Shown here one piece after another: positions 1 to 64,000 of a stretch of 64,000 nucleotides of DNA. The DNA is taken from contig JBAZUP010000001.1 of assembly GCA_041661385.1 (NCBI GenBank), positions 7,382 to 71,381 on the forward strand, written 5' to 3'. The DNA comes from Patescibacteria group bacterium (GTDB lineage: Bacteria > Patescibacteriota > Patescibacteriia > Magasanikbacterales > GWA2-37-8). Numbering within the stretch: position 1 is the first letter of the stretch; every line of letters begins with the position of its first letter. A program made the translations under genes and the position numbers. The notes beneath the pieces were generated by a model. It saw only the letters and a program-made list of their open reading frames with translations, had not been told where the DNA came from and ran no database searches.

Positions 1-1
1 C

Positions 2-751
2 GGCACTCAAGGTCAGGCACCAGGGTTATCCGCTACTTATAATTCTGGATATGCATATGGGAACAGCAATTTAAGTAAAATATTTTTAGGCAGCGGTGGC
101 GGTGGTGTCGGCGGGGCCGGCAGTGGTATTGTGTATATTAATGGTAATTCAATAATCGTTTCGAGTGGAGGATATATATATAATTACGGTCAGTCTGCTG
201 TTTATGGATGGGGAGGGGCCGGTGGTGCGGGTGGGTCAATTTATCTGAAAGGAAATACAGTAAATCTTGCTAATGGTTTTGTGACGGCTTATTCCGGCTC
301 CGCCGATAGTTTCCCTTGGTTCACCGACGAGTGTAGTTCCTTATATCCAGGCAATGGGGGTGTGGGTCGAATAAAAATTGAATCGAATTCTGTAACCGGC
401 GTAACAAATCCAGCCGCGACAGTTGTTTCATCTATAAATTATTATAGTTCTGGTAATTATACTTCCGGACCAGTTCAGGTCGGTCCGTCAGTTACTAGTT
501 GGGGCGCCATTTCTTGGCTTTCGACTTTGACTGCAGGACAAAGCGTAGCCATGCAAGTTAGATCAGCAAATAATTCAGCAATGACTGGGGCTTCCAGCTG
601 GTGCTCGGTTGCAAGTGGTAATACCGCCGCATGTTTGCGTGCGGGGGATACCTATTTACAATATCAAGCCTCTTTAGCAAATGGCTCAAATCTTACACTA
701 ACTCCTTCCCTTGATAGTATTACAATCAATTATTTCGGTTATTCACCTTGA
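2..751 (+). CDS. glycine-rich secreted/surface protein, 5'-partial (reading frame open to window edge)
   Basis: Frame stays open from base 2 with no stop before 751. Gly-rich GGAGGAGG/GSGGGGVGGAGSG runs and S/T/N-rich composition suggest a beta-helix-like fold. The listed M at 131 is probably internal. Confidence 0.5.
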   Translation, partial: GTQGQAPGLSATYNSGYAYGNSNLSKIFLGSGGGGVGGAGSGIVYINGNSIIVSSGGYIYNYGQSAVYGWGGAGGAGGSIYLKGNTVNLANGFVTAYSGSADSFPWFTDECSSLYPGNGGVGRIKIESNSVTGVTNPAATVVSSINYYSSGNYTSGPVQVGPSVTSWGAISWLSTLTAGQSVAMQVRSANNSAMTGASSWCSVASGNTAACLRAGDTYLQYQASLANGSNLTLTPSLDSITINYFGYSP

Positions 752-830
752 TAACATTCTGTTAAAGTAGTAAAATTAGGGTAAGGTAAGCAAAAAATAA
801 TAAATAAAAGTAATTTTAATAGTTTGAGTT

Positions 831-1616
831 ATGTTTGAAGATCAAGTTCTAAATCATACACAACCGCCAGCAAATTTACCTTCTGAACCGGCAGATATTT
901 TTGAGGGAGTAGATAAGGCAGTGGCTCACTCGGCGGCTGTTTCAACGCCGGTTCCAAATGCTCTTAAGTCTGGATTGTTGAAAGCTAAACCGGCGCCAAC
1001 CATTTTACCGGATCCTGGTTATTCACCTCCTGCACAGCCGGAAACAATTATTGTACAGACTCATAAGCCGAGAGCTAGTTCAAATTTTTCAAGACTTCTG
1101 AAAGTAATAATTGGAATTGTTGGTTTTTTTAGTTTGATCGTTTTGGCTTATGGTGGTTACTTTTTATATCAAAAACTTCAAGTCGTTAAATCAGTAAAAA
1201 ATGATTTGTCAGAAACATCTGTCGAAAACACTCAAAATAATTCAGTGGTGCCGGTTGTGACTACTTCTTCGACGCCACTACCTTCGTCCGAAGTTTTGTT
1301 TGGTGATGCTGATACCGATAAAGATGGTTTAACAGACTCAGAAGAAAAAATGCTTGGTACTGATCCTAAAAAAGCTGATACCGATGGTGATGGCCTTAGT
1401 GATTCTGATGAAGTAAAAATTTGGCTTACTGATCCGCTTAAAGCTGATACTGATGGTGATGGTTATTTGGACGGATCAGAAATTTTAAACGGTTTTAATC
1501 CGCGTGGGCCAGGTAAATTTGCTCCGCCGATGCCGATTGTCCGTTTTGTTACAACTACCGTATCAAGTTCTGATTTGATTTATACCAATAATGTAATAAA
1601 AGCTGAAATTAAATAA
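831..1616 (+). CDS. membrane-anchored protein with thrombospondin type-3-like Ca-binding repeats (DxDxDGxxDxxE)
   Basis: One hydrophobic TM segment (IIGIVGFFSLIVLAYGGYFLY). Three repeats: DTDKDGLTDSEE, DTDGDGLSDSDE, DTDGDGYLDGSE. Confidence 0.6.
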   Translation: MFEDQVLNHTQPPANLPSEPADIFEGVDKAVAHSAAVSTPVPNALKSGLLKAKPAPTILPDPGYSPPAQPETIIVQTHKPRASSNFSRLLKVIIGIVGFFSLIVLAYGGYFLYQKLQVVKSVKNDLSETSVENTQNNSVVPVVTTSSTPLPSSEVLFGDADTDKDGLTDSEEKMLGTDPKKADTDGDGLSDSDEVKIWLTDPLKADTDGDGYLDGSEILNGFNPRGPGKFAPPMPIVRFVTTTVSSSDLIYTNNVIKAEIK

Positions 1617-1619
1617 ATT

Positions 1620-2783
1620 ATGTTTTGGAGCAAATCCAAAAAAACGGTTGAAGAATCTGAGATAGATCAAAAGTTGACCGTTTATACTATTCCGGATGAG
1701 TTTTATGGTGGCGGAAATCCGGTCATCAAATTTCGTAATGTCGAAAAAAGTTTTGGTCCGGCACCTGCAGCAGCAGTTGTTCCGCCAAGTAAGGTTTTGT
1801 CATTAGCGCCAAAACCAATTATGCCAAGTGTGGCTGTATCAGCAAAAACAGCTGTCGGTTTTTTTGGTAATTGGAAATTAATGGCACTCGCGGCGGCTTC
1901 GTTATTTATCTTATTTTTGGGAGGTTCTGGTTTTTATTATTGGCGAACGATGCGGGCAGTGCCGCCCAAGGTTCCGGCAAAACAGGTAGAAACTGTAAAA
2001 CAAAATCCTGTACCAATAGTTGTACCGGAGTTAATTCCTACAACCACACCAGAAGTCGCGAGTTCAACTGAGCAGGAGCCGGCAGTTTCTTCGACAACTA
2101 CCCAAGCTTTGGACGGTGGAGCGCTAGAATTTCCTTCTATTTTGCTCGGTAATAGTGCGGATTTAGACCAAGACGGGCTAACTGACACAGAGGAAGAATT
2201 ATTTAAAACTGACCCAAGTAAAGCTGATTCAGACGCTGATGGCTACGAAGATGGTACGGAAATATTTTATCTATATAGTCCGTCAGTTGTTGCGCCAACT
2301 CGACTCATTACAACCGATGCAGTAAAGGAATTTTTGAATCCTCGATTTAATTATAAAATATATTATCCGACCTCTTGGGCGATCGGCAATGTTGATCCAG
2401 ATTATCGTGATGTTCTATTTAGTACGATTACCGGTGAAAACGTAGAGGTGCGGGTGTTTGATAAAAAAATCGGAGAAACTTTTGATAGTTGGTTTGCGAA
2501 TTGGGCAAAGGGTGAACAGCTTGGTTCTCTTAAAGATTTCATGACAGTTTTTAAAGGCCCCGGCCGCGCTCGAAATGATAATTTGGTTTATTATTTTGAA
2601 GATCGAGAAAAGATTTACGTGCTGATTTATCATGTCATCGGTTCCGGCAGTGTTAATTATCGCGATGTGATAAATATGATGGCAAGAAGTTTTAGATTGC
2701 CAAGTGAGAGTGGAGCAGTTTTACCGGAACAAAAAGTTATTCGCGAAACAGCACCCGGTGCGGAAGTTCCGCTGGTACCATAA
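1620..2783 (+). CDS. paralogous membrane-anchored TSP3-repeat protein
   Basis: TM helix (LMALAAASLFILFLGGSGFYYW). Repeats DLDQDGLTDTEEE and DSDADGYEDGTE. Same architecture as the upstream gene. Confidence 0.6.
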   Translation: MFWSKSKKTVEESEIDQKLTVYTIPDEFYGGGNPVIKFRNVEKSFGPAPAAAVVPPSKVLSLAPKPIMPSVAVSAKTAVGFFGNWKLMALAAASLFILFLGGSGFYYWRTMRAVPPKVPAKQVETVKQNPVPIVVPELIPTTTPEVASSTEQEPAVSSTTTQALDGGALEFPSILLGNSADLDQDGLTDTEEELFKTDPSKADSDADGYEDGTEIFYLYSPSVVAPTRLITTDAVKEFLNPRFNYKIYYPTSWAIGNVDPDYRDVLFSTITGENVEVRVFDKKIGETFDSWFANWAKGEQLGSLKDFMTVFKGPGRARNDNLVYYFEDREKIYVLIYHVIGSGSVNYRDVINMMARSFRLPSESGAVLPEQKVIRETAPGAEVPLVP

Positions 2784-2785
2784 GT

Positions 2786-3232
2786 ATGGCTGAGATTCTT
2801 TATTATAAAAAAGTTTCGTGTCCGGTTAGTAAAGGGCAAGTAGAAAAAATTGTAGATTTGGCCGCAAGTTTTGAGAAAAAAATTTGTGGTATAACAGAAG
2901 TATCAATCGTTTCGGAAAATATTATAAAAAAGTTAAACAAAAAATTTCGAGGAAAAGATAAAGTTACCGATGTGCTTTCTTTCTCCTTGAGAAAAGGGGG
3001 GATAGTGGCGGGCCCTTTTTTTGGCGAACTTTATATTTGTTATCCACAAATTGTAAGGCAAGCAAAAGAATTTGGTGTTTCAGTTAATGAGGAATTTTCA
3101 AGAATGTTAGTGCATGGCTTGTTGCATCTCGCGGATCATGATCATCAAAAAAAAGCTGAATCAGATAAAATGTTTAAATTACAGGAAAAAATAATTACAG
3201 TTGCAAAAAAGAATAGAGTAATTAAAATATGA
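2786..3232 (+). CDS. ybeY: rRNA maturation endoribonuclease YbeY
   Basis: 148 aa with the metal-binding motif HGLLHLADHDH (HxxxHxxxxxH) near the C-terminus. Typical size. Confidence 0.85.
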   Translation: MAEILYYKKVSCPVSKGQVEKIVDLAASFEKKICGITEVSIVSENIIKKLNKKFRGKDKVTDVLSFSLRKGGIVAGPFFGELYICYPQIVRQAKEFGVSVNEEFSRMLVHGLLHLADHDHQKKAESDKMFKLQEKIITVAKKNRVIKI

Positions 3233-3597
3233 CAACTGTCGAAAGATTATTGAGGAGTTTTGCAGATGCCGGGCGAGGCGTTGTGTATGTTTTTAAAAAA
3301 GAACAAAATTTTCGCTTGCAGATTTTTGCTGGTCTAATAGTTTTTGTTACGATTTTCGTTTTACCTCTTCGCTCTTGGGAAACTATTGTTCTTATTTTAA
3401 TGGTGGTTATGGTTCTAACTATGGAACTTTTAAATACTGCTCTAGAAAATTTTACGGATTTGTTTAAACCCCGCATTCATCCGTATGTCGGCATTATTAA
3501 GGATATTATGGCGGCAGCGGTTCTCATTACTGCTCTTGGTGCTTTAGTTATTGGTAGCATTATTATTTATCCTCACTTTATCGGTTTGCTAAAATAG
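3229..3597 (+). CDS. dgkA: diacylglycerol/undecaprenol kinase family (DgkA-like)
   Basis: 122 aa, three TM segments, conserved ELLNTALE motif of the DAGK_prokar family. 4-bp overlap with ybeY. Confidence 0.7.
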   Translation: MTTVERLLRSFADAGRGVVYVFKKEQNFRLQIFAGLIVFVTIFVLPLRSWETIVLILMVVMVLTMELLNTALENFTDLFKPRIHPYVGIIKDIMAAAVLITALGALVIGSIIIYPHFIGLLK

Positions 3598-4895
3598 TGT
3601 ATAATATAGTCAGTCTGAAATGTTTTATGAGGAAAGGTTCGCAAAACTTGATTACCGGTATAGATATCGGTTCATCGGCGGTTAGACTAGCAGTTGGACA
3701 ATTTGTCCGACGTGACGGATCCGACGAAGAACTCGAATTGCAGATTTTGGGTGCAGTAGAAGCCCCGTCTTCCGGTGTAAAAAACGGCACTATCAACAGC
3801 ATCGACGATGTTGTTTCTTCGGTTTCCGCTTGTCTTGAAGAAGCTGAGCGAGTAGTAGGGAGTCCGATTAAAAGTGCTTGGGTAGGTGTTTCTGGTCACA
3901 ATATTATTTCACAGCCCAGCCGCGCCTATGTTGCGGTTTCAAAAGGTGATAACGAAATTACCAGAGAAGATGTACTTAGAGTAATAGAATCATCAAAATC
4001 GGTCGCCACACCGCTTAACTTTGAAGTTTTACACGTCTTACCAAAGAGCTTTAGTATTGACGGGCAAAGTAATATCAAAGATCCGATCGGTATGACGGGC
4101 ATGCGTCTCGAGGTTGATTCGCAAATAATTTTAGGTCCGACACCGCAAATTAAAAATTTGACCAGAGCAATCTTTCGCACCGGCCTAGAAATAGATGGAT
4201 TAGTTTTAAATATTATTGCCGCTTCAGACGCTGTTCTTACTGATCAACAAAAAGAAATTGGGGTAGTAGTTGTGAATATTGGTGTTTCAACCACCAGTCT
4301 CGTGGTTTTTGAAGAAGGGGAGATCATTCACACTGCAGTTCTCAAGGTAGGCAGTGGACACGTGACCAACGATCTTGCACTTGGTTTGCGCACGAATGTC
4401 GATGTTGCTGAGGCAATTAAAATCGAATTTGGTGATTGTGTATCGAGTAATATTAATCGCCGCGACGAAATCGACCTTCAAACTCTTGGAGCTCCGGAGC
4501 AAGAATTTGTCCGCAAGCAAATGGTGGGTGAAATTGTCGAAATGCGCATGGAAGAAATATTACAAATGATTGATGCTGATTTACGCAAAATAAATCGTAA
4601 CGGTAATTTACCGGCTGGTGCCGTATTTATTGGCGGGGGAGCGAAAATTCCACATTTGGTCGATTTAGCTCGTAAGAAATTACGATTACCAGCAATGCTT
4701 GGTTATCCGCTTGATATGATAGGTGTTTCCGATCGTATCAGTGATTTATCCTTTACTACCGCAATTGGACTGGTAAAAAATGGTGCAATGGAAAGCGTTA
4801 CCGGACCGGCTAATTCAGTTATGGGTGCGTCGCGTCGTAAAGCCGGCGGGTGGTTAAAAAAATTTGGACAGTGGTTTAAGATTTTGATTCCATGA
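3597..4895 (+). CDS. ftsA: cell division protein FtsA (actin-like ATPase)
   Basis: ITGIDIGSSAVRLAVG phosphate-1 motif and actin-fold ATPase segments. Sits immediately upstream of ftsZ. True start may be the internal M at 3627. Confidence 0.9.
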   Translation: MYNIVSLKCFMRKGSQNLITGIDIGSSAVRLAVGQFVRRDGSDEELELQILGAVEAPSSGVKNGTINSIDDVVSSVSACLEEAERVVGSPIKSAWVGVSGHNIISQPSRAYVAVSKGDNEITREDVLRVIESSKSVATPLNFEVLHVLPKSFSIDGQSNIKDPIGMTGMRLEVDSQIILGPTPQIKNLTRAIFRTGLEIDGLVLNIIAASDAVLTDQQKEIGVVVVNIGVSTTSLVVFEEGEIIHTAVLKVGSGHVTNDLALGLRTNVDVAEAIKIEFGDCVSSNINRRDEIDLQTLGAPEQEFVRKQMVGEIVEMRMEEILQMIDADLRKINRNGNLPAGAVFIGGGAKIPHLVDLARKKLRLPAMLGYPLDMIGVSDRISDLSFTTAIGLVKNGAMESVTGPANSVMGASRRKAGGWLKKFGQWFKILIP

Positions 4896-4900
4896 AAATC

Positions 4901-4929
4901 TTGACAGTAAATTGACTACCAGTTACACT
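4901..4929 (+). promoter_or_regulatory. sigma70-like promoter upstream of ftsZ (TTGACA-17 nt-TACACT)
   Basis: TTGACA at 4901-4906, 17-nt spacer, TACACT at 4924-4929, in the ftsA-ftsZ intergenic region. Confidence 0.45.
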
Positions 4930-4982
4930 ATACTGCGAAGACTTGTCTTCGTTATTTTATTAATAGGGGTTGAATACCAAAT

Positions 4983-6206
4983 TTGTTCAATCCACTGAAT
5001 TCAAAATTTATGCCGCAAGTTAAACCGGAGATGGAGGCATTTGCCAAAATAAAAGTTGTGGGTGTGGGTGGATCCGGTGGGTCAGCCATAAACCGCATGA
5101 TGGCTACCAAAATACGTGGTGTAGATTTTATTGCTATGAACACGGATGTTCAGGCTCTTCATTATAACAGCGCTCCTCACAAAATTCATATTGGTAAATC
5201 TGTTACGCGCGGACTTGGCGCTGGTATGGATCCTGAAATTGGCAGACGCGCGGCTGAAGAATCACAAAATGAAATTCGTGAAGCGCTTAAAGATACCGAC
5301 ATGGTTTTTATTACGTGTGGTATGGGTGGCGGAACTGGTTCCGGGGCTTCATCTTTAGTTGCTCAAATTGCCAAAGAAATGGGTGCATTAACAATTGCCG
5401 TGGTAACTAAACCGTTTAGTTGGGAAGGTCCTCAGCGCTGCGCGATTGCGGAAAAAGCCTGGGAGGAGCTCGCAAAAAATGTTGATTCGATTATAACGAT
5501 ACCCAACGATCGAATATTACAGGTTGTTGAAAAGAAAACTGGTCTGCTTGAAGCGTTTAAAATTGCTGATGATGTGTTGCGCCAAGGTGTTCAAGGTATT
5601 TCTGAGCTTATTACTATTCCAGGTTTAATCAATGTTGATTTTGCCGATGTCAAAGCCATTATGCGCGACACCGGTTCAGCGCTTATGGGAATTGGTTCCA
5701 GTACCGGTGAAAATCGCGCAATTGAAGCAGCGCGAGGCGCTATTTCGAGTCCGCTTCTTGAGTTATCAATTGACGGTGCTCATGGCATACTATTTACTAT
5801 CACCGGCGGACCGGACCTTGCAATGTCCGAAGTTAGTGAAGCGGCCAAAATTATTACTAGTTCCGCCGCGCCAGACGCCAAGATTATTTTTGGAGCGATC
5901 ATTGATGAATCAATGACTGGCAGTATGCGTATTTCGGTAGTTGCTACCGGTTTCGATGGTCGTCGTCCAAGCTCTAATCGCGAAGAGGAATCCAATGCTG
6001 GTTTTTTGGGTGGTAAATACGTTCCAAGTAACTTCTTACGCAAAACTCAAAAAGAAGAGGAAGAAAAAGAAAAAATGTTTAAAACTATAGTTCAAAAATC
6101 ACCAGTTACACCAGTAGCCACTCCGGATAAAAATAAAACCCCGGTTCAAACTCCTGAAGAAGAATTAGAAATTCCTACTTTTATTCGTCGCAAAATGGGT
6201 TTGTAA
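4983..6206 (+). CDS. ftsZ: cell division GTPase FtsZ
   Basis: Tubulin signature GGGTGSG, VGVGGSGGSAINRM N-terminus, charged C-terminal tail with conserved IPTFIRRK peptide. Confidence 0.95.
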   Translation: MFNPLNSKFMPQVKPEMEAFAKIKVVGVGGSGGSAINRMMATKIRGVDFIAMNTDVQALHYNSAPHKIHIGKSVTRGLGAGMDPEIGRRAAEESQNEIREALKDTDMVFITCGMGGGTGSGASSLVAQIAKEMGALTIAVVTKPFSWEGPQRCAIAEKAWEELAKNVDSIITIPNDRILQVVEKKTGLLEAFKIADDVLRQGVQGISELITIPGLINVDFADVKAIMRDTGSALMGIGSSTGENRAIEAARGAISSPLLELSIDGAHGILFTITGGPDLAMSEVSEAAKIITSSAAPDAKIIFGAIIDESMTGSMRISVVATGFDGRRPSSNREEESNAGFLGGKYVPSNFLRKTQKEEEEKEKMFKTIVQKSPVTPVATPDKNKTPVQTPEEELEIPTFIRRKMGL

Positions 6207-6220
6207 ACTAGAGAAATCAC

Positions 6221-6673
6221 ATGCGTTGTCCGGTTTGCAATTATAAAGAATTAAGCGTACTCGACACCCGCTCTTCTGAGGATGGTCTTTCGGTGCGTCG
6301 CCGGCGTGAGTGCGACAAATGTCATTATCGGTTTTCCACTGTGGAAGAAACAGAATTACTCGACATTATAGTCGTAAAACAAAATGGCGAACGCCAAAGT
6401 TACATGCGTGAAAAAATCGAAAGCGGCATTCGTCGTTCGCTTACCAAGCGTCCTTATACACAGGAAAAATTTCATCAACTCGTTCACCTCATTGAAAGAG
6501 ATATTCAAAAAAAGAAACGCCGTGAAATTGCGAGTAAAGAAATAGGTGAGAGTGTCATGAAGCATCTTCACAGTTTCGATAAAATCGCGTATATTAGGTT
6601 TGCGAGTGTTTACCGAGATTTTAAAGATGTAAAAACTTTTGAAAAAGAACTCAAAAAGTTGAAAATGAAATAA
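6221..6673 (+). CDS. nrdR: transcriptional repressor NrdR (zinc ribbon + ATP-cone)
   Basis: MRCPVCNY...CDKC zinc ribbon at the N-terminus. 150 aa. ATP-cone-like remainder. Confidence 0.9.
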   Translation: MRCPVCNYKELSVLDTRSSEDGLSVRRRRECDKCHYRFSTVEETELLDIIVVKQNGERQSYMREKIESGIRRSLTKRPYTQEKFHQLVHLIERDIQKKKRREIASKEIGESVMKHLHSFDKIAYIRFASVYRDFKDVKTFEKELKKLKMK

Positions 6674-6677
6674 TGTT

Positions 6678-7142
6678 ATGCTGTTTAAGCATGCGGACGA
6701 AAAAACAGAGCCAAAAAAAACCGAACTGGCCATTCCGCCGGTGGTTGATGCTGCCTCCGCAGTTAGTGTCGAACCAGTCAAAGTTGAAAAAGATGTGAGT
6801 CCGGCCGCTCTACGCGAATTACTTGAAAAGAATCTCAAGTGGTCACAGATCATTTATGAACAAAACCGCAAAATTAACGGCAAGCTTTTTTGGACCGCTT
6901 TTGCCAATTGGGTTCGTCTTATTATTCTAGTTGGCACCTTTGCGGCAGCAGCATGGTTTTTGCCGCCGTTAGTTGGAAATGTTTTTAATCAGTATAACTC
7001 TATTATGACCGGCATTACTGATCCTTCATCGGCTATCAAGGGTGGTTCGGCCGCAGATTTGTGTAAACTTCTTCCGGCTAATTTACAAGATGGTTGCAAA
7101 AATATTACGAGCAATCCTTCAACAAATATTCCTAAACAATAA
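6678..7142 (+). CDS. hypothetical membrane protein
   Basis: 154 aa with one hydrophobic segment (LIILVGTFAAAAWFLPPLV). No recognisable family. Confidence 0.4.
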   Translation: MLFKHADEKTEPKKTELAIPPVVDAASAVSVEPVKVEKDVSPAALRELLEKNLKWSQIIYEQNRKINGKLFWTAFANWVRLIILVGTFAAAAWFLPPLVGNVFNQYNSIMTGITDPSSAIKGGSAADLCKLLPANLQDGCKNITSNPSTNIPKQ

Positions 7143-7146
7143 AAAA

Positions 7147-7177
7147 CCCGCCACATCGGCGGGCTTTTTCTTTTTTA
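7147..7177. terminator. bidirectional rho-independent terminator between convergent genes
   Basis: Hairpin cccgcc-acatc-ggcggg followed by a T-run (ctttttctttttt). A-run on the other side. Confidence 0.7.
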
Positions 7178-8425
7178 TTATTTTAAAGTCGGGTAAAGTG
7201 GAAATTTTTTGGTCAGGTTTTTAACCTGATTTTTTATTTCGGCTAGTTTAGTGTCGTCTTTATGATTTAAAATTACTTCTTCAATCCAGGCAGCCACTTG
7301 CTTCATTTCAATTTCTTTCATACCTCTCGTGGTTAGGGCAGGTGTGCCTAGGCGAATGCCAGACGGATCCATAGGTGAGCGCGGATCATCAGGAATCATG
7401 TTTTTATTCACCGTGATGCCGGCTTTGTCGAGCGCAATTTGTGCTTCTTTGCCGGATAATCCTTTTGGTGTTACATCCATGAGAAGGAGGTGATTGTCGG
7501 TGCCGCCAAAACAAAGTTTATAGCCAAGTTTGTTAAATTCTGTTTCTAGCACTTTGGCATTCTTTTTAATTTGTTTTGCATATTCCTTAAATTCCGGCAG
7601 TAGTGCTTCTTTAAATGCGACCGCTTTCGCGGCAATATTATTTTCGTGTGGTCCGCCCTGCATGCCGGGGAATACCGCTTTATCAATTTGTTTAGCAAAT
7701 TTTTCTTTACACATTATCATGCCGCCGCGTGGTCCACGTAAAGTTTTGTGAGTTGTGGTGGTCACAATATCAAAAACCGGTACTGGGTTATTCATTTGTC
7801 CGCCGGCAATGAGACCGGCAATGTGAGCGATGTCCGCCATTGTTATCGCTCCGACCTCATCGGCGATAGCTTTTATTTTTTCATATTCAATTTCACGTGA
7901 ATAAGCTGAATAACCGACCAAAATTAGTTTTGGTTTGTGTTCTAGTGCCATTTGGCGCAGATTATCAAGATCAATTTTACCGCTCGCATCGGTTTTATAT
8001 CGGACAAAATTATAGATTTGCGCGGAAAAGGTCACTGGGTGCCCGTGGGTAAGGTGCCCGCCATGTGAGAGGTCCATGCCAAGCACGGTGTCCCCAGGCT
8101 TTAATATGGCTGAGTAGGCGATCATGTTGGCCGGCGCTCCGGAGAGCGGCTGAACATTTACATGTTCAGCGCCAAAAAGCATTTTGGCCCGGTCAATGGC
8201 GAGTTGCTCTACTTCATCAATAAATTCACATCCGCCATAGTAGCGTTTGCCAGGGTAGCCTTCTGAATATTTATTTGTTAATACGGAGCCGAGCGCTTCA
8301 AGTACCGCAGGGGAGACAAAATTTTCCGATGGAATCATTTCGAGGCCCTCTTCTTCGCGGTTCTGCTCGCGGCCAATGCTGGCTTTTATTTCCGGGTCAA
8401 ACTCCTTTAGCGTTTGAATGTGCAT
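7178..8425 (-). CDS. glyA: serine hydroxymethyltransferase
   Basis: 415 aa SHMT with conserved GGHLTHGHP and PLP-lysine region ([14 protein letters not shown]). Confidence 0.95.
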
Positions 8426-8426
8426 A

Positions 8427-9314
8427 TTATTTAAATATTTTCTTTAAGATTGAATTTATAAAATCAAATGATCCATCATTCAGAATAAGAGCGTCATAAT
8501 GCCGTTCAAAATGTACTATATTTTCATCGGTTACATCAACATTCAGAAAACCAATTTTTAAAAGATTATTGCATACAAATCCTTCAATCATGCCAATGTC
8601 GCCAAAATTATCACCTAGCAATATGACATTCTTCCGGTTTTTTATCGTTTCATACACTGGAAAATTTTGTAGCATGGTTTCGTCTTTGTTCACGCCGGTT
8701 ATTATTGGTTTTTTAATATCCACTGCGTTTCCGTTTTCATCCCAGACAAATTCATTGCTAATAATGTGAATATTCGAAAAAAATAATTTTTCATGTTCAA
8801 AAAACTTTCGAATTGCTTCACTGCCGAGACCACTTGCCGACATTATGACCAGGGGAATATTATTTTTATGCAAAGTTTTTAGAAATTCTGCAACGCCAGG
8901 TCGAAATTTTACGACTCCCGATGTCATGGCTTTTTCAATGTCTTTACGGTGTAGTCCACATTCACGAAGAAGTTTGAAATGAGCGGTCCACCATTCTTCC
9001 ATTATGTCTTTCTTTTTTTCTTTTGTTACAGCAGGGTCTCGTTCGATTGTTCCATAGTGCGCATAGAGGGCTTTGGCGCGAGGCGCGTAATCGGGAGTGA
9101 GATAATTGTGATCGCGAAGGATAGCGGTAATCGATGGCGTTGGTACTCCGTTTACAAAGGCGAGGGTGAGGGTGCGGTCAAAATCGGCAATAATATGAAG
9201 GTTCTTTGCTCCGCCGTTTGCAATTTCGTGTTCGATTTTTTCAAACAATACCTCGTTAGAAATTCTGATTTTGTCGGTAATCATAAGCCTCAAATAGTGG
9301 CTCCATGATATCAT
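8427..9314 (-). CDS. HAD-superfamily pyrimidine 5'-nucleotidase (UMPH-1/NT5C3-like)
   Basis: HAD motif [11 protein letters not shown]. Overall resemblance to the cytosolic pyrimidine 5'-nucleotidase family. Confidence 0.65.
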
Positions 9315-9335
9315 TTAGAAGAGTTGATTGCAAAC

Positions 9336-10964
9336 CTATTTCCAGCGCTTTACCAGGTAGGTTCTGTCCGGTTTGTAGCCTAATTTTTTATAGTAATCCT
9401 TCACGCCCACTCCTGAAATAACCGCCAGATTTTTAATTTTATTTTTTTTACAGATTTTTTCCGCTTCAATAATCAGTTTCTTGCCAAGACCTTGGTGCTG
9501 GCTTGATTGGCTGCCTTTTTTACCGATTCGAATTAACTGTCCGTAAGTATGAAGCTCGCGGATATAGGCTGGGAAAGGTGCAGTTTTATTTTTTAAGCTT
9601 ACAATTCGGAGACGACAAAAAGCAAAAACAACTTGGCGTTTTTTATCTTCAAAACTTAAAAAATATTCCGTACCGCCGGCAGTTTGGTATTTTTCTAAAA
9701 ATAATTTCGGTGTCAGGTCTTTAATCTGCGTTAAATCAACATGGCCGGCTTCACGACAACGAAGGCATCTGCAAACCAGTCCTTCGTTTTTCATTTCCTC
9801 ATGAATCACTTGGCGCAAGTTTGTTACTCGGTTACCTTCTTCAATGTGTTGACCAGGAATGTCGCGGATTAATCGTGAGATTCGCACATAGCGGGGGACT
9901 TCGCTTTTGAAAGTTTTTATAATATTTACCAAATCTTTGGTTGGATAAGCATGATACTTTCCTTGTTGAAGCCAATCATATAGTTCCGAACCTTTTACTA
10001 CAGTGCAAGGGTAAATTTTTATCATGTCAGGCCGAAGTCCGGGGTCGGAAAAAACTTCTCGCAGCATTTTTAGATCGCTTTTTGGTGTTGCACCCGGTAG
10101 TTGAGGCATTAAATGGAAATCAGTTTTAAAACCAAAATTTCTCGCGAGTTCAGTTGCCTTTTTTGCTTGTTCAATAGTATGACCGCGTTTAATTATTTTA
10201 AGTATTTTATCGTCGGTGTGTTGAACACCGATTTCAAGACGAGTGCAGCCTTGCTCGCGCATTTGCCAAAGAGTTTTTTCTGAAATACTATCCGGGCGAG
10301 TTTCAAGTGTGAGTCCAATTATTCGATGTTTGGATTTTTCGTTTATTTTTTGTTGTTTAACCAGCTCGGTTTTTATTTTTTCAAATGGAGAAGTTTCTTT
10401 TAATTTAATTTTTGTACCGTTTGCCGCCGCAAAAGATTGTAAAATAAACCAATATTGATAAGGAAGCGCATAGGCGTTCCAGGTTCCTCCTTTGACAATT
10501 AACTCTATTTTATCGGTTGGGTGGCCGTTGCGCTCAATTGATTCCAGGCGGCGTGCCATTTGTTCGTAGGGGTTAAATTTTAACGAAAGGGCGCGGCTGG
10601 CAGCTGGTTCATCGGCCAGGTAACTTTTAGGCATTCGAACGTCTAGCGGGCAATAAATGCATTCTCCGGGGCAAGGATAAGGCTTAACAAGCGACGTAAC
10701 AATGGTGACGCCGGAAAGAGTTCGAACCGAACGACGCGTTAAAAGTTTTTCCATTGCAGGGCTGGTTTTGATGCTTTTCTTTCGCAATAAGCTGTGGTAT
10801 GCTTTAAGCAAATCAGTTTTATCAGGAGTGCCTTTTGAGGTCGGAAATTGTTTTACTAAAGCTCGTTTTAACACGCTAAACTCAAGCTCATTTTTAGGGA
10901 GTTTTTTTAGAGCGGAAAATACAATTTTTTCTGCCAAATTCATAGTAAAGTTGAGTATGGACAT
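9336..10964 (-). CDS. elp3: Elp3-like radical SAM + GNAT protein (tRNA wobble-uridine carboxymethylation)
   Basis: Radical SAM cysteine motif CPGECIYCP. C-terminal GNAT acetyltransferase motif (QHQGLGKKLIEEAE). 542 aa. Start may be the M at 10943. Confidence 0.8.
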   Translation of the reverse strand: MSILNFTMNLAEKIVFSALKKLPKNELEFSVLKRALVKQFPTSKGTPDKTDLLKAYHSLLRKKSIKTSPAMEKLLTRRSVRTLSGVTIVTSLVKPYPCPGECIYCPLDVRMPKSYLADEPAASRALSLKFNPYEQMARRLESIERNGHPTDKIELIVKGGTWNAYALPYQYWFILQSFAAANGTKIKLKETSPFEKIKTELVKQQKINEKSKHRIIGLTLETRPDSISEKTLWQMREQGCTRLEIGVQHTDDKILKIIKRGHTIEQAKKATELARNFGFKTDFHLMPQLPGATPKSDLKMLREVFSDPGLRPDMIKIYPCTVVKGSELYDWLQQGKYHAYPTKDLVNIIKTFKSEVPRYVRISRLIRDIPGQHIEEGNRVTNLRQVIHEEMKNEGLVCRCLRCREAGHVDLTQIKDLTPKLFLEKYQTAGGTEYFLSFEDKKRQVVFAFCRLRIVSLKNKTAPFPAYIRELHTYGQLIRIGKKGSQSSQHQGLGKKLIIEAEKICKKNKIKNLAVISGVGVKDYYKKLGYKPDRTYLVKRWK

Positions 10965-11649
10965 TATACAGAAGACCCGCGACGATTACAATAAAATTGC
11001 CTCTTTTTTTGCAGAAACCCGCAGTCATCCGGGTGAGCTGGTACAGTTTAAACCTTTTATCGCGGACGGTCAACAGATTCTGGATTGGGGTTGCGGGAAT
11101 GGCCGGCTGCTTTACATGCTTGAAAAATTTAAAATTAATTATTTTGGCCTTGACCAAAGCAAGGGCCTTTTAAATCAAGCTGAAGCGGAACACCTCAAAC
11201 TGATAAAAAATAAAACTGCCGCATTTTTTTGCACTGCGCATCGTGAAAAAAAATTCCCGCCGGAAACTTTTGATCTAATTTTTTTAATTGCGTCATTTCA
11301 TCATTTGCCGGACAAAAAAAGCCGGCTCAAATTATTAAAAAAATTATATCAGGAATGCAAGACAGGCGGTAAAATGGTCATGACCAATTGGAATTTGGAT
11401 AGCGTCTGGGCAAAAAATAAATTAAAAATTGACTGGGAAAAAACTGGTGACGATGATTTTCTTATTCCCTGGAAAGACAAGAGCGGCAAGGTTTTAGTTA
11501 AACGGTATTATCATAATTTTCAAAGAGATGAAATTAAGGAACTCGCTGTTAAAGCTGGCTGGAAAGTGTTAAAATTATATTATTCAGATGGTCCGGGGGA
11601 GGCAAATAAAAAAACCGGTAAAAATTTGGTGTTAATCGCTGAGAAGTAA
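10957..11649 (+). CDS. class I SAM-dependent methyltransferase (Trm9/Methyltransf_11-like)
   Basis: SAM motif ILDWGCGNGRL. The ORF track's start at 10702 overlaps elp3 on the opposite strand, so the first internal ATG at 10957 (MDIIQK) is taken. Confidence 0.65.
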   Translation: MDIIQKTRDDYNKIASFFAETRSHPGELVQFKPFIADGQQILDWGCGNGRLLYMLEKFKINYFGLDQSKGLLNQAEAEHLKLIKNKTAAFFCTAHREKKFPPETFDLIFLIASFHHLPDKKSRLKLLKKLYQECKTGGKMVMTNWNLDSVWAKNKLKIDWEKTGDDDFLIPWKDKSGKVLVKRYYHNFQRDEIKELAVKAGWKVLKLYYSDGPGEANKKTGKNLVLIAEK

Positions 11650-11650
11650 T

Positions 11651-12868
11651 ATGCGTATTCTGCAAATTGAAAAATTTTTTTATAACCGAGGCGGCTCAAG
11701 TCGTGTATTTTTTGACACGATTGAAGGTTTGCGCCGCAGGGGTAATGAAGTCGCAGAATTTTCTATGCAAGACGGACGTAATTATCCGTCTAAATATGAA
11801 AAATATTTCGCTCCATCTTTGCCGGAATTAAAAAGCCGCTTAAGTTTTAGAGAACAATTTCAGGTTTTTAAGCGGTTATTTAAATCGGAAATAATTGAAA
11901 CCAAACTAACAAATTTAATTGATGATTTTAAACCAGAAGTCGCGCACATTCATAATGCCTATCATCACTTATCTGCCAGCACGTTTATTACTCTTCAGAA
12001 AAAAAATGTTCCGGTAGTTTTAACATTGCACGATGTTTTTCCGCTCTGTCCGAATCACAGCTTATTAATAGGGGAAACACTTGGCGAAAAAGAGCTAAAA
12101 AATAATTTATTCAATTGTCTTCGTTATAAATGCGTCGACGGAAAATTTTTACCAAGCCTCGCCGGGGTATTTGAGGCGCTTTATTATCGGTATCATGGGG
12201 TTTGGAAAAATATTAAAATTTTTATTTGCCCAAGTCAGTTTATGGCCGATAAAATGGTGGAGTATGGTTTTGCGCGTGAAAAGATGCGCGTCATTCGTAA
12301 TCCATTTGTGGTTACACCGTCAGTTTTGCCATTGGGAGATAAAGTTGTCTATCTTGGCCGTTTACATCATGAAAAGGGGATAAAAGTATTTCTTCGTGCC
12401 GCGGAAAAACTTCGAGATTTGCAGCTCGTTGTAGCTGGCAGCGGACAAGATGAAAATTGGGTGAATAATTTTTTGAAGGAAAAAAAATTAAATAATGTTG
12501 AAAGAGTTGGTTGGGTCAGCGGGGAAAAATGGAAACAAATAATGAACGAAGCACGGGTGGTGGTAGTACCGTCGGTATTTTTAGAAAATTGTTCAGTAAG
12601 TATTTTAGAAGCGTTAAGCCACGGCCGATTGGTAGTTGCTAGTGACCGAGGGGGAAATCCGGAAATGATTATTAACGGCAAGACCGGATTTTTATGTCGC
12701 CCAGAAGATCCAGATGACCTTGCTCGCGCAATTCGTGAGGCGATAGAATTACCCGATGCGGAAGCGCAAAGAATGATTGCTTTTGGTCGAGAATTAGTTG
12801 AAACAAATCATAATCCTACAAATTATTTTACGAAATTAAAAGGGGTTTATAATGAAGTAATTAAATAA
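11651..12868 (+). CDS. glycosyltransferase family 4
   Basis: GT-B fold with C-terminal EX7E-type motif region (EALSHGRLVVASDRGGNPEMI). Confidence 0.8.
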   Translation: MRILQIEKFFYNRGGSSRVFFDTIEGLRRRGNEVAEFSMQDGRNYPSKYEKYFAPSLPELKSRLSFREQFQVFKRLFKSEIIETKLTNLIDDFKPEVAHIHNAYHHLSASTFITLQKKNVPVVLTLHDVFPLCPNHSLLIGETLGEKELKNNLFNCLRYKCVDGKFLPSLAGVFEALYYRYHGVWKNIKIFICPSQFMADKMVEYGFAREKMRVIRNPFVVTPSVLPLGDKVVYLGRLHHEKGIKVFLRAAEKLRDLQLVVAGSGQDENWVNNFLKEKKLNNVERVGWVSGEKWKQIMNEARVVVVPSVFLENCSVSILEALSHGRLVVASDRGGNPEMIINGKTGFLCRPEDPDDLARAIREAIELPDAEAQRMIAFGRELVETNHNPTNYFTKLKGVYNEVIK

Positions 12869-13090
12869 AGGGACTTGTTTTACGACTCAATATCCCTGTG
12901 GATAACCCTTTGACCGTTTTTTCCATTCAGCGTATAGTTAATCTCAGTATAAAAATATGAACTTAAATTACACCCGAAATAATGTAGCAATTAAGTTGGC
13001 AGTCGCTGCTGCCTTGCTTCAAGCTATTTGTTTTATCTCGGGTGAACATAGTTCAAATCTTGCCTAAAAGATTATATCGAACCAAATTCA

Positions 13091-13116
13091 CCCGAGATAA
13101 TATCTCGGGTTTTTTT
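13091..13116 (+). terminator. rho-independent terminator (also the 3' arm of an attenuator-like structure)
   Basis: Hairpin cccgagata-a-tatctcggg followed by TTTTTTT. Confidence 0.6.
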
Positions 13117-13225
13117 ATAACGTAAGAATCGGCCAGAAAGGATAATTTTGCATTTTGGCCGGTCCTTAAGTTAATAGGGCCAAAACCTACCCCAGTGGCG
13201 GGGTAAACCAGGGAGGTAGTACGTA

Positions 13226-13618
13226 ATGTGCGAAAATTCTGTTGAGGCAACTCTTCACCGTACGCTGCTGAGCAGGCACACCGCTCAGTCGAGACTCTCG
13301 CATTACGAGGGTTCACCCGAAGAGCTCAGGGAGCTCGCGCGGGTCGCCTGGCTGTTCGCCGGGTCAAGGCCGGGCAAGTTGCCCGACACGGTCGTTCTTT
13401 CCGGCGGCATTCCGCCGACCGGTTTCTTCAGTAAGGATGGTGCGACTCGCACCACCCACGGGATGCTGAAGCCCGAGGCGGTACGCGTGGACATCATCGT
13501 GCTCATCACGAAGCGGGGCGCCTGCAAGGGCGCTGCCGAGATCCAGGTCATCGATTTCCAGGCCTGGGATTCCGAGGTCTGGGAGACGCAGAAGGCACGC
13601 AGTGCCGTAGCCGCCTAA
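13226..13618 (+). CDS. hypothetical protein encoded in GC-rich island 1 (foreign-looking)
   Basis: ~60% GC with strong GC3 periodicity in this frame only. Strong SD GGGAGG 9 nt upstream of the ATG. No family recognised. Confidence 0.45.
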   Translation: MCENSVEATLHRTLLSRHTAQSRLSHYEGSPEELRELARVAWLFAGSRPGKLPDTVVLSGGIPPTGFFSKDGATRTTHGMLKPEAVRVDIIVLITKRGACKGAAEIQVIDFQAWDSEVWETQKARSAVAA

Positions 13619-13790
13619 GGGCGGCAAAAAAAGGTCTGGCGAAGCCTTGTCCGGTTCTTAATAAAAGAACTGACCAAATTCGCCGCATCATTGGCTACCG
13701 ATATTATTATCGATATCCATCGTGCAAACAAGGTTTCTAAATGGTGACGGTTTGCTTTTTTTTTGCTATAATAGGCGTATTAGAAACTCT

Positions 13791-14714
13791 ATGTGGCTTT
13801 CCGTTGCGTTTATTGGCTATGCGTGTCTCGCTGTAGTCTCCATTCTTGATAAATTCATTCTCTCCAAAGAGAAAATTCTTCCGTCCGTTTTTGTATTTTA
13901 TTCTACAATTTTTCTTTTACCGCTCAACTTTGCGGTATTTTTTCTGTCTGCTCGTCCATCGATTTATGTTTCTGGCGTGATAATTTTGTCTGCGGCGGCT
14001 TTTTCGTTTGGACTTTGGACAATGTACCGCGCTTTTGAAAAAAGTGAAGTTAGCCACATGGGTCCTTTTATCGGCGGGCTTATTCCGTTGTTTATTCTCG
14101 TTTTAGGACAGATTTTTTTACCAGAATTCATTACTACCAAACAAGTTATTGGGATCTTGCTCCTCAGTTTTGGCACGATTACCATTTCAATTCAAAAAAA
14201 CATGGGGCGATATTGGAAAAATAGTATTATCTGGGCGTTGGTTGCAGCGGTCTCATTTTCTATTTCTCACATTTCATCCAAATATGTTTATTCCGCAGTC
14301 GGTTTTGGAGCGGGCTTTACCTATATTTGGGGTGCAATGGGTTTTGTCGGGTTAGCGCTGTTATTTACAAAAAATGTTCAGTCAGCAGTTTTTCCTCATC
14401 GCAATATAATTATTTCATTAAAAAACAAAATTTCTTTTCAACATAATAAATCTAAACATCAGGTGGTCGTGGTTGCATCCGACAAGGTGCTTAGCGCGGT
14501 TGGTTCGCTTTCAATTCAATATGCAGTATCGCTTGGCAGTGTTACCAAGGTGTATGCGCTGAGTGGCGCGCAGTATGCTTTTCTAATTTTATTAGTATTT
14601 ATTTTGTCTAGATTTTTTCCGAAAATTTTTCGAGAAAAATATGACGATGGTGAAGTTTATCGTGAATTGATAGCAGTAATTATTATTGCTGTTGGTCTAG
14701 CTTTTTTGGTTTAA
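13791..14714 (+). CDS. polytopic membrane protein, DMT/EamA-like transporter
   Basis: ~10 hydrophobic segments, ~300 aa. Extended -10 (TGcTATAAT at 13764-13772) 19 nt upstream of the ATG at 13791. The track's upstream start at 13722 is a GTG. Confidence 0.5.
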   Translation: MWLSVAFIGYACLAVVSILDKFILSKEKILPSVFVFYSTIFLLPLNFAVFFLSARPSIYVSGVIILSAAAFSFGLWTMYRAFEKSEVSHMGPFIGGLIPLFILVLGQIFLPEFITTKQVIGILLLSFGTITISIQKNMGRYWKNSIIWALVAAVSFSISHISSKYVYSAVGFGAGFTYIWGAMGFVGLALLFTKNVQSAVFPHRNIIISLKNKISFQHNKSKHQVVVVASDKVLSAVGSLSIQYAVSLGSVTKVYALSGAQYAFLILLVFILSRFFPKIFREKYDDGEVYRELIAVIIIAVGLAFLV

Positions 14715-14718
14715 TATT

Positions 14719-15723
14719 ATGAATCACTCCAGGTTTCAGCATCCGAAATTAATGTTGGTTACGGTGTTATTGGCTTTTATTACTATCGCTTGGGCGTGGT
14801 TTATATTTTTTGACAGTATTCACAACAAAAATATGTCTTATGGTTTTTCGTTTGATCCAGAATACGCCGGTTCTTTGAAACTAGATCCCCAAGAGGCGTT
14901 TAAAACAATTATCAATGATTGGAATTTTAAGTATGTTCGTTTGCCGGCTCATTGGGAAAAAATTGAAGCTACCAAAGGCGTTTTTAATTTTAATGAAATA
15001 GATGGATATATTTCTGAAGCAGATAAATCTGGTGTAAAAGTAATTTTGGCCATTGGTAATAAAACACCGCGTTGGCCAGAGTGCCATGCTCCGGCTTGGG
15101 CAAATGCTTTGCCTCGTGAAGAATATATGGTTGAGCTTCGAAAATACATGAGTCAGGTTGTTGAGCATTATAAAAATCATCCTTCAATCGAAATGTGGCA
15201 AGTGGAAAACGAACCGTTTTTACCATTTGGTGAATGTTTGCTTTTGACTCATGCCGAATTAAAAGAAGAAATTAATTTGGTAAAGAAAATTGATGGTAAT
15301 CATCCGGTACTCGTTGCTGACAGCGGCGAACTTAGCACATGGTATTTTACCAGTAAAGCAGCCGATTATTTTGGTACTACATTATATCGGGTTGTTTGGA
15401 ACAAGGTTCTTGGTTATTGGAATTATGATTGGGTGCCGGCGGTTATATATCGTTGGAAAATGTTTTTAGTTGGCAGACCGCTCGATAAAGCGTTTGTGGT
15501 GGAGCTGCAGGCCGAGCCGTGGTCACCAAATCAACCCCTCATGGAGTTGCCGATTGCGGAACAAAATCGATCCATGAATATAACTCGTTTAAAAAAGAAC
15601 ATTGATTTTGCGCAGCGTATTGGAGTCGCTCGTACTTATCTTTGGGGTGCTGAATGGTGGGTTTGGTTGCGTAAAAGTGGTTATAACGAAATTCCAGATT
15701 TTATCAGCACGCTTAATAAATAA
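14719..15723 (+). CDS. membrane-anchored glycoside hydrolase, clan GH-A (GH5-like)
   Basis: N-terminal TM. Conserved W-x-x-ENEP catalytic acid/base motif (WQVENEP) typical of GH5/GH-A (beta/alpha)8 hydrolases. Confidence 0.55.
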   Translation: MNHSRFQHPKLMLVTVLLAFITIAWAWFIFFDSIHNKNMSYGFSFDPEYAGSLKLDPQEAFKTIINDWNFKYVRLPAHWEKIEATKGVFNFNEIDGYISEADKSGVKVILAIGNKTPRWPECHAPAWANALPREEYMVELRKYMSQVVEHYKNHPSIEMWQVENEPFLPFGECLLLTHAELKEEINLVKKIDGNHPVLVADSGELSTWYFTSKAADYFGTTLYRVVWNKVLGYWNYDWVPAVIYRWKMFLVGRPLDKAFVVELQAEPWSPNQPLMELPIAEQNRSMNITRLKKNIDFAQRIGVARTYLWGAEWWVWLRKSGYNEIPDFISTLNK

Positions 15724-15749
15724 AAAACAATCCAATTTGGATTGTTTTG

Positions 15750-15823
15750 TGCGCGCTGGGGGATTCGAACCCTCGACCCCCTCGGTGTAAACGAGGTGCT
15801 CTAACCAACTGAGCTAAGCGCGC
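15750..15823 (-). tRNA. tRNA-Val (anticodon TAC)
   Basis: Reverse complement folds as a cloverleaf. Acceptor stem GCGCGCT/AGCGCGC. Anticodon stem CCTCG/CGAGG with loop TTTACAC. TTCGAAT T-loop. No encoded CCA. Confidence 0.85.
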
Positions 15824-15893
15824 AAGGCACAAACATTCTATACTAAAATTAAAAAAAAGTCCAGAGTAGAGATGTAGATCACATTAAAATTAC

Positions 15894-17072
15894 ATGCGTT
15901 CAGAAAAACAAGTATTTTTACATCGCGGCATTTATAAACCTTCTGCTACACTTTCAGAGGCGGTGTTTATGATTACCGGCATGACCATTGGTGCGGGAGT
16001 TCTCGCCATTCCTTATGCTGTAGCACAGGTCGGACTTCTCACCGGCATTGCTTATATTGCCGCTCTTGGTTTAATTATAATGTTTTTAAATTTAATGATC
16101 GGGGAGATCGCCAGCCGCACAAAAGAGCCGATGCAACTGGCTGGTTTTGCCGGAAAATATCTTGGGAGTTGGGCAAAATATTTTCTTTCTTTTATTTTCT
16201 TATTTAGCGCTTTTGGAACTTTGCTCGTTTATGTTATCGGTGAAGGAACTTCGCTCGCTGCAGTTTTTGGCGGTTCACCCACGCTTTGGAGTGTGGTTTT
16301 TTGGTCAGTCGGTAGTTTTCTTATCTGGGGTGGTTTAAAGCGAATTAAAAGCATTGATAAATTATTCGGTATCATAATTATGGGAATAATTACCGGATTA
16401 TCACTTTATCTTTTACCGCGTTTTAATTTTGCGGAATTATCATATTTTGACGGCTCACAGATATTTTTTCCGCTAGGTGTAATTCTTTTCGCTCTTCATG
16501 CCTCACCGGCAATTTCCGAAGCCCATGCTCTTTTGCCGAATCGAGCTCGTGATTTTCGTCGAGCTTTAATTCTTGGAACTATCATACCAATTCTATTGTA
16601 TATTATCTTTACGATTGCGGTGGTTGGTTTTACTGGAGCCGAAACGTCCGAAATAGCGACCATTGGGCTTGGCGTGGCTCTAGGGCCGTTTATTGGGGTT
16701 ATGGCGAATGTTTTTGCTGTCTTAGCCATGAGCACGGGTTTTATTGGCCTTGGCACAGCTTTGCGTGAGACATTATCATGGGATTTAAAGGTGCCAGATA
16801 AAGGATCGCTTTTTTTGGTTGTTTCAGTACCTTTAATTCTATTTCTATTTGGAATTCGTAGTTTTATTTCGGTTTTGGATGTTGTTGGTACAGTTGGTAT
16901 TGCTTTTGAAGGTATTATTATGGGGTGGGTATATCTGCGGGCGCGCAAGGGCTCAGATGCATTGCCGGAAAGTTACTTATCTCCGCGTCATCCATTACTT
17001 ATTTCTTTTCCGGTTATCGCGTTCTTCGGTTCACTGCTTCTCTTTAGTTTCTATCGTTTTTTTGTAAAATAA
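15894..17072 (+). CDS. amino acid permease (APC/HAAAP superfamily)
   Basis: 392 aa, ~11 TM segments. N-terminal GMTIGAGVLAIPYA motif typical of amino-acid transporter families. Confidence 0.65.
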   Translation: MRSEKQVFLHRGIYKPSATLSEAVFMITGMTIGAGVLAIPYAVAQVGLLTGIAYIAALGLIIMFLNLMIGEIASRTKEPMQLAGFAGKYLGSWAKYFLSFIFLFSAFGTLLVYVIGEGTSLAAVFGGSPTLWSVVFWSVGSFLIWGGLKRIKSIDKLFGIIIMGIITGLSLYLLPRFNFAELSYFDGSQIFFPLGVILFALHASPAISEAHALLPNRARDFRRALILGTIIPILLYIIFTIAVVGFTGAETSEIATIGLGVALGPFIGVMANVFAVLAMSTGFIGLGTALRETLSWDLKVPDKGSLFLVVSVPLILFLFGIRSFISVLDVVGTVGIAFEGIIMGWVYLRARKGSDALPESYLSPRHPLLISFPVIAFFGSLLLFSFYRFFVK

Positions 17073-17090
17073 AAAAATATATTTAATAAC

Positions 17091-17717
17091 AATAGCGCGG
17101 CCTCAGCCGCGCTTTTTTTGTTTTTATTTTATAATAAATATCGCCTTGTCGGGCGGATGTTCGCTACCCCATTTGTGCAAACAAACGGGGTAGCACCCCA
17201 AAATTGCCGAGCTAGCTGTTCGGCTCCGCAACTCACATCAGCTCAACGAGCTGTGGCGCAGAACTCGTCGCTTGACACTCCTCAAACAGCTGCACCACCC
17301 ACGCTCGTTTTCACTGTGTCGAGTTGTGTCACCTCACATGCGCTCGGAACCGAACGTTGGCTAATTACCAACTGGTGACCGAGCCTATACGTAGTGAGTT
17401 GCAAACTACCCGAGGAAATTAGATTTTTTCAATGTGATTATGCTGATTTGAAAAAATCTAATTTCGCCGGCCATTTATTCTCGTTCCACAAAGGCTCGGA
17501 GGTGAATTGTTGGTAATTGGCCAACAACGGGGGTTTGGGGAAGTCGATATCCCGAGTTCTCGCGAACGAGTGGTTATATCGACGATCTCCCCAAAACCTT
17601 TGGTTACTTTCAGTTATGAAAGTAACATTGAGAATAATTTAAGAGAAAATAGAGTAAACATCGCGATAGCGATAAGATGTATTTAAATATAAATAGCGAG
17701 GCTGAGGCCGCGCTATT
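17091..17717 (+). repeat. intergenic modular repeat, copy A (~627 bp, flanked by 22-bp terminal inverted repeats)
   Basis: Left end aatagcgcggcctcagccgcgc, right end gcgaggctgaggccgcgctatt (reverse complement, 1 mismatch). Shares modules M1-M4 with copies B and C. Confidence 0.6.
17095..17119 (+). terminator. terminator hairpin gcgcgg-cctcag-ccgcgc + T7; also the left terminal inverted repeat of repeat copy A
   Basis: Perfect 6-bp GC stem followed by TTTTTTT directly after the permease stop. Confidence 0.6.
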
Positions 17718-17738
17718 ATAATAATTAATTAAATTTGT

Positions 17739-19505
17739 TTATGGTGTGACGATTGCTCCGTTCTTAAATCCTTTATCTGTATTCGGAAGAATGTTTGAAG
17801 TATTATTCAGTTTAATATTAAATTCTTTACCAACCTCATCATCAATTCCGTAATAGGTTGTTGCCGAAATTAAGTTTAAAATATATCCGGCCTGTTCAGC
17901 TTTGGGGGTCACAGACACTTCAAAATAGAATCCGCTTTCACTGTCCGCAGGTACAGCGCTGTCATAAGTCCAGCTCATAGTTCGGTTTGCCTGGTTAAAA
18001 ATCAATTCAGGCCCGATTGTTACGCTTTGTTTCCCGGTAAAGGTGACTCCGGGAGCTAGGGTAAAAATTAAGCGATTGCCACGCAGGGAATTTATTTTGT
18101 CAAAAAGGGTAGTGAATATCCAATATTTGGTTGTTTTGCCAACCTGTGGGGGTAGAAGTCCGCGGCCTAACTGGTCACCTTCATCGGTATAATATCTCGC
18201 CACACTGCGTAGAAATACTTCGGCGGAAAGGGAAATGCTCGTTGCGGATCCGTCGGTTGTAAAAGCTTGCCCCGGCATATCGGCTGCTTCGGCTTCAAAT
18301 ACAGGTTTGATTGTTAGGGTCTTTATTCCGGATGCTTTTTTGTCGAAGTTTGGAAGCAAATATATTTTTATATCAAATTGATCGCCCGAATTTGGTTTGC
18401 CATCGGACAGGGTTGTGCGAGTTTTTTCATTAATTATCAGGTTGTTGCCATCTTTGGTTAGGTGGTTTTCGGTGGCAGTAAGAGCGAGGTCGACTACGCC
18501 AGGTGTGGTTTGGATAATAATCTTTTGGTTTTTTAATGAAAACTGGCTATCATTTTTCCACATTATTCTCACTGGTAAAATTGAAAGCGGTTCCGCATAG
18601 GGTGGAGCTTCTTGCAGTCTGGTCGAAAGAGTAATTCGCGGACTAAACAATTCTAGCCGGTTTTTTTGAGTGCTTTGAATAAAAGTTTTTCCATTAATAA
18701 TCACTCTGGTGTCTGCAGTAAATAGATAATTTCCTCCTTTGGTCGGAGTAAAGAATGTTTCTGAGTAGGAAGTGGTGGCATTTGGAGGTAGTTCAAATAC
18801 CTTATCTATCATTTTTCCGTTAATGTTTAATCGGATATCAGACAGGGTAATATTTCCGGTATTTATTAAATCTACTGAATAGGGTATTTTTTGATTAGAA
18901 AAAGTTTTTGATGGTGAGTTGAGGGTCGCGTGCAAAACGCTGTCTGTAAGAGTGAGTAAATAAATACCAGAAGATTGATCAATATTTGTATTTCCTTCGG
19001 GCTTAAATGAAAGAGTTGCAATTAATTTTTCTGTTTCATTAATATTAGACCAAAGCGTTCCATAGATATCGGCAGAACCGTGGCTTCCGGGCGGAAGGGA
19101 GCCGATTGTAATGGTGTGGTTTTTGAGATCAAGATTAGAAGTGAGTTTTTCGTCAACAATAAACCCCTGAGGTAATCGCAAGGCAAGAATCGCGTTATTA
19201 AGATTTTGTTTGCTGTTGTTTGTATAGTCGATAGAAAGATGTACCGGACTGCCGCTTTTTATTCGTTCTGATCCAAGTGATATAGAAATAGCTACTTCAC
19301 TTCCAATACTGGGTTTCCATGTGAAAAAGAAAGCGCTGCTGCCGAACATTAAAATGGCAAATCCAAGTAGAAACATGTCAAACACAAATAGTTGTTTGGC
19401 GTGTTCATAAACACCGTGATACTTGCGGTGGTAATGGTTATGAAAGAAATTGTAGATAGCTTTAATCATTTGATTGATATTATACCTTACTCCTCGTGCA
19501 AACAA
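17739..19505 (-). CDS. membrane-anchored large extracellular protein (hypothetical, beta-rich)
   Basis: N-terminal TM (LLGFAILMFGSSAFFFTW) then ~520 aa of S/T/N-rich domain. Same operon as the HTH gene. Confidence 0.5.
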   Translation of the reverse strand: MFARGVRYNINQMIKAIYNFFHNHYHRKYHGVYEHAKQLFVFDMFLLGFAILMFGSSAFFFTWKPSIGSEVAISISLGSERIKSGSPVHLSIDYTNNSKQNLNNAILALRLPQGFIVDEKLTSNLDLKNHTITIGSLPPGSHGSADIYGTLWSNINETEKLIATLSFKPEGNTNIDQSSGIYLLTLTDSVLHATLNSPSKTFSNQKIPYSVDLINTGNITLSDIRLNINGKMIDKVFELPPNATTSYSETFFTPTKGGNYLFTADTRVIINGKTFIQSTQKNRLELFSPRITLSTRLQEAPPYAEPLSILPVRIMWKNDSQFSLKNQKIIIQTTPGVVDLALTATENHLTKDGNNLIINEKTRTTLSDGKPNSGDQFDIKIYLLPNFDKKASGIKTLTIKPVFEAEAADMPGQAFTTDGSATSISLSAEVFLRSVARYYTDEGDQLGRGLLPPQVGKTTKYWIFTTLFDKINSLRGNRLIFTLAPGVTFTGKQSVTIGPELIFNQANRTMSWTYDSAVPADSESGFYFEVSVTPKAEQAGYILNLISATTYYGIDDEVGKEFNIKLNNTSNILPNTDKGFKNGAIVTP

Positions 19506-19514
19506 AAACTCCCC

Positions 19515-19895
19515 TTATTGAAGTGGGGGAGTTGGTTTGTTGTTTAAAACTGGGGGAACAGCCGGTTTGTTTGTTTCACCGGTTTCAGTCGGTAATTTTG
19601 GTTTTATAGACTTTGGGTTGGGGGAGTAGAGTGGGTTCTTTATTTTCCACTTATCCACATATTGTCCAATACCTTTTTTAAGCAATTTGTTTTTTACGGT
19701 GGTATGTCGTTGTGACCATTTAACTAAGCTTTCAAAATTAAGTTTATATCGTCCGGAAACTACCACATAAGTTACTTCCTGAGATCGTATTGCACGACGG
19801 ATTGTTTGCGAATTAACACCAAAAAGCCGGGCTGCCTCGGATATAGATACCCGAATTAGCTCTTTCTGCTCTTTGTTATTTATGTCTTCGGCCAT
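19515..19895 (-). CDS. helix-turn-helix DNA-binding protein (excisionase/MerR-like HTH) with Pro-rich tail
   Basis: HTH segment ISEAARLFGVNSQTIRRAI. Start taken at the ATG at 19895 (MAEDINN); the track's start at 19940 would overlap the operator. Confidence 0.55.
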   Translation of the reverse strand: MAEDINNKEQKELIRVSISEAARLFGVNSQTIRRAIRSQEVTYVVVSGRYKLNFESLVKWSQRHTTVKNKLLKKGIGQYVDKWKIKNPLYSPNPKSIKPKLPTETGETNKPAVPPVLNNKPTPPLQ

Positions 19896-19901
19896 AGTAT
19901 T

Positions 19902-19930
19902 TGTACACGGTTGTATACGATAGTGTATAC
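19902..19930. promoter_or_regulatory. operator-like palindrome array: tgtacacggttgtatacgatagtgtataca
   Basis: Three TGTAYACR half-site palindromes directly upstream of the HTH gene start. Confidence 0.45.
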
Positions 19931-19988
19931 ATCCTAGCATAAAATCGATTATTTGTCAAGGGGTAAGGCATTAAAAATATTTTATGTT

Positions 19989-20008
19989 TGTATACAATAT
20001 TGTATACA
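19989..20008. promoter_or_regulatory. operator-like site tgtatacaatattgtataca
   Basis: Two TGTATACA palindromes 4 bp apart. Confidence 0.45.
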
Positions 20009-20069
20009 AACTTTAATACAAAATGGCTAAAATAAGCGATTCACATTTGAAAAAATATGGCATTTTTTT

Positions 20070-20089
20070 TGTATACAATAGCGTATACA
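20070..20089. promoter_or_regulatory. operator-like site tgtatacaatagcgtataca
   Basis: Near-identical copy of the 19989 site. Confidence 0.45.
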
Positions 20090-20097
20090 AATATCAA

Positions 20098-20470
20098 ATA
20101 TGCGCGGCCTCAGCCGCGCTATTTTTTTATATCGCCCTGTCGGGCGGATGTTCGCTACCCCATTTGTGCAAACAAACGGGGTAGCACCCCAAAATTGCCT
20201 CGCAGTTGTTTCACTCGACAAATGTCACGTCGAAATCAAAACGATTTTTTCAAAGGTGCATAGTCGCATTGAAAAAATCTAATTTCGCCGGCCATTTGCT
20301 CTCGTTCCACAAAGGCTCGGGGGGACATTTGTTGGCCAACCAGTGGGGGTTTGGGGGCCGCCAGCTGTTTGAGGAGCTCGCGCGACGAGTTCTGCCGGCC
20401 CCCAGAACCTTTTGATTACTTTTCAGTTATGAAAAGTGATGCCGCCGGCAGGGCTAAGGAAATAAGTATT
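20098..20470 (+). repeat. intergenic modular repeat, copy B
   Basis: Starts with the same gcgcggcctcagccgcgc hairpin + T-run. ~95% identity to copy A over module M1. Shares M2-M4 with compensatory stem differences. Confidence 0.6.
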
Positions 20471-20665
20471 ATAGAGAAATGATTGAATTGATTGAGCCTG
20501 CCCGCAATGCTACGCATAGCGTTGCAGGCGGGCGACAGCGAGAAAGGGTTCCTCGACTACGCTCGGAATGACATTTTGTCCAGTTTAATTGTCAGAGATG
20601 CATATATATGAGCGAATATGCAAAAATCCGCTAAAATACGCCATTTCCCCAAAATATCCCAATGT

Positions 20666-20694
20666 TTGACTATTCACCCATATTTTGATACTAT
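20666..20694 (+). promoter_or_regulatory. sigma70-like promoter (TTGACT-17 nt-TACTAT) upstream of the ECF sigma gene
   Basis: TTGACT at 20666-20671, TACTAT at 20689-20694. Confidence 0.4.
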
Positions 20695-20795
20695 ATGCCT
20701 TAATTATGTCAGCATTCGGAACCGTTATATATAATAGATAAAGGGAGGTTAAAGTGGCCTAGTGTAACACTTTTATTTTTTTTGCGTCTACTATA

Positions 20796-21350
20796 ATGTC
20801 AGGTAAATTCTCAGAGAAAATTCTACTGTACCGATTGAAGACGAAGAACGATCCAGAGAGCTACGCGAAACTCTACGACACATACGTGGAACAGATTTAT
20901 CGTTTCGTATATTTTAAAGTGTCCGGTAGAGAAGAAGCAGAAGACATCACCTCGGATGTTTTTTTAAAAGCTTGGCACTATGTACAAGAGGGGCGCGATA
21001 TCAAAAATTTTAAAGCTTTGCTTTATAAAATTGCCCGCAACTGCGTCATAGATTTATATCGAAAAAAATCCTCAAAACCAGAAAGTTATTTAGAAGATCA
21101 GTTGGCAAAAGGTTTTGAAGCTGGCGATCGTGGCGCCTGGTTAAAAAAAGAAACTACCGCGATTGATTCCGAACAAATTTTAAAAGCGTTAAAAAAATTA
21201 AAACAAGAATATCAGGAAGTGATTACGCTCCGGTATGTGGATGAACTTGAAGTAAGTGAGATAGCCGAAATAGTTGGTAAGGGGCCGGTGGCCGTGCGGG
21301 TCACGATTCATCGGGCGATTACAAAACTTAAAACATTTTTGGAAGAATAA
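20796..21350 (+). CDS. RNA polymerase sigma factor, ECF (sigma-70 family group 4)
   Basis: Region 2 (IYRFVYFKVSG...DITSDVFLKAWH) and region 4 HTH (ITLRYVDELEVSEIAEIVG...AVRVTIHRAITKLK). 184 aa. Confidence 0.85.
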   Translation: MSGKFSEKILLYRLKTKNDPESYAKLYDTYVEQIYRFVYFKVSGREEAEDITSDVFLKAWHYVQEGRDIKNFKALLYKIARNCVIDLYRKKSSKPESYLEDQLAKGFEAGDRGAWLKKETTAIDSEQILKALKKLKQEYQEVITLRYVDELEVSEIAEIVGKGPVAVRVTIHRAITKLKTFLEE

Positions 21351-21356
21351 ACACTT

Positions 21357-22724
21357 ATGAGTCGCGAACTCAAGCGACAACTGAATTCAATGAAGCATGA
21401 GGCTGTAAAGCCAAATGCTGAATGGGTGGCTAAAAACCGCTCGCTTTTGCTTTCTCAAATAAAAAATACTATTCCTCAAAAAGTAAAGGTATCTTTTAAT
21501 ACTCGTTTTGAAGCGGTACTTGCCATCCTTATGCCAGAATCTTTGGTATCCGGCACAGTACGTTTTGTAGCTATCTCACTCATTGTGGTTATGGTTGCTC
21601 CTTCTTTGTATTACGGTACAGTCATGGCTTCGCAAGAATCTTTGCCAGGTGAAAATCTTTATGGCGCCAAACGTTATGCAGAAAAAATTCAGGTTACAGT
21701 AGTTGGTCTTATCGGTAACACCTCAGATGAAACCAAATTGCATGTTGAGCTCGCCAAAAAACGCGCCGATGAAACTAGTAAAATTATTAATGATCCTTCA
21801 AAAATGTCCAATGTTGCTAATACCGTTGCGGACTTACGAAGTGAAATGAATACGATTAGTGATAAATTAGACCAGAGTAAAAATTCCGGCACCATGTCAG
21901 CAGGGGACGCTCAAAATATCAAACAAAACACCGATCAAATTAAGGAAGTTTTACAGGTTGCCAAAAATGATTTAATGGCTGTTTCCGCTGGAAATGATCG
22001 TACTTTAAATGAAGTAAAACAAACCAAAGATTTAGTTCAAGATGTTTCAATGCAGGCCGTAGAAGTTATGGTTACCAAACACCTTGAAGGTGATACCTCA
22101 GTTTCTAAAGCAGAAGTAAAAGCTGCTATTGATTCCACTGTTCAAACCTCAGTTGGTGAAGTTGCTCAATCCAGAGAAAATATTGCCGGCATGCAGACGA
22201 TTTTACAAACTGCCAAATCTGATGTTGGCGGTTTGGTAAATGATTTTAAAGGTTCCGCCATGTCCAGCACCACTCAAGAAATAACAAATAAAATTGCCGT
22301 CGTTTATGACAAAGCCAACCAAGCCGTGCAAGTTACCGATACGATTAGCGAGGAAGCTGGTCGAAAGGCGGTAGAGGTTAAGGCTTTACTTGGTTCCGAT
22401 AATTTAGCTGGAGCAGTAGATCGAATGAAAGAATTGTCACAGGCCTCAAAAGATATTGAAACCATTTCTGATAAAACTATTGAACAAACTCAACCGCTCA
22501 TTCCTATTGTGCAGGTTGTAAAAGATGTTGTCGCAAGTGGCACCACTTCTAGTATCGATATTGTTTCGAGTTCAGTAAAATTATTAACAATTGATGCAAT
22601 TATTTCGACTGGTACCATTAATACCACCAGTCTCACTACTTTACCGCTACCGAAATATCCGACCAGTACTATTAGTACTACACCGAAAGTTCAGTCCAGC
22701 ACGCCGCCAATTAGTACACATTAA
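21357..22724 (+). CDS. putative membrane-bound anti-sigma factor / extracytoplasmic sensor
   Basis: 6 bp downstream of the ECF sigma gene. Single TM (FVAISLIVVMVAPSLYY). Long extracytoplasmic, probably coiled-coil region, and a T/S/P-rich tail. Confidence 0.45.
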   Translation: MSRELKRQLNSMKHEAVKPNAEWVAKNRSLLLSQIKNTIPQKVKVSFNTRFEAVLAILMPESLVSGTVRFVAISLIVVMVAPSLYYGTVMASQESLPGENLYGAKRYAEKIQVTVVGLIGNTSDETKLHVELAKKRADETSKIINDPSKMSNVANTVADLRSEMNTISDKLDQSKNSGTMSAGDAQNIKQNTDQIKEVLQVAKNDLMAVSAGNDRTLNEVKQTKDLVQDVSMQAVEVMVTKHLEGDTSVSKAEVKAAIDSTVQTSVGEVAQSRENIAGMQTILQTAKSDVGGLVNDFKGSAMSSTTQEITNKIAVVYDKANQAVQVTDTISEEAGRKAVEVKALLGSDNLAGAVDRMKELSQASKDIETISDKTIEQTQPLIPIVQVVKDVVASGTTSSIDIVSSSVKLLTIDAIISTGTINTTSLTTLPLPKYPTSTISTTPKVQSSTPPISTH

Positions 22725-22954
22725 TTTATTTATTCAGGTATCCTCTCCCTCCCTGCAACAAAAAGATTTGTTACAGAGAGGGGAGGGAATACGTTATAAA
22801 CCCGAATCAGTTATAAATGTCGAGAGGTGAATAGTCACCTTGGCTGGTTCATTAGTAGTGGATATCGAAGGTCGCAAGGTTTTCGAGTCCGCTCCGCCCT
22901 AAATCGCGATTCCGTCCGGAAAAGCGGTTTGGAGTGATAATATTTATATTTATT

Positions 22955-25900
22955 ATGCAGAATGTATTAAAATTAGGCCGTAAAGTCCTAACCGTTAGTA
23001 CCGTCTTCAGTACCATTTTGTGGTCTGTAGGTGTCTCAGCTTTGGTACCAGCAATGGCCCAAGCCGAAACCTGCCCAACTTTCAAGTCGGGTGACCTCAT
23101 TAAAGTAACTGGCCGACCAGCCATTTACGCTGTTGATTCTAACGGCAAAGTTCTTTATTTCCCAAGTGGAGATGAATTCAAGAGTTGGAATTCCAATGAT
23201 TCCTACGGTGGTTATACCGCCATTTCACAAGCATGTTACGACGCGCTTCCAGTGCCAAGTATGGCCCCAATGGGTGTCAACTTCCGCCCTGGTTCATATG
23301 TTGTCAAGCGCATTTCCTCAGATCAATTATATGTAATAGAACCAAACAACACTTTGGCCAAAGTTACCTCTGAGGTAGCCAAAGCATTGTATGGAACTAC
23401 CTACAAAGCAAGAACAGTAGCCGATGTATTCTGGAACAGTTACACCAACCGTGCAGCTGATCTTACAGAAGCAAAAGCTCACCCAGGCATGCTCATCAGC
23501 AATGGTGGCAAAACCTATTTTGTGAACACCGACGGCTCACTTTCACAAGTTTCAGCCACTGGTTTCACAGCCAACCGCTTCAAACAAGCCTTCGTTCGCC
23601 CGGTCGCCAGCATCGCTGGTTTCACCATGGGTGCCGAAATTGCTGCTGAAGACGGAAAGACTTCTGACCGAACTCAAACTGGCGGCGTAGTTGCAACCAT
23701 TCCTGGTGGCACCGTTTCCGGCGGTTCTGTTTCAGTTGGTCTCGCAATCGATAACCCAGCAGCCGGTTTATTGGCTTCTGGTACCGCTTTCAATAAAGTA
23801 TTGAAAGTTACTTTGACTGCCGGTTCCGCTGATGTTGCTGTTACTGGTTTAACCCTCAAGAAGAGCGGTTTTGCTGCTAACTCAGCTATCAACGGCGCTG
23901 ATGTTGTAGATGCTTCTGGAGTTCGCCACGGCAACGTGTCCGGATCCATTGACACCGACAACAACCTCACCCTATTGTTCTCTGGCTCTCCAATTGTTGT
24001 AAAAGCCAATTCCAGCCAGACTGTAACAGTTCGCGTGAATATTGCCGCATCTGGTACCACCGGTACCATGCAGTTCAGCTTAGCTGGTTCAGGTTCTGTC
24101 ACCACCAACGGTGGTTCAGTATCCGGCAGCTTCCCTGTCACTGGTAACGTTTTCACCTTACAAGATGGTTCAAACGCTATTGCCGCAGTAGCATTGAATG
24201 AACAACCAGTTAACGCCTCTGGCGCTACCTTGAACGTTGATTCAAACAATGAACAAGAAATTGCGAAGTTCTCAATCAATGAAACATCCAGCCGTGAAAA
24301 TGTTCAATTAAGCAGCCTTACCCTTTACAACAATGGTACTTCTGCTGACACTGACATCCAAGATGTTCAATTGGTTGGACAAGACGGCACCGTTCTTGCC
24401 ACAGCTCAACAGCTCAACAAGACCGTTGTCTTCAGCCTCGTCCCTGCTTATAACATCGACAAAGGCGTCACCAAGAACTTTACCGTTCGCGCTAAAATCG
24501 TAAATGGTGCAGCTCGTACCATTCAATTCGTAGTTTACAATGACTATGATGCGATTTTGGTCGGTGGTAACACTGGTGCAAACATCTTACCAACAACCAC
24601 CTCTGGTGGAACTGCTGGTACAGGTACAACTTTCCCAGTAGGTAACAAGACCAGTTATAACCTTGTAACTATTGGTTCAGGTTCTATCAGCTTTAACAAG
24701 GACACCTCTTCACCTTCATCCGCTATTTCCCCAGGAACTAACGGTGTTGTAATCGCGAAATTCTTCGCGAAGCCAACTGGTGAAAACATGGAACTCCGCC
24801 AAATTTCCTTGAACATCGTCACTTCGACCCCGTCATTATTGACTGGTTCAGTAGTTGTCAAGGTTAATGGCGCTTCCGTATGGAGTGGTTCGCCAGCATT
24901 ATTTGCCGGTGCCGCATTAACAGAAACCCTTTCTTCCTATCCTGTCTTGACTGCTGGTCAGAACAGCTACATTACGGTTGAAAGCAATGTTATGAGTGGT
25001 GCTGCTAGTGGCGAAACAGTTTACGCCGCTATGGACCTCGTCCAAGTTAAACGCTTAGTAACCAACGACATTGTTGACCCAGGCACAAACAGCTCACAAG
25101 GCAACACCTTGGCTGTGCAAGCTGCCGCACTGAAGGTAACCACCATGGCTACCCCAGTTGCGCAGAGTGTAGTTGCCGGTTCAGCCGGTGTAGTACTTGC
25201 CAACATTGAATTAAATGCTGGTACAGTATCTTCTGGTGAAGACGTCCGAGTTTCCAAAATTGTCATTTCTGACGTTTGGTCAGGAACTTTGACTGATATT
25301 GGAAACCTCGCATTGTATGATGCTAATGGTAATCAGATTGTGACTACCGCAAGCACCGCTACTAATGCCGCTTCATCTTCGTTCAACCTTGCCAACCCAA
25401 TCACTGTGCCAAAAGCCGGTGCTGTTACTCTCACTCTAAAAGGTGATGTATTAACTGGTACCACTTCAACCCACAAATTCTCCGTTGCTAGCATTGCGGA
25501 CGTTACTGCTACTGGCATTTCAACTGGTAACTCTTTGAGTTCAACCATTACGGGTGGCGTTGGTTCTGGTCAGTTATTGTCCGTTACTGGCTCTGGCACA
25601 TTGTCATTGTCCACAGTTTCTGGTGGTTCAGCCTCACCTTCGAACGACCAAACAGTCCTCGTTGGTCAGACTGCCGTTCCAGTATTCGCAGTTAAATTAA
25701 CTGCACAAAATGAACCAATTAAGATCACCAGCTTCAAGATTACCGCTACTGGTACTATTGGTACATCTAACGACATTGTGAACTTGAAACTTTATCGTGA
25801 CAACGATACAGCTCCGTTCGCATCTGCTGGTCAAATGAACTACGTCAGTGCAAACAACTACACATACACTTGGACTGCTACCGATAACCTGCTCCCAGCA

Positions 25901-26623
25901 GCGGTACAACCAGGCACCCCAGTAACCATCTACGTCAAAGCTGACGTAGGTGCACAGGGAAATGTAGTTATCGGTGACAGCTTCCGCTTCGCATTCGCCA
26001 CCAACACCGACATCGGTGCCAAGGGCGCTTCCAGCGGTCAGACTTTGGTCAATGCTTCTATAGTTGGTACTCCAGCTGTAACTGCATTCACTTCCATTGT
26101 TCCGTTCAGCGTTTCACTCGCTGCACAGGCTCCAACTGGCAACCAGACTCAATCAATTGTGGCTGGCACTCAGTTAGCAATTGTTAAAATCACCAACAAT
26201 GGTGGTTCAAAGATTACTGTTACCGGTGTTAAATTCACTGATAATGGTACTCACTCTGGTTCAACCACAACTTACAAGTTGTATTACTCAGATTTGAACT
26301 CTGTTAATTTCGTTGGTAACACAGCTTCTAGTACTTGGACTAGCGTAGATTTCTCGAATCTTACTGCTTCAAGCACAGGCACCGGTCCCTTCACCATTGA
26401 TGGTGGAGCCTACCGCTACGTCACTGTTGCTATCAATACACTTGGTTCCGCTGTTTCTGGAGATAACTTCCAATTGTCAATTGCATCACTTGGTGATGTG
26501 AAATACTCAGTTGTTGGTTCAGATCTCGGTTATAGCGTAGATGCCAGTGGTAATTTGGCAACTGTTGCAACCGGTCTCAAAGCTGATGGAAAACCATCCT
26601 TAGCCACTCTTTCCAAGCAATAA
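22955..26623 (+). CDS. giant secreted surface protein (S-layer/adhesin-like, T/S/G/V-rich beta repeats)
   Basis: Sec signal peptide MQNVLKLGRKVLTVSTVFSTILWSVGVSALVPAMA|QA. ~1220 aa rich in Thr/Ser/Gly/Val/Ala with repeated Ig-like segments. First ATG at 22955; the track's GTG is at 22934. Confidence 0.6.
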   Translation: MQNVLKLGRKVLTVSTVFSTILWSVGVSALVPAMAQAETCPTFKSGDLIKVTGRPAIYAVDSNGKVLYFPSGDEFKSWNSNDSYGGYTAISQACYDALPVPSMAPMGVNFRPGSYVVKRISSDQLYVIEPNNTLAKVTSEVAKALYGTTYKARTVADVFWNSYTNRAADLTEAKAHPGMLISNGGKTYFVNTDGSLSQVSATGFTANRFKQAFVRPVASIAGFTMGAEIAAEDGKTSDRTQTGGVVATIPGGTVSGGSVSVGLAIDNPAAGLLASGTAFNKVLKVTLTAGSADVAVTGLTLKKSGFAANSAINGADVVDASGVRHGNVSGSIDTDNNLTLLFSGSPIVVKANSSQTVTVRVNIAASGTTGTMQFSLAGSGSVTTNGGSVSGSFPVTGNVFTLQDGSNAIAAVALNEQPVNASGATLNVDSNNEQEIAKFSINETSSRENVQLSSLTLYNNGTSADTDIQDVQLVGQDGTVLATAQQLNKTVVFSLVPAYNIDKGVTKNFTVRAKIVNGAARTIQFVVYNDYDAILVGGNTGANILPTTTSGGTAGTGTTFPVGNKTSYNLVTIGSGSISFNKDTSSPSSAISPGTNGVVIAKFFAKPTGENMELRQISLNIVTSTPSLLTGSVVVKVNGASVWSGSPALFAGAALTETLSSYPVLTAGQNSYITVESNVMSGAASGETVYAAMDLVQVKRLVTNDIVDPGTNSSQGNTLAVQAAALKVTTMATPVAQSVVAGSAGVVLANIELNAGTVSSGEDVRVSKIVISDVWSGTLTDIGNLALYDANGNQIVTTASTATNAASSSFNLANPITVPKAGAVTLTLKGDVLTGTTSTHKFSVASIADVTATGISTGNSLSSTITGGVGSGQLLSVTGSGTLSLSTVSGGSASPSNDQTVLVGQTAVPVFAVKLTAQNEPIKITSFKITATGTIGTSNDIVNLKLYRDNDTAPFASAGQMNYVSANNYTYTWTATDNLLPAAVQPGTPVTIYVKADVGAQGNVVIGDSFRFAFATNTDIGAKGASSGQTLVNASIVGTPAVTAFTSIVPFSVSLAAQAPTGNQTQSIVAGTQLAIVKITNNGGSKITVTGVKFTDNGTHSGSTTTYKLYYSDLNSVNFVGNTASSTWTSVDFSNLTASSTGTGPFTIDGGAYRYVTVAINTLGSAVSGDNFQLSIASLGDVKYSVVGSDLGYSVDASGNLATVATGLKADGKPSLATLSKQ

Positions 26624-26676
26624 TCCGCTTGAGTTAGAAACTAAGCACAGTTTCTCGATAGCTCACAATCGTCAAA

Positions 26677-26708
26677 ACCACCTGCCTTCGGGCAGGTGGT
26701 TTTTGTTT
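26677..26708 (+). terminator. rho-independent terminator after the surface-protein gene
   Basis: accacctgcc-ttcg-ggcaggtggt followed by TTTTGTTT. Confidence 0.75.
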
Positions 26709-26734
26709 CCTTGGTTTTATTTTAAAACGTTTTT

Positions 26735-27190
26735 CCACCCATTTTGTGCGCCCAAAACGGGTGGATCCCAAAAGGCGCCGAGCTGATACTTAGCTCGGCA
26801 AATGCCTCGGCGAAATCAAAACGATTTTTTCAAAAGTGCAAGGTCGCATTGAAAAAATCTAATTTCGTCGGGCAGTTTGCGGCTCGCTTCATATAGGCTC
26901 GGTCACGAATTGTTACCAATTGGCGAGTCCGAGTCTTTTGTGAAGCGATGCCACTTGTCTGGGCGAGGTGAACGTGGGTGGCGCAGTTGTTTGAGCCCAC
27001 AGGCGAGTTCTGCGCCACAGTGAGACGAGCCCTAGAAAGTGGCGAAGTGGAACAACCGACTCGGAGCCTTTTTGGTTTCTTTTTGGGCGAACAAAAAGAA
27101 ACCGCTCGCCGCGCAGGCGTGGCAGCCAGTCCGGCGAGGACTGTTGTTTGAGTAACAGCCAGATTGGTGACTATCTTTGACAAAGACCCG
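26735..27190 (+). repeat. intergenic modular repeat, copy C
   Basis: Shares the loop-ttgtgc hairpin, module M2 (gattttttcaa...ttgaaaaaatc palindrome, ~90% identical to copy B) and a cagaactcg/ctcaaacagctg segment in inverted orientation. Confidence 0.55.
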
Positions 27191-27252
27191 TTATTTAACT
27201 ATAATAAGCGAAGCTTCAACCCCTTAATGAAGTCCCTTTTTTATAATTTATT

Positions 27253-29316
27253 ATGTCAAAAAAGCACATCGAAACGATAATAAAATGGTTAATTTTCGCC
27301 ACCTTTTTTGTCCCGCTCGTCGTCGCGCCGAGTTCATTTATCTTTCCTTTCATTGTTCCTAAAATTCTTCTTTTCCGTTCGCTTACTACCCTTATTATTG
27401 CGCTATACGCCATTCTTTTATATATCAACCCCGCTCAATATCGCCCCCGCGCTTCTTGGTTAAATTGGGCAGTACTCGGTTTTCTAGTTAGTTTTACCCT
27501 TTCTACTTTTTTTGGTTCTGATCCGTATCACAGTTTTTGGGATAACCACGAACGCATGCTTGGTCTTTTTACCATTATTCATTATATTGCTTATTTTTTT
27601 ATATGCGCCCAGGTATTTCGTACCTGGGAGGATTGGAAATTGGCATTGCAAATCTTTTTAGTTGCCGGATCTTGTGTAATGTTTGTCGGATTGCTCCAAG
27701 TATTTAATCCAAATTTTCTTCTTAATGGCGGAAGTGGGCGTGTTATAGCGACAGTTGGCAATGCTATTTATGTCGGTGGTTATGGTTTATTTTTGTTTGC
27801 GGTTGCTAGTTTGTTATTTTTGAAAGAAAAAAATATTTGGTTAAAAGTAATATACGTTTTACTTGCGATTTTGGCGCTCATCGGCATTATTTTCAGCGGC
27901 ACCCGTGGTTCTTTACTTGGTTTAATATTTGGTATTGGCCTTGCGATGATAAGTTATGCTTTTACTTTAAAAGGAAAATCAAAAGTAAAAAATTATTTAT
28001 TAGGAGCTATAATTTTGGGCGTAGCGGTTTTGGGGCTCGCTTATGTAAATCGCCAGTCCAAATTTGTTACCGATATTCCGGCGCTTTCTCGCGTTCTAAA
28101 TACTTCTGTAAAAGAATTACAAGAGGGTGCCCGTGTCATTGCTTGGGGGGCGGCGTTTCAGGGCTGGAAAGACCGACCGATTCTCGGTTGGGGTCCAAAT
28201 AACTTTTTCTATGCATTTAATGCCCATTATGACGCTCGTTCGCTAGAATACGGCTATGGTGAAACCTGGTTCGATAATGCCCACAACATTTTGGTAAATA
28301 CGCTTGCAGTACAAGGGGTAGTTGGCATTATTACTTATCTTGCTATTTTTGCCGCCGCAATTTATATGTTAGTTTCGGCTTACCGAGGTGGTCGGGTCGA
28401 TCGGCACATTGCAGTTATTGGCGCAGCTTATCTCATGGCCCATTTACTTGAAAATGTTACAGTATTTGAAAATCCGACTTCATATTTATATTTTGTATTC
28501 TGGCTCGCCATGATCAACAGTTTGTCTAAAGTTGTTTTTGTAATTAGTGCGGAAAAAAATAAAGTAGTTTTAGATCAAAAAGCCGGTAACGGAATATTGC
28601 TTGGAGCCGGGCTTACCGCGGCGTTATTTATTTTTGTTCTCAATATTCAACCTGCCCGCGCGAATATGAAAACTTTGGACGCGCTTCAAATGATTAATGG
28701 AGATGTGACTCAATCTGTACCGCTTATTGAATCTGCGCTTGATTTTAATTCGCCTCACATTGATGATATCAGAAGTGATATTAGTAGAACACTCGTTGGT
28801 TCGCTTGGTGACACTAGCAGCAAGCTCGATGTTAGTTTAAAAAAACAGCTTTATAATATAGTTGAATCTTCAATGCTTGCGAATATTGAATTACACCCCT
28901 ACGACATTCGCAATCACTTAACTCTTGCGCAACTTTATCAAACTTTTGCGATTCAAAATAATGACGCGAGCGAAATGATAAAAGCCGAAAAATATTTGAC
29001 GGACACGATGGCTCTTTCACCTCGTCGCCAGCAGGTTATATATAATCTAGCAATTGTAAAACTTCAACTCGGTAAGGTGGCAGAAGCTGAAACATTATTT
29101 AAGCAAACTATTACCGATGATCCAAAGATCGCCGAAGGATATTTCCGCCTTGCTTATATGTTTGCGGCAATCGGCCAACCCGAAAAGGCTCTCGCGGTAA
29201 TAAAACAAGCCAGCGACAATAATGTTACCCTTGGCGAAGATCAATTAAATGCTATTAATCAAGTAATCATACAGGCTGCCAAAGCTGCCGGAGCGTCAAC
29301 TAAAACTAAGAAATAA
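27253..29316 (+). CDS. Wzy_C / O-antigen-ligase-family membrane protein with C-terminal TPR domain (candidate O-oligosaccharyltransferase or polymerase)
   Basis: ~10 TM N-terminal domain with a Wzy_C-like loop (FSGTRGSLLGLIFGIGLAM). C-terminal soluble region of TPR-like repeats (LAQLYQTF..., YNLAIVKLQLGKVAEAE, YFRLAYMFAAIGQPEKA). Confidence 0.7.
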   Translation: MSKKHIETIIKWLIFATFFVPLVVAPSSFIFPFIVPKILLFRSLTTLIIALYAILLYINPAQYRPRASWLNWAVLGFLVSFTLSTFFGSDPYHSFWDNHERMLGLFTIIHYIAYFFICAQVFRTWEDWKLALQIFLVAGSCVMFVGLLQVFNPNFLLNGGSGRVIATVGNAIYVGGYGLFLFAVASLLFLKEKNIWLKVIYVLLAILALIGIIFSGTRGSLLGLIFGIGLAMISYAFTLKGKSKVKNYLLGAIILGVAVLGLAYVNRQSKFVTDIPALSRVLNTSVKELQEGARVIAWGAAFQGWKDRPILGWGPNNFFYAFNAHYDARSLEYGYGETWFDNAHNILVNTLAVQGVVGIITYLAIFAAAIYMLVSAYRGGRVDRHIAVIGAAYLMAHLLENVTVFENPTSYLYFVFWLAMINSLSKVVFVISAEKNKVVLDQKAGNGILLGAGLTAALFIFVLNIQPARANMKTLDALQMINGDVTQSVPLIESALDFNSPHIDDIRSDISRTLVGSLGDTSSKLDVSLKKQLYNIVESSMLANIELHPYDIRNHLTLAQLYQTFAIQNNDASEMIKAEKYLTDTMALSPRRQQVIYNLAIVKLQLGKVAEAETLFKQTITDDPKIAEGYFRLAYMFAAIGQPEKALAVIKQASDNNVTLGEDQLNAINQVIIQAAKAAGASTKTKK

Positions 29317-29321
29317 TCAAT

Positions 29322-29396
29322 TATATGGGTTTTGCCCATATAAGCTCACTCGCTCGAAAATGAAATAAATTTTCATTTTACTCACTTATTTCGCAT
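29322..29396 (+). promoter_or_regulatory. conserved inter-operon element, copy 1 (palindrome atatggg-ttttg-cccatat + conserved leader)
   Basis: ~80% identical to 50513-50591. Both sit between a stop codon and the first gene of a nucleotide-sugar operon. Confidence 0.4.
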
Positions 29397-30182
29397 ATGA
29401 AAACAATAATCCTTTGTGGTGGCACCGGTACCAGAATGAAAGAGGAAACTGAATTTAAACCAAAGCCCTTGGTTTTGGTCGGTGGAAAGCCAATTCTTTG
29501 GCATATTATGAAAACATACGCTCATTATGGATATAATGATTTTATTTTAGCGCTTGGGTATAAAGGAGACATGATTAAGCAGTATTTCTTAAACTGGCGG
29601 AATTATACTAATGATTTTACTTTGAGTACCAAAAATCATGAAATAACTTTTCATAATAATGATGTGGATGATTTTAAGATTACCTTCGTCGAAACCGGCG
29701 AGAATAGCTTGACCGGTGAGAGGGTCCGTCGTTGTGCGAAGTACCTTGGAACGGATGATTTCATGATTACTTATGGTGACGGTCTCGCTGATATTAATAT
29801 TAAACAACTGGTTGATTTTCATAAAACTCAAAATACTATTGGCACGACTACTGCCGTTCATCATATCAACCGGTTCGGATTATTGGATATTGATTTTAAA
29901 ACTAACAAATTAAAAGGTTTTTATCAGCACAAAGTAACTGAAGAAAACGATCGTCAGCAAGCCAAAGATTTCATCAATGGCGGTTTTATGGTTTTTAAAA
30001 ATGAAGTGTTGAAGCAAGTTGAAGCTGATAGTATGATAGAAAGCATTTTTGAGCCGCTTGCCGTGGCTGGTCAAATGTCAATTTTTGAACATAATGGCAA
30101 GTGGAAATGCATGGATACTTATAAGGAAGTCGAAGAAATGAATGAACTTTGGAAAAAGGATCCGTTTTGGAAAGTTTGGTAA
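29397..30182 (+). CDS. rfbF: glucose-1-phosphate cytidylyltransferase
   Basis: MKTIILCGGTGTRMKEETEFKPKPLVLVGGKPILWHIM. 261 aa, highly characteristic of RfbF/DdhA. Confidence 0.9.
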   Translation: MKTIILCGGTGTRMKEETEFKPKPLVLVGGKPILWHIMKTYAHYGYNDFILALGYKGDMIKQYFLNWRNYTNDFTLSTKNHEITFHNNDVDDFKITFVETGENSLTGERVRRCAKYLGTDDFMITYGDGLADINIKQLVDFHKTQNTIGTTTAVHHINRFGLLDIDFKTNKLKGFYQHKVTEENDRQQAKDFINGGFMVFKNEVLKQVEADSMIESIFEPLAVAGQMSIFEHNGKWKCMDTYKEVEEMNELWKKDPFWKVW

Positions 30183-30196
30183 TTAACCAATTTTTT

Positions 30197-31150
30197 ATGT
30201 CTCTAAAAGGAAAAAATGTTCTGGTTACCGGCGCAACTGGCCTCGTCGGTTCGCATTTAACCGAAAAACTTTTGTCTCTGGGCGCGCTAGTTACTGTTAC
30301 CAAACGCTCTAGTAATCCGCGTTCATATTTTGCTGGTAAAAATTTCGGTGAAAAGGTAATCATGGCCGATTGTGATCTTAAAGATTTTCAACGGGTTTTT
30401 GATGTGGTCACTCGCTATGAAATCGAATATATTTTTCATGTGGCCGCTCAGCCAATAGTTGAAACTGCATATTTTAACCCGCGTGAAACTCTGGAAGATA
30501 ACATTAACGGCACAATAAATATTTTGGAATCAGCTCGTCTTTATCCGCGGGTTAAGGGTGTTGTTGTTGCCTCAAGCGACAAAGCCTACGGTAAGAAATG
30601 CGACAATGCGACGGAGGACGCGCCAATGGCCGGTGATCATCCTTATGACGTTTCTAAGTCCTGTGCAGACCTTATTACGCGTACTTATGCGAAGACTTAT
30701 GGAATGCCGGTTGCAGTTAGTCGATTTGGTAATATTTATGGTCCTGGCGATCTAAATCTTAATCGTATTGTACCCGGCATTATGAAAGCTGCTATTTTGG
30801 GGGAGGAGCTTGTTATCCGTAGTGATGGTAAATTTATTCGGGATTATGTTTATATAAAAGATGTGGTAGATGGTTATTTAAAATTGATGAATAATATTGA
30901 AAAATATAAAGGTGAAGCCTTTAATTTCAGTACCGGTTATAATTATTCAGTTTTGGAAATGGTAGAAAAAATTGGCGCCGTCATGGGTAAAAAAGTTAAT
31001 TTCAAAATTGTAAATAATCAAAAAAATGAAATTCCGGAACAAAGCTTGAATTATGACAAAGCGGAAAAATTGTTAAATTGGAAATCTGCTTTTACTTTTG
31101 AAGAGGGGATAAAAGAAACCTTTGAGTGGTATAAAAATTATTTAAAATAA
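30197..31150 (+). CDS. rfbG: CDP-glucose 4,6-dehydratase (extended SDR)
   Basis: Rossmann motif VLVTGATGLVGSHL. Extended-SDR dehydratase directly after rfbF. ATG at 30197; the track's start at 30149 is a TTG. Confidence 0.8.
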   Translation: MSLKGKNVLVTGATGLVGSHLTEKLLSLGALVTVTKRSSNPRSYFAGKNFGEKVIMADCDLKDFQRVFDVVTRYEIEYIFHVAAQPIVETAYFNPRETLEDNINGTINILESARLYPRVKGVVVASSDKAYGKKCDNATEDAPMAGDHPYDVSKSCADLITRTYAKTYGMPVAVSRFGNIYGPGDLNLNRIVPGIMKAAILGEELVIRSDGKFIRDYVYIKDVVDGYLKLMNNIEKYKGEAFNFSTGYNYSVLEMVEKIGAVMGKKVNFKIVNNQKNEIPEQSLNYDKAEKLLNWKSAFTFEEGIKETFEWYKNYLK

Positions 31151-31156
31151 TTTTTT

Positions 31157-32929
31157 ATGGCGGTTATGACTGGCGCGGAGGTGGTAGCAAATTTTTTAAA
31201 GAAAAATAAAATTTCTCATGTTTTTGATGTCGCGGGCGGCATGATTGCCTATCTTGAAGATGCGATCAGCCGGACTCCGGAAATTCAATGCTTGCCCAGC
31301 CGGCACGAACAAGCCAGCGGTTTTGCCGCCGAGGGCTATGCCCGGATAAGCAAAAATTTTGGTGTTGCTACGGCTACCAGTGGCCCCGGTGCCACCAATC
31401 TTATTACCGCCATTGGCAGTTGTTTTTTTGATTCGGTGCCGACCATGTATATTACCGGTCAGGTAAACACCAAAGATATCAAAAAAAACGCCAATATTCG
31501 GCAAAATGGATTTCAGGAAACGGATATCGTTTCGGTGGTAAAAACGCTTACGAAATACGCAAAACAGGTATTAAAGGTGGGTGATGTTTTGTACGAGCTT
31601 GAAAAGGCGCATTTTTTTATGAAATCAGGCAGGCCCGGACCCGTCTTACTTGATATCCCGATTGATCTTCAGCGTACTTCGTTGGAAATATCGAAGTTTA
31701 GAAAATTTTATGGCTCCCCAGAGCATAAAAAACTCCTCAAGAAATCCGTTGAACCGGGTCTAAAAAATAAAATTAAAAAACTTGAAAAGCTAATTAAGGA
31801 ATCTAGTGCCCCGGTAATCTTAATCGGCGGCGGCATTCAAATCTCTAACACCCAAAAGGAATTAGAAAATTTTGTAAAAAGAAATAATCTTCCGGTTGTC
31901 AGCTCGCTGATGGGTTTAGATTCTTTTCCCGGTTCCTCAGATGATTTTGTCGGTTTTATCGGCAGTTACGGAAATCGCGAGGCCAATATTGTATTTGCTA
32001 ATGCCGACCTGATTATTTCGCTTGGTTCGCGTTTGGATGTGCGGCAAATAGGCAACCCGGCGCTGTTTGCAACGCATGCTAAGGTAGTTCAAGTGGATAT
32101 CGATCCGTATTCTATAAACAACATTGTAAAATCTCACCTGTCATTTGGAATGGATTTGAGAAGTTTTTTTAATCTGGCCAAGAATTTAAGGGCGAATCCA
32201 AAAAACGCCTGGCGGTTTTTTATTCGCAGGGTAAAAGAAAACTTTTCAAAAAAGAGCGTCAAATCTAAACAAATCGATCCCAATACTTTTATATCCAAAT
32301 TATCAGCCGTCTCCGGTAGAGATGTTTCGGTTGTTTCCGATGTCGGTAACCACCAGATGTGGCTGGCACAATCTTGGAAAACCAAGCCTGGTCAGCGCCT
32401 GTTATTTAGCGGTGGCATGGGTAGCATGGGGTTTGCTTTGCCGGCAGCAATCGGGGCACACTTTGCTGACACAAACAAAACCGTGGTCGTACTTTGCGGC
32501 GATGGCGGGTTTCAAATGAATATTCAGGAGTTAGAAACTGTTCGGCACCAAAAAGTACCGCTTAAGATATTTATATTAAACAACCAGTCGCTCGGCATGG
32601 TCAAAGATTTTCAAACCACATACCTGAAGAGTAATTTTCAATCTACCGTAATTGGTTATTCAAATCCCAGTTTTAGGAAGATTGCCTCCGCCTACGAGCT
32701 GGATTATGTTTCTATTGACAGCGGTTTGAAAGAAATTGAATTTTCCAAAATTTTAAATTCAAAAAAAGCAGTTTTAGTTGAAGTTAAAATACCGTTTAAC
32801 ACCACCCTTGAACCAAAAGTAACTTTTGGAAACGCTCTCGATAACCAATATCCGTTTTTAAGTGAGGAAAAAATGAAATTACTACGGGCAATCAAGGCGG
32901 AGTTTGAAGTAACAAAAAAATCGGCTTAG
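31157..32929 (+). CDS. thiamine-diphosphate-dependent acetolactate-synthase-like enzyme (YerE-like candidate branched-sugar synthase)
   Basis: 590 aa TPP enzyme fold. N-terminal Pyr domain, central domain, C-terminal GDGGFQMNIQELET TPP-binding motif. Located inside the CDP-sugar operon. Confidence 0.75.
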   Translation: MAVMTGAEVVANFLKKNKISHVFDVAGGMIAYLEDAISRTPEIQCLPSRHEQASGFAAEGYARISKNFGVATATSGPGATNLITAIGSCFFDSVPTMYITGQVNTKDIKKNANIRQNGFQETDIVSVVKTLTKYAKQVLKVGDVLYELEKAHFFMKSGRPGPVLLDIPIDLQRTSLEISKFRKFYGSPEHKKLLKKSVEPGLKNKIKKLEKLIKESSAPVILIGGGIQISNTQKELENFVKRNNLPVVSSLMGLDSFPGSSDDFVGFIGSYGNREANIVFANADLIISLGSRLDVRQIGNPALFATHAKVVQVDIDPYSINNIVKSHLSFGMDLRSFFNLAKNLRANPKNAWRFFIRRVKENFSKKSVKSKQIDPNTFISKLSAVSGRDVSVVSDVGNHQMWLAQSWKTKPGQRLLFSGGMGSMGFALPAAIGAHFADTNKTVVVLCGDGGFQMNIQELETVRHQKVPLKIFILNNQSLGMVKDFQTTYLKSNFQSTVIGYSNPSFRKIASAYELDYVSIDSGLKEIEFSKILNSKKAVLVEVKIPFNTTLEPKVTFGNALDNQYPFLSEEKMKLLRAIKAEFEVTKKSA

Positions 32930-32931
32930 AT

Positions 32932-33825
32932 ATGTCTTTAAAAACTACCGTTTTTCTGGCAGGCGGATCAGGATTTATCGGCAAAAATATATTGGAACAG
33001 TTAGGTGATAAATATAATATTATCGCTCCGGACCGCGCTGAGCTGAATCTATTAGATAGCGAGGCCGTGCTGGATTTTTTTAAAAAAAATCCGGTTGATA
33101 TTGTCGTTAATTCAGCTGCGGAAGGAGTGTATATAAAAAACCGGATTGACCCGATGATAACTCTGAATAATTTAAAAATATTTTATAATCTTGTAAGAGC
33201 AAAAAAATATTTTAATCGAATGGTAATGCTGGGTTCAGGGGCGGAATATGATAAAAAACAGAATCTTAAAAAGACCTCGGAAAATGACTTTGATCGGACA
33301 GTTCCAGCCGATGAGTATGGCCTTTATAAATATATCTGCGCGAAATTCGCGGGCGAGGTAGACTATATTACCCATCTTCGACTATTTGGAGTTTTTGGAA
33401 AATATGAAAATTATGAGATTCGATTTATTTCCAATGCTATTTGTAAGGTGCTTTTTAATTTGCCGATTACCATACGGCAAGACGTAAAATTTGATTACAT
33501 ATTTATTGATGATTTTGTAAAAATTTTAGATCAAATTATCAAAAAAAAACCGGTGGAGAAATTTATTAATATTGGTAGAGGTGAGGATGTTAGTTTGAAA
33601 ACTCTCGCGGAAATGATTATCAAGGAAGTAGGTGTTAAGGTTCCGATTAAAATTTCCGAACCAGGTTTAGGCAATGAGTATAGTTGCAATAATTCCCGGT
33701 TGCTAAATGAGATGGAAATGATTGATTTTACTCCTTTTAGTGTTTCTATTTCAAACTTGGTGGAGTATTATCGTAAGATTTTGCCGACATTGAACAAAAA
33801 ATCATTTATTGATTATGAGAGATAA
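32932..33825 (+). CDS. NAD(P)-dependent sugar epimerase/reductase (extended SDR)
   Basis: Rossmann motif FLAGGSGFIGKNI. ~300 aa. Confidence 0.7.
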   Translation: MSLKTTVFLAGGSGFIGKNILEQLGDKYNIIAPDRAELNLLDSEAVLDFFKKNPVDIVVNSAAEGVYIKNRIDPMITLNNLKIFYNLVRAKKYFNRMVMLGSGAEYDKKQNLKKTSENDFDRTVPADEYGLYKYICAKFAGEVDYITHLRLFGVFGKYENYEIRFISNAICKVLFNLPITIRQDVKFDYIFIDDFVKILDQIIKKKPVEKFINIGRGEDVSLKTLAEMIIKEVGVKVPIKISEPGLGNEYSCNNSRLLNEMEMIDFTPFSVSISNLVEYYRKILPTLNKKSFIDYER

Positions 33826-34870
33826 TTTTAATAAAATTATTGATGAAGATTTAGCCTATATAATGAAAGCCGATTTGCCATGGCATGAATTGGAAGGAAA
33901 AAATATTTTAATCGCCGGCGCCAACGGTGCACTGCCGGCTTACATGGTGGAAACAATTTTATATCTGAACAAAAATTTGTTAAAAAATAAAGCGAAAATT
34001 TTTGCTTTGGTTAGAAATATTGAAAAAGCTCAAAAAAAATTTGGACGTCACAAAGACGATAAAAATTTGGAGTTTGTTATCCAGGACGTTTGTGACAAGA
34101 TAAATTTATCGAATGATTTAGATTACATAATTCATGCGGCAAGCCAGGCGAGTCCTAAATATTATGGCAGCGATCCGGTTGGGACACTTTTGCCAAACGT
34201 ACTTGGCACTTACAATCTTTTGGAATTAGCAAGAGAAAAAAGTCTGAAAGGTTTTATCTTTTTCAGCTCGGGGGCTGTTTACGGCCCAATTGGGGATAAT
34301 CAGCAGGCAAATAACGAAAAAAAATTTGGCATACTAGATCCGTTTACCATTGAATCTTGTTATCCGGAAAGCAAACGAATGGGTGAAAACATGTGCCAGG
34401 CCTGGCTTAGCCAGTACAAAATTCCTATCAAGGTGGTCAGACCATTTCATACCTATGGTCCGGGTGTTGGACTTAATGATGGACGGGTTTTTGCAGATTT
34501 TGTCCGTAATATAGTCAATAATGAAGATATTACTATGAATAGTGATGGAAGCGCAAAAAGAACTTTTTGTTATCTTGCCGATGCCGCAATCGCATTTTTT
34601 ACCGTGTTATTAAAAGGAAATATCGGTGAGGCTTATAACGTCAGCGGTGACAAATTGGTAAGTATTAGCGAGTTAGCCGGTACTCTGGTAAATATGTTTC
34701 CGGAGAAAAATCTAAAAATAAAAAGAAATGAAATTTTAGATAAAAATTATCTTAAAACCGCCGCTTCCGGGCATCTTCCGGATATCAGCAAAATTGTCGG
34801 ATTGGGGTGGAAGCCAGTTTATTCAATCGAGGAAGGCTTCAGGAGGATGATTAAAAGCTTTGAGCAATAA
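33809..34870 (+). CDS. NAD-dependent epimerase/dehydratase family protein
   Basis: ILIAGANGALPAY glycine-rich motif and YxxxK region. 353 aa. Confidence 0.7.
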   Translation: MIMRDNFNKIIDEDLAYIMKADLPWHELEGKNILIAGANGALPAYMVETILYLNKNLLKNKAKIFALVRNIEKAQKKFGRHKDDKNLEFVIQDVCDKINLSNDLDYIIHAASQASPKYYGSDPVGTLLPNVLGTYNLLELAREKSLKGFIFFSSGAVYGPIGDNQQANNEKKFGILDPFTIESCYPESKRMGENMCQAWLSQYKIPIKVVRPFHTYGPGVGLNDGRVFADFVRNIVNNEDITMNSDGSAKRTFCYLADAAIAFFTVLLKGNIGEAYNVSGDKLVSISELAGTLVNMFPEKNLKIKRNEILDKNYLKTAASGHLPDISKIVGLGWKPVYSIEEGFRRMIKSFEQ

Positions 34871-34891
34871 GGATATTCATTATATATTCAT

Positions 34892-35818
34892 ATGAAAAAA
34901 TTAATAGAAAATAAATTGGACTATAAAAAAGGTGCTATTCCAAAGGCGGAGTACATTGATATTATGTATCAAAATCACGCCGTCTTATTTGAGTATGCGG
35001 ATTTTATCAAGGATACTGATATCGAAAAAATAGAAATTTCCAATGGAGAAGTAATAATGGTAACCAAAGACTCCGGTATTAAAATTCTTTGCGCGAAAGG
35101 GGATAAAAGAATTGCCCCAATTGAAATATTGAATTTTGACCATTATGAAAAAAGCGAGCTTGATTTTACCCTGAAACTAATTGATAAAAAAAGCACCGTT
35201 TTTGATATCGGTGCGAATTATGGATGGTATTCATTTAATATCGCTAAATCATTTCCAGATTGTAAAATATATGCGTTTGAGCCAATACCCAGGACCTATT
35301 CATATTTGAAAACCAACATTGAATTAAATAAATTTTCAAATATAAATATAAATAATTTCGGTTTTTCCGACGTGGAGAAGGAAATTCCATTTTATTATTA
35401 CCCCGAAGGGTCGGCAAATGCTTCTGCAGCGAATTTGACGAATACGGATTCAGTGGTAAAAATAAATTGTCCGGTAATAATGTTGGATAATTTTGTCGCG
35501 AAGAACAATGTCGGATTAGATTTTATAAAATGCGATATTGAGGGGGCCGAGCTGTTAGCTTTTAAGGGGGGATTGAAATCTATCGCTAAATATAAACCGG
35601 TTATTTTTACCGAGATGCTTAGAAAATGGTCGGAAAAATTTAACTATCATCCGAATGAAATTATTAAATTATTGACAGACATCGGTTATGGGTGTTTTGT
35701 GATCGACGGTGATTATTTGAAACCATTTTACAAAATGGACGAGCAAACCATAGAAACAAATTTTTTCTTTTTGCATTTAGACCATCATAAGAAAAAAATA
35801 AATATGTTTCTTAAATAA
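34892..35818 (+). CDS. FkbM-family methyltransferase
   Basis: Signature FDIGANYGWYS. Confidence 0.8.
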   Translation: MKKLIENKLDYKKGAIPKAEYIDIMYQNHAVLFEYADFIKDTDIEKIEISNGEVIMVTKDSGIKILCAKGDKRIAPIEILNFDHYEKSELDFTLKLIDKKSTVFDIGANYGWYSFNIAKSFPDCKIYAFEPIPRTYSYLKTNIELNKFSNININNFGFSDVEKEIPFYYYPEGSANASAANLTNTDSVVKINCPVIMLDNFVAKNNVGLDFIKCDIEGAELLAFKGGLKSIAKYKPVIFTEMLRKWSEKFNYHPNEIIKLLTDIGYGCFVIDGDYLKPFYKMDEQTIETNFFFLHLDHHKKKINMFLK

Positions 35819-35828
35819 CTACATTTTT

Positions 35829-36767
35829 ATGGATGAAAAAAAACTTATCAGCGTGGTAACGCCGACTTATAATGAGGAGTTGAATGTTGAGGAATTATAT
35901 AATCAAACGAAGGCGGTTTTTGCTGGCTTGCCGCAATATAATTACGAGCATATTTTTATTGATAACGCATCTAAGGATAAAACTGTCGGGATTTTGAAAA
36001 ATATTGCCGTGAAAGATAAGAATGTTAAAATCATTGTTAATTCTAAGAATTTTGGCCATATTCGTTCGCCATACCATGGTTTGTTACAGGCCCGCGGTCA
36101 GGCAATTATTCTTTTGGTCGCCGACCTTCAGGATCCCCCGCAGTTAATAAATGATTTTTTAAAAAAATGGGAAGAGGGTTATTCAATAGTGGTCGGAGTA
36201 AAGAATAAAAGCGAAGAAAACCCCCTTATGTTTGCTGTCCGGAAATTGTATTATTATTTGATTAATAAATTTTCAGAAGTGGAACAAATTAAAAATTTCA
36301 CCGGTTTTGGATTGTATGACCAAAAATTTATTGAAATTTTACGGACCATAGATGATCCGTATCCATATTTGAGGGGAATGGTCACGGAATTGGGTTGGAA
36401 TCGGTTCGAAGTACCATATGTTCAACCGTCGCGAAAAAAAGGTAAAACCAGTAATAATTTTTATTCGCTCTATGATGTGGCGATGTTGGGTTTTGTCAAT
36501 CACTCAAAAATTCCGCTTCGGTTGGCAAGTTTTATCGGATTTGGGATGTCGGTAATAAGTTTTGTGATTGGTATAATTTATTTTACCTTCAAATTGCTTT
36601 ATTGGGACCGTTTCCAGACCGGTTTAGCCCCTCTAATTATTGGAATTTTTCTATTTTCTTCGGTTCAATTATTTTTTATTGGTATTTTGGGCGAATATAT
36701 TAGTGCTATTTATACCCAGGTTCGCCACCGCCCCCTGTTGATTGAAAAAGAGCGGATAAATTTTTAG
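35829..36767 (+). CDS. GT2 polyprenyl-phosphate glycosyltransferase (GtrB/ArnC/DPM1-like) with C-terminal TM helices
   Basis: ISVVTPTYNEE N-terminus and DxD region (LVADLQD). Two C-terminal TM helices. Confidence 0.8.
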   Translation: MDEKKLISVVTPTYNEELNVEELYNQTKAVFAGLPQYNYEHIFIDNASKDKTVGILKNIAVKDKNVKIIVNSKNFGHIRSPYHGLLQARGQAIILLVADLQDPPQLINDFLKKWEEGYSIVVGVKNKSEENPLMFAVRKLYYYLINKFSEVEQIKNFTGFGLYDQKFIEILRTIDDPYPYLRGMVTELGWNRFEVPYVQPSRKKGKTSNNFYSLYDVAMLGFVNHSKIPLRLASFIGFGMSVISFVIGIIYFTFKLLYWDRFQTGLAPLIIGIFLFSSVQLFFIGILGEYISAIYTQVRHRPLLIEKERINF

Positions 36768-36777
36768 TTGTCATTCT

Positions 36778-37923
36778 GTGCCTGTCAAAGAACTCCTTAA
36801 TAGAAATAATGAATCTAGCTCAATTATGTCGCAATCTGGAGTATTAGTAAAAAATGGAAAATTGAAATTTTTGGATTTTGTCCGGGCGGCGGCAACCATC
36901 GCTGTATTTGTCTTTCATACCGGTTACCTTTTTGCGTTTTCCAGAACTAGTATTATCAATTGGGTAAAATTGGTAACCGATGGCGGTACGGTTGGTGTCA
37001 GTGTTTTTTTTGTTTTGAGTGGTTTTCTGCTTTTTTATCAGCTTTACAAAAACAAGGAGCAGCTAGATGGTCCTAAATTAAAAGCTTATATCAAAAAAAG
37101 ACTACTTAGAATTTTACCGTTGTATTATTTTTCTTTATTTTTTATTGTTATATTTTTGCGGCATGATATCCTTTTTGCTGCCGATGGCGTACGGTCGATT
37201 TTATATAATTTAATATTTACTCGCGGGATAAAAAGCGGTGGGGGAGGTGGCACTATTACTATTAATCCGGTTTATTGGTCGCTAGTGGTAGAAATGCATT
37301 TTTATATTTTGTTACCGATTTTTTATCATTTTTTTTATAAATTAAAAAATATATTACTATTTGTGGGAGTACTATTGTTGGGCGTTGCCTATCGTTTGGC
37401 GCTGGTTTATTTGGTTAAGACACCCAGTATGCAATTTATGCGGTTCACACCCGCAAATTTTGATTATTTCGCGCTCGGCATGCTTGGTGCGTATTTATAT
37501 GTAAATCACGCCAAGGTTTTGAATTATATCGGCAATCAGTATCTGCAAATTGCTTCGGTGGTCGTGTTTATATTGTTTGTGCATTATTACGATTTGAGTT
37601 TCTTGCCGACATTATCCTATGTTTTTGCTCCGGTTCTTCTTGGTTTTATTACCGTTTTTTGCATGTTGTCGTTTTTGATGAACGACCGGTCTCTATTATC
37701 AAAAATATTTACTTCCGCACCATTTTTGTATATAGCCAAAATTAGTTTTAGTATTTATATTTGGCACGCCATTATTATTAGTAAAGTAGACGTTCTCGCA
37801 CTTCCGAACGCTCAAAAAATTATTATCAACATCGTCTTAACTTTAGTTGTTTCGGCCACTACATATTATTTGGTAGAAGCACCCTTTTTAAGAGTAAAAA
37901 ATCGGAAAATTGCTTCGGTATAG
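36778..37923 (+). CDS. acyltransferase family 3 (OafA-like O-acetyltransferase)
   Basis: ~10 TM protein with FLDFVRAAATIAVFVFH motif. Confidence 0.8.
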   Translation: MPVKELLNRNNESSSIMSQSGVLVKNGKLKFLDFVRAAATIAVFVFHTGYLFAFSRTSIINWVKLVTDGGTVGVSVFFVLSGFLLFYQLYKNKEQLDGPKLKAYIKKRLLRILPLYYFSLFFIVIFLRHDILFAADGVRSILYNLIFTRGIKSGGGGGTITINPVYWSLVVEMHFYILLPIFYHFFYKLKNILLFVGVLLLGVAYRLALVYLVKTPSMQFMRFTPANFDYFALGMLGAYLYVNHAKVLNYIGNQYLQIASVVVFILFVHYYDLSFLPTLSYVFAPVLLGFITVFCMLSFLMNDRSLLSKIFTSAPFLYIAKISFSIYIWHAIIISKVDVLALPNAQKIIINIVLTLVVSATTYYLVEAPFLRVKNRKIASV

Positions 37924-38042
37924 TTGATTTTACGCATAAATTAGCTAAAAAGTCAGGTTTAACCTTGATTTTTTTGCTATTTTAGGGTATTATTATTGGT
38001 CTTTTGGCCACTCTCGGCCGAAAGCAAACCAGGAGAGAATCC

Positions 38043-38627
38043 GTGAATTCCGAATCGCTGAACCAGCAGGTGTGGGTCGCCGTGACCAGACTCACCGCCC
38101 TTTTCAAGGGCGATCCAAACGGCGAGGAAGCTGTGAAGAATGCTTTGGCTCAGTTGCTCCGACTGGTGGATCCCTCGAAGCCCTACGGCACGGTGCTGTT
38201 TGACAGTCTCTCCAGGCTCACTTGGAGCATCGCCTTCGAGGGCGTTGCTCTCCGGTTGAATCCGAAGACCAAGAAGCCCGAGGTCTTCCTCAGGAAGCGT
38301 GCCGACGATGACACGGCCTATCCTGGGGAGTGGCATGCCCCCGGTTCGGCCTTCCGTCCCCGGGAGAAGCCAAACCTCGTCGCGAGGCGTCTCTCTCGTG
38401 AGTTCGGGTCCGAGATCATGGACTTCAAGCTGGTGGGGCAGTACTTCTCCAACGAGCAGAGAGGCGACTTCTTGTCGCTCATCTACCTCGTGAAGTTCGA
38501 CGGCGAGCCCCGCGTCGACAACCGGCACATCTGGTGTCCGGTCGACAAGCTGCCGGAGAATACGGTCAACATTCACCGGGATCACCTCATCCCGGCTGCG
38601 GTCGCTGCATATCGCTCGTCTCACTAG
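38043..38627 (+). CDS. Nudix hydrolase resembling GDP-mannose mannosyl hydrolase (Gmm/NudD/WcaH), encoded in GC-rich island 2
   Basis: ~60% GC with GC3 periodicity on the + strand. AGGAGA SD 6 nt before GTG 38043; the track's TTG is at 38004. Modified Nudix box GEWHAPGSAFRPREKPNLVARRLSREFG aligns position-by-position with the Gmm box [29 protein letters not shown]. Confidence 0.5.
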   Translation: MNSESLNQQVWVAVTRLTALFKGDPNGEEAVKNALAQLLRLVDPSKPYGTVLFDSLSRLTWSIAFEGVALRLNPKTKKPEVFLRKRADDDTAYPGEWHAPGSAFRPREKPNLVARRLSREFGSEIMDFKLVGQYFSNEQRGDFLSLIYLVKFDGEPRVDNRHIWCPVDKLPENTVNIHRDHLIPAAVAAYRSSH

Positions 38628-38647
38628 GCTATCGTTCTTTTCCGGCC

Positions 38648-38694
38648 AAAGCGCCCTATCCCATACTCTTCGGAGTTAATAGATAGGGCGCTTC
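38648..38694 (+). terminator. long-stem hairpin after the Nudix gene (putative terminator)
   Basis: aaagcgccctatc ...21 nt... gatagggcgctt, a 12-bp stem. No strong T-run. Confidence 0.4.
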
Positions 38695-38711
38695 TTTAAT
38701 TACCCCAAAGT

Positions 38712-38740
38712 TTGCATTTTTACCTTAAAATTGGTAAAAT
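38712..38740 (+). promoter_or_regulatory. sigma70-like promoter for rfbH (TTGCAT-17 nt-TAAAAT)
   Basis: TTGCAT at 38712-38717, TAAAAT at 38735-38740. Confidence 0.45.
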
Positions 38741-38777
38741 TATCGCCTAATCATCGCAGAAAAAGTGCTAAATAAGT

Positions 38778-40085
38778 ATGGAAGAATCGCTAAAAAATGA
38801 GCTATTAAAGGCCTATAAAGCCAAATTTATCCGAAAGCCGTTTGTGCCCGGTGAATCATCGGTTCCGGTATCCGGTAAGGTTTTTGACGAAGAGGAAATT
38901 ATCCTGGCCACCGAAGCGGTTTTAGACGGTTGGTGGACTGAAGGACGGTTTACAACCCTTTTTGAACACAAAATTTCCAAGTGGCTCGGGGTAAATTATG
39001 CATCACTAGTAAATTCAGGATCATCTGCTAATTTGGTTGCTCTCATCGCCTTAACTTCTATAAAATTAGGCGACAAAAGACTCAAACCCGGTGATGAAGT
39101 GATTACCGTCGCGGCGGGTTTCCCGAGTACCGTAACACCCATTATTCAAAACGGACTCACTCCGGTTTTTGTAGACGTTGATTTAGGTACATACAACATC
39201 AATATTGAGGCGATGAAAAAGGCTCTGTCGGTAAAAACCCGGGCGGTTATGGTCGCACATACGCTCGGTAATCCATTTGATTTGAAAGAAGTAAAAAGTT
39301 TTTGCGAAAAAAATGATTTATGGTTGATTGAAGATGATTGCGACGCACTTGGGGCAAAATTTAGTGGAAAACACACCGGCACGTTTGGTCATATTGCTAC
39401 CTGCAGTTTTTATCCTGCCCACCATATTACCATGGGGGAGGGTGGTGCGGTTTTTACCAATGACCCGAAGCTTTTTAAAATTATTGAATCAGTCCGTGAT
39501 TGGGGGCGCGATTGTTGGTGCGAACCCGGCAATGATAATACTTGCCAAAAACGCTTCGGCTGGAAATTGGGTGAATTACCGGAAGGGTACGACCACAAAT
39601 ATATTTATTCGGAAATCGGTTATAATTTAAAGCTTACCGATATGCAGGCGGCGATTGGTCTTGCTCAATTTGATAAACTGGACAGTTTTATTGCAAAACG
39701 AAAAGAAAATTTTAAAATTCTTTACGAAGGATTAAAAAAATACGGCCAATATTTTATTTTGCCGGAGTGGTTGTCGGAATCCGACCCAAGCTGGTTTGGT
39801 TTTTTGCTCACCGTAAAAAACAATGCGCCATTTAAACGCGGGGAAATTGTTAAATTCCTTCAGGACAAAAAAATTGCCACCAGATATCTTTTTGCCGGTA
39901 ATTTACTTCGTCAACCCTCTTTTGTAGACCGGAAGCCGGATTATCGTGTAGTTGGTAACCTGGAAAATACCGATATTATTATGAATAATACTTTTTGGAT
40001 TGGGGTTTACCCTGGTCTGACAGCGGAAATGCTAAATTATGTGGTTAGTTGTTTTTCAGTGTTTATAGAGCAATTAAAGGGTTAG
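38778..40085 (+). CDS. rfbH: CDP-6-deoxy-D-xylo-4-hexulose-3-dehydrase (E1, PMP-dependent, DegT family)
   Basis: 435 aa. Active-site His replaces the usual Lys ([14 protein letters not shown]). Fe-S cysteine cluster [14 protein letters not shown]-terminus like RfbH. Confidence 0.85.
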
Positions 40086-40089
40086 TAGA

Positions 40090-41613
40090 TTGTATATGTT
40101 ACAGGTTAATAAATTTTACATAATATATTCATTAAACTGGCTGACGTTGGCGGTTATTTCTGTTTTTCAATATCCAATGTTATTTAGTAAATCCTGTTTT
40201 TTTCAAAAGAATTGGTTATTTTGCGCTGAAAATGTTACAGGCAGTAGCAAGTTTATCGATATTTTTATAATCTCGATATTTTTTATAAATTTATTTTTAA
40301 GCGGTATATTTTGTTGGAAGGTTTTTAAGAAAGAATATATTATTAAAAATAATATAAAATATTTAATAATTGGCTTGTCTTTGCTGTTGCCGATTTTTAT
40401 ATTTCCTTTCGGATCTGGTGATATGACCCACTATTTTAGCTCGGGTAAAGCAGCATCAGGGGGGATAAATTTATATTCCAGCCAGTGGAATTGGGAAAAG
40501 GATTATAACAATTCGCAAGTAGTTGAAATTTTGGCCGGGTATTCATACGGGCCAATTGTTTTGGATATATTAAATATATTTTATAAATTAAGTAATAATA
40601 AAATATATACATTCATATTGTTTTGGAAAATATTTATGGTCGGTGTAGTTGCGCTTTGCGGGTATTTAATAAAATATATAATAAAAATGATTGTCCCAAG
40701 CGCAAGCTTAAATAATTTTTATATTTTTTGGTTCACCCAACCAATTTTTTTATTTGAATGTTTGGTCGATGGTCATTTTGATATTTTGTGGCTTGTATTT
40801 CTTTTGTTAGCTATTATTTTTGCTCACCATAATAAATGGTGGTTAGTTTTTCCGCTTTTGGCAATAGGGGTTTGGATTAAATTTATACCAATTTTAGTTG
40901 CTCCCTGGTTTTTATTGTGGTGGTGGCAAAAAACAAACCGACTAAATTGGAAAAGCAACACAGTGAATTTGTTTGTTGGTTCAATTTTGACGATTTTATT
41001 AACAATCGGTGTTTGGTATAAATACTGGGTAGGATTTAGTGTTTTTAATTTTATTATATTGCAATCTAAGTGGGCTATTTCAAGTATATTTTCAGTAGTT
41101 TATTATAGTTTCCTGCCATTCTTCAAAAATATTTTTGGTACCAATTACCATTGGTATTTAACTCGGTTTGCCCACGCAGTTGTACTTGTTGCGTTTATAT
41201 ATTTATTAGTTCCTTTAATAAAAAATATTTTTAAAATATTTTTAAAAAAACAAACTTTTTCAACTTCACAATATATCGTTTCAATTTTTATAAGTTTATT
41301 TTCATATTTAGTAATCTGGCAAAAATCTATTTGGCCTTGGTATTTTGTATGGATTTTGCCGCTTGGTTTAATTGTTTATTTTATCAGTAGAAATTTATAT
41401 TTAGAAAAATTATTAATTTGGCTTGGAACGGCACCCCTAATTTCCTACATCGTTTGGTTTATAAATTGGCAATTAATTCATACAGACGCTTTTGGTGAAT
41501 ATTGGTATTTCTGTTTTACCGTTTTTTTTGTAACTGGGTATCCATTGTATAATTTTATTAAATGGCGTAAGCAAGGGTATTCAGATGTTTTAGATAATGT
41601 TAATAATATATGA
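40090..41613 (+). CDS. polytopic membrane protein, putative GT-C glycosyltransferase or Wzy-like polymerase
   Basis: 507 aa, >12 hydrophobic segments, Trp/Tyr-rich loops. No soluble domain. Confidence 0.4.
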
Positions 41614-42635
41614 AAAAAGCGCTAATCACCGGTATTACCGGACAAGACGGATCATATTTGGCGGAATTTCTTTTGTCAAAAGGTTACGAAGTCCATGGAA
41701 TTATCCGCCGTTCCAGCAGTTTTAATACGGGCCGGATTGACGGAATATTTCAGGATCCGCACGCCGAGCGGCCAAAAATGATTTTGCACTATGGCGATTT
41801 GACAGACGGCAGTAATTTGAACCGCATTCTCGAAAAGGTAAAGCCCGATGAGATATATAATCTGGGCGCACAGAGTCATGTGTTGGTCAGTTTTGAAATG
41901 CCGGAGTATACCGGAGAGGTGGATGGGTTAGGTACGCTGCGACTACTCGATGCAGTAAGAGAAACCGGTCTCAAGGTTAAATTTTATCAGGCCGGATCTT
42001 CGGAAATGTTTGGTAAGGTTTTGGAAACTCCTCAAAAAGAAACCACGCCCTTTTATCCGCGCAGCCCTTATGGCTGTGCCAAAGCCTACGCTCATTATTT
42101 GGCGGTTAATTATCGCGAGGCATACAACATGTTTATTTGTAACGGTATCTTATTCAATCACGAATCTCCCCGCCGCGGTGGAACTTTTGTCACCAAGAAA
42201 ACTGTAGCTGCCCTCGCAAAAATAAAAGCCGGCAAGCAGGACAAGCTTTACCTAGGAAATTTGGAGTCCAAACGCGATTGGGGTTATGCGAAGGAATATG
42301 TTGAAGCGATGTGGGCCATGCTTCAGCATACCAAGCCGGCTGATTATGTAATTGCGACCGGCGAAACCCACAGTGTGCGGGAGTTGGCAGAAATTGCGGC
42401 AAAATATTTTGGTTTCGAATTGGTCTGGAAAGGTGAAGGACTGAACGAAAAGGGGGTTGATAAAAAAACCGGTAAAACAATCATTGAAATTGACCCGCAT
42501 TATTTCCGTCCCACCGAAGTCGATTATTTGATTGGTGATGCTTCAAAAGCAAAGAAAGAATTAGGCTGGGAAGCCAAAGTTAAATTTAAAGAGTTAATAG
42601 AAATAATGTGCAGGGAAGAAATGGAAAAAGTATGA
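41610..42635 (+). CDS. gmd: GDP-mannose 4,6-dehydratase
   Basis: [46 protein letters not shown], near-canonical GMD N-terminus. 341 aa. Confidence 0.95.
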
Positions 42636-43798
42636 TCAAACTTATCAAATCAACCTTTTTTCACGAATCAGAAGTGAAAGAAAAATTGGTAGATTTTATC
42701 CGCAGCGCCGATGTGTTGAGCATGGGTGCGAATTGTTTTTTGTTTGAAAAACAATTTTCAGCGAAGCAACAGCGCCGTAACGCGGTTTTCGTGAGTAGTG
42801 GCAGTATGGCCAATCTGGTCTTGGTTCAGGCTTTACTTAATCTAGGCCGACTGAAAAAAGGGGACAGGGTGGGAGTTTCGGCGCTTACCTGGTCGACCAA
42901 CGTTATGCCTATTATTCAGCTTGGACTTGAACCGGTAATTTTGGATGTTGAACTAAACAACTTAAATACTTCCTTAAAGATTTTGAAGGAGACCCATAAA
43001 AAAACTAAACTCAAAGCTCTATTTTTAACTAATGCGCTTGGTTTTTCTGCCGACATTGATTCAATTAAGGAATTTTGCAATCAGGAAAAAATTATATTTT
43101 TGGAAGATAATTGTGAAGCACTCGGCTCAAAGGTAGATGGTAAATTGTTGGGTAATTTTGGTTTAGCTTCAACTTTTTCCAGTTTTGTTGGCCATCATTT
43201 TTCCACCATTGAAGGAGGTATGATTTGTACCGACGACGATGAATTGCACCAAATGTTGCTTATGGTTCGGGCGCACGGCTGGGACCGTAATTTAAACGAA
43301 GAACAACAAACAAAGTTAAGGAATGCGAATAAAGTCGACGATTTCTACGCCCGTTATACATTTTATGACTTGGCGTACAATGCGCGGCCGACCGAAATTC
43401 AAGGGTTTATCGGTCAAAGTCAGCTTGTTTATTGGGATGAAATTGTTTCAAAACGGGAGTCGAATTTTAAAAGTTTTACCGGAGCGGTAAAAAATAATAA
43501 AGATATTATTCCGTTGGAAATTTCTCACCTGGATTTAGTTTCAAATTTCGCCATGCCGCTGGTATTTAAAACCAATAAATTATTTTTAGAGTATAAAGAC
43601 AAATTTATTAAGTCAAATGTTGAAATCCGGCCAATCATCGCCGGCAATATCAGCAACCAGCCATTTTTTAAGAAATATATTAAACAAAGTTTTTCTTGTC
43701 CTAACGCCGAATATATTCACAAAAATGGCTTTTATTTTGGCAACAACCCGGAGATGACTGAAGCGGAAATGAGCGAGCTTTGTGGTTTAATCAGATAA
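42632..43798 (+). CDS. colD: GDP-4-keto-6-deoxy-D-mannose 3-dehydratase (ColD-like, DegT family with His in place of PLP-Lys)
   Basis: 388 aa, ATGA overlap with gmd. Active-site region [15 protein letters not shown] has His-His where aminotransferases have Lys. Confidence 0.7.
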
Positions 43799-43801
43799 CA
43801 T

Positions 43802-44749
43802 ATGGAAAAAAGTTCTAAAATTTATATTGCCGGACATCGAGGCATGGTGGGCTCAGCGATTGTCCGGAAGCTGCAAGTGGCCGGTTATACTAATTTAGTT
43901 TTAAAAACTCACCAGGAATTGGATTTACTGAATCAAACTGAAGTAAGAAAGTTTTTTGAAAAAGAAAAACCGGAATATGTGGTTGTGGCGGCGGCCCGGG
44001 TCGGCGGAATTGCAGCGAATATGGAAAAGCCGGCTGAATTTTTGTTTGAAAATCTGCAGATTCAAAATAATATTATCTGGTCAGCCCACGAAGCTGTAGT
44101 AACAAAATTATTATTTTTGGGTAGTAGTTGTATCTATCCGCGGGAATGCTTTCAGCCAATGAAGGAAGAGTACTTTATGACCGGCCCAGTTGAGCCCACC
44201 AACGAAGGGTATGCAATAGCCAAAATCGCCGGTATCGAATTGTGTCGTTCTATTTCGGCCGAGTTTAATCAGGATTTTATTTCTTGTCTACCAACCAATA
44301 TTTATGGCGAGAATGACAATTTTGATCCCGAATCTTCTCACGTTGTACCCGCCTTAATTAGAAAGATTCATGACGCGAAAGTTAATCAGCAGAATGAATT
44401 GGTTGTTTGGGGCACGGGTAAGGCAAGGAGAGAGTTTATGCACGTAGACGATTTAGCGGAGGCTTGCCTATTTTTGCTGGAAAATTTTTCTGCCAGAAAT
44501 CAGAAAGTGCCGTTTGTTAATATTGGTACCGGTGAGGATGTTTCTATAAAAGAACTTGTAGAAAAACTGTCAAAAGTTATTGGTTATGAAGGTAAAATAA
44601 TGTGGGATCATAGTAAACCCGATGGTATGCCGAGAAAACTACTTGAGGTTAGCAAGCTTAGTAAGCTTGGTTGGAAGTATAAAACCAATCTTGATGATGG
44701 ACTGTCGTTGATATATCAATGGTATTTAGAAAATATTTATGGAAAATAA
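43802..44749 (+). CDS. fcl: GDP-L-fucose synthase family (GDP-L-colitose synthase ColC candidate)
   Basis: IYIAGHRGMVGSAIVRKL N-terminus. 315 aa GDP-fucose-synthetase fold. Confidence 0.85.
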   Translation: MEKSSKIYIAGHRGMVGSAIVRKLQVAGYTNLVLKTHQELDLLNQTEVRKFFEKEKPEYVVVAAARVGGIAANMEKPAEFLFENLQIQNNIIWSAHEAVVTKLLFLGSSCIYPRECFQPMKEEYFMTGPVEPTNEGYAIAKIAGIELCRSISAEFNQDFISCLPTNIYGENDNFDPESSHVVPALIRKIHDAKVNQQNELVVWGTGKARREFMHVDDLAEACLFLLENFSARNQKVPFVNIGTGEDVSIKELVEKLSKVIGYEGKIMWDHSKPDGMPRKLLEVSKLSKLGWKYKTNLDDGLSLIYQWYLENIYGK

Positions 44750-45521
44750 ACCGTTAGTATCAGTAATAACTACCAGTTTTAATTCAGAAAAAACAATCAG
44801 ACAAACGATTGAGTCGGTTTTGCATCAAACTTATTCCAACATTGAGTATATTATTATTGATGGAAAATCATCGGATCATACAATTGATATTGTCAGGGAG
44901 TACGAGCCAAAGTTTAACGGCCGGATGAGAGTGATATCAGAGAAAGATGATGGAATATATTTTGCATTAAATAAGGGTTTGGGAGTAGCTAAAGGAGAAT
45001 TAGTAAGTTTCGCAAATAGTGATGATTGGTACGAACTAAATGCTGTAGAACAAGCCGTCCGGGTTCACCAAAAGGACCCCGAGGCATTTATCTACGGAAT
45101 TTTAAGATATATTCAAGATGGAAAAGTGTTACAAATATCTACTGGTAGTCATGAATTTTTACCTGGCGCGCTTATACCATATCCGACCTGGTTTGTGCCG
45201 ATGTATTTGTTTAAAAAGCACGGTCTTTTTGAAACTAAATATCGGATCGGTTCAGATGTTGATTTGGTTTTAAGATATTTTAAAAACGGCGTTAAATTTT
45301 ATCGCATTGATTCAATTTTATCAAACTTTAGAACCGGAGGAGAGTCTGACAAACATGTTAACTTATCACGAATTGAGGTTTTAAAATCAATGTGTGAATT
45401 AGGTTATATTTCTAAGAATAAATTATTGTACAACGTGACTTTATTAAAATTAACCACAATTAAAGAAAGAATGTTTAATAAAATCCGGTCATTTGTTGTT
45501 AAAATTGTTAAATATGATTAA
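44739..45521 (+). CDS. glycosyltransferase family 2
   Basis: LVSVITTSFNSEKTIRQTIESVLHQTY and DGKSSD/DxD motifs. Confidence 0.8.
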   Translation: MENKPLVSVITTSFNSEKTIRQTIESVLHQTYSNIEYIIIDGKSSDHTIDIVREYEPKFNGRMRVISEKDDGIYFALNKGLGVAKGELVSFANSDDWYELNAVEQAVRVHQKDPEAFIYGILRYIQDGKVLQISTGSHEFLPGALIPYPTWFVPMYLFKKHGLFETKYRIGSDVDLVLRYFKNGVKFYRIDSILSNFRTGGESDKHVNLSRIEVLKSMCELGYISKNKLLYNVTLLKLTTIKERMFNKIRSFVVKIVKYD

Positions 45522-45526
45522 GAAAT

Positions 45527-46825
45527 ATGAATATTTTTTCAGATATTAAAGATTTTTTAAAAACCAGAACCCTTCGAGAGAGTAGCTATGTTTTTGTTGG
45601 TTCGGCAATTAATGGTGTTTCACTGTTTGCTATTAATGTTTTTTTGGGGAACAGATTCTCCAAGGAATGGTTTGGTACGTTTTCACTCATTATTGTTGTT
45701 TTGGCTGTAGTTTCAGAATTATCAGATTTTGGTTTAAATGGGGGGATGATGAGGTTTGCTCCTTACTATATAGGTTCGGGGGAAAATGATAAATTTTTAA
45801 AATTAGTTAAGGTTGTTTGGGGGTGGCGTGTAAAAATTTCTTCAGTATTAACAATTGGCGGCATAATTTTTGCTTATCCGCTATCTCGATATGTTATTGG
45901 CCAGCCACAGATCGCAAGTTATTTAGCCTTTTCCTTTTTGGGTATCGGCGGCGTAATTTTACTTGGTTTCATTAGTTCATATTTACAAGTGCAGCAAAAA
46001 TTTTTACTCAATTCCTTTTTGCAAGTATTAAAAGGTGTTGGCAAGCTGGTCTTAATAGCTTGTTTAATGTTTTTCGGTTTTAGCAATCTCTATCCGTATA
46101 TATCTATTTATATAATAGTTCCTTGGTTTTTAGTTTTTTCTTTCTTTATTTTGAAACCTGACAGTTTTTTAAAAATACACACTACCAAAGAAGAAAAATC
46201 AGAGATAAATATTCGACTCGGTAAATTCGGCTTTTGGCTTGCTTTGAATTCCGTTTTTATGATTATTGCTGGCAAGGTTGATCAGATTATGGTAAGTCGG
46301 ATTTTAGATCTAGAAAAGCTTGCCACCTTCTCCATTGCAATGCAATTTTTATATTTTTATAGTTTAGTTCTTGGCTCAATAAGTTCAGTTATAACTCCCA
46401 AGATTAACTCCTTAAGGAATAAACTAGAATTGATAAGTTATATTAAAAAAAGTTATCGTATTTTAATTCCGGTATTTATTGTTGCGCTGTTTTTGATATT
46501 TCCTACAAAATACTTGATAATTTTATTTTTTGGACAAAAATATTTAGACGCGATTCCAATATATCTAATTTTAAGCTACAGCACACTCTCGAGCTTAATT
46601 TTTTTACCATTTAGCTTGGTACTGCTCGCTTATTCCAAGACAAAATTAATTGCTTTGTCCGGCTTTTTGCAGTTTATAATAAATTTGGCATTGAATTGGT
46701 TTTTTATTCGAACTTTTGGCCTGGTGGGTGCCGCCATATCATATGGTATATCTGTAATATTATTTAACTTGTATAACGTATTTTGGTCTTTATATTTGTT
46801 AAAATACAGAGAAATTATTGTTTAA
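45527..46825 (+). CDS. wzx: Wzx-like oligosaccharide flippase (MOP superfamily polysaccharide biosynthesis protein)
   Basis: 432 aa, ~12 TM. Architecture of polysaccharide biosynthesis protein/Wzx. Confidence 0.7.
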   Translation: MNIFSDIKDFLKTRTLRESSYVFVGSAINGVSLFAINVFLGNRFSKEWFGTFSLIIVVLAVVSELSDFGLNGGMMRFAPYYIGSGENDKFLKLVKVVWGWRVKISSVLTIGGIIFAYPLSRYVIGQPQIASYLAFSFLGIGGVILLGFISSYLQVQQKFLLNSFLQVLKGVGKLVLIACLMFFGFSNLYPYISIYIIVPWFLVFSFFILKPDSFLKIHTTKEEKSEINIRLGKFGFWLALNSVFMIIAGKVDQIMVSRILDLEKLATFSIAMQFLYFYSLVLGSISSVITPKINSLRNKLELISYIKKSYRILIPVFIVALFLIFPTKYLIILFFGQKYLDAIPIYLILSYSTLSSLIFLPFSLVLLAYSKTKLIALSGFLQFIINLALNWFFIRTFGLVGAAISYGISVILFNLYNVFWSLYLLKYREIIV

Positions 46826-46837
46826 TAGTATAAATTT

Positions 46838-47620
46838 ATGCCGGCTGTTACCGCGCACTGCATAATCAAAAATGAAGAAGATTTCGTCGGGTATGCCATC
46901 CGGTCTATTATTAATTTTGTGGATTTGGTTATTGTTTTTGATACTGGCTCGACCGACAAAACAGTACAAATTGTTCAAAATCTGATGAGGGAATATCCAA
47001 ATAAAATATTATTTGAAGAAAAAGGACTGTGTAATAAAAAACGTCATACCGAACTTCGCCAAGAAATGTTGAACAAAACTATCACCGATTGGTTTATGAT
47101 CTTGGACGGGGATGAGGTTTGGACCAATCAAGGTATGGAAGAAGCTTTGGGTCTCGTTAAGGGTGGCAAGGTTGACTACATTCAAAGTAATTTTTATGAA
47201 TGTGTTGGGGACATATTTCACACTCATCGTAAACCAGGCTATAAAACGGTGCGTTTTTTTAAAAGTGAAAATATCAAATGGCAGGGGGACTATTGCGGGG
47301 ATTTGGTAGTTTCAAAAGTAAGCAATCATCCTGTGGATATAGCTAAAACGGCTGTCTTATTAACTAATAAATTTTGGCATTTAACTCACCTAAGGCGGTC
47401 ATTTTGTGGAAATGATGATTATAGTTCCGGGGGCAGTAGGAAAGAAAAAAGAAGATTGACATATTTTATAATTGGTAGGAAAATCATAGAGCCGATTCCA
47501 GAAGTTTTTTCCAAAAATTCCGCAAATTTTAGAATGTCTTGGTCGGATTCGTTTATTAATTTTTTTAAATTAGTATTGTTTAAAAATAAATATTATATTT
47601 GGGTTAAAAAATCCGGTTAA
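46838..47620 (+). CDS. GT2-like glycosyltransferase
   Basis: N-terminal IIKNEEDFVGYAIRSI...VFDTGSTDKT and LDGDE (DxD). Confidence 0.55.
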   Translation: MPAVTAHCIIKNEEDFVGYAIRSIINFVDLVIVFDTGSTDKTVQIVQNLMREYPNKILFEEKGLCNKKRHTELRQEMLNKTITDWFMILDGDEVWTNQGMEEALGLVKGGKVDYIQSNFYECVGDIFHTHRKPGYKTVRFFKSENIKWQGDYCGDLVVSKVSNHPVDIAKTAVLLTNKFWHLTHLRRSFCGNDDYSSGGSRKEKRRLTYFIIGRKIIEPIPEVFSKNSANFRMSWSDSFINFFKLVLFKNKYYIWVKKSG

Positions 47621-47692
47621 AGAGGGCAGTTTGTTGCTAAACCGCGTTTGCAGTAGTATAATTATGAATTATTTAGTATTAATATTATAACT

Positions 47693-48433
47693 ATGGAAAA
47701 AATAAAAAATAAAGTTATGAAGTGGCTTGGTACCAACCCGACCATATTTTCTCTCAGAAAAAAAGTTGGAGAAATTTTGGTTGAGTATTATGGGACAAAG
47801 AATGGATTTATATCTTTTTTTGATGATCCGCTCAGTAACAAAGGTCTTATTTTGGTAAGGCAAGTTAGAAAAGAAACTGAGTCTAGTATGAAAGATCAAG
47901 AAGCGCTTTTTATATACACCACAGTTGTAAAAACCGAAAAAATTCCTGGGGACGTTGCCGAAGTCGGGGTCTATAAAGGCGGTTCAATTAAACTCATTTG
48001 TGAAGCCACAAAAAAGCCAATACACGCATTTGATACTTTTGAGGGTTTGCCGGATTTATCCGAGCACGATAATCCGCAACAATTCCATAGGGGTGACTTT
48101 TCTTTTTCATTAGAAAGTGTTAAAAAATATCTAAAAGATTACACAAATATTTCTTTTTATAAGGGGCTTTTTCCTTTTACTGCCGAACCTGTAAAAAACA
48201 AAATGTTTTCGTTTGTTCATTTTGATGTGGATATTTATGAATCCACTTTGGAGTGCCTGAAATTTTTTTACCCTAGGATGAATAAGGGAGGTGCTATTAT
48301 AAGTCATGATTATTTTGGTGCACCCGGTGTAACAAAAGCATTCGATGAGTTTTTTGCGGATAAGCCAGAAATAATAATTACACCATTTGGCACGGGTCGT
48401 GCCACTGGTCAGTGTCTAGTTATTAAAGTGTAA
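47693..48433 (+). CDS. TylF/MycF-family sugar O-methyltransferase (class I SAM-dependent)
   Basis: AEVGVYKGGS SAM-binding motif and HFDVDIYEST typical of macrocin-O-methyltransferase-like proteins. Confidence 0.6.
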   Translation: MEKIKNKVMKWLGTNPTIFSLRKKVGEILVEYYGTKNGFISFFDDPLSNKGLILVRQVRKETESSMKDQEALFIYTTVVKTEKIPGDVAEVGVYKGGSIKLICEATKKPIHAFDTFEGLPDLSEHDNPQQFHRGDFSFSLESVKKYLKDYTNISFYKGLFPFTAEPVKNKMFSFVHFDVDIYESTLECLKFFYPRMNKGGAIISHDYFGAPGVTKAFDEFFADKPEIIITPFGTGRATGQCLVIKV

Positions 48434-48463
48434 TATTGCATACTTATTACTTAAATTAATAGA

Positions 48464-49801
48464 ATGATTGATAAAATTAGCGTTGCTTCCCTCGCCAGCG
48501 ATATGGGTATAGGGGGAGTCGCGAGAGAAATAGTTACAATAAACAAGAATCTGAATAAGGAATTCTTTAATCATTTTGTAATTTCAATGGGACCAAGAGA
48601 CGATGTCCGGTCGAAATATATTGATGAAGATAAAATTTTTTTTATTTCTAATCCCAAAGAAATAAGCCAAATATTGGAAGAAAATAAGATTAATGTTTTG
48701 TATGCGCACAGACATGGCAGAAACGAGGCAATCTACGACGCAATTGCCAAGGAAATTAGCGATAATGTAGCGCTTTTGGAAATGAATACCTTTAGTGTAT
48801 TGGACAAAGGATTTTTTGGCCAGCGATGTGAAAAACATGTTTTCGTTAGTCGGACTAATTTGTTAAAATATTGCGTCCAAAACAATATAAATTTTGATTT
48901 TAAAAAACTCAAGACGGTTTTTGGGTTGGTTGATTGTAATCGTTGGTTAGAAAATGTGCCTACAGAAACAGAGGTAAAAGAGTATAAAGAGAAACTGGGC
49001 CTGGAAGGAAATTTTGTGGTGGGTAGGGCGGCTAGACCGGTAATGGGAAAATGGGACGATGAGATGTTGGTAATGTGGAAAAGGCTTAGCAAGATGAACA
49101 ACAAAATTAAATTTTTAATTTATGGGGTTCCAGAGGAGCGAAAGCAATTGCTAATGGCTGCTGGCAAGGCCGAAAATTTGATAATGCTTGAACCAACATC
49201 TTCGGATAAAGAACTTAGACTTTTTTATTCTGCAATCGATGTCTTCGCTCATGATAGTAGGCTTGGGGAATGCGCCTGTGCAACAATTGCGGAGGCGATG
49301 CTTTTTAAAAAGCCGGTTGTAGTCAAATCTACTCCATTTCCTAGATTTACGTTGGGAAGAAGTCATACAAATGATAATGGTCAAATAGAGCAGATTAAAA
49401 ACGGAGAAAATGGCTATGTGGTTGTCGGTGGAGTTGCCATGGCCGAAGCGATTAACTATTTATATAACCACCAAGAAGAAGCCATACAGATGGGGGAAAA
49501 AAATAATAGAGAAGTTTTAGATAAATATAATGCCAAAATAGGCATAAAAACCTTTGAAAAAATATTTATTGATAGTGTTTTAGATAAAAAAATTGACGTA
49601 GCGTCTAATATTTTCGCCTATTACAATTCCAATAATTTTTTTCCGGACGAACACAGTACGAGAGACTGGTTTAAGGAATATTATAGGCGGCTTGAAGATA
49701 TCTTCGGTAAGGAGTATTCTAGTTCTGTCTCGGAAAAATGTTTGTTGTATTATTTGAAATATAAGAGAAAATTTGAAACATTGCTAAAAAAAGTACTATG
49801 A
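48464..49801 (+). CDS. putative glycosyltransferase (GT4-like GT-B fold)
   Basis: C-terminal region ATIAEAMLFKKPVVVKSTPFP resembles the GT4 nucleotide-sugar binding motif. 445 aa. Confidence 0.45.
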   Translation: MIDKISVASLASDMGIGGVAREIVTINKNLNKEFFNHFVISMGPRDDVRSKYIDEDKIFFISNPKEISQILEENKINVLYAHRHGRNEAIYDAIAKEISDNVALLEMNTFSVLDKGFFGQRCEKHVFVSRTNLLKYCVQNNINFDFKKLKTVFGLVDCNRWLENVPTETEVKEYKEKLGLEGNFVVGRAARPVMGKWDDEMLVMWKRLSKMNNKIKFLIYGVPEERKQLLMAAGKAENLIMLEPTSSDKELRLFYSAIDVFAHDSRLGECACATIAEAMLFKKPVVVKSTPFPRFTLGRSHTNDNGQIEQIKNGENGYVVVGGVAMAEAINYLYNHQEEAIQMGEKNNREVLDKYNAKIGIKTFEKIFIDSVLDKKIDVASNIFAYYNSNNFFPDEHSTRDWFKEYYRRLEDIFGKEYSSSVSEKCLLYYLKYKRKFETLLKKVL

Positions 49802-50517
49802 AAGCGATGATTTTGGCTGCGGGCGAGGGGGTCCGACTTCGCCCCCTTACAAACAATATTCCTAAAGTAATGGTCAAAATTGATGGTAAACCTCTTTTGG
49901 AACACAATGTGAATTTAGTCCGTAGTTATGGGGTGCGGGAGATAATTACCAATGTTCATTACAAGCCAGAAATTATAAGTAATTATTTTCAAGACGGAGA
50001 CAAGTTTGGCGTATCTATTTTCTATTCTAAAGAAAAAGAACTCCTGGGCAGTGCCGGCGGAATAAAAAAGGTTGCCAACAAATTAAATAAAACGTTTTTT
50101 GTTTTGTATGGTGACAACTTAAGCAACTGCAACCTAAAAGATCTTCTCACAACTCACAAGAAGAATAAAACTATTTGTACCCTAGTAATTTTTGATAAGA
50201 TTAAGAATAAAAACACTGGTAAAGGTGGAGGTAGAATTTTGTTAAATAAGGATAAAACAGTTAGACAATTTATTGAGAATGGAGAAGAAATCAGTAATTT
50301 TTGCAATGCGGGAATCTATGTGCTTGAACCGGAAATATTTAAGTATATTCCTAATGGAAAAAAATTTGATTTTGGTAATGATGTTTTCCCTTTGCTTCTG
50401 AAGCGCAATATTAAAATAGGTACCTACAAATTAGGTAAAAAAGGGTATCTTTATGCGTGTGATACTATGAAGTACTACCGACAAACACAAGATTTTTTTA
50501 AACATAATGTATTATAG
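49798..50517 (+). CDS. sugar-1-phosphate nucleotidyl(guanylyl)transferase
   Basis: MILAAGEGVRLRPLTNNIPKVMV NTP-transferase motif. Paralog of 55356-56078. Confidence 0.8.
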   Translation: MKAMILAAGEGVRLRPLTNNIPKVMVKIDGKPLLEHNVNLVRSYGVREIITNVHYKPEIISNYFQDGDKFGVSIFYSKEKELLGSAGGIKKVANKLNKTFFVLYGDNLSNCNLKDLLTTHKKNKTICTLVIFDKIKNKNTGKGGGRILLNKDKTVRQFIENGEEISNFCNAGIYVLEPEIFKYIPNGKKFDFGNDVFPLLLKRNIKIGTYKLGKKGYLYACDTMKYYRQTQDFFKHNVL

Positions 50518-50591
50518 GGGCTTTGCCCATATAAACTCATTCGTTTGAAAATATTTCAGCAAGCTAAATATTTTACTCACTCATTTCGTTT
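50513..50591 (+). promoter_or_regulatory. conserved inter-operon element, copy 2
   Basis: tataggggctttgcccatata palindrome + ttttactcactcatttcgtttATG leader, matching 29322-29396. Confidence 0.4.
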
Positions 50592-51584
50592 ATGATTTTA
50601 ACCAGAACGCCACTGAGAATTCCTCTCGGCGGAGGGGGGACCGACCTTCCGACTTTTTATCAACAGCACGGTGGATTTGTGTTTAGTGCAGCTATTGATA
50701 AGTATATGTACATAAGCATTGTTCGGCCAATTTTGGATTCGTTAGTTCGTATCAAATATTCGCGCACCGAGGTTGTAGAAAATGTGACACAGGTGAAGAA
50801 TCAGTTGGCACAAGCAGCTTTGGAATATTATGGAATCAAAGATAAAATTGAAATTACATCAACGGCCGATGTGCCGGCGGGGACGGGAATGGGTTCGTCT
50901 GGGTCATATTTGGTTGGGCTTTTAAAAGGACTCCAAGCATTAACGCGCCAGAGTTCCAGTGTTCAAGAGTTGGCGGAATTGGCTTGCCATATTGAAATTG
51001 ATTTATTGCGCAAACCCGTCGGTAAACAGGATCAATATTTAGCTGCGTATGGTGGTTTTACGGTACTGAATATAGATAAAAATGGGTTAGTGCAGGTCTC
51101 GGAGGCAGCCGTATCTCATGAAATAGCCGAAGAATTGCAGAGTAAATTATTATTATTTTTTACCGGCATAACTCGTGATGCTATGGTTATTCTGAGCGAG
51201 CAAGGTGTTGCGGTAGAAAAAAAAGAAAGCGATGTTACAAAATCTTTGTTGCGGATTAAGGAAATTGGTCTGGAAATAAAAAGCTCCATCGAAGCTGGAA
51301 ATTTGGATAATTTTGGCAGATTAATGGATGAGCATTGGAAGGTGAAAAAAACCATGTCCACAAAAATGTCTGATCCAAACATGGATAGGCTTTATGAATT
51401 AGCCAAAGAGCGAGGAGCTTTGGGTGGTAAAATTATGGGGGCGGGCGGCGGCGGATTTTTTGTATTTTATTGTCCAGGAGAAAAAGAGAAAAAAGGTGTA
51501 CGTGATATTATGAAGTTAAATGGTCTGGTGGAAATGCCGTTTAGTTTTGAAAAAGAGGGGGCAAAAACGCTGGTCGGTTTTTAA
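50592..51584 (+). CDS. hddA: GHMP-family sugar kinase (D-glycero-alpha-D-manno-heptose 7-phosphate kinase HddA-like)
   Basis: PLRIPLGGGGTDLPTFY N-terminus and GMGSSGS ATP motif. Neighbourhood with gmhA/gmhB/hddC. Confidence 0.7.
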   Translation: MILTRTPLRIPLGGGGTDLPTFYQQHGGFVFSAAIDKYMYISIVRPILDSLVRIKYSRTEVVENVTQVKNQLAQAALEYYGIKDKIEITSTADVPAGTGMGSSGSYLVGLLKGLQALTRQSSSVQELAELACHIEIDLLRKPVGKQDQYLAAYGGFTVLNIDKNGLVQVSEAAVSHEIAEELQSKLLLFFTGITRDAMVILSEQGVAVEKKESDVTKSLLRIKEIGLEIKSSIEAGNLDNFGRLMDEHWKVKKTMSTKMSDPNMDRLYELAKERGALGGKIMGAGGGGFFVFYCPGEKEKKGVRDIMKLNGLVEMPFSFEKEGAKTLVGF

Positions 51585-51607
51585 TTTAATCCTAGTAGTT
51601 TTGTTAT

Positions 51608-52357
51608 ATGAAAGAGAATAAACCTTATTCTGCGGAATACGCAAACAACATGGAGCTTCGCCGGTATTTCTCTGACCTTGCCTTGAGTCATTTAAGTTTA
51701 ATTAGATTACATAGCGAAAGCGGGCATTTGCCTAGCCTGAAAAATTTAACGCCGGAACAGATAGTGGCAAATATTGAATCAAGCGGACAAGAAGATTGGT
51801 CAAATGTGGTACGGCATTGCTTGGCTGAAGCTGGCGCGGCAGACGCCTTGGCAAATTTATTAGGTTTGTCTGAAGAAGAAAAAGAAGATTTGGTTCAGGC
51901 GGCTATTTTGCATGATTTTGATAAAAGAATTGAAATAGAAACTCTAAGTGGTACTCAGGGAAAATATACGCAGGCCGCGGCAGAGTTTAAATTGGTAAGC
52001 AAGGAAACTTTGCAAAAGAAAGGAATAAAACCGGAAATTATTAATATTATTAACGTGATTGGCGATGTTGATGGTATTCAAAACGAAAATACAAATTTGT
52101 CGCAGAAAATCATGTTTTACATTGACAATATTACCGATGAGACTAATTTGGTAGGTGTAAAAGTTAAGCGTGGCCGCCTAGTTAAACGCTATCCAAAATT
52201 TGCTGAAGAAAATGAATATATGGATAAATGGGTGAGCAGCACCGAAGCGGTGCAGAAAGAGCTTGCCGAGAAGATAGGTTTACCCAACCCAGAAGAATTA
52301 CCCGATTTTATTTTAACAAAAATCAAGCAGTTGGCCGCAGAACAATCTCATAAATAA
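51608..52357 (+). CDS. HD-domain protein (putative metal-dependent phosphohydrolase)
   Basis: H...HD metal motif (VVRHCLAEAG ... AAILHDFDK). Confidence 0.4.
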   Translation: MKENKPYSAEYANNMELRRYFSDLALSHLSLIRLHSESGHLPSLKNLTPEQIVANIESSGQEDWSNVVRHCLAEAGAADALANLLGLSEEEKEDLVQAAILHDFDKRIEIETLSGTQGKYTQAAAEFKLVSKETLQKKGIKPEIINIINVIGDVDGIQNENTNLSQKIMFYIDNITDETNLVGVKVKRGRLVKRYPKFAEENEYMDKWVSSTEAVQKELAEKIGLPNPEELPDFILTKIKQLAAEQSHK

Positions 52358-52372
52358 GCTTGATAATAAAAG

Positions 52373-52399
52373 CGCGAGATAGGGAGGACCTATCTCGCG
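52373..52399. terminator. bidirectional terminator hairpin between convergent genes
   Basis: cgcgagatagg-gagga-cctatctcgcg, an 11-bp stem. Confidence 0.6.
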
Positions 52400-52407
52400 T
52401 ACTACAT

Positions 52408-53943
52408 TTATTTTGCAAGGCGTTGATCGCCAATCTCTCTTTCTTTACGTCGCCGTTTGTAGTCTTCGGTATTCACCGTTTCCCACGCCCAATCGCGCAG
52501 TATGACCACTTCCTCCGGCGGCACTATTGTATTTTTCATTACAGCATTTTTCCAATTCATCGTGTCCGGATCGAAATCCGGCGATAAATGGCCTCCTTTT
52601 ATTGCAATGCTGTAAAGTTTGCTCCCAGGGAACGGGATGGGAATGAAGAATGTTACGTGTCTCGCGCCAGCGTCGATGAGTTTTTTTGCGAGCTCAACAG
52701 TCTCATTCATTTCAGCTTTCGTTTCATCGGGGAACCCAATCATCATATTGACGGGGCAGTTGATCCCGATTTTCACGGCTTCGCGCACTAGTTCAAGCAC
52801 GTTGAGCTTGTCATGACGAAGTTTGGACGAGGCGTATTTGTCCAGAATGCGTTGATTTCCAGATTCAACCGGAAAGACGATTTCATTAAATCCGGCCGCA
52901 CTCAGGATTTCCAAATATTCCACGTCTGGCTTTAGTCGCCCAGTTGAGGTCGGGATACCAAAGTGGACGAGGTTTACGCCGTTTATACCGCTAATCTTCA
53001 GTCCGAGACCCGCGAGGCGATGAAAAAGGTCTTTGATTCGAGCTTTTTTGGCGAGGAGACTATCATCCTCAATGTAGAGGTGGGTTACTCCAAGCGCCAA
53101 CAGTATCTTTAGTTCCTCCATAACGCGGTCGATGGATTTGAAACGCAACGAACCAGTACCACCAGTGAGGGAGTCCGTCTCACGCTCTTCACTGATATGA
53201 CAGTAAGCGCAATGAAATGGACAGCCACGGGAGGTCATGATTGAGGCGTAACGCTCTCGTTGATCGGTCATGGGGACGCTGCTGTGGGGGCTGTTGATCT
53301 CGTCATACTTGGCAAATGGCAGCAGATCCCATGCAGGAATCGGCAGCTCATCAAGATTACTCGAGATCAAATTCGGCGTCACCGGACGAGTTATGACGGA
53401 TCCCTTGTGAAGATACTTAATTCCGTCAACTTTGTCGAACGAGGAATTTTGCTGCCAGGCGCGGACGAGATTAACGATAATTTTTTCACCCTCGGTAAGG
53501 ACTACAACGTCCACCAAGCGGCTTGCAAAGAATCGTTCTGACAGCGCGCGGGCATTAACACCACCTGCGATAACCAAGGTATTTGGGTTTACTTCCTTAG
53601 CAATTTTGGCCACCTCCAGAGCCATATTGGTCTGGGGCGTAAAGTTGTTGCTGATGCCCACTATATCGTAGCTACCTTTGGTAAAATATTCCCGCAAGCG
53701 ATCCGCGGTCATACCAATACGCGTAAGGCCGTTTGGCAGAAGAACACGGTTGTGGAATGTATTACTAAGGTAGTCTTCATTTGTTCCAACTGAAGCGTCC
53801 AACAAATCAACTTCAAATCCTGCTCGACGAAGGGCGCCGGCAAGGTACAATGGGCCGAGCGAGCCATCCGGTCGTGGCATTTCAATTGCCATTAGTTGAT
53901 TGGGTGGATAGACCAAAAGAATCTTCGGTTGAAGCTTTGACAT
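52408..53943 (-). CDS. B12-binding (class B) radical SAM enzyme
   Basis: N-terminal cobalamin-binding Rossmann-like domain, then radical SAM core with CPFHCAYCH (CxxxCxxC). Confidence 0.85.
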   Translation of the reverse strand: MSKLQPKILLVYPPNQLMAIEMPRPDGSLGPLYLAGALRRAGFEVDLLDASVGTNEDYLSNTFHNRVLLPNGLTRIGMTADRLREYFTKGSYDIVGISNNFTPQTNMALEVAKIAKEVNPNTLVIAGGVNARALSERFFASRLVDVVVLTEGEKIIVNLVRAWQQNSSFDKVDGIKYLHKGSVITRPVTPNLISSNLDELPIPAWDLLPFAKYDEINSPHSSVPMTDQRERYASIMTSRGCPFHCAYCHISEERETDSLTGGTGSLRFKSIDRVMEELKILLALGVTHLYIEDDSLLAKKARIKDLFHRLAGLGLKISGINGVNLVHFGIPTSTGRLKPDVEYLEILSAAGFNEIVFPVESGNQRILDKYASSKLRHDKLNVLELVREAVKIGINCPVNMMIGFPDETKAEMNETVELAKKLIDAGARHVTFFIPIPFPGSKLYSIAIKGGHLSPDFDPDTMNWKNAVMKNTIVPPEEVVILRDWAWETVNTEDYKRRRKEREIGDQRLAK

Positions 53944-54104
53944 GGCTATCTCCTTGTTGTGAAGGTTGTTTCGATTGTATGTTGGTTTTTAGTAAAAGTC
54001 AAGGGTAATACCCCGCCTGAATTTAAATTCCAAATTGTCAAATTTAGGGTCAGTTTTTAGCTTATTTATCAGAAAAGACAATTTATTGGTACAAGTATTT
54101 TTTA

Positions 54105-54133
54105 TTGACTTTTTTGACTAAAAAAGTTATATT
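54105..54133 (+). promoter_or_regulatory. sigma70 promoter for the gmhA operon (TTGACT-17 nt-TATATT)
   Basis: TTGACT at 54105-54110, TATATT at 54128-54133, ~40 nt upstream of the gmhA ATG. Confidence 0.5.
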
Positions 54134-54173
54134 AGTATTGATTAAAATAGTTGTATTTTCTTTAAAGAAGCTT

Positions 54174-54779
54174 ATGACAAGTATAGATTATATATCAACT
54201 TATCTATCTGGGGTTAGCGAAATTGCAAAGAAAATTGATAAGGATGCGATCGAAAGGGCCGTCAGTTTGATTTTTGAGACCAGAAAACGCAGTGGCAGGT
54301 TATTTATTCTCGGAGTCGGTGGAAGCGCCGGAAATGCGGGTCATGCGGTTAATGATTTCAGAAAATTAGTTGGTATTGAAAGCTATGCCCCAACGGACAA
54401 TGTTTCGGAGTTAACAGCCAGAACAAATGATGATGGTTGGGATACGGTTTTTGTAAACTGGTTAAGAGGCAGTAGGTTGAAATCGGAGGATTGTATTTTG
54501 GTATTGTCGGTAGGTGGTGGAAATGAGGAGAAAAATATTAGTGGTAATATTGTTAAAGCATTGAAATTCGCTAAAGAAGTGGGTTGCAGTGTTTTGGGTA
54601 TTGTTGGTCGTGACGGAGGTTATACTGCTAAAGTTGCGAATGTTACGGTTCTCATTCCGATTTATAGCCCTGAAACCGTTACTCCTCTCTCAGAGGCATA
54701 TCAGGCGGTGGTGTGGCATCTGCTTGTTTCAAGTCCAGCCTTGAAGGTTCAAGAAGCAAAGTGGGAGTCAGTGAAATAG
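54174..54779 (+). CDS. gmhA: phosphoheptose isomerase (SIS domain)
   Basis: LGVGGSAGNAGHAVNDF SIS motif. ~200 aa. ATG at 54174; the track's start at 54105 is a TTG inside the promoter. Confidence 0.85.
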   Translation: MTSIDYISTYLSGVSEIAKKIDKDAIERAVSLIFETRKRSGRLFILGVGGSAGNAGHAVNDFRKLVGIESYAPTDNVSELTARTNDDGWDTVFVNWLRGSRLKSEDCILVLSVGGGNEEKNISGNIVKALKFAKEVGCSVLGIVGRDGGYTAKVANVTVLIPIYSPETVTPLSEAYQAVVWHLLVSSPALKVQEAKWESVK

Positions 54780-54781
54780 TT

Positions 54782-55351
54782 ATGAGTAATAAGGCAATAT
54801 TTTTAGATAGAGATGGCACAATTATAAAGCATGTCGAGCTAATGCACTCCGTTGACGATTTGCGTTTATTGCCTGGTTCCGCAAGTGCAATCAATACGTT
54901 TAATCGATTGGGGTATTTGGTGATTATCGTTACTAACCAGCCAGTAGTGGCGCGAGGTATAGTCGAACCAAAGGAGATTGATAAAATACACGAAGTCTTA
55001 ATAGAAAGATTGCACGGTAGGGGGGCGCACATTGATCGAGTATATTTTTGTCCGCACCACCCAGAAGCGACTGTTTCGGAATATCGATTGCGGTGTCTGT
55101 GTCGTAAACCTGAACCCGGTATGATTTTGGAAGGTTTAAAAAGTCTAAATATAAATCCTGATCAAAGTTTCATGATTGGTGACGCCTTGATTGATGTGGT
55201 CTCTGGGAAAAAAGCCGGTTTAAAAACAATTTTAGTAAAATCCGGTCCTGGACATGCGCGTTTGGACGAAAAATTTAATGATATAAAATCCGATTTTACC
55301 GTTAATACTTTGCTTCAAGCGGCGAAAATAGTAATGGCTAATACTATTTAA
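54782..55351 (+). CDS. gmhB: D,D-heptose 1,7-bisphosphate phosphatase (HAD)
   Basis: AIFLDRDGTII HAD motif I. Cys-rich zinc site (CPHHPEA...CLCRKP). 189 aa. Confidence 0.8.
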   Translation: MSNKAIFLDRDGTIIKHVELMHSVDDLRLLPGSASAINTFNRLGYLVIIVTNQPVVARGIVEPKEIDKIHEVLIERLHGRGAHIDRVYFCPHHPEATVSEYRLRCLCRKPEPGMILEGLKSLNINPDQSFMIGDALIDVVSGKKAGLKTILVKSGPGHARLDEKFNDIKSDFTVNTLLQAAKIVMANTI

Positions 55352-55355
55352 TTTT

Positions 55356-56078
55356 ATGGCGAGCATAAAACAAGCCGTTATATTATGCGCCGGCCTAGGA
55401 ACTCGTTTGCGACCGCTTACTGACACCCTGCCAAAACCCATGATACCATTTTTGGATAAACCGCTTTTGGAATGGAATATCGAAAAGTTTAAGAAGCACG
55501 GAGTAAGAGAATTTTTTATAAATCTATTTTACTTGCCGGATGTTATCCGGGATTATTTTGGAGATGGCGCAAAGTGGGGTGTTAAAATAAATTATTTTCA
55601 AGAGAAAAAAATCTTGGGGACTGCTGGGGGGGTAAAAAACTTCGCTAGTAAGTTGAATCAAAATTTTTTTTTAATTTACGGTGATATACTAAGCTTGGTG
55701 GATTATTCCAAAATGGCCGGCCGATTTTCTGAATACTCAGACGCCATCGGTATGCAGATAATGCAGAGAACAGATAATTATGTTGATGCTGATGTGGCCG
55801 AACTGGCAAAAGATGGCAGCTTTACGAAAATACATCCAAAACCGCACAGCGAGAAGTATTCAAATGCGTATCGCATGAAAGGAGTGTTTATTTTGAGTAA
55901 AGAAATTCTAGATTATATTCCAGTAGATACTTTTTACGAAATTGGAAAGCAACTTTTGCCCAATGTGGTAAGTGCTGGAAAAAGATTTTATAGTTACGAG
56001 TGTGCAGATTATACTAAGGGTATTGATACGATGGATAAGTACCGGGAAGTGGAAGAGTACTTAAGGAAAAGTATTTAA
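55356..56078 (+). CDS. sugar-1-phosphate nucleotidyltransferase (heptose/mannose-1-P guanylyltransferase-like, HddC candidate)
   Basis: AVILCAGLGTRLRPLTDTLPKPMI. Confidence 0.8.
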   Translation: MASIKQAVILCAGLGTRLRPLTDTLPKPMIPFLDKPLLEWNIEKFKKHGVREFFINLFYLPDVIRDYFGDGAKWGVKINYFQEKKILGTAGGVKNFASKLNQNFFLIYGDILSLVDYSKMAGRFSEYSDAIGMQIMQRTDNYVDADVAELAKDGSFTKIHPKPHSEKYSNAYRMKGVFILSKEILDYIPVDTFYEIGKQLLPNVVSAGKRFYSYECADYTKGIDTMDKYREVEEYLRKSI

Positions 56079-56088
56079 TTGAAATTTC

Positions 56089-57054
56089 ATGAAGTTGTCA
56101 AAAATAAACAAACCAAGAATTCTTTTGGTCGGAGCCGGAAAATTTGGCTGGAAACACCTGCTTGTTTGGCAAAAGCTCGCTAGTCGTGGTTTGGTTACTT
56201 TTGTTGGTGTGGTTGTGAGGGATCCGGTTATAAGAAAGAAAGTCGGCGCTCTTAAAGTGCCGGTATTCTCGAAATTAACTGATGAAATTTTAAAGACTGT
56301 TGACGCTGTTGATATTGTGACTCCAGCGGGCACCCATTTTGATTTGGCAAAAGAATGTTTGATTCATACCAATGTTTTTTTGGAGAAACCGATGACTTTA
56401 TCAGCTCAGGAAGCCCGGGAACTCAACCAGATTGCGGCAGAAAAAAACCGTTATCTGGCACTCGGCCATATATATCGTTTCAATGGTGCTATTCAAAAAT
56501 TAAAAAAAATAATGGCCGCGAGTCCCACCAAACCATTTTTTATAGAATCTACCTTCGTCGATATACCGTCAAAGTTGCCTAACGATTGCGGCATCCTATT
56601 TTCCGATTTACACGGTTTTGATATTTTAGATTATCTGTTGGAATCGTCGCCAGAGTTAATTTACGCAATCGGCAGTCGTCGAAGTGCAACTGAGCGCTTT
56701 GAAAACAACGCAACTGTTTTACTTCGTTATCCAAATCATGTTGATGCCGTGGTAAAACTCAGTTGGACCGCAGTACCCAAAACTCGTTCAATGACGATTC
56801 TGTTTCCCGATAAGAGAATTTTTGTTGATCTTGCGGATCAAATCATTACAGTTACCACGTTGCGAGGTATAAAGAAGATTGGCTGCTTTAAAACCATGCC
56901 ACTTGAGGCCGAACTCGCAAATTTTGTGGAAGTTTTAAAAAATAAGCCGGTAGTATATGCAGATGGAACGGTAGGACTCAGGCTCGTCCATCTCACCAAG
57001 GAGATAGAACGTTCATATCGGGAAAACCGGCCAATTTCATTTCATTCTTTGTAA
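56089..57054 (+). CDS. Gfo/Idh/MocA-family NAD(P) oxidoreductase
   Basis: N-terminal Rossmann ILLVGAGKFGWKHL and EKP motif (FLEKPM). Confidence 0.7.
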   Translation: MKLSKINKPRILLVGAGKFGWKHLLVWQKLASRGLVTFVGVVVRDPVIRKKVGALKVPVFSKLTDEILKTVDAVDIVTPAGTHFDLAKECLIHTNVFLEKPMTLSAQEARELNQIAAEKNRYLALGHIYRFNGAIQKLKKIMAASPTKPFFIESTFVDIPSKLPNDCGILFSDLHGFDILDYLLESSPELIYAIGSRRSATERFENNATVLLRYPNHVDAVVKLSWTAVPKTRSMTILFPDKRIFVDLADQIITVTTLRGIKKIGCFKTMPLEAELANFVEVLKNKPVVYADGTVGLRLVHLTKEIERSYRENRPISFHSL

Positions 57055-57071
57055 TCTATGTTATATATAAT

Positions 57072-58169
57072 ATGCAGCGACCACGAGTAGCCATTATAGG
57101 TGCTGGAATTTTCGGGATTAGTTGCGCTCTAGAGCTTGGAGAAACTTGCCAAGTTACCGTATATGAGCAAAACAGTGAAATTATGCGCGGAGGAACTTAT
57201 GGTAACCAGTATCGGCATCACTTTGGCTATCACTATCCGCGTAGCCCCGAAACCGTACGGCAATGCCAAGAAGCCGAAAAAGATTTTGTTGATCTCTGGG
57301 GCGAAGCGATTATTGGTGACTTTCCCGCCTACTATGCTATTGCTACTGAAGGTTCTAAAATAACGGCAGAGCAGTTCTTTGCTTTTTGTGAATCTCAAAA
57401 ACTTCCGTATGAAATAAGCTATCCGAGTCGGGATTTTTTGGATCGTAGTCATGTGGAGACTTGTGTTAAAACAAAAGAGCCAGTATATAATTATTCCCGT
57501 TTGTGTAAACTGGCTAGTGATAAAATCTTGTCTAATCCGCATATTCAGGTTAAAACGGGGAATACAGTAGTCGGTTGTGAGTTTAGTAAAGTGGATGATA
57601 CAAAGATTGTATTTGTAAAAACGGCGCAAGGAGATACATATCATGACTCGTTTGATTTTGTGATTAATGCAACCTACGCGAATCATAATCAGTTTTGCAA
57701 CTGGCTTGGTTTCGCCGTGCCTCCGATTGAGTTTAGGTTGAAGGAGCTTGTTGTTGTTGAGCTTCCTAAGCCAAAATTTCTTGCGGTAACGGTTATGGAC
57801 GGACCATTTGTGACGCTTGTTCCTATGGGGAAAGAGGGGAGGTATACCTTAGGAGACGTAGCGCGTTCTCTTCATGATGTAAAAATTTCTAATGATGGCC
57901 CGCCTTGGTCAAAAGCGGATATTGCCGGGCGAGTTTCCCGATTTCCTGAAATGCAAGAGAATGATCCGTTTTTTATCCCTGCCATCAAAGACGCTAAGTA
58001 TATCCAATCGATTTATTCAATTTTACCTATTCGCCCTAATTCCGACGCCACAGATGAGCGTATCACCTCGGTTACCAATCATGGACGAGGATGTTGGTCG
58101 GTGTTTGAAGGAAAAATTATTACATGCGTTACCGCCGCAAAAACAATTAAGCGAAATCTGCAAATGTAG
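57072..58169 (+). CDS. FAD-dependent oxidoreductase
   Basis: RVAIIGAGIFGISCALEL dinucleotide-binding motif. 365 aa. Confidence 0.65.
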   Translation: MQRPRVAIIGAGIFGISCALELGETCQVTVYEQNSEIMRGGTYGNQYRHHFGYHYPRSPETVRQCQEAEKDFVDLWGEAIIGDFPAYYAIATEGSKITAEQFFAFCESQKLPYEISYPSRDFLDRSHVETCVKTKEPVYNYSRLCKLASDKILSNPHIQVKTGNTVVGCEFSKVDDTKIVFVKTAQGDTYHDSFDFVINATYANHNQFCNWLGFAVPPIEFRLKELVVVELPKPKFLAVTVMDGPFVTLVPMGKEGRYTLGDVARSLHDVKISNDGPPWSKADIAGRVSRFPEMQENDPFFIPAIKDAKYIQSIYSILPIRPNSDATDERITSVTNHGRGCWSVFEGKIITCVTAAKTIKRNLQM

Positions 58170-58321
58170 TGGTCGGTGGTTCATTTGCAAAAGCTGGGAG
58201 TTCTGCTAGAATTCATTCCAAAGGACAAACCGAAAAAAACTAAAATGTTGAATCTTGCGAAAAGTGTATTAATTATTAGTAATAGGAATACCTTAGAAAA
58301 ATATTTAATTAATAATTTTGT

Positions 58322-59044
58322 ATGAAAATATTTATCGACAGCGCAGAGGTAAAAGAGGTTGAGAAGTATCTCAGCTGGGGAATCTGTGATGGTGTAACTA
58401 CCAATCCAAGTATTTGTCTGAAATCTGGCGTAAAAGGTGGTGAAGAGGGTATGAAGAAAAGGGCAATCGAGATTGCAAAATTAATTTCACCAAATCCCTT
58501 GAGCGTTGAGGTGACTACCGATAATGAAGCAGAAATACTTGTTCAAGCCAGAAAATATAATGCCTGGGCTGAAAATATTTCCGTGAAGGTGACCATAACT
58601 GATAAAAATGGTGTTGGACTACTTCCTGTGATTTATAAGCTGGTCAGCGAGGGTGTTTCGGTAAATGTAACTGCGATGATGACTTTTAACCAGGCGATTT
58701 TGGCAGCCAAAGCAATTAACGCCGGACTCGCGGTTGCAAAAAATAAAAAGACCCACTTCATCAGTATTTTTGCCGGACGTGTTTCCGAGGAACATGGTGT
58801 AGAACAAGCTCAAAAAGTCCTTAAAGAAGTCAGAGAATGGTTAGATTTTCATAATTATAAAAATATTGAAATAATTGTCGGTTCGGTGCGCACTCCGGAG
58901 AACGTAGAATTATGGAGTAAGAGCGGTGCACACATTCTTACAATACCGCCGGAGGTTATCTCAAAATGTTTGATGTCGGCTCGTACTAAAGAGACTGTCG
59001 TGCAATTTTTAGGCGATGCCAGCAAAGCCCTGCAACAGTTATAA
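58322..59044 (+). CDS. tal: transaldolase / fructose-6-phosphate aldolase family
   Basis: MKIFIDSAEVKEV...GVTTNPS N-terminus and active-site lysine region. 240 aa. Confidence 0.85.
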   Translation: MKIFIDSAEVKEVEKYLSWGICDGVTTNPSICLKSGVKGGEEGMKKRAIEIAKLISPNPLSVEVTTDNEAEILVQARKYNAWAENISVKVTITDKNGVGLLPVIYKLVSEGVSVNVTAMMTFNQAILAAKAINAGLAVAKNKKTHFISIFAGRVSEEHGVEQAQKVLKEVREWLDFHNYKNIEIIVGSVRTPENVELWSKSGAHILTIPPEVISKCLMSARTKETVVQFLGDASKALQQL

Positions 59045-59192
59045 AATTTTGGGTTATTTAGCATATTTTTAAGTAAAATAACCTTTTTATAAAAAGGTTA
59101 TTTTGTTAATCCTTATATGAGAAAAGAGCTTGATTAAGTACGGAAAAAAGAGTAGTATTATCTTACATTTGATAATGAGTTGTTTATAAAAT

Positions 59193-60020
59193 ATGGGAAT
59201 CGGCAATCAAAAAATCTCGGCCTGTATTGTGGTTTATAACGAAGAAAAACTCATTGAACGCTGCCTGAAAAGTATTTATGGATTTGTTGATGAAATAATA
59301 TTGGTGCATGATGGGGAATGTTTAGATAAAACACTGGAAATCGCCAAAAAATATACGGATAAGATATTTATCAGGGAGCATATTGGTATTGCGGAGCCTC
59401 ACCGGAGCTTTAGCTATAGAGAAGCAAAGAACGAATGGATCTTGCAGGTTGATGCCGACGAATATTTTGCGAAAGAGGATCTGGAAAAAATATCGAATTT
59501 ATTGGAAACAGGTATAGCCGACGGCTACTGGATTAAGTGGGAAATGTGGAATGGTAAAGAAGCTGTTCGTATCGATGGTCTAAAGAAAATGGCTTTGTTT
59601 AAAAAAAGCAAAGCCTCAAATCTTGGCATCCCTCAAGTCGCAGTCGCCATTAATGGAAAAACAGAAAATGTTGACATTTTATTACATCACAAACCTCTTA
59701 CTGAAAATATTTCCTGGAAATTTTTTTTAAAAAAGATGAATTATTGGTTGGTATCTAATGTTAAATACTACTTCCCTGAATTGGTTGAATACGAATGTTT
59801 CAATGCCGATATTAATCCGTGGATTGAATATACAAAAAAAGTTCACAAATATCCGTTTTTTTACATATTTTTTTATCCATTGAAGAATTTTTTTGGACAG
59901 TTAAAAAATGGACTGTGGAAGACTCCACTCGGAATAAACATGGCGATACAACAATTTGTATATTATTTTTCTCTATATTCTAGAGTATGGAAAATGGACC
60001 GAAAGTTAAAATCGCACTAG
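59193..60020 (+). CDS. glycosyltransferase family 2
   Basis: ISACIVVYNEEKLIERCLKSI and VDADE (DxD). Confidence 0.75.
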   Translation: MGIGNQKISACIVVYNEEKLIERCLKSIYGFVDEIILVHDGECLDKTLEIAKKYTDKIFIREHIGIAEPHRSFSYREAKNEWILQVDADEYFAKEDLEKISNLLETGIADGYWIKWEMWNGKEAVRIDGLKKMALFKKSKASNLGIPQVAVAINGKTENVDILLHHKPLTENISWKFFLKKMNYWLVSNVKYYFPELVEYECFNADINPWIEYTKKVHKYPFFYIFFYPLKNFFGQLKNGLWKTPLGINMAIQQFVYYFSLYSRVWKMDRKLKSH

Positions 60021-61159
60021 TTAGAGGTGACAGTCTTAATGAATGGGAGGGTAAGTTGTGGGGAAAGCTACCCCGTAATTTCGACGTAACCGGATTTTGT
60101 TCGGCCAATAATTTGTATGATGCAAAAAGTTTATCATTTCCTGTCAAGACCTTGAGATCGACCGGAGATAATTTTTTTATAAATAATATTTGCAAATATG
60201 GACTGGGAGTCTTTCAAAAAATGTATGGTCTTGAAAATGAATTAAAGGACTTCGAAATAGCTCATACTGCGGAAATTTCGTATTTTTATACTTTACAAGC
60301 TGTCCGCGCCAAAAAAATAAATCCAAAACTAAAAGTTGTCACCACGGTATGGGATAATAGTTTTGGTAGATTTGAGTACAATTATATTTTCGGTTTGAAA
60401 GCACCTCAATTTTGGGTGCAGAAAATGCTGAGAAACATGCAAGAAATAGTCGAAGGCGTGGACATGTTTTTACCAGTAAGCAATTTAAGTGCTGCAACAC
60501 TCACCGATCTTGGTGTAGATCAAAAAAAGATCACGATTCTGACGCCTGCTGTAGATTCTGCCGGCGAACCAAAAAAGAAAATCTCAGATTATGCGCCTCA
60601 CTTGGAAGGAAAACAACCATATTTTATGGTTTGTAGGCTGGTGAAAGAAAAGGGCGTTTACGACGTTTTATATGCATGGAAAATGTTAAAGAAAGAAAAT
60701 AAGGCAGAAGACAAAGTATTATTGATCGTAGGTAAAGGACCAGAAGAACAAAATATGCGTCGTTTGGTTGCGGAATGGCATTTAGAAAAATTGATTATAT
60801 TTTTGGGTTTGATTCCGAACAGTGATCTGAAGTTTTTTTATCGTGATGCTAAGGCGTTGATATTGGCAAGCCTGCCGGGTCCGCTATGGCAAGAGCAATT
60901 TGGTTATGTTATAGCAGAAGCAATCAATCAGGGGTGTCCGGTTGTCAGTACTTATTCGGGAGCTATTCCTGAAGTCATTGGAAACGCTGGTTTGCTTTTT
61001 TCTCCAGGAAATCCAGTGGAGTTAAAAAATTGCTTGAAAAAATTAGATGATGTGAATGTGTACAGACAATTGCAAACGAATTGTGAAACAGTAAAAGAAA
61101 AATTTTTAACTGAAAAATTCGTTTCTAGATTAATAGAAATATATACAAATTTAAAATAA
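59987..61159 (+). CDS. glycosyltransferase family 4 (GT-B)
   Basis: C-terminal motif EQFGYVIAEAINQGCPVVSTYSGAIPEVI. Confidence 0.8.
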   Translation: MENGPKVKIALVRGDSLNEWEGKLWGKLPRNFDVTGFCSANNLYDAKSLSFPVKTLRSTGDNFFINNICKYGLGVFQKMYGLENELKDFEIAHTAEISYFYTLQAVRAKKINPKLKVVTTVWDNSFGRFEYNYIFGLKAPQFWVQKMLRNMQEIVEGVDMFLPVSNLSAATLTDLGVDQKKITILTPAVDSAGEPKKKISDYAPHLEGKQPYFMVCRLVKEKGVYDVLYAWKMLKKENKAEDKVLLIVGKGPEEQNMRRLVAEWHLEKLIIFLGLIPNSDLKFFYRDAKALILASLPGPLWQEQFGYVIAEAINQGCPVVSTYSGAIPEVIGNAGLLFSPGNPVELKNCLKKLDDVNVYRQLQTNCETVKEKFLTEKFVSRLIEIYTNLK

Positions 61160-61163
61160 ACAA

Positions 61164-61841
61164 ATGAAAAATTTCTTAAAATTTTTATCAATATTGAGCC
61201 AAACTGGTCTAAGAACCATATATTTTAATTTTAAATATTTGTCTTTTAATCAGGCAATCCATTTTCCAATTTTGGTTTCACGGAACGCGTTGATGAATAA
61301 AGCAGGCGGAAGAGTTGTTATTAATTGTCCAATTCGTCCCGGGTTAATAAAGATTGGTTATAGCGGTGTTACAATTTTCGATTATAAAAGATCAAAATCG
61401 GTTTGGGATGTTTCTGGGCTTGTGACATTCGGTGGCAAGGCTAATATCGGTCACGGAGCAAAAATATCAGTGGGAGAAAATGGCGAGGTTTATTTTGGGG
61501 AGAATTTTATTTTATCGGCCGAAAGTTCAATCGTCGTAAGTAACAAGAGAGTCGTGTTTGGAAATGACACTCTTCTTTCATGGAATATTCTTGTTATGGA
61601 TACAGATTTTCATGTTATAAGAGATTCCGCAGGCAAAGTTATAAATGAACCAAAGGATATAATATTAGGCTCGCATGTTTGGGTTGGTTGTGGATCTGTT
61701 ATTTTGAAAGGTAGTATCATTCCAAATGATTCCATAATTGCAGCGAACAGCCTTGTATCCGGAGTATTAACTGGAGAAAAGAAAATATTTGGTGGCCAGC
61801 CGGCTAAAGAGCTTAAAAGTGAAGTAATTTGGGAATTATAA
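61164..61841 (+). CDS. hexapeptide-repeat (LbH) acetyltransferase
   Basis: Repeated [LIV]GxxxxI hexapeptides (IGHGAKISVGENGEVYFGENFIL...ILGSHVWVGCGSVILKGSIIPNDSII). Confidence 0.75.
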   Translation: MKNFLKFLSILSQTGLRTIYFNFKYLSFNQAIHFPILVSRNALMNKAGGRVVINCPIRPGLIKIGYSGVTIFDYKRSKSVWDVSGLVTFGGKANIGHGAKISVGENGEVYFGENFILSAESSIVVSNKRVVFGNDTLLSWNILVMDTDFHVIRDSAGKVINEPKDIILGSHVWVGCGSVILKGSIIPNDSIIAANSLVSGVLTGEKKIFGGQPAKELKSEVIWEL

Positions 61842-61842
61842 T

Positions 61843-62508
61843 ATGTCAGTTGAGCAGCTTAAGTACAATTTTTCCGACGACCAAACCGGAGTGCATCGAC
61901 TGATTTTGGATAGGATTCCACCAAACAGTCGGGTTCTTGATGTTGGTTGTGCCACTGGTTATCTTGGTCAACGGTTAGTGCTGTCAGGCTGCGAGGTATG
62001 GGGTATTGAGCCGGATAAAACCAGCTATGAACATGCTCTTAATAAAGGATATAAAAATATTATCAATCTCTCTGTTGAAGCCGCGCTGGAAAGTGATATC
62101 ATAAAGAATGAGAAATTCGATAGAATAATCGTTGCTGATGTTTTAGAACACCTAGTTAATCCGATCTTGGTCCTAAATTCGCTGAAGATACATAGTAAAC
62201 CGGACGGAAAAATTTTAGTATCTTTACCAAATATAGCTCATTATTCAATTCGTTTGGCATTATTATTTGGAAAATTTGATATGGTTGACACTGGAATTTT
62301 AGACAAGACCCACCTGCATTTCTACACACTTAAAGCAATGTATAAATTATTGGAAGACGGAGGTTGGAAAATCGAGGAGGTGCGGCCGCGCGGTGATCTT
62401 GAACGCTGGTTCAGGAAGATCGGACTAGAGAAAGTGGGAAAATTTTTTCAATTTATATTTCAAAAAATATTTGCGTACCAATTTATTATTATCGCACGTC
62501 CCTTGTAA
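61843..62508 (+). CDS. class I SAM-dependent methyltransferase
   Basis: RVLDVGCATGYLG motif I and DRIIVADVLEHL motif II/III. Confidence 0.7.
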   Translation: MSVEQLKYNFSDDQTGVHRLILDRIPPNSRVLDVGCATGYLGQRLVLSGCEVWGIEPDKTSYEHALNKGYKNIINLSVEAALESDIIKNEKFDRIIVADVLEHLVNPILVLNSLKIHSKPDGKILVSLPNIAHYSIRLALLFGKFDMVDTGILDKTHLHFYTLKAMYKLLEDGGWKIEEVRPRGDLERWFRKIGLEKVGKFFQFIFQKIFAYQFIIIARPL

Positions 62509-62517
62509 AATTATATT

Positions 62518-63096
62518 ATGAAAAAATTTTTGAGTAATTTATATTATAAATATTTAAATCGCACTGAGTCGCATAATATTGGCTGTGATTATACAAAAAG
62601 AGTTTTAAAGAACAGATTTTTTGAGATTGGTGAATATACTTATGGTATTCCCAAAGTTATCGGTTTTGGTTCAGAAAAAAATCGGTTGGTTATCGGTAAG
62701 TTTTGCTCATTTGGTTCCGATATTCAGATTTTTTTATGTGCAGATCACAGAATTGATTGGGTTACGAGCTACCCGCTTGGTTTATTAAAAGGCGTTATTT
62801 CCAAAGCCGGAGGCAATATCGGCAAGGGTGATATATTGATTGGGAATGATGTTTGGGTGGGAAATAATGCGCTAATTATGTCTGGCGTTAAGATCGGCAA
62901 TGGAGCAGTCATTGGTGCTGGTTCAATTATAACAAAAGATGTTTTGCCATATGAAGTTGTCGCTGGAAATCCGGCTCGGCACATCAAGTTTAGATTCTCA
63001 GAGGAAAAAATTCAGAAATTACTGGAAATGAAGTGGTGGGATTGGTCAATCAAGGAGATAATTTCTAAATCTGATTTTTTAAGTTCTCCTTTCTAA
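62518..63096 (+). CDS. xenobiotic-acetyltransferase-family (XAT) hexapeptide acetyltransferase
   Basis: [51 protein letters not shown]. Confidence 0.8.
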
Positions 63097-63116
63097 GTTT
63101 TAGTGATTGATTTTGT

Positions 63117-63809
63117 ATGCTTCATGTTTCGATTATCATCCCAACTTATAATGAAGCCGACAACTTGGAGCCGCTGCTGCAAGAAATTTTTTCGTCAGTT
63201 GATAAAAATCGATTCGATGTCGAGGTTATTATAGTGGATGATAATTCACCCGATGGTACCGGTAGGATTGCCGACCAGCTTTCGGTTCGTTTTCCTCTTC
63301 AGATTATACATCGTTCCAGTAAACTCGGTCTCGGTAGCGCTGTGCGTGAAGGGTTTGCAAAGTCAAAAAGAGATGTTGTTGGAGTAATGGATGCCGATTT
63401 AAGCCATGATCCAAATATAGTTAATAAACTTCTCGGCGAATTGGAAAATGGCGCTGACCTGGTGATCGGGAGTCGTTTTGAAGAGGGAAGCGTGGTAGAA
63501 AAATGGAAATGGTGGCGGAAGGTTATTTCTAAAACGGGTGTTTTTATTACTAAATTTATCACTGGTGTAAATGATCCGCTCAGTGGATATTTTTTTCTGA
63601 GAAAAAAAGTCATTGACGGCGTTGATCTGACAGCGACTGGTTATAAAATTTTGTTGGAAATATTAGTTAAAGGAAATCACGGACCAGTGAAGGAGGTTCC
63701 GTTCCGCTTTAGAATTCGACTTCATAGTACAAGTAAGCTTAGCGCGGTCGAATACTGGCTATTTTTTCAGCAGATTATTGCTTATGGTTGGTATAAGTTA
63801 TTTAGATAG
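63117..63809 (+). CDS. GT2 dolichol/polyprenol-phosphate mannose(hexose) synthase-like
   Basis: VSIIIPTYNEADNLEPLLQEI...VIIVDDNSPDGTG and DADLSH. Soluble, 230 aa. Confidence 0.8.
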   Translation: MLHVSIIIPTYNEADNLEPLLQEIFSSVDKNRFDVEVIIVDDNSPDGTGRIADQLSVRFPLQIIHRSSKLGLGSAVREGFAKSKRDVVGVMDADLSHDPNIVNKLLGELENGADLVIGSRFEEGSVVEKWKWWRKVISKTGVFITKFITGVNDPLSGYFFLRKKVIDGVDLTATGYKILLEILVKGNHGPVKEVPFRFRIRLHSTSKLSAVEYWLFFQQIIAYGWYKLFR

Positions 63810-63810
63810 T

Positions 63811-64000
63811 ATGTTGAAATTAAAAAAAATTATCCAAAATAACTGGCAGCTGTCGTCGGTTTTTTTTGTTTCTGTGATTTTATTATTATGGAATATTTCC
63901 GGACGCACCTTCTGGATGGATGAAACGGCGGTTTTGTTATATTTGAAGTATCCAGTAATCGACTTCATTAAATATTATTGGACCATCCCAGATAATCATC
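63811..64000 (+). CDS. 3'-truncated membrane protein (possible polyprenol-P-sugar-dependent GT-C glycosyltransferase)
   Basis: ATG at 63811. Hydrophobic segment SSVFFVSVILLLW. Runs off the window edge. Confidence 0.3.
   Translation, partial: MLKLKKIIQNNWQLSSVFFVSVILLLWNISGRTFWMDETAVLLYLKYPVIDFIKYYWTIPDNH

Follow-up and report, generated by a model that had tools for sequence, protein, structure and literature searches.

The modified wobble uridine mcm5U34 has been regarded as a eukaryotic modification that only some archaea share. A locus in a Patescibacteria group bacterium (contig JBAZUP010000001.1) raises the question of whether a bacterium might make it too. The locus encodes an Elp3 protein, a methyltransferase transcribed divergently from it and a neighboring HAD-family protein. 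The window analysed here, that is the whole stretch of DNA, is 64,000 nucleotides in length. An earlier note made from its sequence had read the three genes as an Elp3/Trm9/UMPH-1 trio and suggested that the Elp3/methyltransferase pair could be a complete eukaryotic-style wobble-uridine pathway in a bacterium.

A 2020 review of Elp3 placed bacterial Elp3 in Dehalococcoides only and stated that xcm5U derivatives had not been directly demonstrated in bacteria. No description of a bacterial Elp3–Trm9 pair was found in the searchable literature; a bacterial Trm9 may have been mentioned in print. Nothing was found linking Elp3 or Elongator with Patescibacteria or the CPR.

Gene boundaries at the locus

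The three ORFs described in the earlier note were all found where it had placed them and contained the protein motifs it had quoted. The longest Elp3 ORF spans 9336-10964 on the minus strand. Public gene calls give a 535 aa protein from the ATG at 10943, and an extension to the ATG at 10964 is possible. The longest HAD ORF is 8427-9314 (minus strand), for which public gene calls give 285 aa with the start at 9284. The methyltransferase ORF as listed (10702-11649, plus strand) was rejected as over-extended; it would overlap Elp3 by 260 bp. Its true start is the ATG at 10957, giving a 230 aa protein beginning MDIIQKTRDDYNKIA, a start shared by every homologue and by an NCBI protein of identical sequence. 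Given this start and that of Elp3 at 10943, the start codons lie 13 bp apart on opposite strands, so the methyltransferase is indeed divergent and directly beside Elp3. Each promoter must therefore overlap the 5' end of the other gene. The candidate Elp3 promoter, which is a pattern match only, sits within the first 12 methyltransferase codons. Elsewhere in the window a GC-rich island at 13.2-13.65 kb had no match in Rfam, Pfam, PHROGs, plasmids or phages.

Table 1. Features of the locus, in positions of the window.
Feature	Position	Strand	Description
Serine hydroxymethyltransferase (SHMT) gene	7178..8425	-	Pfam SHMT E 5e-161
cN-III / UMPH-1-type HAD 5'-nucleotidase gene	8427..9284	-	285 aa; adjoins the pair, outside the conserved module
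Elp3 gene	9336..10943	-	Stand-alone radical-SAM + GNAT; predicted tRNA U34 carboxymethyl (cm5U) synthase; 535 aa
Head-to-head spacer between Elp3 and methyltransferase start codons	10944..10956	.	13 bp, read from sequence
Methyltransferase gene	10957..11649	+	230 aa; class I SAM methyltransferase of the Trm9 family, predicted carboxyl methyl-esterase (cm5U34 -> mcm5U34)
Candidate sigma-70-like promoter for Elp3	10963..10991	-	TTGTAA-17-TATAAT; consensus scan, 10/12 matches

Elp3 and the divergent methyltransferase

The window Elp3 matched NCBIfam TIGR01211 at 523.5 bits (cut-off 350; model positions 14-521 of 522). Its Pfam architecture was Radical_SAM, Radical_SAM_C and GNAT. Residue conservation was assessed across 24 Patescibacteria Elp3 sequences using a list of tested residues mapped from PMC6367351. 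The [4Fe-4S] ligands C91-x3-C95-x2-C98 were invariant, and their motif CPGECIYC aligns with the cluster loop of MinElp3 and DmcElp3. The residues reported for the acetyl-CoA pocket and hydrolysis are MinElp3 K150, K266, Q461 (Dmc E386) and Y517 (PMC6367351); the corresponding K145, K273, E463 and Y517 were invariant. The same was true of H465, the GNAT QxxGxG motif (Q482-H483-x-G485-x-G487) and the zinc cysteines C391/C393/C396 (CRCLRC) of the interdomain linker. By sequence the window Elp3 is intact, with all Fe-S, zinc, acetyl-CoA and catalytic residues kept. The earlier note had allowed that conserved lysines or cysteines might be missing, and this is ruled out by their invariance among the 24 homologues.

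The three zinc-binding cysteines are conserved in bacterial and archaeal Elp3 and missing from eukaryotic Elp3. Among solved relatives the window protein scored 394 bits against MinElp3 (6iaz) and 379 bits against DmcElp3 (5l7j), compared to approximately 290 bits against eukaryotic Elp3. On the basis of the cysteines and these scores it is classed as a stand-alone archaeal/bacterial Elp3 and not a eukaryotic one. No other Elongator subunit was evident, and the description of the pathway as eukaryotic-style is not supported. The rarity of Elp3 in bacteria, also put forward in the earlier note, applies to bacteria at large but not to Patescibacteria, in which there are hundreds of Elp3 clusters.

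Identity of the methyltransferase to Trm9 is only ~21-25%. Searched by itself, the window protein matched Yarrowia Trm9 best among solved structures (5cm2_Z, E 8.3e-11, residues 20-210). When the family profile was compared to all PDB sequences 5cm2_Z was again the top match, over the full length (84.8 bits, E 5.4e-23); the runner-up scored 62.4 bits, a margin of 22 bits for Trm9. For the Dehalococcoides homologue alone Trm9 ranked only 7th among solved structures. The AF2 model of the window protein (pLDDT 93.8) also had 5cm2_Z as its top Foldseek match. In that search many class I methyltransferases differed from Trm9 by roughly an order of magnitude or less, and as it does not discriminate among them it is not the main evidence for Trm9.

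Alanine mutants of ScTrm9 are inactive at R29, D72, H116, W145, W168, R241, Y243 and N271. In the family alignment the equivalents R22, D66, H116, W145, W172, R183 and Y185 were present in 27/27 sequences and N223 in 26/27. Y18 was also conserved in 27/27. The ScTrm9 positions that tolerate alanine (H24, K31, Q149, and D270) were variable or held a different residue in the bacterial family. Pfam and NCBIfam returned only generic methyltransferase domains, with all specific families below cut-off. CmoM was among these (NF008264, 15.8 bits; cut-off 366), and the protein is not a member of that family. Pfam found the methyltransferase domain alone in the 230 aa protein, with no RRM or AlkB domain as in an ALKBH8-type fusion. 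The membership of the Trm9/ALKBH8 family that the earlier note had asked to be checked is supported by Trm9, which was the best match of the profile and eight of whose eight essential residues are conserved. On sequence grounds the divergent methyltransferase is classed as a bacterial Trm9-family protein.

Trm112 is the obligate activator of Trm9 in eukaryotes and Haloferax. A regular-expression search for the Trm112 zinc knuckle and GIP motif in ORFs of at least 40 aa found nothing in the 64 kb window and 83 loci. Clustering of ORFs detected no conserved small protein in the ~8 kb flanks of 80 genome loci, and no candidate was present among the small intergenic ORFs of the window. Overall no Trm112 was found within the 64 kb window or the flanks of ~170 related loci. 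One 54 aa zinc ribbon located two genes from the pair (L085/L093) was considered and rejected. It was LysW-like (E 8e-7), matched Trm112p below the cut-off (E 0.044) and occurred in only three loci, the window not being one of them. Of the six hydrophobic residues that Trm112 buries in Trm9, three (V59, F78, A110) are replaced by polar ones in the bacterial family. The window methyltransferase may act independently of Trm112.

Conservation of the pair and its neighbors

A divergent Elp3 gene was immediately upstream in 78/78 methyltransferase-seeded species genomes with upstream DNA. Conversely, all metagenome loci that were seeded with Elp3 and had 700 bp or more of upstream sequence (70/70) carried a divergent methyltransferase upstream. 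Across these loci the methyltransferase was as little as 31% identical and Elp3 as little as 42%. The start-to-start distance in related loci had a median of 5 bp and was mostly 0-16 bp. Pair-bearing loci spanned several Patescibacteria lineages and the same arrangement was seen in five further distant representatives. The total of 148/148 does not count independent events, since the loci are related by descent and were recovered with peptide patterns of Patescibacteria type. Wherever a related locus had sufficient DNA, Elp3 and the methyltransferase were adjacent, and recurrence of the pair is far from chance. No additional conserved gene accompanied the pair when the flanks of 80 genome loci were clustered by ORF.

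The head-to-head pair was also present in Dehalococcoides mccartyi and a relative. Like the window protein, D. mccartyi Elp3 (PDB 5L7J/5L7L/6IA6), which serves as the reference for bacterial Elp3, is a bacterial stand-alone Elp3, the one scoring 379 bits above. Its gene is head-to-head, at 43 bp, with that of a 224 aa protein homologous to the window methyltransferase (hhalign probability 99.5%, E 5e-23). DmcElp3 lacks the basic N-terminal extension of ~70 residues that is present in the window Elp3 and in archaeal MinElp3. The remaining neighboring genes of the D. mccartyi locus are unrelated to those of the window.

SHMT was located 1-4 kb from Elp3 in 63 of ~80 genome loci and 62/80 metagenome loci. 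Its products are MnmEG substrates, and it was considered as a functional partner. It was absent beside the pair in Dehalococcoides and in Peribacteria-type loci and was therefore treated as lineage synteny.

The HAD protein matched Pfam PF05822 (UMPH-1) at E 7.9e-56 (189.8 bits, cut-off 23.7; model positions 2-245 of 246). Its best solved relatives were human and mouse cytosolic 5'-nucleotidase III (human cN-IIIB 7zee, E 6.5e-41; cN-IIIA 2bdu, E 4.7e-39). Motif I (DxDxT) reads DFDRT and aligns with DFDMT of human cN-IIIB. Against NCBIfam TIGR01544 (HAD-SF-IE) it scored 180.9 bits, below the trusted cut-off of 256.95. The UMPH-1-like 5'-nucleotidase of the earlier note was thus correctly named, and the protein is a genuine but divergent cN-III/UMPH-1 family member. 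The gene follows Elp3 at 51 bp and is read in the same direction. It was found beside the pair in only 3/80 genome loci and 7/80 metagenome loci (~7%), and was absent beside the pair in Dehalococcoides. Elsewhere the slot was empty (12 loci) or held a ThiE-like gene or a MutT-like NUDIX gene, the latter in 19 of ~80 loci. Two distant Trm9-like proteins were fused to a NUDIX domain. As the slot is variable and HAD is in so few loci, a trio is not supported, and the cN-III-type nucleotidase beside the pair is probably a separate gene of nucleotide salvage or catabolism.

A predicted route to mcm5U34

Trm9-Trm112 converts the cm5U made by Elp3 to mcm5U in yeast and Haloferax. In Haloferax volcanii mcm5U depends on both Trm9 and Trm112, and in Sulfolobus solfataricus the Elp3 and Trm9 genes are clustered. 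Like the methyltransferase of the Trm9-Trm112 complex (S. cerevisiae / Y. lipolytica; PDB 5CM2), the bacterial protein is a class I SAM enzyme, and the two are similar in size. The bacterial protein shares with yeast Trm9 the eight residues needed for methylation of cm5U-tRNA and is paired with an Elp3 predicted to supply cm5U. Unlike in yeast, the upstream enzyme is a lone Elp3 and not the six-subunit Elongator, and no Trm112 gene was found nearby. The bacterial protein also differs from ALKBH8 in having no AlkB or RRM domain. The archaeal systems are similar in their stand-alone Elp3, zinc cysteines, basic N-terminal extension and clustered genes; they differ from the pair in its bacterial host (Patescibacteria) and in its strictly head-to-head genes a few bp apart.

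Among bacterial pathways MnmE-MnmG / MnmC (cmnm5U, mnm5U) also targets C5 of U34 in tRNAs reading NNA/NNG, and the decoding role is presumably shared. The enzymes are unrelated to the pair, the chemistry of MnmEG being that of a GTPase with FAD, methylene-THF and glycine. Neither MnmE nor MnmG was found within the 64 kb window. CmoM (cmo5U -> mcmo5U in E. coli) is likewise a bacterial class I methyltransferase which esterifies a U34 side-chain carboxylate, but that side chain is an oxyacetate from the CmoA/CmoB pathway.

The two genes probably form a wobble-uridine module in which Elp3 produces cm5U34 for the Trm9 homologue to turn into mcm5U34. The conversion of cm5U to mcm5U is the best reading because Elp3 is intact, the methyltransferase belongs to the Trm9 family with 8/8 residues conserved, and the linkage is strict. 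To this extent the wobble-uridine pathway suggested for this bacterium is supported, without the eukaryotic style. The chemistry, tRNA substrates and final product of the pair are inferred. Elp3 would bind tRNA, possibly via its lysine/arginine-rich N-terminal extension, and would cleave SAM at the [4Fe-4S] cluster to yield a 5'-deoxyadenosyl radical. The GNAT domain would take an acetyl unit from acetyl-CoA, whose attachment to C5 of U34 would give cm5U. The 230 aa Trm9 homologue would then convert the cm5 carboxylate to its methyl ester with SAM as donor. The result would be mcm5U34, or mcm5s2U should a 2-thiolase act too. Overlapping promoters would tie the expression of the two genes together.

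Three other explanations were weighed. The methyltransferase could be a generic class I enzyme whose substrate is a small molecule, another RNA or a protein, and which shares no more than a conserved position with Elp3. The generic domain matches and the closeness of many class I enzymes to Trm9 in Foldseek are consistent with this. It is nevertheless very improbable, as the Trm9-specific residues outside the SAM core (R22, H116, W145, W172, R183-Y-Y185, N223) are invariant apart from the single N223 exception given above, the alignment to the runner-up 3sm3 differs at the HH and RYYH stretches, and linkage to Elp3 is found in both Patescibacteria and Dehalococcoidia, with every other neighbor exchanged. 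Just as improbable is a three-gene unit in which the UMPH-1-type nucleotidase aids Elp3 and Trm9, for instance by clearing modified pyrimidine nucleotides that tRNA turnover sets free. The position of HAD directly downstream of Elp3, the frequent filling of its slot by NUDIX, another nucleotide-hydrolysing enzyme, and the NUDIX fusions all point that way. Against it are the few loci with HAD, the variable slot, the absence in Dehalococcoides and the linkage of NUDIX to the ThiE-like gene, already known as a separate association.

The pair might instead modify U34 with an end product other than mcm5U, if cm5U were mainly amidated to ncm5U or the ester were an intermediate to a further bacterial derivative. 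Mutation of trm9 in yeast and Haloferax leads to no build-up of cm5U, which is converted to other species, and the 2020 Elp3 review reports no bacterial nucleoside data. The strictly retained and intact Trm9 active site argues for the methyl ester, and no additional conserved gene accompanies the pair; this alternative is unlikely, if slightly less so than the other two. With mcm5U34 as the preferred product, some further conversion, e.g., to ncm5U, could still occur.

The Elp3–Trm9 pair is most likely a bacterial addition to an already known pathway. More tentatively, and with rather more doubt than confidence, Patescibacteria and Dehalococcoidia might make mcm5U34 by a lone Elp3 and a Trm112-free Trm9 in place of MnmE/MnmG. 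If so, the NUDIX/cN-III neighbors and fusions would hint at clean-up of modified nucleotides, in organisms living on salvaged nucleotides. The pair predicts mcm5U34 in bacteria, including the culturable D. mccartyi. As a two-protein system it would offer a simple route to reconstituting the whole cm5-to-mcm5 pathway and a natural test of Trm9 function without Trm112. It would also lengthen the list of traits in which translation in the candidate phyla radiation is archaeal-like.

Gene layout and linkage of the pair

The three ORFs listed in the earlier note were confirmed, with corrected starts for the nucleotidase (HAD), Elp3 and the methyltransferase. The window belongs to a candidate-phyla-radiation (Patescibacteria) genome, and its Elp3 and methyltransferase each have an identical NCBI protein from a 'Patescibacteria group bacterium' MAG. 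A methyltransferase ORF from 10702 was rejected as too long, since every homologue starts at the ATG in the table, and so does the identical database protein. With the corrected starts, 13 bp separate the start codon of Elp3 from that of the methyltransferase on the other strand, so each promoter must sit within the other gene. A candidate sigma-70-like Elp3 promoter (TTGTAA-17-TATAAT, 10/12 matches, a pattern match only) was located within methyltransferase codons 3-12 (region 10944-10991). Start-to-start spacing in related loci had a median of 5 bp and was mostly 0-16 bp.

Features of the window
Feature	Position	Strand	Length	Remark
SHMT (serine hydroxymethyltransferase)	7178-8425	-		
HAD	8427-9284	-	285 aa	start 9284 in public gene calls
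Elp3	9336-10943	-	535 aa	start 10943 in public gene calls
Methyltransferase	10957-11649	+	230 aa	ATG 10957 (MDIIQKTRDDYNKIA...), shared by every homologue and by the identical database protein
GC-rich island	13200-13650		~450 bp	between GT4 glycosyltransferase and EamA-like gene
130-aa ORF	13226-13618		130 aa	inside GC-rich island
tRNA-Val(TAC)	15749-15823	-		near repeat-flanked segment
Intergenic repeats	17138-17502, 20129-20323, 26737-26903		55-141 nt	60-99% identical, partly inverted
Orphan ORF	17739-19505	-	588 aa	in repeat-flanked segment
HTH_17/excisionase-like ORF	19515-19940	-	141 aa	in repeat-flanked segment
Polysaccharide/O-antigen-like cluster	20800-64000			long, same-strand
1229-aa protein	22934-26623		1229 aa	no Pfam match; in polysaccharide cluster
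B12-binding radical-SAM enzyme	52408-53943			opposite strand to polysaccharide cluster

When one genome per species (GTDB r232) was scanned with the methyltransferase profile, 124 relatives turned up; 80 of them were retained. The closest relatives were Magasanikbacteria, and all with a credible title were Patescibacteria (Magasanik-, Komeili-, Parcu- and Peribacteria). By tblastn, 78 of the 80 genome loci have Elp3 directly upstream of the methyltransferase on the other strand; in the remaining two the methyltransferase is at a contig end. Of the Elp3-seeded metagenome loci, 70 extend 700 bp or more upstream of Elp3, and in all 70 the methyltransferase lies there in divergent orientation. Identity across linked loci went down to 31% for the methyltransferase and 42% for Elp3. 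An exhaustive HMMER search gave 574 clusters at 50% identity (E <= 1e-30), and five additional distant representatives taken from it were also head-to-head with Elp3. The proposed pairing of the two genes holds up. Retrieval of the loci relied on Patescibacteria-type peptide patterns, and the loci share descent; their counts gauge persistence through deep divergence, not independent origins.

GTDB species-representative MAGs titled 'uncultured Gammaproteobacteria bacterium' (L005, L007, L009 and approximately 45 other loci) carry a locus that is clearly of Patescibacteria, with FtsZ-NrdR-SHMT-Elp3 synteny and an SHMT 80-90% identical to that of Magasanikbacteria. Such records look like bulk submissions with wrong labels.

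Family assignment of the methyltransferase and Elp3

Pfam and NCBIfam gave only generic class I domains for the methyltransferase (METHYLTRANSFERASE). Three results pointed to Trm9 in particular. Searched singly, the sequence had Yarrowia Trm9 (5cm2_Z, E 8.3e-11) as its best solved relative, with an alignment spanning the C-terminal half; other solved matches end at the Rossmann core. A profile built from 27 members of the family (A1) matched Trm9 over the full length (E 5.4e-23, 84.8 bits). The runner-up was 3sm3 (62.4 bits), in which the stretches aligned to the Trm9 HH and RYYH motifs differ. The AlphaFold model had a pLDDT of 93.8 and its top Foldseek match was also 5cm2_Z (E 6.5e-14, TM 0.78 on target); with other class I enzymes close behind, this match is supportive only.

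The strongest evidence for Trm9 was conservation at the level of residues. Létoquart et al. (PMC4678810) mutated 15 ScTrm9 residues, and eight alanine mutants were without function (R29, D72, H116, W145, W168, R241, Y243 and N271). The window equivalents are, in order, R22, D66, H116, W145, W172, R183, Y185 and N223. The first seven are conserved in 27/27 family members and N223 in 26/27. The position of Trm9 Y18, the proposed binder of the cm5 carboxylate, is also conserved in 27/27. Among the positions at which ScTrm9 tolerates alanine, H24 and K31 vary freely in the bacterial family, Q149 is replaced by an invariant serine and D270 by R or K. Conservation and variation in the family follow the functional map of Trm9. 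By sequence, the methyltransferase is a member of the Trm9 family, as suspected.

Elp3 scored 523.5 bits against NCBIfam TIGR01211 (cut-off 350) and contains radical-SAM, Radical_SAM_C and GNAT domains. Residues tested in PMC6367351 were mapped via HMMER alignments and checked in 24 Patescibacteria Elp3 sequences. Invariant were the Fe-S cysteines C91/C95/C98, K145 (MinElp3 K150), K273 (MinElp3 K266), E463 (DmcElp3 E386/MinElp3 Q461), H465, Y517, the GNAT motif Q482-H-x-G-x-G487 and the zinc cysteines C391/C393/C396. The conserved lysines and cysteines on which the earlier note had made its reading depend were thus all kept. Its 'eukaryotic' label did not stand. The closest solved structures were archaeal MinElp3 (394 bits) and bacterial DmcElp3 (379 bits), compared to approximately 290 bits for yeast, mouse and human Elp3, and the three zinc cysteines are characteristic of the enzyme in archaea and bacteria, not in eukaryotes. 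An N-terminal extension of approximately 70 residues precedes the aligned core, as in MinElp3 and unlike DmcElp3. Read by eye, it is apparently lysine/arginine-rich.

Nucleotidase and surrounding genes

HAD, the UMPH-1-like nucleotidase of the earlier note, matched Pfam UMPH-1 with an E value of 7.9e-56. Its best solved relatives were human cN-IIIB (7-methylguanosine phosphate-specific 5'-nucleotidase, 7zee, E 6.5e-41) and cN-IIIA. It was under the NCBIfam HAD-IE cut-off (180.9 vs 256.95 bits). HAD is a real cN-III/UMPH-1 family member. The suggested trio of Elp3, Trm9 and nucleotidase was unsupported because HAD is rare beside the pair (3/80 genome loci, 7/80 metagenome loci) and what lies between SHMT and Elp3 varies from locus to locus. 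Directly beside Elp3 were SHMT itself with no insert (12 loci), a ThiE-like gene (12), a MutT-like NUDIX gene (11), HAD (3) or various others. MutT-like NUDIX genes were near the pair in 19 of approximately 80 genome loci overall. Two distant Trm9-like proteins, P0264 and P0298 (L085:4447-5580 and L086:4162-5304), carry a NUDIX domain at the C-terminus, its Nudix box intact, and each is head-to-head with Elp3. Based on these fusions and the NUDIX and HAD neighbours, there is a small chance that the pair is linked to nucleotide hydrolases.

SHMT was 1-4 kb from Elp3 in approximately 78% of Patescibacteria loci but not in Dehalococcoides. FolD adjoins SHMT in Komeili/Parcubacteria-type loci, in the order FolD-SHMT-Elp3-methyltransferase. 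No functional reason for the SHMT-Elp3 association was evident.

The GC-rich island has a GC content of 60-67% compared to approximately 40% for the genome, and its predicted RNA fold had a z of -4.3 on the plus strand. Searches against Rfam (even at E<=1), Pfam, PHROGs, plasmids and phages gave no match, and none of the 80 related genome loci contains the island. It is possibly an insertion specific to the strain or a structured RNA not yet described. Two copies of the repeat family bracket a 2.4-kb segment with two ORFs, which may be a small mobile element. The polysaccharide cluster includes a Wzy_C/TPR protein, a nucleotidyltransferase, several epimerases/dehydratases, a TPP-dependent enzyme, two DegT-type aminotransferases, an acyltransferase, a flippase and GT4 glycosyltransferases.

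Trm112, Dehalococcoides and predicted bacterial mcm5U

No Trm112-like ORF was found in the 64 kb window or the flanks of related loci. Zinc ribbons considered as Trm112 in three loci (L085:6638-6802, L093:7033-7323, L050:~3002-3169), and absent from the window, were LysW-like and were rejected. The LysW-like protein is small, ends in ...EIVDEGK, is encoded two genes away from the pair and adjoins a PLP-dependent (PALP) enzyme. Trm112 buries six hydrophobic residues of YlTrm9; in the bacterial family three of these positions are polar (V59 to N/R/Y/Q/K, F78 to N/H/K/E, A110 to K) and the other three are hydrophobic or proline. The polar contact positions are weakly suggestive of a methyltransferase independent of Trm112.

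The sequence of DmcElp3, the reference Elp3 for bacteria, was rebuilt from a PDB alignment and its genomic context examined. In D. mccartyi CP019867.1 (L090:5283-7380) Elp3 is head-to-head, at 43 bp, with a 224-aa class I methyltransferase, and likewise on a related 1.0-Mb contig (L091:5252-7386). This methyltransferase aligned to A1 by hhalign (probability 99.5%, E 5e-23, 208 columns) and retains FHHL, VWN, VPW, RYY and RN; searched alone, it had Trm9 only 7th among solved structures. Every other neighbour differs between the Patescibacteria and Dehalococcoides loci. QueH, a tRNA-modification gene, is approximately 2 kb from the Dehalococcoides pair. The module is not limited to Patescibacteria.

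Eukaryotes and Haloferax have an established route to mcm5U through Elp3 and then Trm9, and clustering of the two genes has been noted in Sulfolobus. Among bacteria, D. mccartyi has a known Elp3. A 2020 review placed bacterial Elp3 in the D. mccartyi clade only, with direct evidence for xcm5U in bacteria lacking. A 2026 paper speaks of 'numerous bacteria'. According to a 2017 review of Trm112, homologues of the methyltransferases that depend on it could not be detected in bacteria. Full-text literature searches for Elp3 or Elongator together with Patescibacteria or CPR gave nothing relevant, and in the portion of the Dehalococcoides and Trm9 literature covered, Dehalococcoides was mentioned only in a reference. 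Automated annotation of these MAGs already labels Elp3, and now and then it names the neighbour 'TRM9' or 'tRNA methyltransferase, catalyzes esterification of modified uridine nucleotides'. As far as was searched, the pair is an undescribed bacterial case of a known system, with no new mechanism. The pair would act in two steps, cm5U first and mcm5U second, and this model is probably correct. The prediction is sharp and testable: mcm5U in bacteria, possibly via a Trm112-independent Trm9, with D. mccartyi as a culturable organism in which to test it.

Follow-up and report, generated by a model that had tools for sequence, protein, structure and literature searches.

In Bacillus subtilis, the bmrCD genes are preceded by a leader ORF, bmrB, for which three alternative stem-loops have been described; translation of this ORF is required for induction, and the promoter is under the control of a separate DNA-binding regulator (PMC4191407). 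A full-text literature search returned no paper linking Patescibacteria with attenuation or leader peptides. To our knowledge, cis-regulatory RNAs in general are almost undescribed in this group (Candidate Phyla Radiation).

Here we describe a leader of related layout in a 64,000-nucleotide stretch of a Patescibacteria group genome (the window; GCA_041661385.1, contig JBAZUP010000001.1), to which all coordinates below refer. It is very likely to be a real on/off switch of the classical kind, not described before, for the GC-rich genes located behind it, and constitutes a new family, for which there is no Rfam model, with textbook logic. From the sequences, we infer with moderate confidence a ribosome-mediated transcription attenuator of the leader-peptide type, equipped with its own promoter.

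Results

Terminator and antiterminator

The core of the leader lies downstream of a glycosyltransferase-type (GT4) gene and includes three segments:

11651–12868, forward strand: GT4 gene, the upstream neighbour of the leader
13033–13047, forward strand: segment B, including IR1 tatctcgggtgaa (13034–13046), inside the 3' end of the leader ORF; its partner is either segment A or segment C
13087–13100, forward strand: segment C, including IR2 ttcacccgagata (13087–13099); the segment supplies the 3' arm of the antiterminator as well as the 5' arm of the terminator
13101–13116, forward strand: segment D, the 3' arm of the terminator, followed by the T7 tract (terminator scan)

The initial annotation had described IR1 as perfectly complementary to IR2, and both the coordinates and the description are correct (13/13 bp by reading of the sequence); in an inverted-repeat search, the pairing extends to 22 nt with 86% complementarity (13033–13054 with 13079–13100). 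The terminator, which consists of ACCCGAGAT-aat-ATCTCGGGT and T7, occupies positions 13090–13116 (stem 13090–13110) and was the top terminator-like site of the interval 10000–17000 in the terminator scan, with a stem of 9 pairs (5 of them G-C), a loop of 3 nt, a T7 tract and a hairpin energy of -12.8 kcal/mol. Because IR2 is common to both helices, serving at the same time as the 5' arm of the terminator, the terminator and the antiterminator are mutually exclusive, as had also been proposed.

The strength of this competition was evaluated as the best duplex that the 5' arm of the terminator plus six upstream bases can form with the upstream transcript. The IR1:IR2 duplex of the window reaches -20.3 kcal/mol, compared with -6.6 +/- 1.9 kcal/mol in dinucleotide shuffles of the upstream sequence, none of which was as strong (0/500). 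An empirical control was provided by 32 terminator-like sites found on both strands of approximately 200 kb of sequence, comprising the window and related loci: terminators of the leaders occupy 9 of the 10 top ranks for an upstream complement of the 5' arm, and nearly all ordinary terminators fall between about -6 and -11 kcal/mol, with a single one at -14.3 kcal/mol. The fold of the RNA spanning 12940–13120 has a z score of -7.0. The arrangement of IR1, IR2 and the terminator is thus correct and far beyond chance. No second copy of the leader was found within the window.

Conservation of the alternative pairing in related loci

Relatives were reached through a search with the GT4 protein and through the contigs that carry its homologues, and nhmmer added two copies in rearranged loci; GT4 scans of genome and metagenome contig collections yielded only distant or truncated loci. 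The comparison covers 10 distinct leaders (the window, L010, L011, L012, L017, L018, L019, L021, L022 and L024), and two further sequences, L015 and L016, end inside the promoter. In another two assemblies (L005 and L006) the region is identical to that of the window, which argues against misassembly; carrying no comparative signal, they were left out of the comparison. The neighbouring GT4 proteins are 61–77% identical to that of the window (57–84% across the wider list of homologues), and the leader alignments have a mean column identity of about 58%.

A terminator is found at the corresponding place in all 10 loci, and in each of them the best upstream partner of its 5' arm is the homologous B site. 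The B:C energies, from -12.7 to -23.3 kcal/mol, are similar to those of the terminator hairpins (-9.7 to -16.3 kcal/mol) or stronger; the numbers of shuffles that matched the observed B:C energy were, per locus, 0, 13, 1, 2, 0, 2, 1, 24, 0 and 0 of 500. A lack of conserved IR1/IR2 pairing in relatives had been named in the initial annotation as one observation that would speak against an attenuator expression platform in which a terminator and an antiterminator compete; the comparison of relatives suggested there finds the pairing conserved in 10/10 loci despite the nucleotide divergence, and the platform stands.

When RNAalifold was applied to a MAFFT alignment made without structure information, the consensus consisted of an internal hairpin, P2, and the B:C helix rather than the terminator. 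In this consensus structure 89.1% of the cells are paired, compared with 79.9% in shuffles (0/500), and the covariation score is 0.388, compared with 0.229 in shuffles (0/500); in slid registers only 26–55% of the cells are paired. The core of the B:C helix, GGGUG/CACCC, is nearly invariant, so that strict covariation is limited to its flanks, and a GGG/GGGG shift of register between aligned sequences, which inflates some of the double changes, confounds it in part; the clean changes in the flanks are A-U to G-C in L019 (GGGGC/GCCCC) and A-U to U-A in L018 and L024 (GUGAU/AUCAC). Those parts of the terminator stem that lie outside B:C drift freely (GAG/CTC, TGAA/TTCA, TGT/ACA) and the shared part is frozen, which is the footprint to be expected if B, C and D are jointly constrained. 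Column-wise counts for the terminator were dropped on the MAFFT alignment, which does not bring the CCCGAG and CCCTGAG stems into register. The alignments produced by two covariance models contained reverse-strand (palindromic) and spurious matches and missed L018 and L024, and were therefore not used for pair counts.

Leader ORF, segment A and hairpin P2

The transcript upstream of segment C is largely occupied by a short ORF, within which two further elements are located:

12957–13067, forward strand: leader ORF of 36 codons, MNLNYTRNNVAIKLAVAAALLQAICFISGEHSSNLA, without a Shine-Dalgarno (SD) motif and with a 5'UTR of about 12 nt
12971–12982, forward strand: segment A (anti-antiterminator), CACCCGAAATAA, an inverted repeat with segment B (12 nt, 92% complementarity)
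12998–13013, forward strand: hairpin P2, GGCAG-tcgctg-CTGCC, followed by conserved CCTTGaTT (RNAalifold consensus)

The ORF covers A, P2 and B. In the window, its stop codon (13065–13067) is located about 20 nt before C (13087) and 22 nt before the terminator stem. In all 10 loci, the frame is open from the aligned ATG, over 32–41 codons, and in the 8 loci in which the distance was measured the stop codon lies 20–28 nt 5' of segment C; the other two frames contain 2–6 stops each. The encoded peptides share a mean pairwise amino-acid identity of 24%, and nucleotide identities at codon positions 1, 2 and 3 are 0.49, 0.49 and 0.44, with almost no periodicity. What appears as peptide conservation (His-Thr/Ser near the N-terminus, Gly-Glu near the C-terminus) coincides with the RNA motifs CACCC of segment A and GGGUGA of segment B. 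A frame that is kept while the peptide is free to vary suggests that the act of translation, not the peptide, is conserved, and such a signature would be expected of a regulatory leader peptide rather than of a functional small protein. Aligned by codon, the 10 leader ORFs nowhere show a series of regulatory codons, and the leader peptide contains nothing recognisable as an arrest motif. In lacking an SD motif, the leader ORF resembles the host genes: the motif precedes 2 of the 51 long ORFs of the window and none of 35 in the loci of the relatives.

Segment A went unnoticed in the initial annotation. In the window, it pairs with B at 11 of 12 positions (inverted-repeat search), and a direct-repeat search showed that A is similar to C and B to D, the segment types being CACCC for A, GGGUG for B, CACCC for C and GGGU, then U7, for D. 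The pairings A:B, B:C and C:D thus reproduce the classical 1:2 / 2:3 / 3:4 layout of attenuators. The position of A, the alternative partner of B, varies across the loci in the alignment, and hence the support for A:B is thermodynamic, not covariational. Hairpin P2 has 5 pairs, of which 3 vary in both strands of the stem, and 86% of its cells in the alignment are paired; the compensatory variants among the loci include GGCAG/CTGCC, GGCGG/CCGCC, GGCAAT/ATTGCC and AAGGTAA/TTACCTT. Together with the CCUUGAUU that follows it, P2 could act as a pause site that synchronises the ribosome with the polymerase.

In a thermodynamic model of folding during transcription, the minimum free energy (MFE) fold of the prefix ending just after B contains A:B, enclosing P2, in 10/10 loci, and that of the prefix ending before D emerges contains B:C in 9/10, the exception being L019, which retains A:B. 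Once the RNA is full-length, the terminator state is better by 1–19 kcal/mol than the state in which D is unpaired. It is approximately equal in energy to the B:C state in the window, L017 and L021, and the full-length MFE structure contains B:C in the window and L017. Such near-equal energies of the terminator and B:C fit a switch that is decided kinetically.

The initial annotation had interpreted the approximately 170 nt upstream of IR1 as a possible ligand- or protein-binding domain with further hairpins. This interpretation is not borne out: the first ~75 nt (12869–12944) consist mostly of a DnaA box and a promoter, which together account for 12897–12944, 5' of the predicted transcription start, the remainder is a poorly conserved ORF, and there is no Rfam family. 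As for the hairpins, ggcag/ctgcc is P2, conserved with compensatory changes, and aggga/tccct (12869–12897) is located upstream of the predicted start and is absent in relatives. The Rfam/Infernal scan that had been recommended found no family in the region. At the gathering score, Rfam, including the Trp, His, Leu and Thr leader families, gave no leader match in the whole window, only tRNA; searches by E-value produced chance-level matches only, both for 12700–13400 (E<=10) and for 13600–13800. Neither a known aptamer family nor strongly conserved junction or loop nucleotides, either of which would identify a riboswitch, was found, and the sensor region is an ORF. A conserved ORF with little sequence conservation, preceded by promoter DNA, points to leader-peptide attenuation rather than to a riboswitch. 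Of the features expected of attenuators of that type, those of sequence and structure are present, namely an intrinsic terminator in the 5' leader, a conserved antiterminator, an anti-antiterminator within the ORF and a maintained short ORF.

Promoter and DnaA box

Upstream of the ORF, two DNA elements adjoin each other:

12897–12905, forward strand: DnaA box TGTGGATAA, the reverse complement of TTATCCACA, matching the consensus at 9/9 positions (regular-expression match)
12910–12938, forward strand: sigma-70-type promoter TTGACC-17-TATAGT, matching 10/12 consensus positions

The promoter was the joint best of the interval 10000–17000 in the promoter scan, and the predicted transcription start lies near 12945. 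The motif TTGACC-16/17-TAnnnT is present in 7 of the 8 loci scanned with identical criteria, and in L018 and L024 TTGACC adjoins the DnaA box. The box itself, 4 nt from the -35 element in the window, matches the consensus at 9/9 positions and lies 4–5 nt from the -35 element in all 12 related sequences that reach this point (the window, L010, L011, L012, L015, L016, L017, L018, L019, L021, L022 and L024). A conserved DnaA box adjoining a core promoter makes this a candidate DnaA-regulated promoter, to which DnaA may bind; the invariance of the box suggests a second input by which replication status might be linked to the locus. In several relatives, L015 and L021 among them, a separate terminator of the GT4 gene is located upstream of the DnaA box, indicating that the leader is a transcription unit of its own and that the hairpin at 13090 is not simply the terminator of the GT4 gene.

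Downstream genes and surroundings

The T-tract is followed by an untranslated region and a gene of unusual composition:

13117–13225, forward strand: 5'UTR of the downstream gene, with a hairpin at 13130–13161 and the SD motif GGGAGG at 13211–13216
13226–13618, forward strand: candidate regulated gene, encoding a 130-aa protein (63% GC, distant DUF3228-like fold)

The placement of the element after the GT4 gene and before an SD-led ORF had been recognised in the initial annotation and is confirmed, the distance from the T-tract to the ORF at 13226 being 109 nt. The GC content of this 130-codon ORF is 63%, compared with roughly 39% for the genome. In the window, L010, L011, L012 and L017, the promoter scan detected no promoter-like site in the interval that separates the terminator from the following ORF; the exception is L019, which carries a good TTGACA-17-TATAAA promoter there. 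L010 and L011 have a hairpin at the position corresponding to 13130–13161, but its stem sequences differ.

The 130-aa protein is annotated as a hypothetical protein in NCBI. Homologues with 31–33% identity are encoded at the matching place in L010, L011 and L012, and the family comprises 7 members in a set of 5.8 billion proteins and 25 cluster representatives at E<=0.001 among 1.84 billion. Its best link by fold and sequence is to DUF3228/2pd0, below the gathering score of DUF3228 (Pfam PF11539); searches against PHROGs, PADLOC, Pfam, Foldseek PDB and Foldseek BFVD gave nothing significant. In other loci, the leader precedes other small families, for example, L012_110/L017_110, and ORFs resembling Zn-ribbons are found behind it in L010, L017, L018 and L024. 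The cassette genes are small and fast-evolving, and across the loci all of them have a GC content of 56–64% and a strong SD motif. The idea that further ORFs of the cassettes might be paralogues of the 130-aa protein was considered and rejected, as searches with an HMM and with jackhmmer recovered the four known members and no others.

In L018 and L024, the leader and the cassette are found together before folD instead of EamA, with rearranged flanks. Signs of a mobile island were also considered and rejected: att-like repeats flanking the island (13081–13092 and 13673–13684, 11/12) are at chance level and were not reproduced in relatives, and the similarity of B and D, which might have represented a target-site duplication, shrinks to a CGGGT core in relatives. 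A blastn search with 12869–13700 against a plasmid collection gave no match.

Discussion

Proposed mechanism

In the mechanism that we propose, transcription would start near 12945, at the promoter adjoining the DnaA box, and the four segments would all be contained in the first ~170 nt of the RNA. Formation of A:B and C:D would produce the terminator and stop transcription at 13116; formation of B:C would produce the antiterminator and allow transcription to continue into the GC-rich gene at 13226. Which of the two states prevails would depend on the ribosome. If none is present, A:B would form, followed by C:D and termination. A ribosome that keeps pace, being positioned on B or at the stop codon as C and D emerge, would mask B, leaving C free to pair with D, again with termination as the outcome. 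A ribosome that lags or comes to a halt near the beginning of the ORF, on segment A or close to it, would leave B free to pair with C, and the polymerase would read through. Given that the leader ORFs lack a run of regulatory codons, the switch would report translation speed or stress and not the supply of one amino acid; general translation speed or stress, or an effect of a nascent peptide or a drug, is a more likely signal than a single amino acid. Promoter activity may additionally depend on DnaA. Both the translation of the ORF and the coupling of the ribosome to the polymerase are presumed in this scheme.

Alternative explanations

The same conserved alternative structures would also apply if the sensor were not a ribosome. 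A protein, perhaps the product of the cassette in a feedback loop, an sRNA or a metabolite could bind the A-P2-B region and tip the balance between A:B and B:C, the ORF being incidental or secondary. This explanation gains from the lack of regulatory codons in the leader ORFs and from the conservation of AAGAAGG...CCTTGATT, the flanks and base of P2: apart from B, C and D, no part of the transcript is better conserved, as would be expected of a site bound by a protein. The putative sensor, however, has a nucleotide identity of about 47%, does not display the conserved junction and loop nucleotides typical of aptamers and matches no Rfam family, and an open frame with a fixed stop position in 10/10 diverged loci would be left unexplained; we consider such a sensor unlikely. 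Somewhat less probable still is that the first ~170 nt are an independent unit, encoding a small protein or an sRNA and ending at its own terminator, with the downstream genes expressed by leak-through or from promoters of their own and B:C acting in RNA stability or in translation control. The unit does have its own promoter and terminator, the centre of the peptide is moderately hydrophobic, and a separate promoter precedes the next ORF in L019. Yet, the peptide is not conserved (24% identity), with charged residues in the 'hydrophobic' stretch at several loci, no promoter precedes the cassette in 5 loci, and the leader and the cassette co-migrate; moreover, conserved competition for the 5' arm of the terminator, which is absent from ordinary terminators, would have no obvious role.

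Two further explanations fare considerably worse. A system resembling type III toxin-antitoxin modules, in which the terminated leader RNA would be the antitoxin and the terminator would set the ratio of RNA to an RNase-like toxin, is very improbable: the repeat search revealed no tandem antitoxin repeats, only the similarities between arms A and C and between B and D; the 130-aa protein is linked best to DUF3228/2pd0 and not to a toxin; none of the known type III families of endoribonuclease toxins was found downstream, with PADLOC and Pfam giving nothing and Foldseek nothing significant; and the leader contains a maintained ORF and precedes unrelated cassette families in other loci. That the hairpin is an ordinary terminator of the GT4 gene, accompanied by a fortuitous upstream repeat, has practically no probability left. 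It is located 3' of this gene on the shared strand, but lies 220 nt past the GT4 stop codon, behind a conserved promoter, and relatives have a separate terminator for GT4; chance is excluded by the shuffles and the control terminators, and the pairing is conserved in 10 loci. A plain GT4 terminator is, indeed, already refuted by the comparative data. Ribosome-mediated attenuation is the reading with the best support.

Implications

If this reading is correct, the locus is a clean, comparatively supported case of classical leader-peptide attenuation in Patescibacteria, and transcription-translation coupling as well as translation of SD-less ORFs with short leaders would be required in these bacteria. 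The leader also opens an experimental route to a group of puzzling genes that are rich in GC, carry SD motifs and evolve fast, and the pairing of a conserved switch carrying a DnaA box with foreign-looking, SD-bearing cassettes in genomes with SD-less genes raises its interest. A more far-reaching proposal, which we regard as rather doubtful, sees in the leader a conserved 'expression port' that serves a small, hypervariable site for gene cassettes, where a promoter gated by DnaA, and thereby by replication state, and then an attenuator gated by ribosome speed, and thereby by translation state, drive interchangeable foreign-looking genes (DUF3228-like, Zn-ribbon-like), possibly as a module triggered by stress or infection. 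Were this the case, the site could represent a defence, dormancy or host-interaction module of a kind undescribed for these episymbiotic bacteria.

Comparison with known systems

With the amino-acid leaders (trpL, hisL, leuL, thrL and pheL), the leader shares the 1:2 / 2:3 / 3:4 logic, the location of segment 1 within the ORF and the identity of 3:4 as an intrinsic terminator; unlike in those systems, there are no cognate codon runs, segment 2 is also located within the ORF, and the downstream genes are not biosynthetic. The leaders of mef/mel(msrD) (PMC4335068) and erm resemble the proposed mechanism in using a short leader peptide as the sensor, ribosome slowing as the signal and competition between a terminator and an antiterminator as the output, but here no resistance gene follows and the peptide has no known arrest motif. 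In ToxIN, similarly, a small gene follows a structured non-coding region, and the terminator that separates the two sets their relative expression; by contrast, the leader described here lacks RNA repeats and its ORF is maintained, and the protein encoded downstream is not a toxin of the ToxN type.

The closest studied counterpart is the bmrB-bmrCD leader of B. subtilis. The two are unrelated in sequence, and the terminator is located inside the ORF in B. subtilis but after it in the leader; the genes under control encode an ABC transporter in the former and small GC-rich proteins in the latter, in a Patescibacterium with SD-less genes. Both, however, combine a small promoter-proximal ORF that is devoid of an amino-acid codon run with alternative stem-loops, one of which is an intrinsic terminator, and in both, according to the mechanism proposed here, translation of the ORF would decide on read-through, with a further input at the promoter, represented by AbrB in B. 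subtilis and by the DnaA box in the leader.

Shine-Dalgarno motifs and GC content of the cassettes

Every ORF downstream of the leader, the proposed transcription attenuator, carries a strong Shine-Dalgarno (SD) motif and has a GC content of 56–64%, both in the window and in the related Patescibacteria loci L010, L012, L017, L018 and L024. By comparison, the GC content of host genes in the same genomes is ~40–51%, and SD motifs are essentially absent from them: among long ORFs, 2 of 51 carry one in the window and 0 of 35 in the loci of the relatives. The relatives differ from one another in cassette content.

Cassette regions behind the leader
Window, 13211-13618
L010, 3326-4166
L012, 6535-7662
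L017, 1670-2823
L018, 8385-8943
L024, 6545-6951

A second GC-rich island of the window (38004-38627, ~53% GC per kb) contains just one ORF, of 207 aa, with an AT-rich host gene on either side; the island lacks a leader of the attenuator kind, and its ORF is unrelated to the 130-aa family. On the minus strand, a 511-aa ORF (52408-53943) may be another foreign-looking gene, given that it lies in a GC-richer stretch (49%) and carries the SD-like motif AAGGAG; just one other long ORF of the window has a motif of this kind.

The EamA transporter gene, the next host gene after the cassette, has an apparent extended −10 promoter of its own (TGcTATAAT; 13744-13793), only ~18 nt upstream of the called ATG at 13791, which implies a very short 5′UTR, like that of the leader ORF. 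Such an arrangement is in keeping with a genome in which initiation is normally short-leader and SD-less.

Non-coding elements flanking the cassette

Several loci share a GGTC-N5-GACC palindrome, which reads TGGTCAAGATGACCA in L017, in the 5′UTR that separates the leader terminator from the first cassette ORF; the palindrome could represent an operator or an RNA hairpin.

GGTC-N5-GACC palindromes
L010, ~3277-3289
L011, ~6564-6576
L012, ~6520-6532
L017, ~1648-1660
Window, 13162-13184, looser version

On the 3′ side of the 130-aa gene, a non-coding stretch of ~100 nt is conserved between the window and the related locus L011 far above the level of the gene itself.

Conserved non-coding stretch
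Window, 13633-13735
L011, 7082-7185

Identity across the aligned intergenic region is 74%, with long identical blocks in the stretch, such as AAATTCGCCGCATCATTGGC, and two hairpins that are kept in both loci with differing stems. The stretch has no match in Rfam, and its counterpart was not found in related loci other than L011.

DnaA boxes, repeats and a putative mobile element

Besides that of the leader, the 64 kb contain two perfect DnaA boxes, TTATCCACA, which brings the total to three where ~0.5 would be expected; if up to one mismatch is allowed, there are 26 boxes for an expectation of ~14.

Further perfect DnaA boxes
Window, 3040-3048
Window, 19651-19659

There is neither a DnaA-box cluster nor a GC-skew switch in the window, so it contains no replication origin.

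Two pairs of direct repeats, located ~1.3 kb beyond a tRNA gene, flank ~3 kb with a minus-strand ORF of 576 aa.

tRNA gene and direct repeats
15750-15823, minus strand, tRNA gene
17138-17208 and 20129-20199, 71-nt repeats, 99% identical
17448-17502 and 20269-20323, 55-nt repeats, 95% identical

Probably, this region represents a mobile element that has integrated here, or what is left of one. The repeat is present a third time, in diverged form, near 26.8 kb (26737-26915), and an HTH_17 (excisionase-like) gene adjoins the 576-aa ORF in L005, a contig identical to the window.

Elsewhere, ORFs at 831-2783 include repeated 39-nt Asp-rich units (1308-2195; GCTGATACCGATxxxGATGG...), which encode calcium-binding repeats resembling the type-3 repeats of thrombospondin.

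What the first reader, a model, noticed from the sequence alone, without database searches (positions are those of the whole stretch)
13120..13660. GC-rich island 1 with a strongly SD-initiated 130-aa ORF of unknown function
A second ~500-bp segment at ~60% GC lies between the GT4 gene and the DMT transporter. The ORF 13226-13618 has GGGAGG 9 nt upstream of its ATG and ~85% GC3 in its distal two-thirds. I could not recognise RNase P, tmRNA or SRP RNA motifs here. The product has no family I recognise. Two foreign-looking islands in 64 kb suggest ongoing uptake from high-GC neighbours.
Basis: seen in the sequence. Interest (0 to 1): 0.5.

Follow-up and report, generated by a model that had tools for sequence, protein, structure and literature searches.

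The report
GC-rich small gene behind attenuator
The GC-rich patch is a real 130-aa gene, a short relative of the uncharacterised DUF3228 proteins, sitting in a variable slot behind a conserved RNA switch in related Patescibacteria, so it is an old resident that stays GC-rich, not a fresh import.

Summary
Window 13226-13618(+) is an ORF with GC 0.63 and GC3 0.77, in a genome with GC 0.395 and mean host GC3 0.35. GGGAGG lies 9 nt before the ATG, and no Rfam family matches.

It is a real protein. About 13 homologues exist, and the AlphaFold model has pLDDT 92. A profile comparison with DUF3228 (PF11539) gives 99.3% probability (E 1e-20). The best structural match is 2pd0. Weaker matches are RelE/BrnT/CdiA-type RNase toxins.

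The "uptake from high-GC neighbours" reading is not supported:
- Nine of the ten family contexts I examined are low-GC, Patescibacteria-like contigs or fragments. Six or seven of them are the same slot as here: leader, then cassette, then the EamA transporter.
- Flanking genes are 57-77% identical between these genomes. The ORF homologues are only 27-49% identical, yet all stay GC-rich.
- More distant relatives hold unrelated GC-rich small ORFs in the slot.

Upstream lies a conserved unit not in Rfam. It has a DnaA-box-like site, a promoter, a 30-38-codon ORF, and mutually exclusive antiterminator and terminator helices. This unit probably gates read-through into the ORF.

Biochemical function is unknown. 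My best guess is an RNA- or nucleotide-directed, conflict-type protein. Why the GC content persists is unexplained.

The parts
12897..12905 (-). Perfect DnaA-box consensus (TTATCCACA; TGTGGATAA on + strand), 4 nt upstream of the -35 hexamer
   Evidence: one of only 3 perfect boxes in 64 kb. GTGGATAA is present at the same place in all 9 related loci, and TGTGGATAA in 8 of them. A role for DnaA is inferred, not tested.
12910..12938 (+). Sigma-70-type promoter TTGACC-17-TATAGT of the leader
   Evidence: 10/12 match. Conserved in L010, L019, L049 and L050. No other promoter-like site lies between it and the ORF.
12945..13120 (+). Conserved structured leader RNA. seg1 is 12971-12982, the central hairpin is about 13003-13020, seg2 is 13033-13046, seg3 is 13087-13100, and the terminator is 13090-13110 plus T7. 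The pairings 1:2, 2:3 and 3:4 are mutually exclusive.
   Evidence: Inverted repeats I3, I1 and I6. Terminator scan. RNAalifold on 9 loci gives 25 pairs, 12 with compensatory changes. The seg2:seg3 duplex is -15 to -23 kcal/mol at the same position in 9/9 loci. Covariance model R1 scores 135.9 bits here and finds only this one copy in the window. No Rfam family matches.
12957..13067 (+). Small ORF inside the leader (36 aa, MNLNYTRNNVAIKLAVAAALLQAICFISGEHSSNLA), a possible leader peptide
   Evidence: An ORF of 30-38 codons is retained at the same place in 9/9 loci. Codon-position identity is 0.47/0.52/0.45, only weakly coding-like. seg1 and seg2 lie inside it.
13118..13225 (+). 5' UTR of the ORF, with hairpins and SD GGGAGG at 13211-13216
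   Evidence: The 3' part, CCCC..GGGGTAAAC(C/A)AGGGAGGTAG(T/C)ACG, is shared with L020, upstream of P0004.
13226..13618 (+). The GC-rich ORF: a 130-aa short-form DUF3228-superfamily protein (NCBI: hypothetical protein WC725_00075, Patescibacteria group bacterium)
   Evidence: (pLDDT 92.1)
13610..13632 (+). Hairpin GCCGCC-TAAG-GGCGGC holding the stop codon in its loop, followed by A7
   Evidence: It is not a canonical terminator.
13638..13686 (+). Conserved 3' stem-loop GGCGAA-[variable inner hairpin]-ATTCGCCGC
   Evidence: The same outer stem, with different and internally complementary inner hairpins, follows the homologues in L019 and L050. In those loci a 95-98-aa second gene comes next; the window has none.
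13744..13772 (+). Own promoter of the downstream EamA transporter gene (ATG 13791), marking the right border of the slot
   Evidence: EamA is identified by Pfam. Orthologues were used to find the slot in 27 metagenome loci.

Best explanation
SHOWN: 13226-13618 is a genuine protein-coding gene. Its product is a compact alpha/beta protein that is a remote, C-terminally truncated homologue of DUF3228 (PF11539; solved example 2pd0). SHOWN: it sits in a slot between a conserved leader and the EamA transporter gene. The slot is shared by a clade of Patescibacteria and its content varies. Some genomes hold this family alone. Some hold this family plus an unrelated 95-113-aa ORF. Some hold entirely different small ORFs. 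All of these are GC-richer than the host genome. INFERRED: transcription starts at the conserved promoter at 12910-12938, which abuts a DnaA-box-like site. It runs into a structured leader whose seg2 (GGGTGAA) can pair either with seg1 or with the 5' arm of an intrinsic terminator. Only transcripts that form the seg2:seg3 antiterminator read through into the ORF. The ORF is then translated from its strong SD. Either translation of the 36-codon leader ORF, which covers seg1 and seg2, or a bound ligand would set the switch. INFERRED, low confidence: the protein acts on RNA or a nucleotide, and has a conflict-type role (toxin or effector). This rests on its fold neighbours, its rapid evolution and the variable partner genes. 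The island is therefore not a recent import from a high-GC neighbour. It is a long-standing, lineage-restricted, fast-evolving cassette. Its GC-rich composition is either replenished from a GC-rich cassette pool circulating among Patescibacteria, which I lean to slightly, or held by selection on codon choice or mRNA properties.
Confidence: 0.55

Rival explanations
1. Recent horizontal acquisition of a single gene from a high-GC neighbour such as an actinobacterial host. On this view the GC-rich composition is simply unameliorated donor DNA.
For: GC is 0.63 against 0.395. Codon usage is inverted. Amino-acid composition is also GC-type: GARP 0.32 against 0.21, and FYMINK 0.15 against 0.33. A published survey finds frequent HGT in Patescibacteria (PMC12455944).
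Against: No homologue was seen in a high-GC contig among 1.84 billion representatives, and none in phage or plasmid collections. The gene occupies the same slot in genomes whose flanking genes are only 57-77% identical. The 5' UTR and 3' stem-loop are shared between loci. There are no mobility genes or clear target duplications at the borders. The same paper reports that most transfers are between Patescibacteria.
Confidence: 0.08
2. The gene is vertically inherited, and its GC-rich codon usage is held by selection. One version is translational gating: exclusive NNG/NNC codons would be read efficiently only when tRNA wobble-U34 is modified by the Elp3 and methyltransferase genes encoded two genes upstream. 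Other versions are mRNA stability, or resistance to an A/U-specific RNase, possibly the protein's own activity.
For: GC3 is about 0.8 whatever the host GC of 0.36-0.50, despite saturated divergence. AAA, CAA, TTA and GGA codons are absent from both islands. A true Elp3 (TIGR01211, 523 bits) plus a class I methyltransferase are syntenic in the window, L010 and L049. The MFE is about twice as negative per nucleotide as for host genes.
Against: The synteny with Elp3 is seen only within one clade, so it is not independent evidence. NUDIX islands lie elsewhere in their genomes. Amino-acid composition is also GC-shifted, which synonymous selection alone does not explain. Synonymous-shuffle z-scores are ordinary at -1 to -2.3, and the controls reach -2.8. 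The tRNA complement is unknown.
Confidence: 0.25
3. The segment is a structured non-coding RNA and the ORF is incidental.
For: A GC-rich patch in an AT-rich genome is typical of RNA genes. The dinucleotide-shuffle z-score is -4.3 on the + strand for 13120-13680.
Against: No Rfam match. There is strong codon periodicity. Protein-level homologues have 27-49% identity, conserved motifs and a confident fold. With synonymous shuffles the z-score is only -2.3, within the range of control genes.
Confidence: 0.02
4. Assembly chimera or contaminating read pile-up from a high-GC organism.
For: The composition changes abruptly at both edges.
Against: The sequence and flanks are identical in three independent assemblies. 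Homologous GC-rich genes occupy the same slot in other genomes.
Confidence: 0.01

Closest known systems
DUF3228 (Pfam PF11539; structure 2pd0, Cryptosporidium parvum cgd2_2020)
   Same: The two are homologous over about 107-130 N-terminal residues (hhalign 99.3%, E 1.2e-20). They share the motifs R-x-x-T/S...S-H-F/W...E-E-L...P-x-G-F-F...K-x-x-A-x-x-V-D. 2pd0 is the best structural match. Function is unknown for both. A binding-site comparison once suggested a purine-nucleoside pocket in 2pd0 (PMC3892921).
   Different: The window protein does not reach the Pfam model at all. It lacks the internal insertion and the roughly 55-residue C-terminal region with the conserved N...GGT motif. Full-length DUF3228 in large viral contigs has near-host GC and no leader.
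BECR / RelE-ParE-fold RNase toxins (BrnT, YxiD-CT, CdiA-CT, MafB, RelE, HigB, colicin D/E5)
   Different: There is no sequence similarity and no TA or defence HMM hit. Foldseek finds the similarity not significant. The window has no partner gene. Catalytic residues are not identified.
Terminator/antiterminator leaders (leader-peptide attenuators such as trpL, and OFF riboswitches)
   Same: A promoter is followed by about 170 nt holding four segments with mutually exclusive 1:2, 2:3 and 3:4 pairings, an intrinsic terminator, and then the regulated gene. A short ORF overlaps seg1 and seg2.
   Different: No Rfam family matches it. There is no run of regulatory codons in the small ORF. The effector, whether ribosome, ligand or protein, is unknown. 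The genes regulated differ between genomes.
Integron-like gene cassette arrays / hypervariable defence hot spots
   Same: One conserved promoter-proximal slot holds different, promoterless, single small ORFs in related genomes, each followed by a hairpin.
   Different: No integrase or other recombinase lies nearby. No attC-type core sites were identified. The arrays hold only 1-3 ORFs. The cassettes are GC-richer than the host.

Membership tests
DUF3228 (PF11539) | Match to the Pfam HMM at or above its gathering score | tested here: not met
   There is no Pfam hit for the window protein at E<=0.1. Only 1 of 13 family members touches PF11539, at E 0.13.
DUF3228 (PF11539) | Homology detectable by profile methods | tested here: met
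   The family profile finds PF11539-annotated proteins at E 1e-9 to 1e-11. hhalign gives 99.3% probability and E 1.2e-20.
DUF3228 (PF11539) | Same fold as the solved member 2pd0 | tested here: met
DUF3228 (PF11539) | Full-length architecture of about 185-220 aa, with the conserved C-terminal region (N146, G152-G153-T154 in P0019 numbering) | tested here: not met
   The window protein ends at a position equivalent to about residue 133. The C-terminal region and the internal insertion are absent.
RelE/ParE-BECR RNase toxins (type II TA or polymorphic toxin modules) | Characteristic fold | tested here: inconclusive
RelE/ParE-BECR RNase toxins (type II TA or polymorphic toxin modules) | Adjacent cognate antitoxin or immunity gene | tested here: not met
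   No second ORF lies between 13118 and 13790 on the coding strand. Relatives have a second ORF, but these are mostly unrelated to each other.
RelE/ParE-BECR RNase toxins (type II TA or polymorphic toxin modules) | Match to known toxin or defence HMMs | tested here: not met
   PADLOC, Pfam, NCBIfam and PHROGs give no hit.
RelE/ParE-BECR RNase toxins (type II TA or polymorphic toxin modules) | RNase activity or growth inhibition | not testable with these tools
   This needs expression and biochemical assays.
Known structured RNAs (RNase P, tmRNA, SRP RNA, any Rfam family) | Covariance-model match at gathering score | tested here: not met
Recently acquired genomic island | Deviant composition | tested here: met
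Recently acquired genomic island | Patchy presence among close relatives, an identifiable donor, and mobility genes or flanking repeats | tested here: not met
   The gene is present at the same slot in diverged relatives. No donor was found. There is no recombinase nearby. The only flanking repeat is a 12-nt imperfect direct repeat that may be chance.
Transcription attenuator / riboswitch-type leader | Promoter, an intrinsic terminator and a mutually exclusive antiterminator, conserved with covariation, upstream of the regulated ORF | tested here: met
Transcription attenuator / riboswitch-type leader | A defined signal (stalling codons or a ligand) and demonstrated conditional termination | not testable with these tools
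   This needs Term-seq or in-vitro transcription.
Integron gene cassette | attC recombination site and an IntI integrase | not tested
   No integrase-like ORF lies in the neighbourhood. The 3' stem-loop was not compared with attC models.

The most novel reading that the evidence does not exclude
A clade of Patescibacteria keeps a dedicated expression slot. It consists of a DnaA-box promoter and a previously undescribed terminator/antiterminator leader. Small, fast-evolving genes are swapped into this slot, and they are deliberately GC-rich. Their NNG/NNC-only codon usage (or the very stable mRNA that results) would be part of the mechanism. One version is translation gated by the neighbouring Elp3-type tRNA U34 modification. 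Another is immunity of the transcript to the A/U-directed RNase it encodes. On this reading the GC island is a functional signature of a new kind of regulated conflict or effector cassette system, not a relic of transfer.
Probability: 0.15. Interest if true: 0.8.

Novelty: new variant of a known kind. Interest (0 to 1): 0.5.

Why it matters
There are three reasons.

1. It corrects a tempting inference. A sharp GC island in a low-GC symbiont-type genome is not necessarily fresh DNA from a high-GC host. Here the same gene family stays at GC3 of about 0.8 in the same slot across genomes whose neighbouring genes have diverged by 25-45%. Neutral amelioration cannot explain that.

2. It gives DUF3228 a compact bacterial branch of about 125 aa, a confident model and a set of core conserved residues. 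DUF3228 is otherwise an orphan family found in eukaryotes and large viral contigs.

3. It exposes a conserved regulatory RNA, absent from Rfam, in front of a hypervariable locus in Patescibacteria. Almost nothing is known about regulation or inter-genomic conflict in this group. If the composition proves to be selected, it would be a clean natural case of codon- or mRNA-level gating.

Tried and rejected
- Rfam at gathering and permissive thresholds, on the window and on 12 related loci: only tRNAs and chance-level hits, such as manA-II at 22 bits against a 100-bit cutoff.
- Shared mobile-element ends between the two islands: the flanks do not align convincingly, and the TTTTGGCC enrichment is genome-wide.
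- Pfam, NCBIfam, PHROGs and PADLOC on the ORF, its homologues and the partner ORFs: no usable hit.
- PDB sequence search with the family profile: nothing.
- BFVD viral fold library: nothing significant. The AFDB library was not available.
- GT4-based scan of representative genomes: only distant paralogues, with no orthologous locus.
- Viral-contig scan with the close subfamily: nothing. The scan with DUF3228 found 16 large viral contigs but no conserved neighbour that would hint at function.
- GenBank phages and PLSDB plasmids by tblastn: no match.
- Extra mRNA structure in the CDS, tested with synonymous-codon shuffles: z is -1 to -2.3 in most copies, against controls of +0.5 to -2.8. It is therefore rejected as the explanation of the GC content (the first attempt timed out).
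- A common antitoxin-like partner: the partners are not homologous to each other, except L019/L050 at E 1e-5.
- Literature searches for DUF3228/PF11539: nothing beyond one binding-site prediction for 2pd0. No paper describing GC-rich mini-islands in CPR genomes was found.

Full report
**1. The observation**

The window is 39.5% GC. Between about 13150 and 13625 the GC content rises to 0.60-0.76 in 50-nt steps. The ORF at 13226-13618(+) encodes 130 aa. It has GC 0.63, and GC at codon positions 1/2/3 is 0.61/0.50/0.76. GC3 reaches 0.87-0.93 in the distal blocks.

The 51 host ORFs of at least 200 aa average GC3 0.35, with a maximum of 0.52. Codon choice is inverted. AAA:AAG is 1112:333 in host genes and 0:17 in the two islands. 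TTT:TTC is 878:172 against 1:13. The amino-acid composition is also GC-shifted: GARP is 0.32 against 0.21.

GGGAGG at 13211-13216 lies 9 nt before the ATG. Rfam finds only tRNA-Val at 15750-15823 in the window, and nothing credible in 12850-13850. ARAGORN finds no tmRNA.

The same sequence with its flanks is 100% identical in two other independent assemblies. NCBI holds it as a hypothetical protein of a Patescibacteria group bacterium, on a 778,751-bp contig. It is not an assembly artefact.

**2. It is a protein**

A word-indexed search found only the protein itself. An exhaustive HMMER scan of 1.84 billion representatives found 15 hits. Two of these (P0002, P0007) are low-complexity repeat proteins and are spurious. 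The other 13, counting the query itself, are 121-200 aa.

These share several motifs: L..RH...S..SHF.GT.EEL, P.GFF, KP.A..VD, and in one subgroup ID.QAW. With this 13-sequence alignment, AlphaFold gives pLDDT 92.1 and pTM 0.82. The fold is alpha/beta, with a five- to six-stranded sheet.

Dinucleotide shuffles of the whole 561-nt region suggested a structured RNA (z -4.3). Shuffling synonymous codons within the CDS gives only z -2.3. Homologues give -1 to -3.6, and ordinary host genes range from +0.5 to -2.8. There is therefore no evidence for a special RNA structure in the coding part beyond what GC content alone gives.

**3. What family**

No curated model hits the ORF. The family profile reaches proteins annotated PF11539 (DUF3228) at E 1e-9 to 1e-11. 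The short members P0010, P0014 and P0016 align with the first ~125 residues of those proteins at 36-42% identity.

The window protein is thus a short form of the DUF3228 superfamily. It lacks the internal insertion and the ~55-residue C-terminal region. It does not meet the Pfam threshold.

DUF3228 has no known function. The only published hint I found is a weak binding-site similarity of 2pd0 to purine nucleoside phosphorylase pockets (PMC3892921).

**4. Where the homologues live**

I looked up ten family members. Seven sit behind the same conserved leader, and six of those seven are in the window's gene neighbourhood.

- L049: Elp3-like radical SAM(-), methyltransferase, GT4, leader, P0011, a 105-aa ORF, EamA, glycoside hydrolase.
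- L010: Elp3, methyltransferase, leader, P0015.
- L019: leader, P0003, a 95-aa ORF, EamA.
- L018: leader, P0017, a 113-aa ORF, EamA.
- L048: a 105-aa ORF, P0006, EamA.
- L050: leader, P0005, a 98-aa ORF.
- L017: a 5'-truncated leader, then P0012 and two more GC-rich ORFs.
- L020 starts in the leader's T-run and shares the 5' UTR.
- Only P0014 (L011-L016) lies elsewhere, next to PNP and PRT genes.

The neighbours are 57-77% identical to the window's: GT4 77%, EamA 57-59%, methyltransferase 58-60%, Elp3 69%. The ORF homologues are only 27-49% identical.

Wherever enough flank was present to compare, the gene is GC-richer than its surroundings: 0.51-0.66 against 0.35-0.53. The level is about 0.6 regardless of host GC.

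I then fetched 27 metagenome loci through EamA orthologues of 38-61% identity. None encodes the family. Several of them have other GC-elevated small ORFs immediately upstream of EamA:

- a 113-aa ORF in L021
- a 56-aa zinc-ribbon ORF in L022
- 84-aa and 127-aa ORFs in L025 and L026

L041 has a further unrelated ~86-aa ORF starting MCEKN. In L021, L022 and L041 these ORFs lie behind the same leader. The slot is therefore conserved, and its content turns over.

**5. The leader**

Upstream of the island, nine loci share a unit that I had not been asked about. Its elements, in window coordinates, are:

- a DnaA-box sequence (TGTGGATAA, 12897-12905; GTGGATAA in all nine loci, the full nine bases in eight), 4-5 nt before a -35 TTGACC
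- a -10 hexamer
- an ORF of 30-38 codons (12957-13067)
- an intrinsic terminator (13090-13110 plus T7)

In the window the segments 12971-82, 13033-46/54, 13079/87-13100 and 13101-10 can pair 1:2, 2:3 or 3:4. RNAalifold on the nine loci predicts the 1:2 helix, a central hairpin and the terminator. Twelve of its 25 pairs have compensatory changes. For example, the central stem is AAGGTAA/TTACCTT in most loci, GGCAG/CTGCC in the window and GGCGG/CCGCC in L049.

The alternative 2:3 helix forms at the same position in all nine loci. Its energy is -15 to -23 kcal/mol, and it uses different extension sequences in different loci. In seven loci, 0-3 of 300 shuffles do as well.

A covariance model (R1) scores the nine loci at 83-167 bits. 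It additionally finds the truncated copy in L017, and it finds only one copy in the window. No Rfam family matches in any locus.

No promoter-like site lies between the terminator and the ORF. I therefore infer that the ORF is expressed by read-through. The signal is unknown. Because seg1 and seg2 lie inside the small ORF, ribosome position could decide the fold. But the codon-position conservation is only weakly coding-like (0.47/0.52/0.45). A ligand- or protein-controlled switch is equally possible.

After the ORF there is a hairpin that carries the stop codon in its loop. It is followed by a stem-loop, GGCGAA-[variable hairpin]-ATTCGCCGC (13638-13686). L019 and L050 share this stem-loop. 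In those two loci a weakly related 95-98-aa second gene follows it. The window has none.

**6. The second island**

The ORF at 38043-38627 is a NUDIX-domain protein. It has about 30 homologues of 40-60% identity. One is in another Patescibacteria genome. There it is again a GC island (0.61 against about 0.44, GC3 0.80), but at a different site, between trmD and khpA/rpsP, and with its own promoter.

The phenomenon is therefore not restricted to one slot or one family. Again no high-GC donor is visible.

**7. Interpretation**

- Shown: it is a real gene and a remote short DUF3228 homologue. It lies in a conserved slot with variable content. A conserved terminator/antiterminator leader precedes it. 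The GC-richness is persistent.
- Inferred: expression is conditional on read-through, and DnaA may have some input.
- Inferred with low confidence (about 0.3): the protein acts on RNA or a nucleotide and has a conflict-type role. This rests on the fold neighbours, the rapid evolution and the variable partners.
- Against a classical toxin reading: there is no partner here, no HMM hit, and DUF3228 occurs as a lone gene in phages.

Neighbours that are 57-77% identical imply saturation at silent sites, so a neutral relic cannot keep GC3 at 0.8.

Two explanations remain that I cannot separate:

- Repeated replacement from a GC-rich cassette pool circulating among Patescibacteria. A published survey reports that most HGT in Patescibacteria comes from other Patescibacteria (PMC12455944). 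I lean slightly to this one, because unrelated genes in the slot, and NUDIX genes elsewhere in the genome, share the same composition.
- Selection on codon choice or mRNA properties. Elp3 (TIGR01211, 523 bits) and a methyltransferase lie two genes upstream. From memory of the yeast literature, xcm5U34 side chains help U34 tRNAs read G-ending codons. That would make an all-NNG gene modification-dependent. This is a lead, not a result.

**8. Novelty and score**

The protein is a new short variant of a known, uncharacterised superfamily. Several things appear undescribed: the leader, the variable slot, and the maintained compositional contrast. I base this on Rfam and the literature I could search.

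Interest is 0.5. The biochemical function is unknown, and part of the story is ordinary, since this is a hypothetical small gene. But the persistence of GC3 at about 0.8 in a GC3 0.35 genome, at an orthologous locus behind a new RNA switch, would surprise a specialist, and it is directly testable.

Noticed in passing
window 12945-13120 (also L010, L017, L018, L019, L021, L022, L041, L049, L050): A conserved structured leader of about 175 nt, with mutually exclusive anti-antiterminator, antiterminator and terminator helices showing compensatory changes. No Rfam family matches it. It looks like a candidate new cis-regulatory RNA or attenuator of Patescibacteria.
   Followed up: yes
window 12897-12905: A perfect DnaA-box consensus sits 4 nt upstream of the -35 hexamer of the leader promoter. 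GTGGATAA is kept at the same place in all nine related loci, and the full nine bases in eight. This suggests DnaA, or a factor with a similar site, controls the promoter.
   Followed up: partly
window 12957-13067: A 36-codon ORF lies inside the leader. A 30-38-codon ORF is retained in 9/9 loci, with the loose pattern M..(N/S)H....K(K)V.Y(I/L)TFI....(R/W)GE(Y/N).F. Part of this conservation coincides with RNA helices, so translation is uncertain.
   Followed up: partly
window 38004-38627 (probable start GTG 38043); L051 5001-5582: The second GC-rich island encodes a NUDIX-domain protein. A 56%-identical homologue in another Patescibacteria genome is again a GC island (GC3 0.80), at a different genomic site.
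   Followed up: partly
window 17138-20323: A segment of about 3 kb is bracketed by 71-nt direct repeats (99% identical; 17138-17208 and 20129-20199) and by a second 55-nt repeat pair. It carries a 588-aa ORF with no family hit and a 141-aa excisionase-type HTH protein on the minus strand. It is probably a small integrated element.
   Followed up: partly
window 13226-13231; L019, L020, L022, L041, L050 cassette starts: Many slot ORFs begin with Met-Cys even when the proteins are unrelated: MCEN here, and MCDV, MCKN, MCES, MCMKEC, MCEKN elsewhere. The start region may be a conserved junction, or an N-terminal Cys may matter.
   Followed up: no
C-termini of P0001, P0003-P0006, P0008, P0012 and the 105-aa ORF of L048: Seven of 13 family members, and one neighbouring ORF, end in Ala-Ala (...VAA...RAA...MAA...SAA...PAA...AAA). 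This is reminiscent of ssrA-like C-terminal degrons.
   Followed up: no
window 9336-11649: A bona fide bacterial Elp3 (radical SAM + GNAT; TIGR01211, 523 bits) is divergently paired with a class I SAM methyltransferase. The pair is syntenic with the slot in L010 and L049.
   Followed up: partly
window 13638-13686; L019 about 789-827; L050 about 1486-1533: A conserved 3' stem-loop, GGCGAA-[variable inner hairpin]-ATTCGCCGC, follows the ORF. In L019 and L050 it separates the ORF from a weakly related 95-98-aa second gene that the window lacks.
   Followed up: partly
window 13081-13092 and 13673-13684: A 12-nt imperfect direct repeat (ACCAAATTCACC / ACCAAATTCGCC) brackets the island. One copy is at the 5' arm of the terminator and the other in the 3' stem-loop. 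It could be chance or a recombination core.
   Followed up: no
L007, L052-L067: Full-length DUF3228 genes occur in large viral contigs of up to ~530 kb, and in a T4-like contig next to a tRNA nucleotidyltransferase-type gene. No conserved neighbour was found.
   Followed up: partly
L041 cassette about 3575-3835; P0009 residues 55-65; L049 3849-4166: A short motif, (E/R)LPCxC, recurs in an unrelated slot ORF, in the N-terminal extension of family member P0009, and in the 105-aa partner ORF of L049. This hints at shuffled modules.
   Followed up: no

Follow-up and report, generated by a model that had tools for sequence, protein, structure and literature searches.

Dispersed hairpin-rich repeats of Candidatus Magasanikbacteria, a probable family of non-coding palindromic mosaic mobile elements

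We analysed a stretch of 64,000 nucleotides from a Patescibacteria group bacterium (hereafter the window), three intergenic regions of which carry genuine copies of a non-coding, hairpin-rich repeat family of about 400-600 bases. Copy A (17091-17717) lies between the 3' ends of two convergent genes (15894-17072 on the plus strand, 17739-19505 on the minus strand). Copy B (20098-20543, plus strand) is found between a divergent HTH gene (promoter 19931-19959, minus strand) and an ECF sigma factor gene (promoter 20666-20694), and adjoins operator palindromes upstream of the latter. Copy C (26735-27163, plus strand) separates the terminator of a gene encoding 1229 aa (26674-26705) from the Wzy_C promoter (27177-27205). 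All three are positioned between terminators and promoters or, in the case of B, between divergent promoters, in gaps transcribed by no identified promoter, and no promoter was found inside the element. The extent given for A in the preliminary description stood, whereas B reaches past 20470 to 20543, where it ends with gcgacagcgaga, and C stops at about 27163 and not at 27190. Pairwise BLAST comparisons among the three copies gave E-values of 1e-25 to 1e-34, and their G+C content is 51-54%, against 39.5% for the whole window.

The full unit spans about 375-510 nt with roughly 50% G+C in a genome of 40% G+C; individual copies measure 374-512 nt and the composite copy A 627 nt. It opens with the end repeat TTCTCGCTATCGCTCAAA; two small hairpins come next, then the central hairpin, which is long and imperfect, a right arm and an inverted end repeat, the family pair of end repeats being TTCTCGCTATCGCTCAAA / TTTGAGCGATAGCGAGAA; a hairpin of the element has the form AGCGCGGC-N4-GCCGCGCT. 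The right arm is of one of two alternative types, each built of more hairpins. The tip of the central hairpin is an invariant AT-rich palindrome, GATTTTTTCAA-N15-TTGAAAAAATC, present without strand assignment in all three copies (A 17422-17458, B 20243-20279, C 26823-26859): three matches in the window compared to none in 100 shuffles. Hairpin gcgcggcctcagccgcgc occurs at 17095-17112 in A and 20102-20119 in B, with an inverted copy bearing one mismatch at 17696-17713 (3 matches for 0.02 expected), and a second hairpin at 17164-17193, 20155-20184 and 26735-26764. All the hairpins, palindromes and inverted segments initially quoted were indeed found in place, far beyond chance. Of the four modules described as shared by the copies, all are present in A and B, but C lacks the first M1 hairpin and M4. 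Identity in M3 reaches 95% between A and B and falls to 60% in C.

Copy B starts with the terminal hairpin gcgcggcctcagccgcgc and its T-run (20102-20128), at a place where no gene ends. In its central long hairpin (20185-20320), pairing between the left arm and M3 encloses the core; there follow the M4 and hp5 hairpins (20345-20441), namely M4 of type B (20345-20413) and hp5 (20414-20441). The 3' end repeat gcgacagcgaga (20532-20543; family consensus GCGATAGCGAGA) is interrupted by an inserted hairpin of 34 nt (20498-20531), an indel that is missing in the orthologous copy of the close relative L083. All these features are on the plus strand. Copy C carries a different and longer right arm (26860-27163, plus strand), composed of M3 type 2 (26860-26902), a foldback bounded by ccgag/ctcgg (26928-27064), a hairpin (27074-27103), another, small one (27127-27143) and a degenerate version of the end repeat, tttgagtaacagccaga (27147-27163).

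Copy A is chimeric, with two right arms that meet at the palindrome. Its block 17138-17208 (plus strand), formed by a small hairpin, the H2 hairpin and caccccaaaattgcc, is 99% identical over 71 nt to 20129-20199 of B, while the remainder of the two copies is only 73-79% identical. The long arm that follows (17209-17421, minus strand) corresponds, in reverse complement, to the C-type right arm, with M3 type 2 at 17379-17421; accordingly, 17198-17476 aligns with 27075-26800 of C at 68.6% identity over 287 nt. On the other side of the palindrome, a type-1 right arm (17459-17674, plus strand) comprises M3 type 1 (17459-17499), a linker, the M4 and hp5 hairpins (17529-17626; M4 of type A at 17529-17601, hp5 at 17602-17626) and a tail, whose end repeat gcgatagcgata (17663-17674) is degenerate. 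As reported, B and C carry in inverted orientation the segment cagaactcg...caaacagctg, which is forward in A (17259-17292). The copies had all been placed on the plus strand. Loop orientation and the profile score (91.6 bits on the minus strand, 54.8 on the plus strand) instead make A a minus-strand copy.

Such exchanges extend beyond copy A. From one copy to another, the hairpin units act as exchangeable cassettes, being swapped, inverted, nested or missing. Two right arms are present in A and none in L063, L084 has no core, and some copies contain a nested element of 69 nt, the insertion being flanked by TTAT. An inversion of the 9-kb A-C segment by recombination between A and C was considered and rejected because gene order and orientation are the same as in the syntenic relative L060.

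The three sites were compared with those of related genomes. The element is absent from all of them in L060, where the gaps measure 41 nt at site A (666 nt in the window), 449 nt at site B (855 nt) and 285 nt at site C (629 nt). Site A is also empty in L063 (20 nt) and L084 (45 nt). Four related genomes carry the element at site B, with differing versions in L083, L084 and L063, that of L063 being a short reversed copy; this occupancy could reflect an old, retained and perhaps useful insertion instead of repeated mobility. The element is DNA gained, lost and rearranged between related genomes, and its variable presence among related Candidatus Magasanikbacteria is the behaviour of mobile DNA and not that of a fixed RNA gene.

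In total, 12 independent copies were collected, the three of the window and nine others. Seven came from a metagenome scan (L043, L045, L047, L050, L051, L052 and L053); the remaining two are the copy at site B of L063 and a diverged copy at a different site, L066, present in two NCBI MAGs. The hosts of these additional copies are metagenome contigs and related Candidatus Magasanikbacteria (CPR) genomes. The 12 copies lie in non-syntenic contexts, with unrelated or differently arranged surroundings: the contigs of the other copies show no similarity to the window beyond the element borders, the adjoining genes are unrelated housekeeping genes, and no neighbour recurs. Every copy is intergenic, at the boundaries of units. 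L052 also adjoins a sigma factor gene, a paralogue; with only 32% identity, this neighbour was rejected as a site-B orthologue. Short-read contigs of the same organism break within copy B, at window positions 20358 and 20508.

The ends of the element were best defined in the fullest copy, L053, in which perfect terminal inverted repeats (18/18 nt) close the predicted fold. Those of L047 are about 12-24 nt long and contain mismatches. In the window, the end repeat is found in B at the 3' end only and is degenerate in A and C, the 5' repeats being degenerate or missing. The terminal inverted repeats first noted in copy A were recovered, extending to 38 nt at 84% identity, and belong to a separate hairpin repeat of 22-38 nt. 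The left one (aatagcgcggcctcagccgcgc and T-run, 17091-17119, plus strand) is terminator-like for the permease gene, and the right one (17691-17717, minus strand), an inverted copy of the left, is terminator-like for the minus-strand gene; with GC stems and T-runs, they probably serve both convergent flanking genes as terminators. No direct repeat indicative of a target-site duplication adjoins the ends of the six copies examined (L053, L047, L050, L045, A and B), hence the element is not a textbook MITE. The 5' flanks cctatt, actctt, aatcta, tacatt and tcaacc have no tetranucleotide in common. No transposase adjoins the copies, and neither an autonomous partner nor a transposase was detected in the approximately 0.7 Mb of sequence inspected.

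We searched for coding capacity and for known families. The short ORFs differ in frame between copies, as originally observed, and no ORF is conserved across them; with indels that are not multiples of three and longest open frames lacking start codons, a protein-coding reading was discarded. When the frame most often open was turned into a profile, only ORFs called inside copies L050 and L053 matched. A six-frame chimeric protein query gave no match, but is uninformative, as it also missed a 60-aa ORF on record. Rfam returned only tRNA-Val for the whole window at the gathering threshold, only sub-threshold terminator-like matches for 16900-27400 at E up to 5, and only tRNAs and rRNA for ten loci with other copies; the modules match no family at gathering or relaxed thresholds. 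No match was found among 72,556 plasmids or 50,697 phage records, and scans of viral contigs with a 19-mer, the palindrome and an end-repeat 17-mer gave chance matches only. Scanning genome contigs with the bare palindrome yielded 41 matches, all by chance and none homologous by BLAST; they come from unrelated phyla and are AT-rich palindromes resembling terminators. Group II intron, ribozyme, riboswitch, tracrRNA/omega-RNA-like and sso-origin readings were dropped for want of an Rfam match, an associated protein gene or a consistent position relative to genes. A literature search found no description of this repeat family, nor of interspersed repeats or MITEs in CPR/Patescibacteria. The family can therefore be regarded as uncharacterised, as had been proposed.

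The stems of the element are maintained despite sequence divergence. In the central hairpin, 37 consensus pairs were aligned, of which 7 display compensatory (double) changes, and 96.2% of the cells are paired (double changes: 0/500 shuffles, 0-3 in slid controls). H2 occurs with six different stem sequences, all paired; the hp5 and M4 stems vary in sequence and keep their pairing, and the core stem of L066 shows two compensatory changes. Compared to shuffled sequences, folding reaches z values from -6 to -15. The strand preference across the element is incoherent. For the central hairpin the minus strand gives the better fold (E -31.3, versus -24.0 on the plus strand; 42 G-U), for the right arm the plus strand does (23 G-U cells versus 0 A-C cells). 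Over whole copies, the total number of G-U pairs is 105 versus 104 between strands. Whole-copy MFE favours plus in 5 copies and minus in 5, with 1 tie; these differences follow base composition, as shuffles differ likewise, and were not counted as evidence. The compensatory changes, which had been taken to argue for RNA structure, are real and statistically supported, yet with neither a coherent strand nor an internal promoter they do not single out RNA. Kept pairing is expected from selection on a folded molecule, and the interiors of ordinary MITEs do not show such changes, which weighs against a mobile-repeat reading.

Taken together, these data lead us to propose, with a probability of roughly 0.6, that A, B and C represent an undescribed family of non-coding, non-autonomous, palindromic mosaic mobile repeats, MITE/BIME-like, in Candidatus Magasanikbacteria (Patescibacteria/CPR). 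This interpretation is supported by the non-syntenic copies, the empty orthologous sites, the terminal inverted repeats of the fullest copies, the exchange of modules and the assembly breaks. The earlier suggestion of a mobile miniature element is borne out in these respects, though not by a target-site duplication. A structured-RNA function is less likely. According to that explanation, which we regard as improbable though worth weighing, the repeat would be a multi-copy gene for a large structured ncRNA of about 400 nt, its hairpins being selected helices and the palindrome a protein-binding stem-loop. The folding excess over shuffled sequences, the covariation of the central hairpin, the paired but variable H2, hp5 and M4 stems, the plus-strand bias of the right arm and a G+C content that exceeds the genome average, a feature of many structured RNAs in AT-rich genomes, all agree with it. 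It is contradicted by the opposite preferences of central hairpin and right arm, the lack of a conserved internal promoter and of any identified promoter transcribing the window copies, the differences in whole modules (L063, L084, A), the variable presence among close relatives and the lack of an Rfam family.

A similarly small share of our confidence goes to hairpins that are directly selected because the element acts in single-stranded, folded form, either as a mobile element moving via a structured ssDNA or RNA intermediate, recognised by its palindrome and making no target duplication, or as a large structured CPR RNA that became multi-copy. We consider it unlikely that the host retains the copies as cis elements (terminators, insulators or mRNA-end stabilisers) whose hairpins would prevent read-through in a genome packed very densely with genes. 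At site A this would make sense, as the GC hairpins with T-runs face both convergent genes and the site has no other terminator, while the empty L060 site has its own; the location of all copies at unit boundaries and the occupancy of site B in four relatives would also fit. However, B lies between two divergent promoters with nothing needing termination, the terminator upstream of C is intact and conserved, T-runs are missing from most internal hairpins, and the invariant palindrome and the dispersal to unrelated loci would be left unexplained. Finally, we give very little credence to an origin by decay of a known insertion sequence, intron, prophage or plasmid: the inverted repeats and a G+C content deviating from the host are all that speaks for it, against the absence of plasmid and phage matches, the chance level of the viral-contig matches, the lack of any group I/II intron or ribozyme in Rfam and of an ORF remnant common to the copies, and protein homologues limited to ORFs called inside two copies themselves. 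No fragment of a known IS or intron was identified.

The family resembles several known repeat systems. Like MITEs (Correia of Neisseria, Nezha of cyanobacteria, RUP of pneumococcus), it is small (under about 600 bp, the composite A reaching 627 nt), non-coding, multi-copy (n=12), intergenic and able to fold back; its fullest copies have terminal inverted repeats, it shows insertion polymorphism among relatives (L060, L063, L084) and it breaks short-read assemblies. It differs from them by the lack of a flanking target-site duplication and of a known parent IS, by the degenerate ends of the window copies, and by an interior made of compensatorily kept hairpins around an invariant palindrome and not of neutral filler. 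With the REP/BIME (and REPINs) of enterobacteria and pseudomonads, it shares an extragenic mosaic of palindromic units in varying combination and orientation (here alternative arms, missing or inverted units and nested hairpins), often at gene 3' ends beside terminators and without target duplication. REP units, which associate with a RAYT (TnpA-REP) gene, are however 20-40 nt long compared to 30-150 nt here, unrelated in sequence, and present in hundreds of copies compared to about a dozen seen so far. The BOX repeats of Streptococcus pneumoniae are also modular (boxA-boxB-boxC-like), intergenic, variable in module number and strongly structured in prediction, but have no sequence similarity to the family and contain neither an invariant central palindrome nor 18-nt end repeats. 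PATEs, non-autonomous IS200/IS605 derivatives, have hairpins near both ends and no target-site duplication, and depend on folded single-stranded DNA, which would explain the maintained stems. In contrast to the present family, they lack terminal inverted repeats and insert beside a fixed sequence of 4-5 nt; here inverted repeats are present and the five 5' flanks share no tetranucleotide.

If A, B and C are mobile repeats, their movement would be catalysed in trans by a protein encoded outside the element, and the invariant palindrome, perhaps together with the end repeats, may serve as its recognition sites. Stem complementarity could be kept either by a need to fold as a single strand during movement or by gene conversion from arm to arm. 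The lack of target-site duplications and the position beside terminators or operator palindromes would be compatible with movement by another route than classic DDE cut-and-paste, one possibility being a mechanism that targets hairpins, such as HUH or IS110.

The maintained stems and the invariant palindrome make the family a tractable case for distinguishing selection on a folded intermediate from arm-to-arm gene conversion. A folded-single-strand element of either version would, if true, be of a kind not yet described in Patescibacteria. The family appears to provide the terminators of site A, fragments short-read assemblies and could be used as a strain marker. CPR/Patescibacteria genomes are small and gene-dense; in Magasanikbacteria at least, the family reveals a repeat in active rearrangement, by which intergenic regions are reshaped.

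In the three intergenic regions, all motifs quoted in the preliminary description of the three copies A, B and C were found and given exact coordinates. The 64 kb contain the core palindrome GATTTTTTCAA-N15-TTGAAAAAATC at exactly three positions (17422, 20243 and 26823), and none of 100 shuffles contains it. The GC hairpin gcgcggcctcagccgcgc was found at three places against 0.02 expected, in each case within 25 nt of an element end. BLAST searches of the window with each intergenic region matched A to B, B to C and A to C at E values of 1e-25 to 1e-34. The copies have a G+C content of 51-54%, whereas that of the window is 39.5%. The extents proposed at first needed revision: the end of B was moved to 20543 and that of C to about 27163. 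Likewise, the four modules described as common to the three copies do not all extend to C, which is devoid of the GC hairpin and of M4, a right-arm hairpin, and has a different, longer right arm. The long left part of A (17198-17476) is the reverse complement of this C right arm (27075-26800; 68.6% over 287 nt by BLAST).

Used alone, the palindrome gave only chance matches among species-representative genomes. When the palindrome was extended by four flanking bases, scanning of metagenomes yielded 12 loci, 7 of which are true homologues (L043, L045, L047, L050, L051, L052 and L053; 75-92% identity over 180-400 nt); these seven show no similarity to the window beyond the element borders. A profile search of 664 kb of fetched loci and the 64-kb window retained 12 independent copies and no others, with a score for copy A of 91.6 bits on the minus strand versus 54.8 on the plus strand. 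In their source records, homologues of the neighbouring ECF sigma factor are labelled Candidatus Magasanikbacteria or Patescibacteria. ENA ERZ27249449 and two Logan runs contain contigs of the same organism (99.98% identity); two of these contigs start within B, at window positions 20358 and 20508, as expected for an assembly-breaking repeat. The L050 copy was found 100% identical in ERZ27249449. Thus at least some of the copies found in metagenomes share the community, and possibly the genome, of the window.

Alignment of the copies defined a full unit of 374-512 nt. It is composed of an end repeat TTCTCGCTATCGCTCAAA, a small hairpin, the left-side hairpin H2, CCCCAAAATTGCC, a left arm and the core palindrome, followed by M3, a linker, the right arm, a tail and the end repeat again, inverted. 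The two end repeats of L053 match at 18 of 18 positions and close the predicted fold. Right arms are of two types. Type 1 carries the hairpins M4, with two alternative interiors, and hp5 (B, A on the plus strand, L043, L045, L047 and L050-L053), and the C type consists of a foldback with CCGAG/CTCGG at its borders, then another hairpin (C, A on the minus strand, and L066 and L084 from related genomes). In copy A the core joins a reversed type-1 arm to a C-type arm, the arrangement expected if two inverted elements had recombined at the palindrome. A 71-nt block is 99% identical between A and B, the remainder being 73-79% identical, and L050 has a 69-nt insertion within the hp5 loop with TTAT at its flanks; both findings suggest that parts of the element behave as cassettes.

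In four copies (window 20498-20531, L043, L047 and L050) the 3' end repeat is split, with GC duplicated, by a 34-nt GC-rich hairpin (ctgcccgcaatgctacgcatagcgttgcaggcgg). The hairpin is not found in L045, in L053 or in the copy that the close relative L083 carries at the orthologous site B; present in some copies and absent from others, it thus behaves as a tiny indel or as an independent mobile unit. Another, smaller family of repeats, about 75 nt long (TATAKGGGYTTTGCCCATATAARCTCA...GAAAATGAAA..TTTTCATTTTACTCACTYATTTCG), was observed at window 29320-29396 and 50511-50591, in L050 (about 1515-1583) and in L066 (962-1025). In L050 it lies inside the large element, nested in the loop of hp5 and flanked by TTAT; in the window and L066 it spans the entire gap from stop codon to next ATG, in polysaccharide and glycosyltransferase gene runs.

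The claimed compensatory stem differences are real, since the central hairpin, H2, hp5, M4 and the L066 core all stay paired. Over ten copies, RNAalifold gave a central hairpin of 37 pairs with 96.2% of cells paired; seven pairs changed on both sides, a number reached in none of 500 shuffles, and sliding the partner columns by 1-3 left 0-3 pairs with double changes. Six different stem sequences of H2 all keep their pairing, as do hp5 and M4, and the core stem, invariant elsewhere, carries two compensatory changes in L066 (AG...CT for GA...TC). Such stems favour a structured RNA, one of the two readings first proposed, but we consider it unlikely. The suggested Rfam search gave no match at any threshold, which fits an uncharacterised family, and no conserved promoter was found within the element. 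Copy A is located past the 3' ends of two convergent genes, copy B between divergent promoters (19931-19959, minus, and 20666-20694) that are both kept in relatives, and copy C between a conserved terminator and a promoter of perfect sequence (TTGACA-17-TATAAT) that is also present in relatives. Whole-copy MFE favours the plus strand in five copies and the minus strand in five, with a tie in one, and G-U totals are 105 versus 104 on the two strands. On the alignments, the central hairpin is better on minus (E -31.3 vs -24.0) and the right arm on plus (G-U 23, A-C 0). Moreover, copies without the right arm, or without the core, persist.

Protein-coding function was rejected: open frames vary among copies, in agreement with the initial remark that short ORFs are not conserved in frame, and they lack start codons. 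When the most frequent open frame was turned into a protein profile, it matched only the ORFs called within two element copies. Origin as a fragment of a known element, such as an IS or intron, was also rejected, as plasmid, phage and viral collections contained nothing similar. The genes around the copies have housekeeping functions, and neither a recurring family nor a transposase was found among them. A 1229-aa ORF (22934-26623) is present in all relatives (1218-1229 aa) and has no Pfam match. Elsewhere, direct repeats at 1308-2242 (GCTGATACCGAT..GATGG; spacing 66-69 nt), within ORFs 831-1616 and 1620-2783, encode Asp-rich repeats that resemble calcium-binding repeats.

Syntenic regions of relatives were retrieved with the sigma factor as anchor, and the gaps orthologous to those holding A, B and C (sites A, B and C; 666, 855 and 629 nt in the window, sigma identity 100%) were compared. 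Empty sites, which the preliminary description had suggested looking for, do exist. In L060 (sigma 75%), whose gene order is that of the window, site A (41 nt, with its own terminator), site B (449 nt) and site C (285 nt) are without the element, which is absent throughout 20 kb. Site A is also empty in L063 (sigma 78%; 20 nt) and L084 (sigma 79%; 45 nt), site C being outside the region covered in both. Site B of L063 holds a reversed copy of about 190 nt that stops directly after M3, and that of L084 a C-type long-arm unit and one hairpin only, without the core. The L083 contig (sigma 91%) begins at site B within the element 3' end, without B's 34-nt hairpin, and sites A and C fall outside it. 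L066 (sigma 72%, two NCBI MAGs) carries a diverged full copy elsewhere, upstream of the permease gene, where the window gap is only 170 nt. This comparison shows that, over the time that separates species of one lineage, the element is gained, lost and remodelled.

In the window, a tRNA (15749-15823, minus; tRNA-Val by ARAGORN) separates the glycosyl hydrolase gene from the permease gene, and it has counterparts in L066 (7215-7288, plus) and L063 (4410-4483, minus). Relative to the same flanking genes, the L066 tRNA is on the strand opposite to the window's and about 400 nt from the L066 element copy, so this region may have undergone a local inversion. At site B, operator-like perfect palindromes (TTTGTATACAATATTGTATACAAA / TTTGTATACAATAGCGTATACAAA; 19987-20010 and 20068-20091) lie between the HTH and ECF sigma genes and are kept in L060, L063 and L084; copy B and its relatives begin 10-50 nt past the last one. 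The best promoter of the HTH gene (TTGACA-17-TAGGAT, 19931-19959, minus, also in L060) overlaps the first ATG of ORF 19515-19940, so the true start is probably further downstream than the listed ATG; gene calls are 120-136 aa in relatives versus 141 aa in the window.

Taken as a whole, the data agree with a family of palindromic mosaic repeats that are non-autonomous. The MITE reading proposed initially holds for its mobile-like behaviour, which is closest to that of MITEs, but not for one of their defining features, target-site duplication, of which none was found in the six copies examined. In architecture it is closest to BIME/REP or BOX elements. The maintained stems, the AT-rich palindrome that forms the invariant tip of the main hairpin, and the insertion beside terminators or operator palindromes together suggest a mechanism that would involve either a trans-acting protein with a folded single-stranded intermediate or arm-to-arm correction. 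We consider it unlikely that the family represents a new RNA of the CPR or a mobile element that depends on structure. We conclude that this is a genuine, undescribed element that looks mobile and whose general kind is known.
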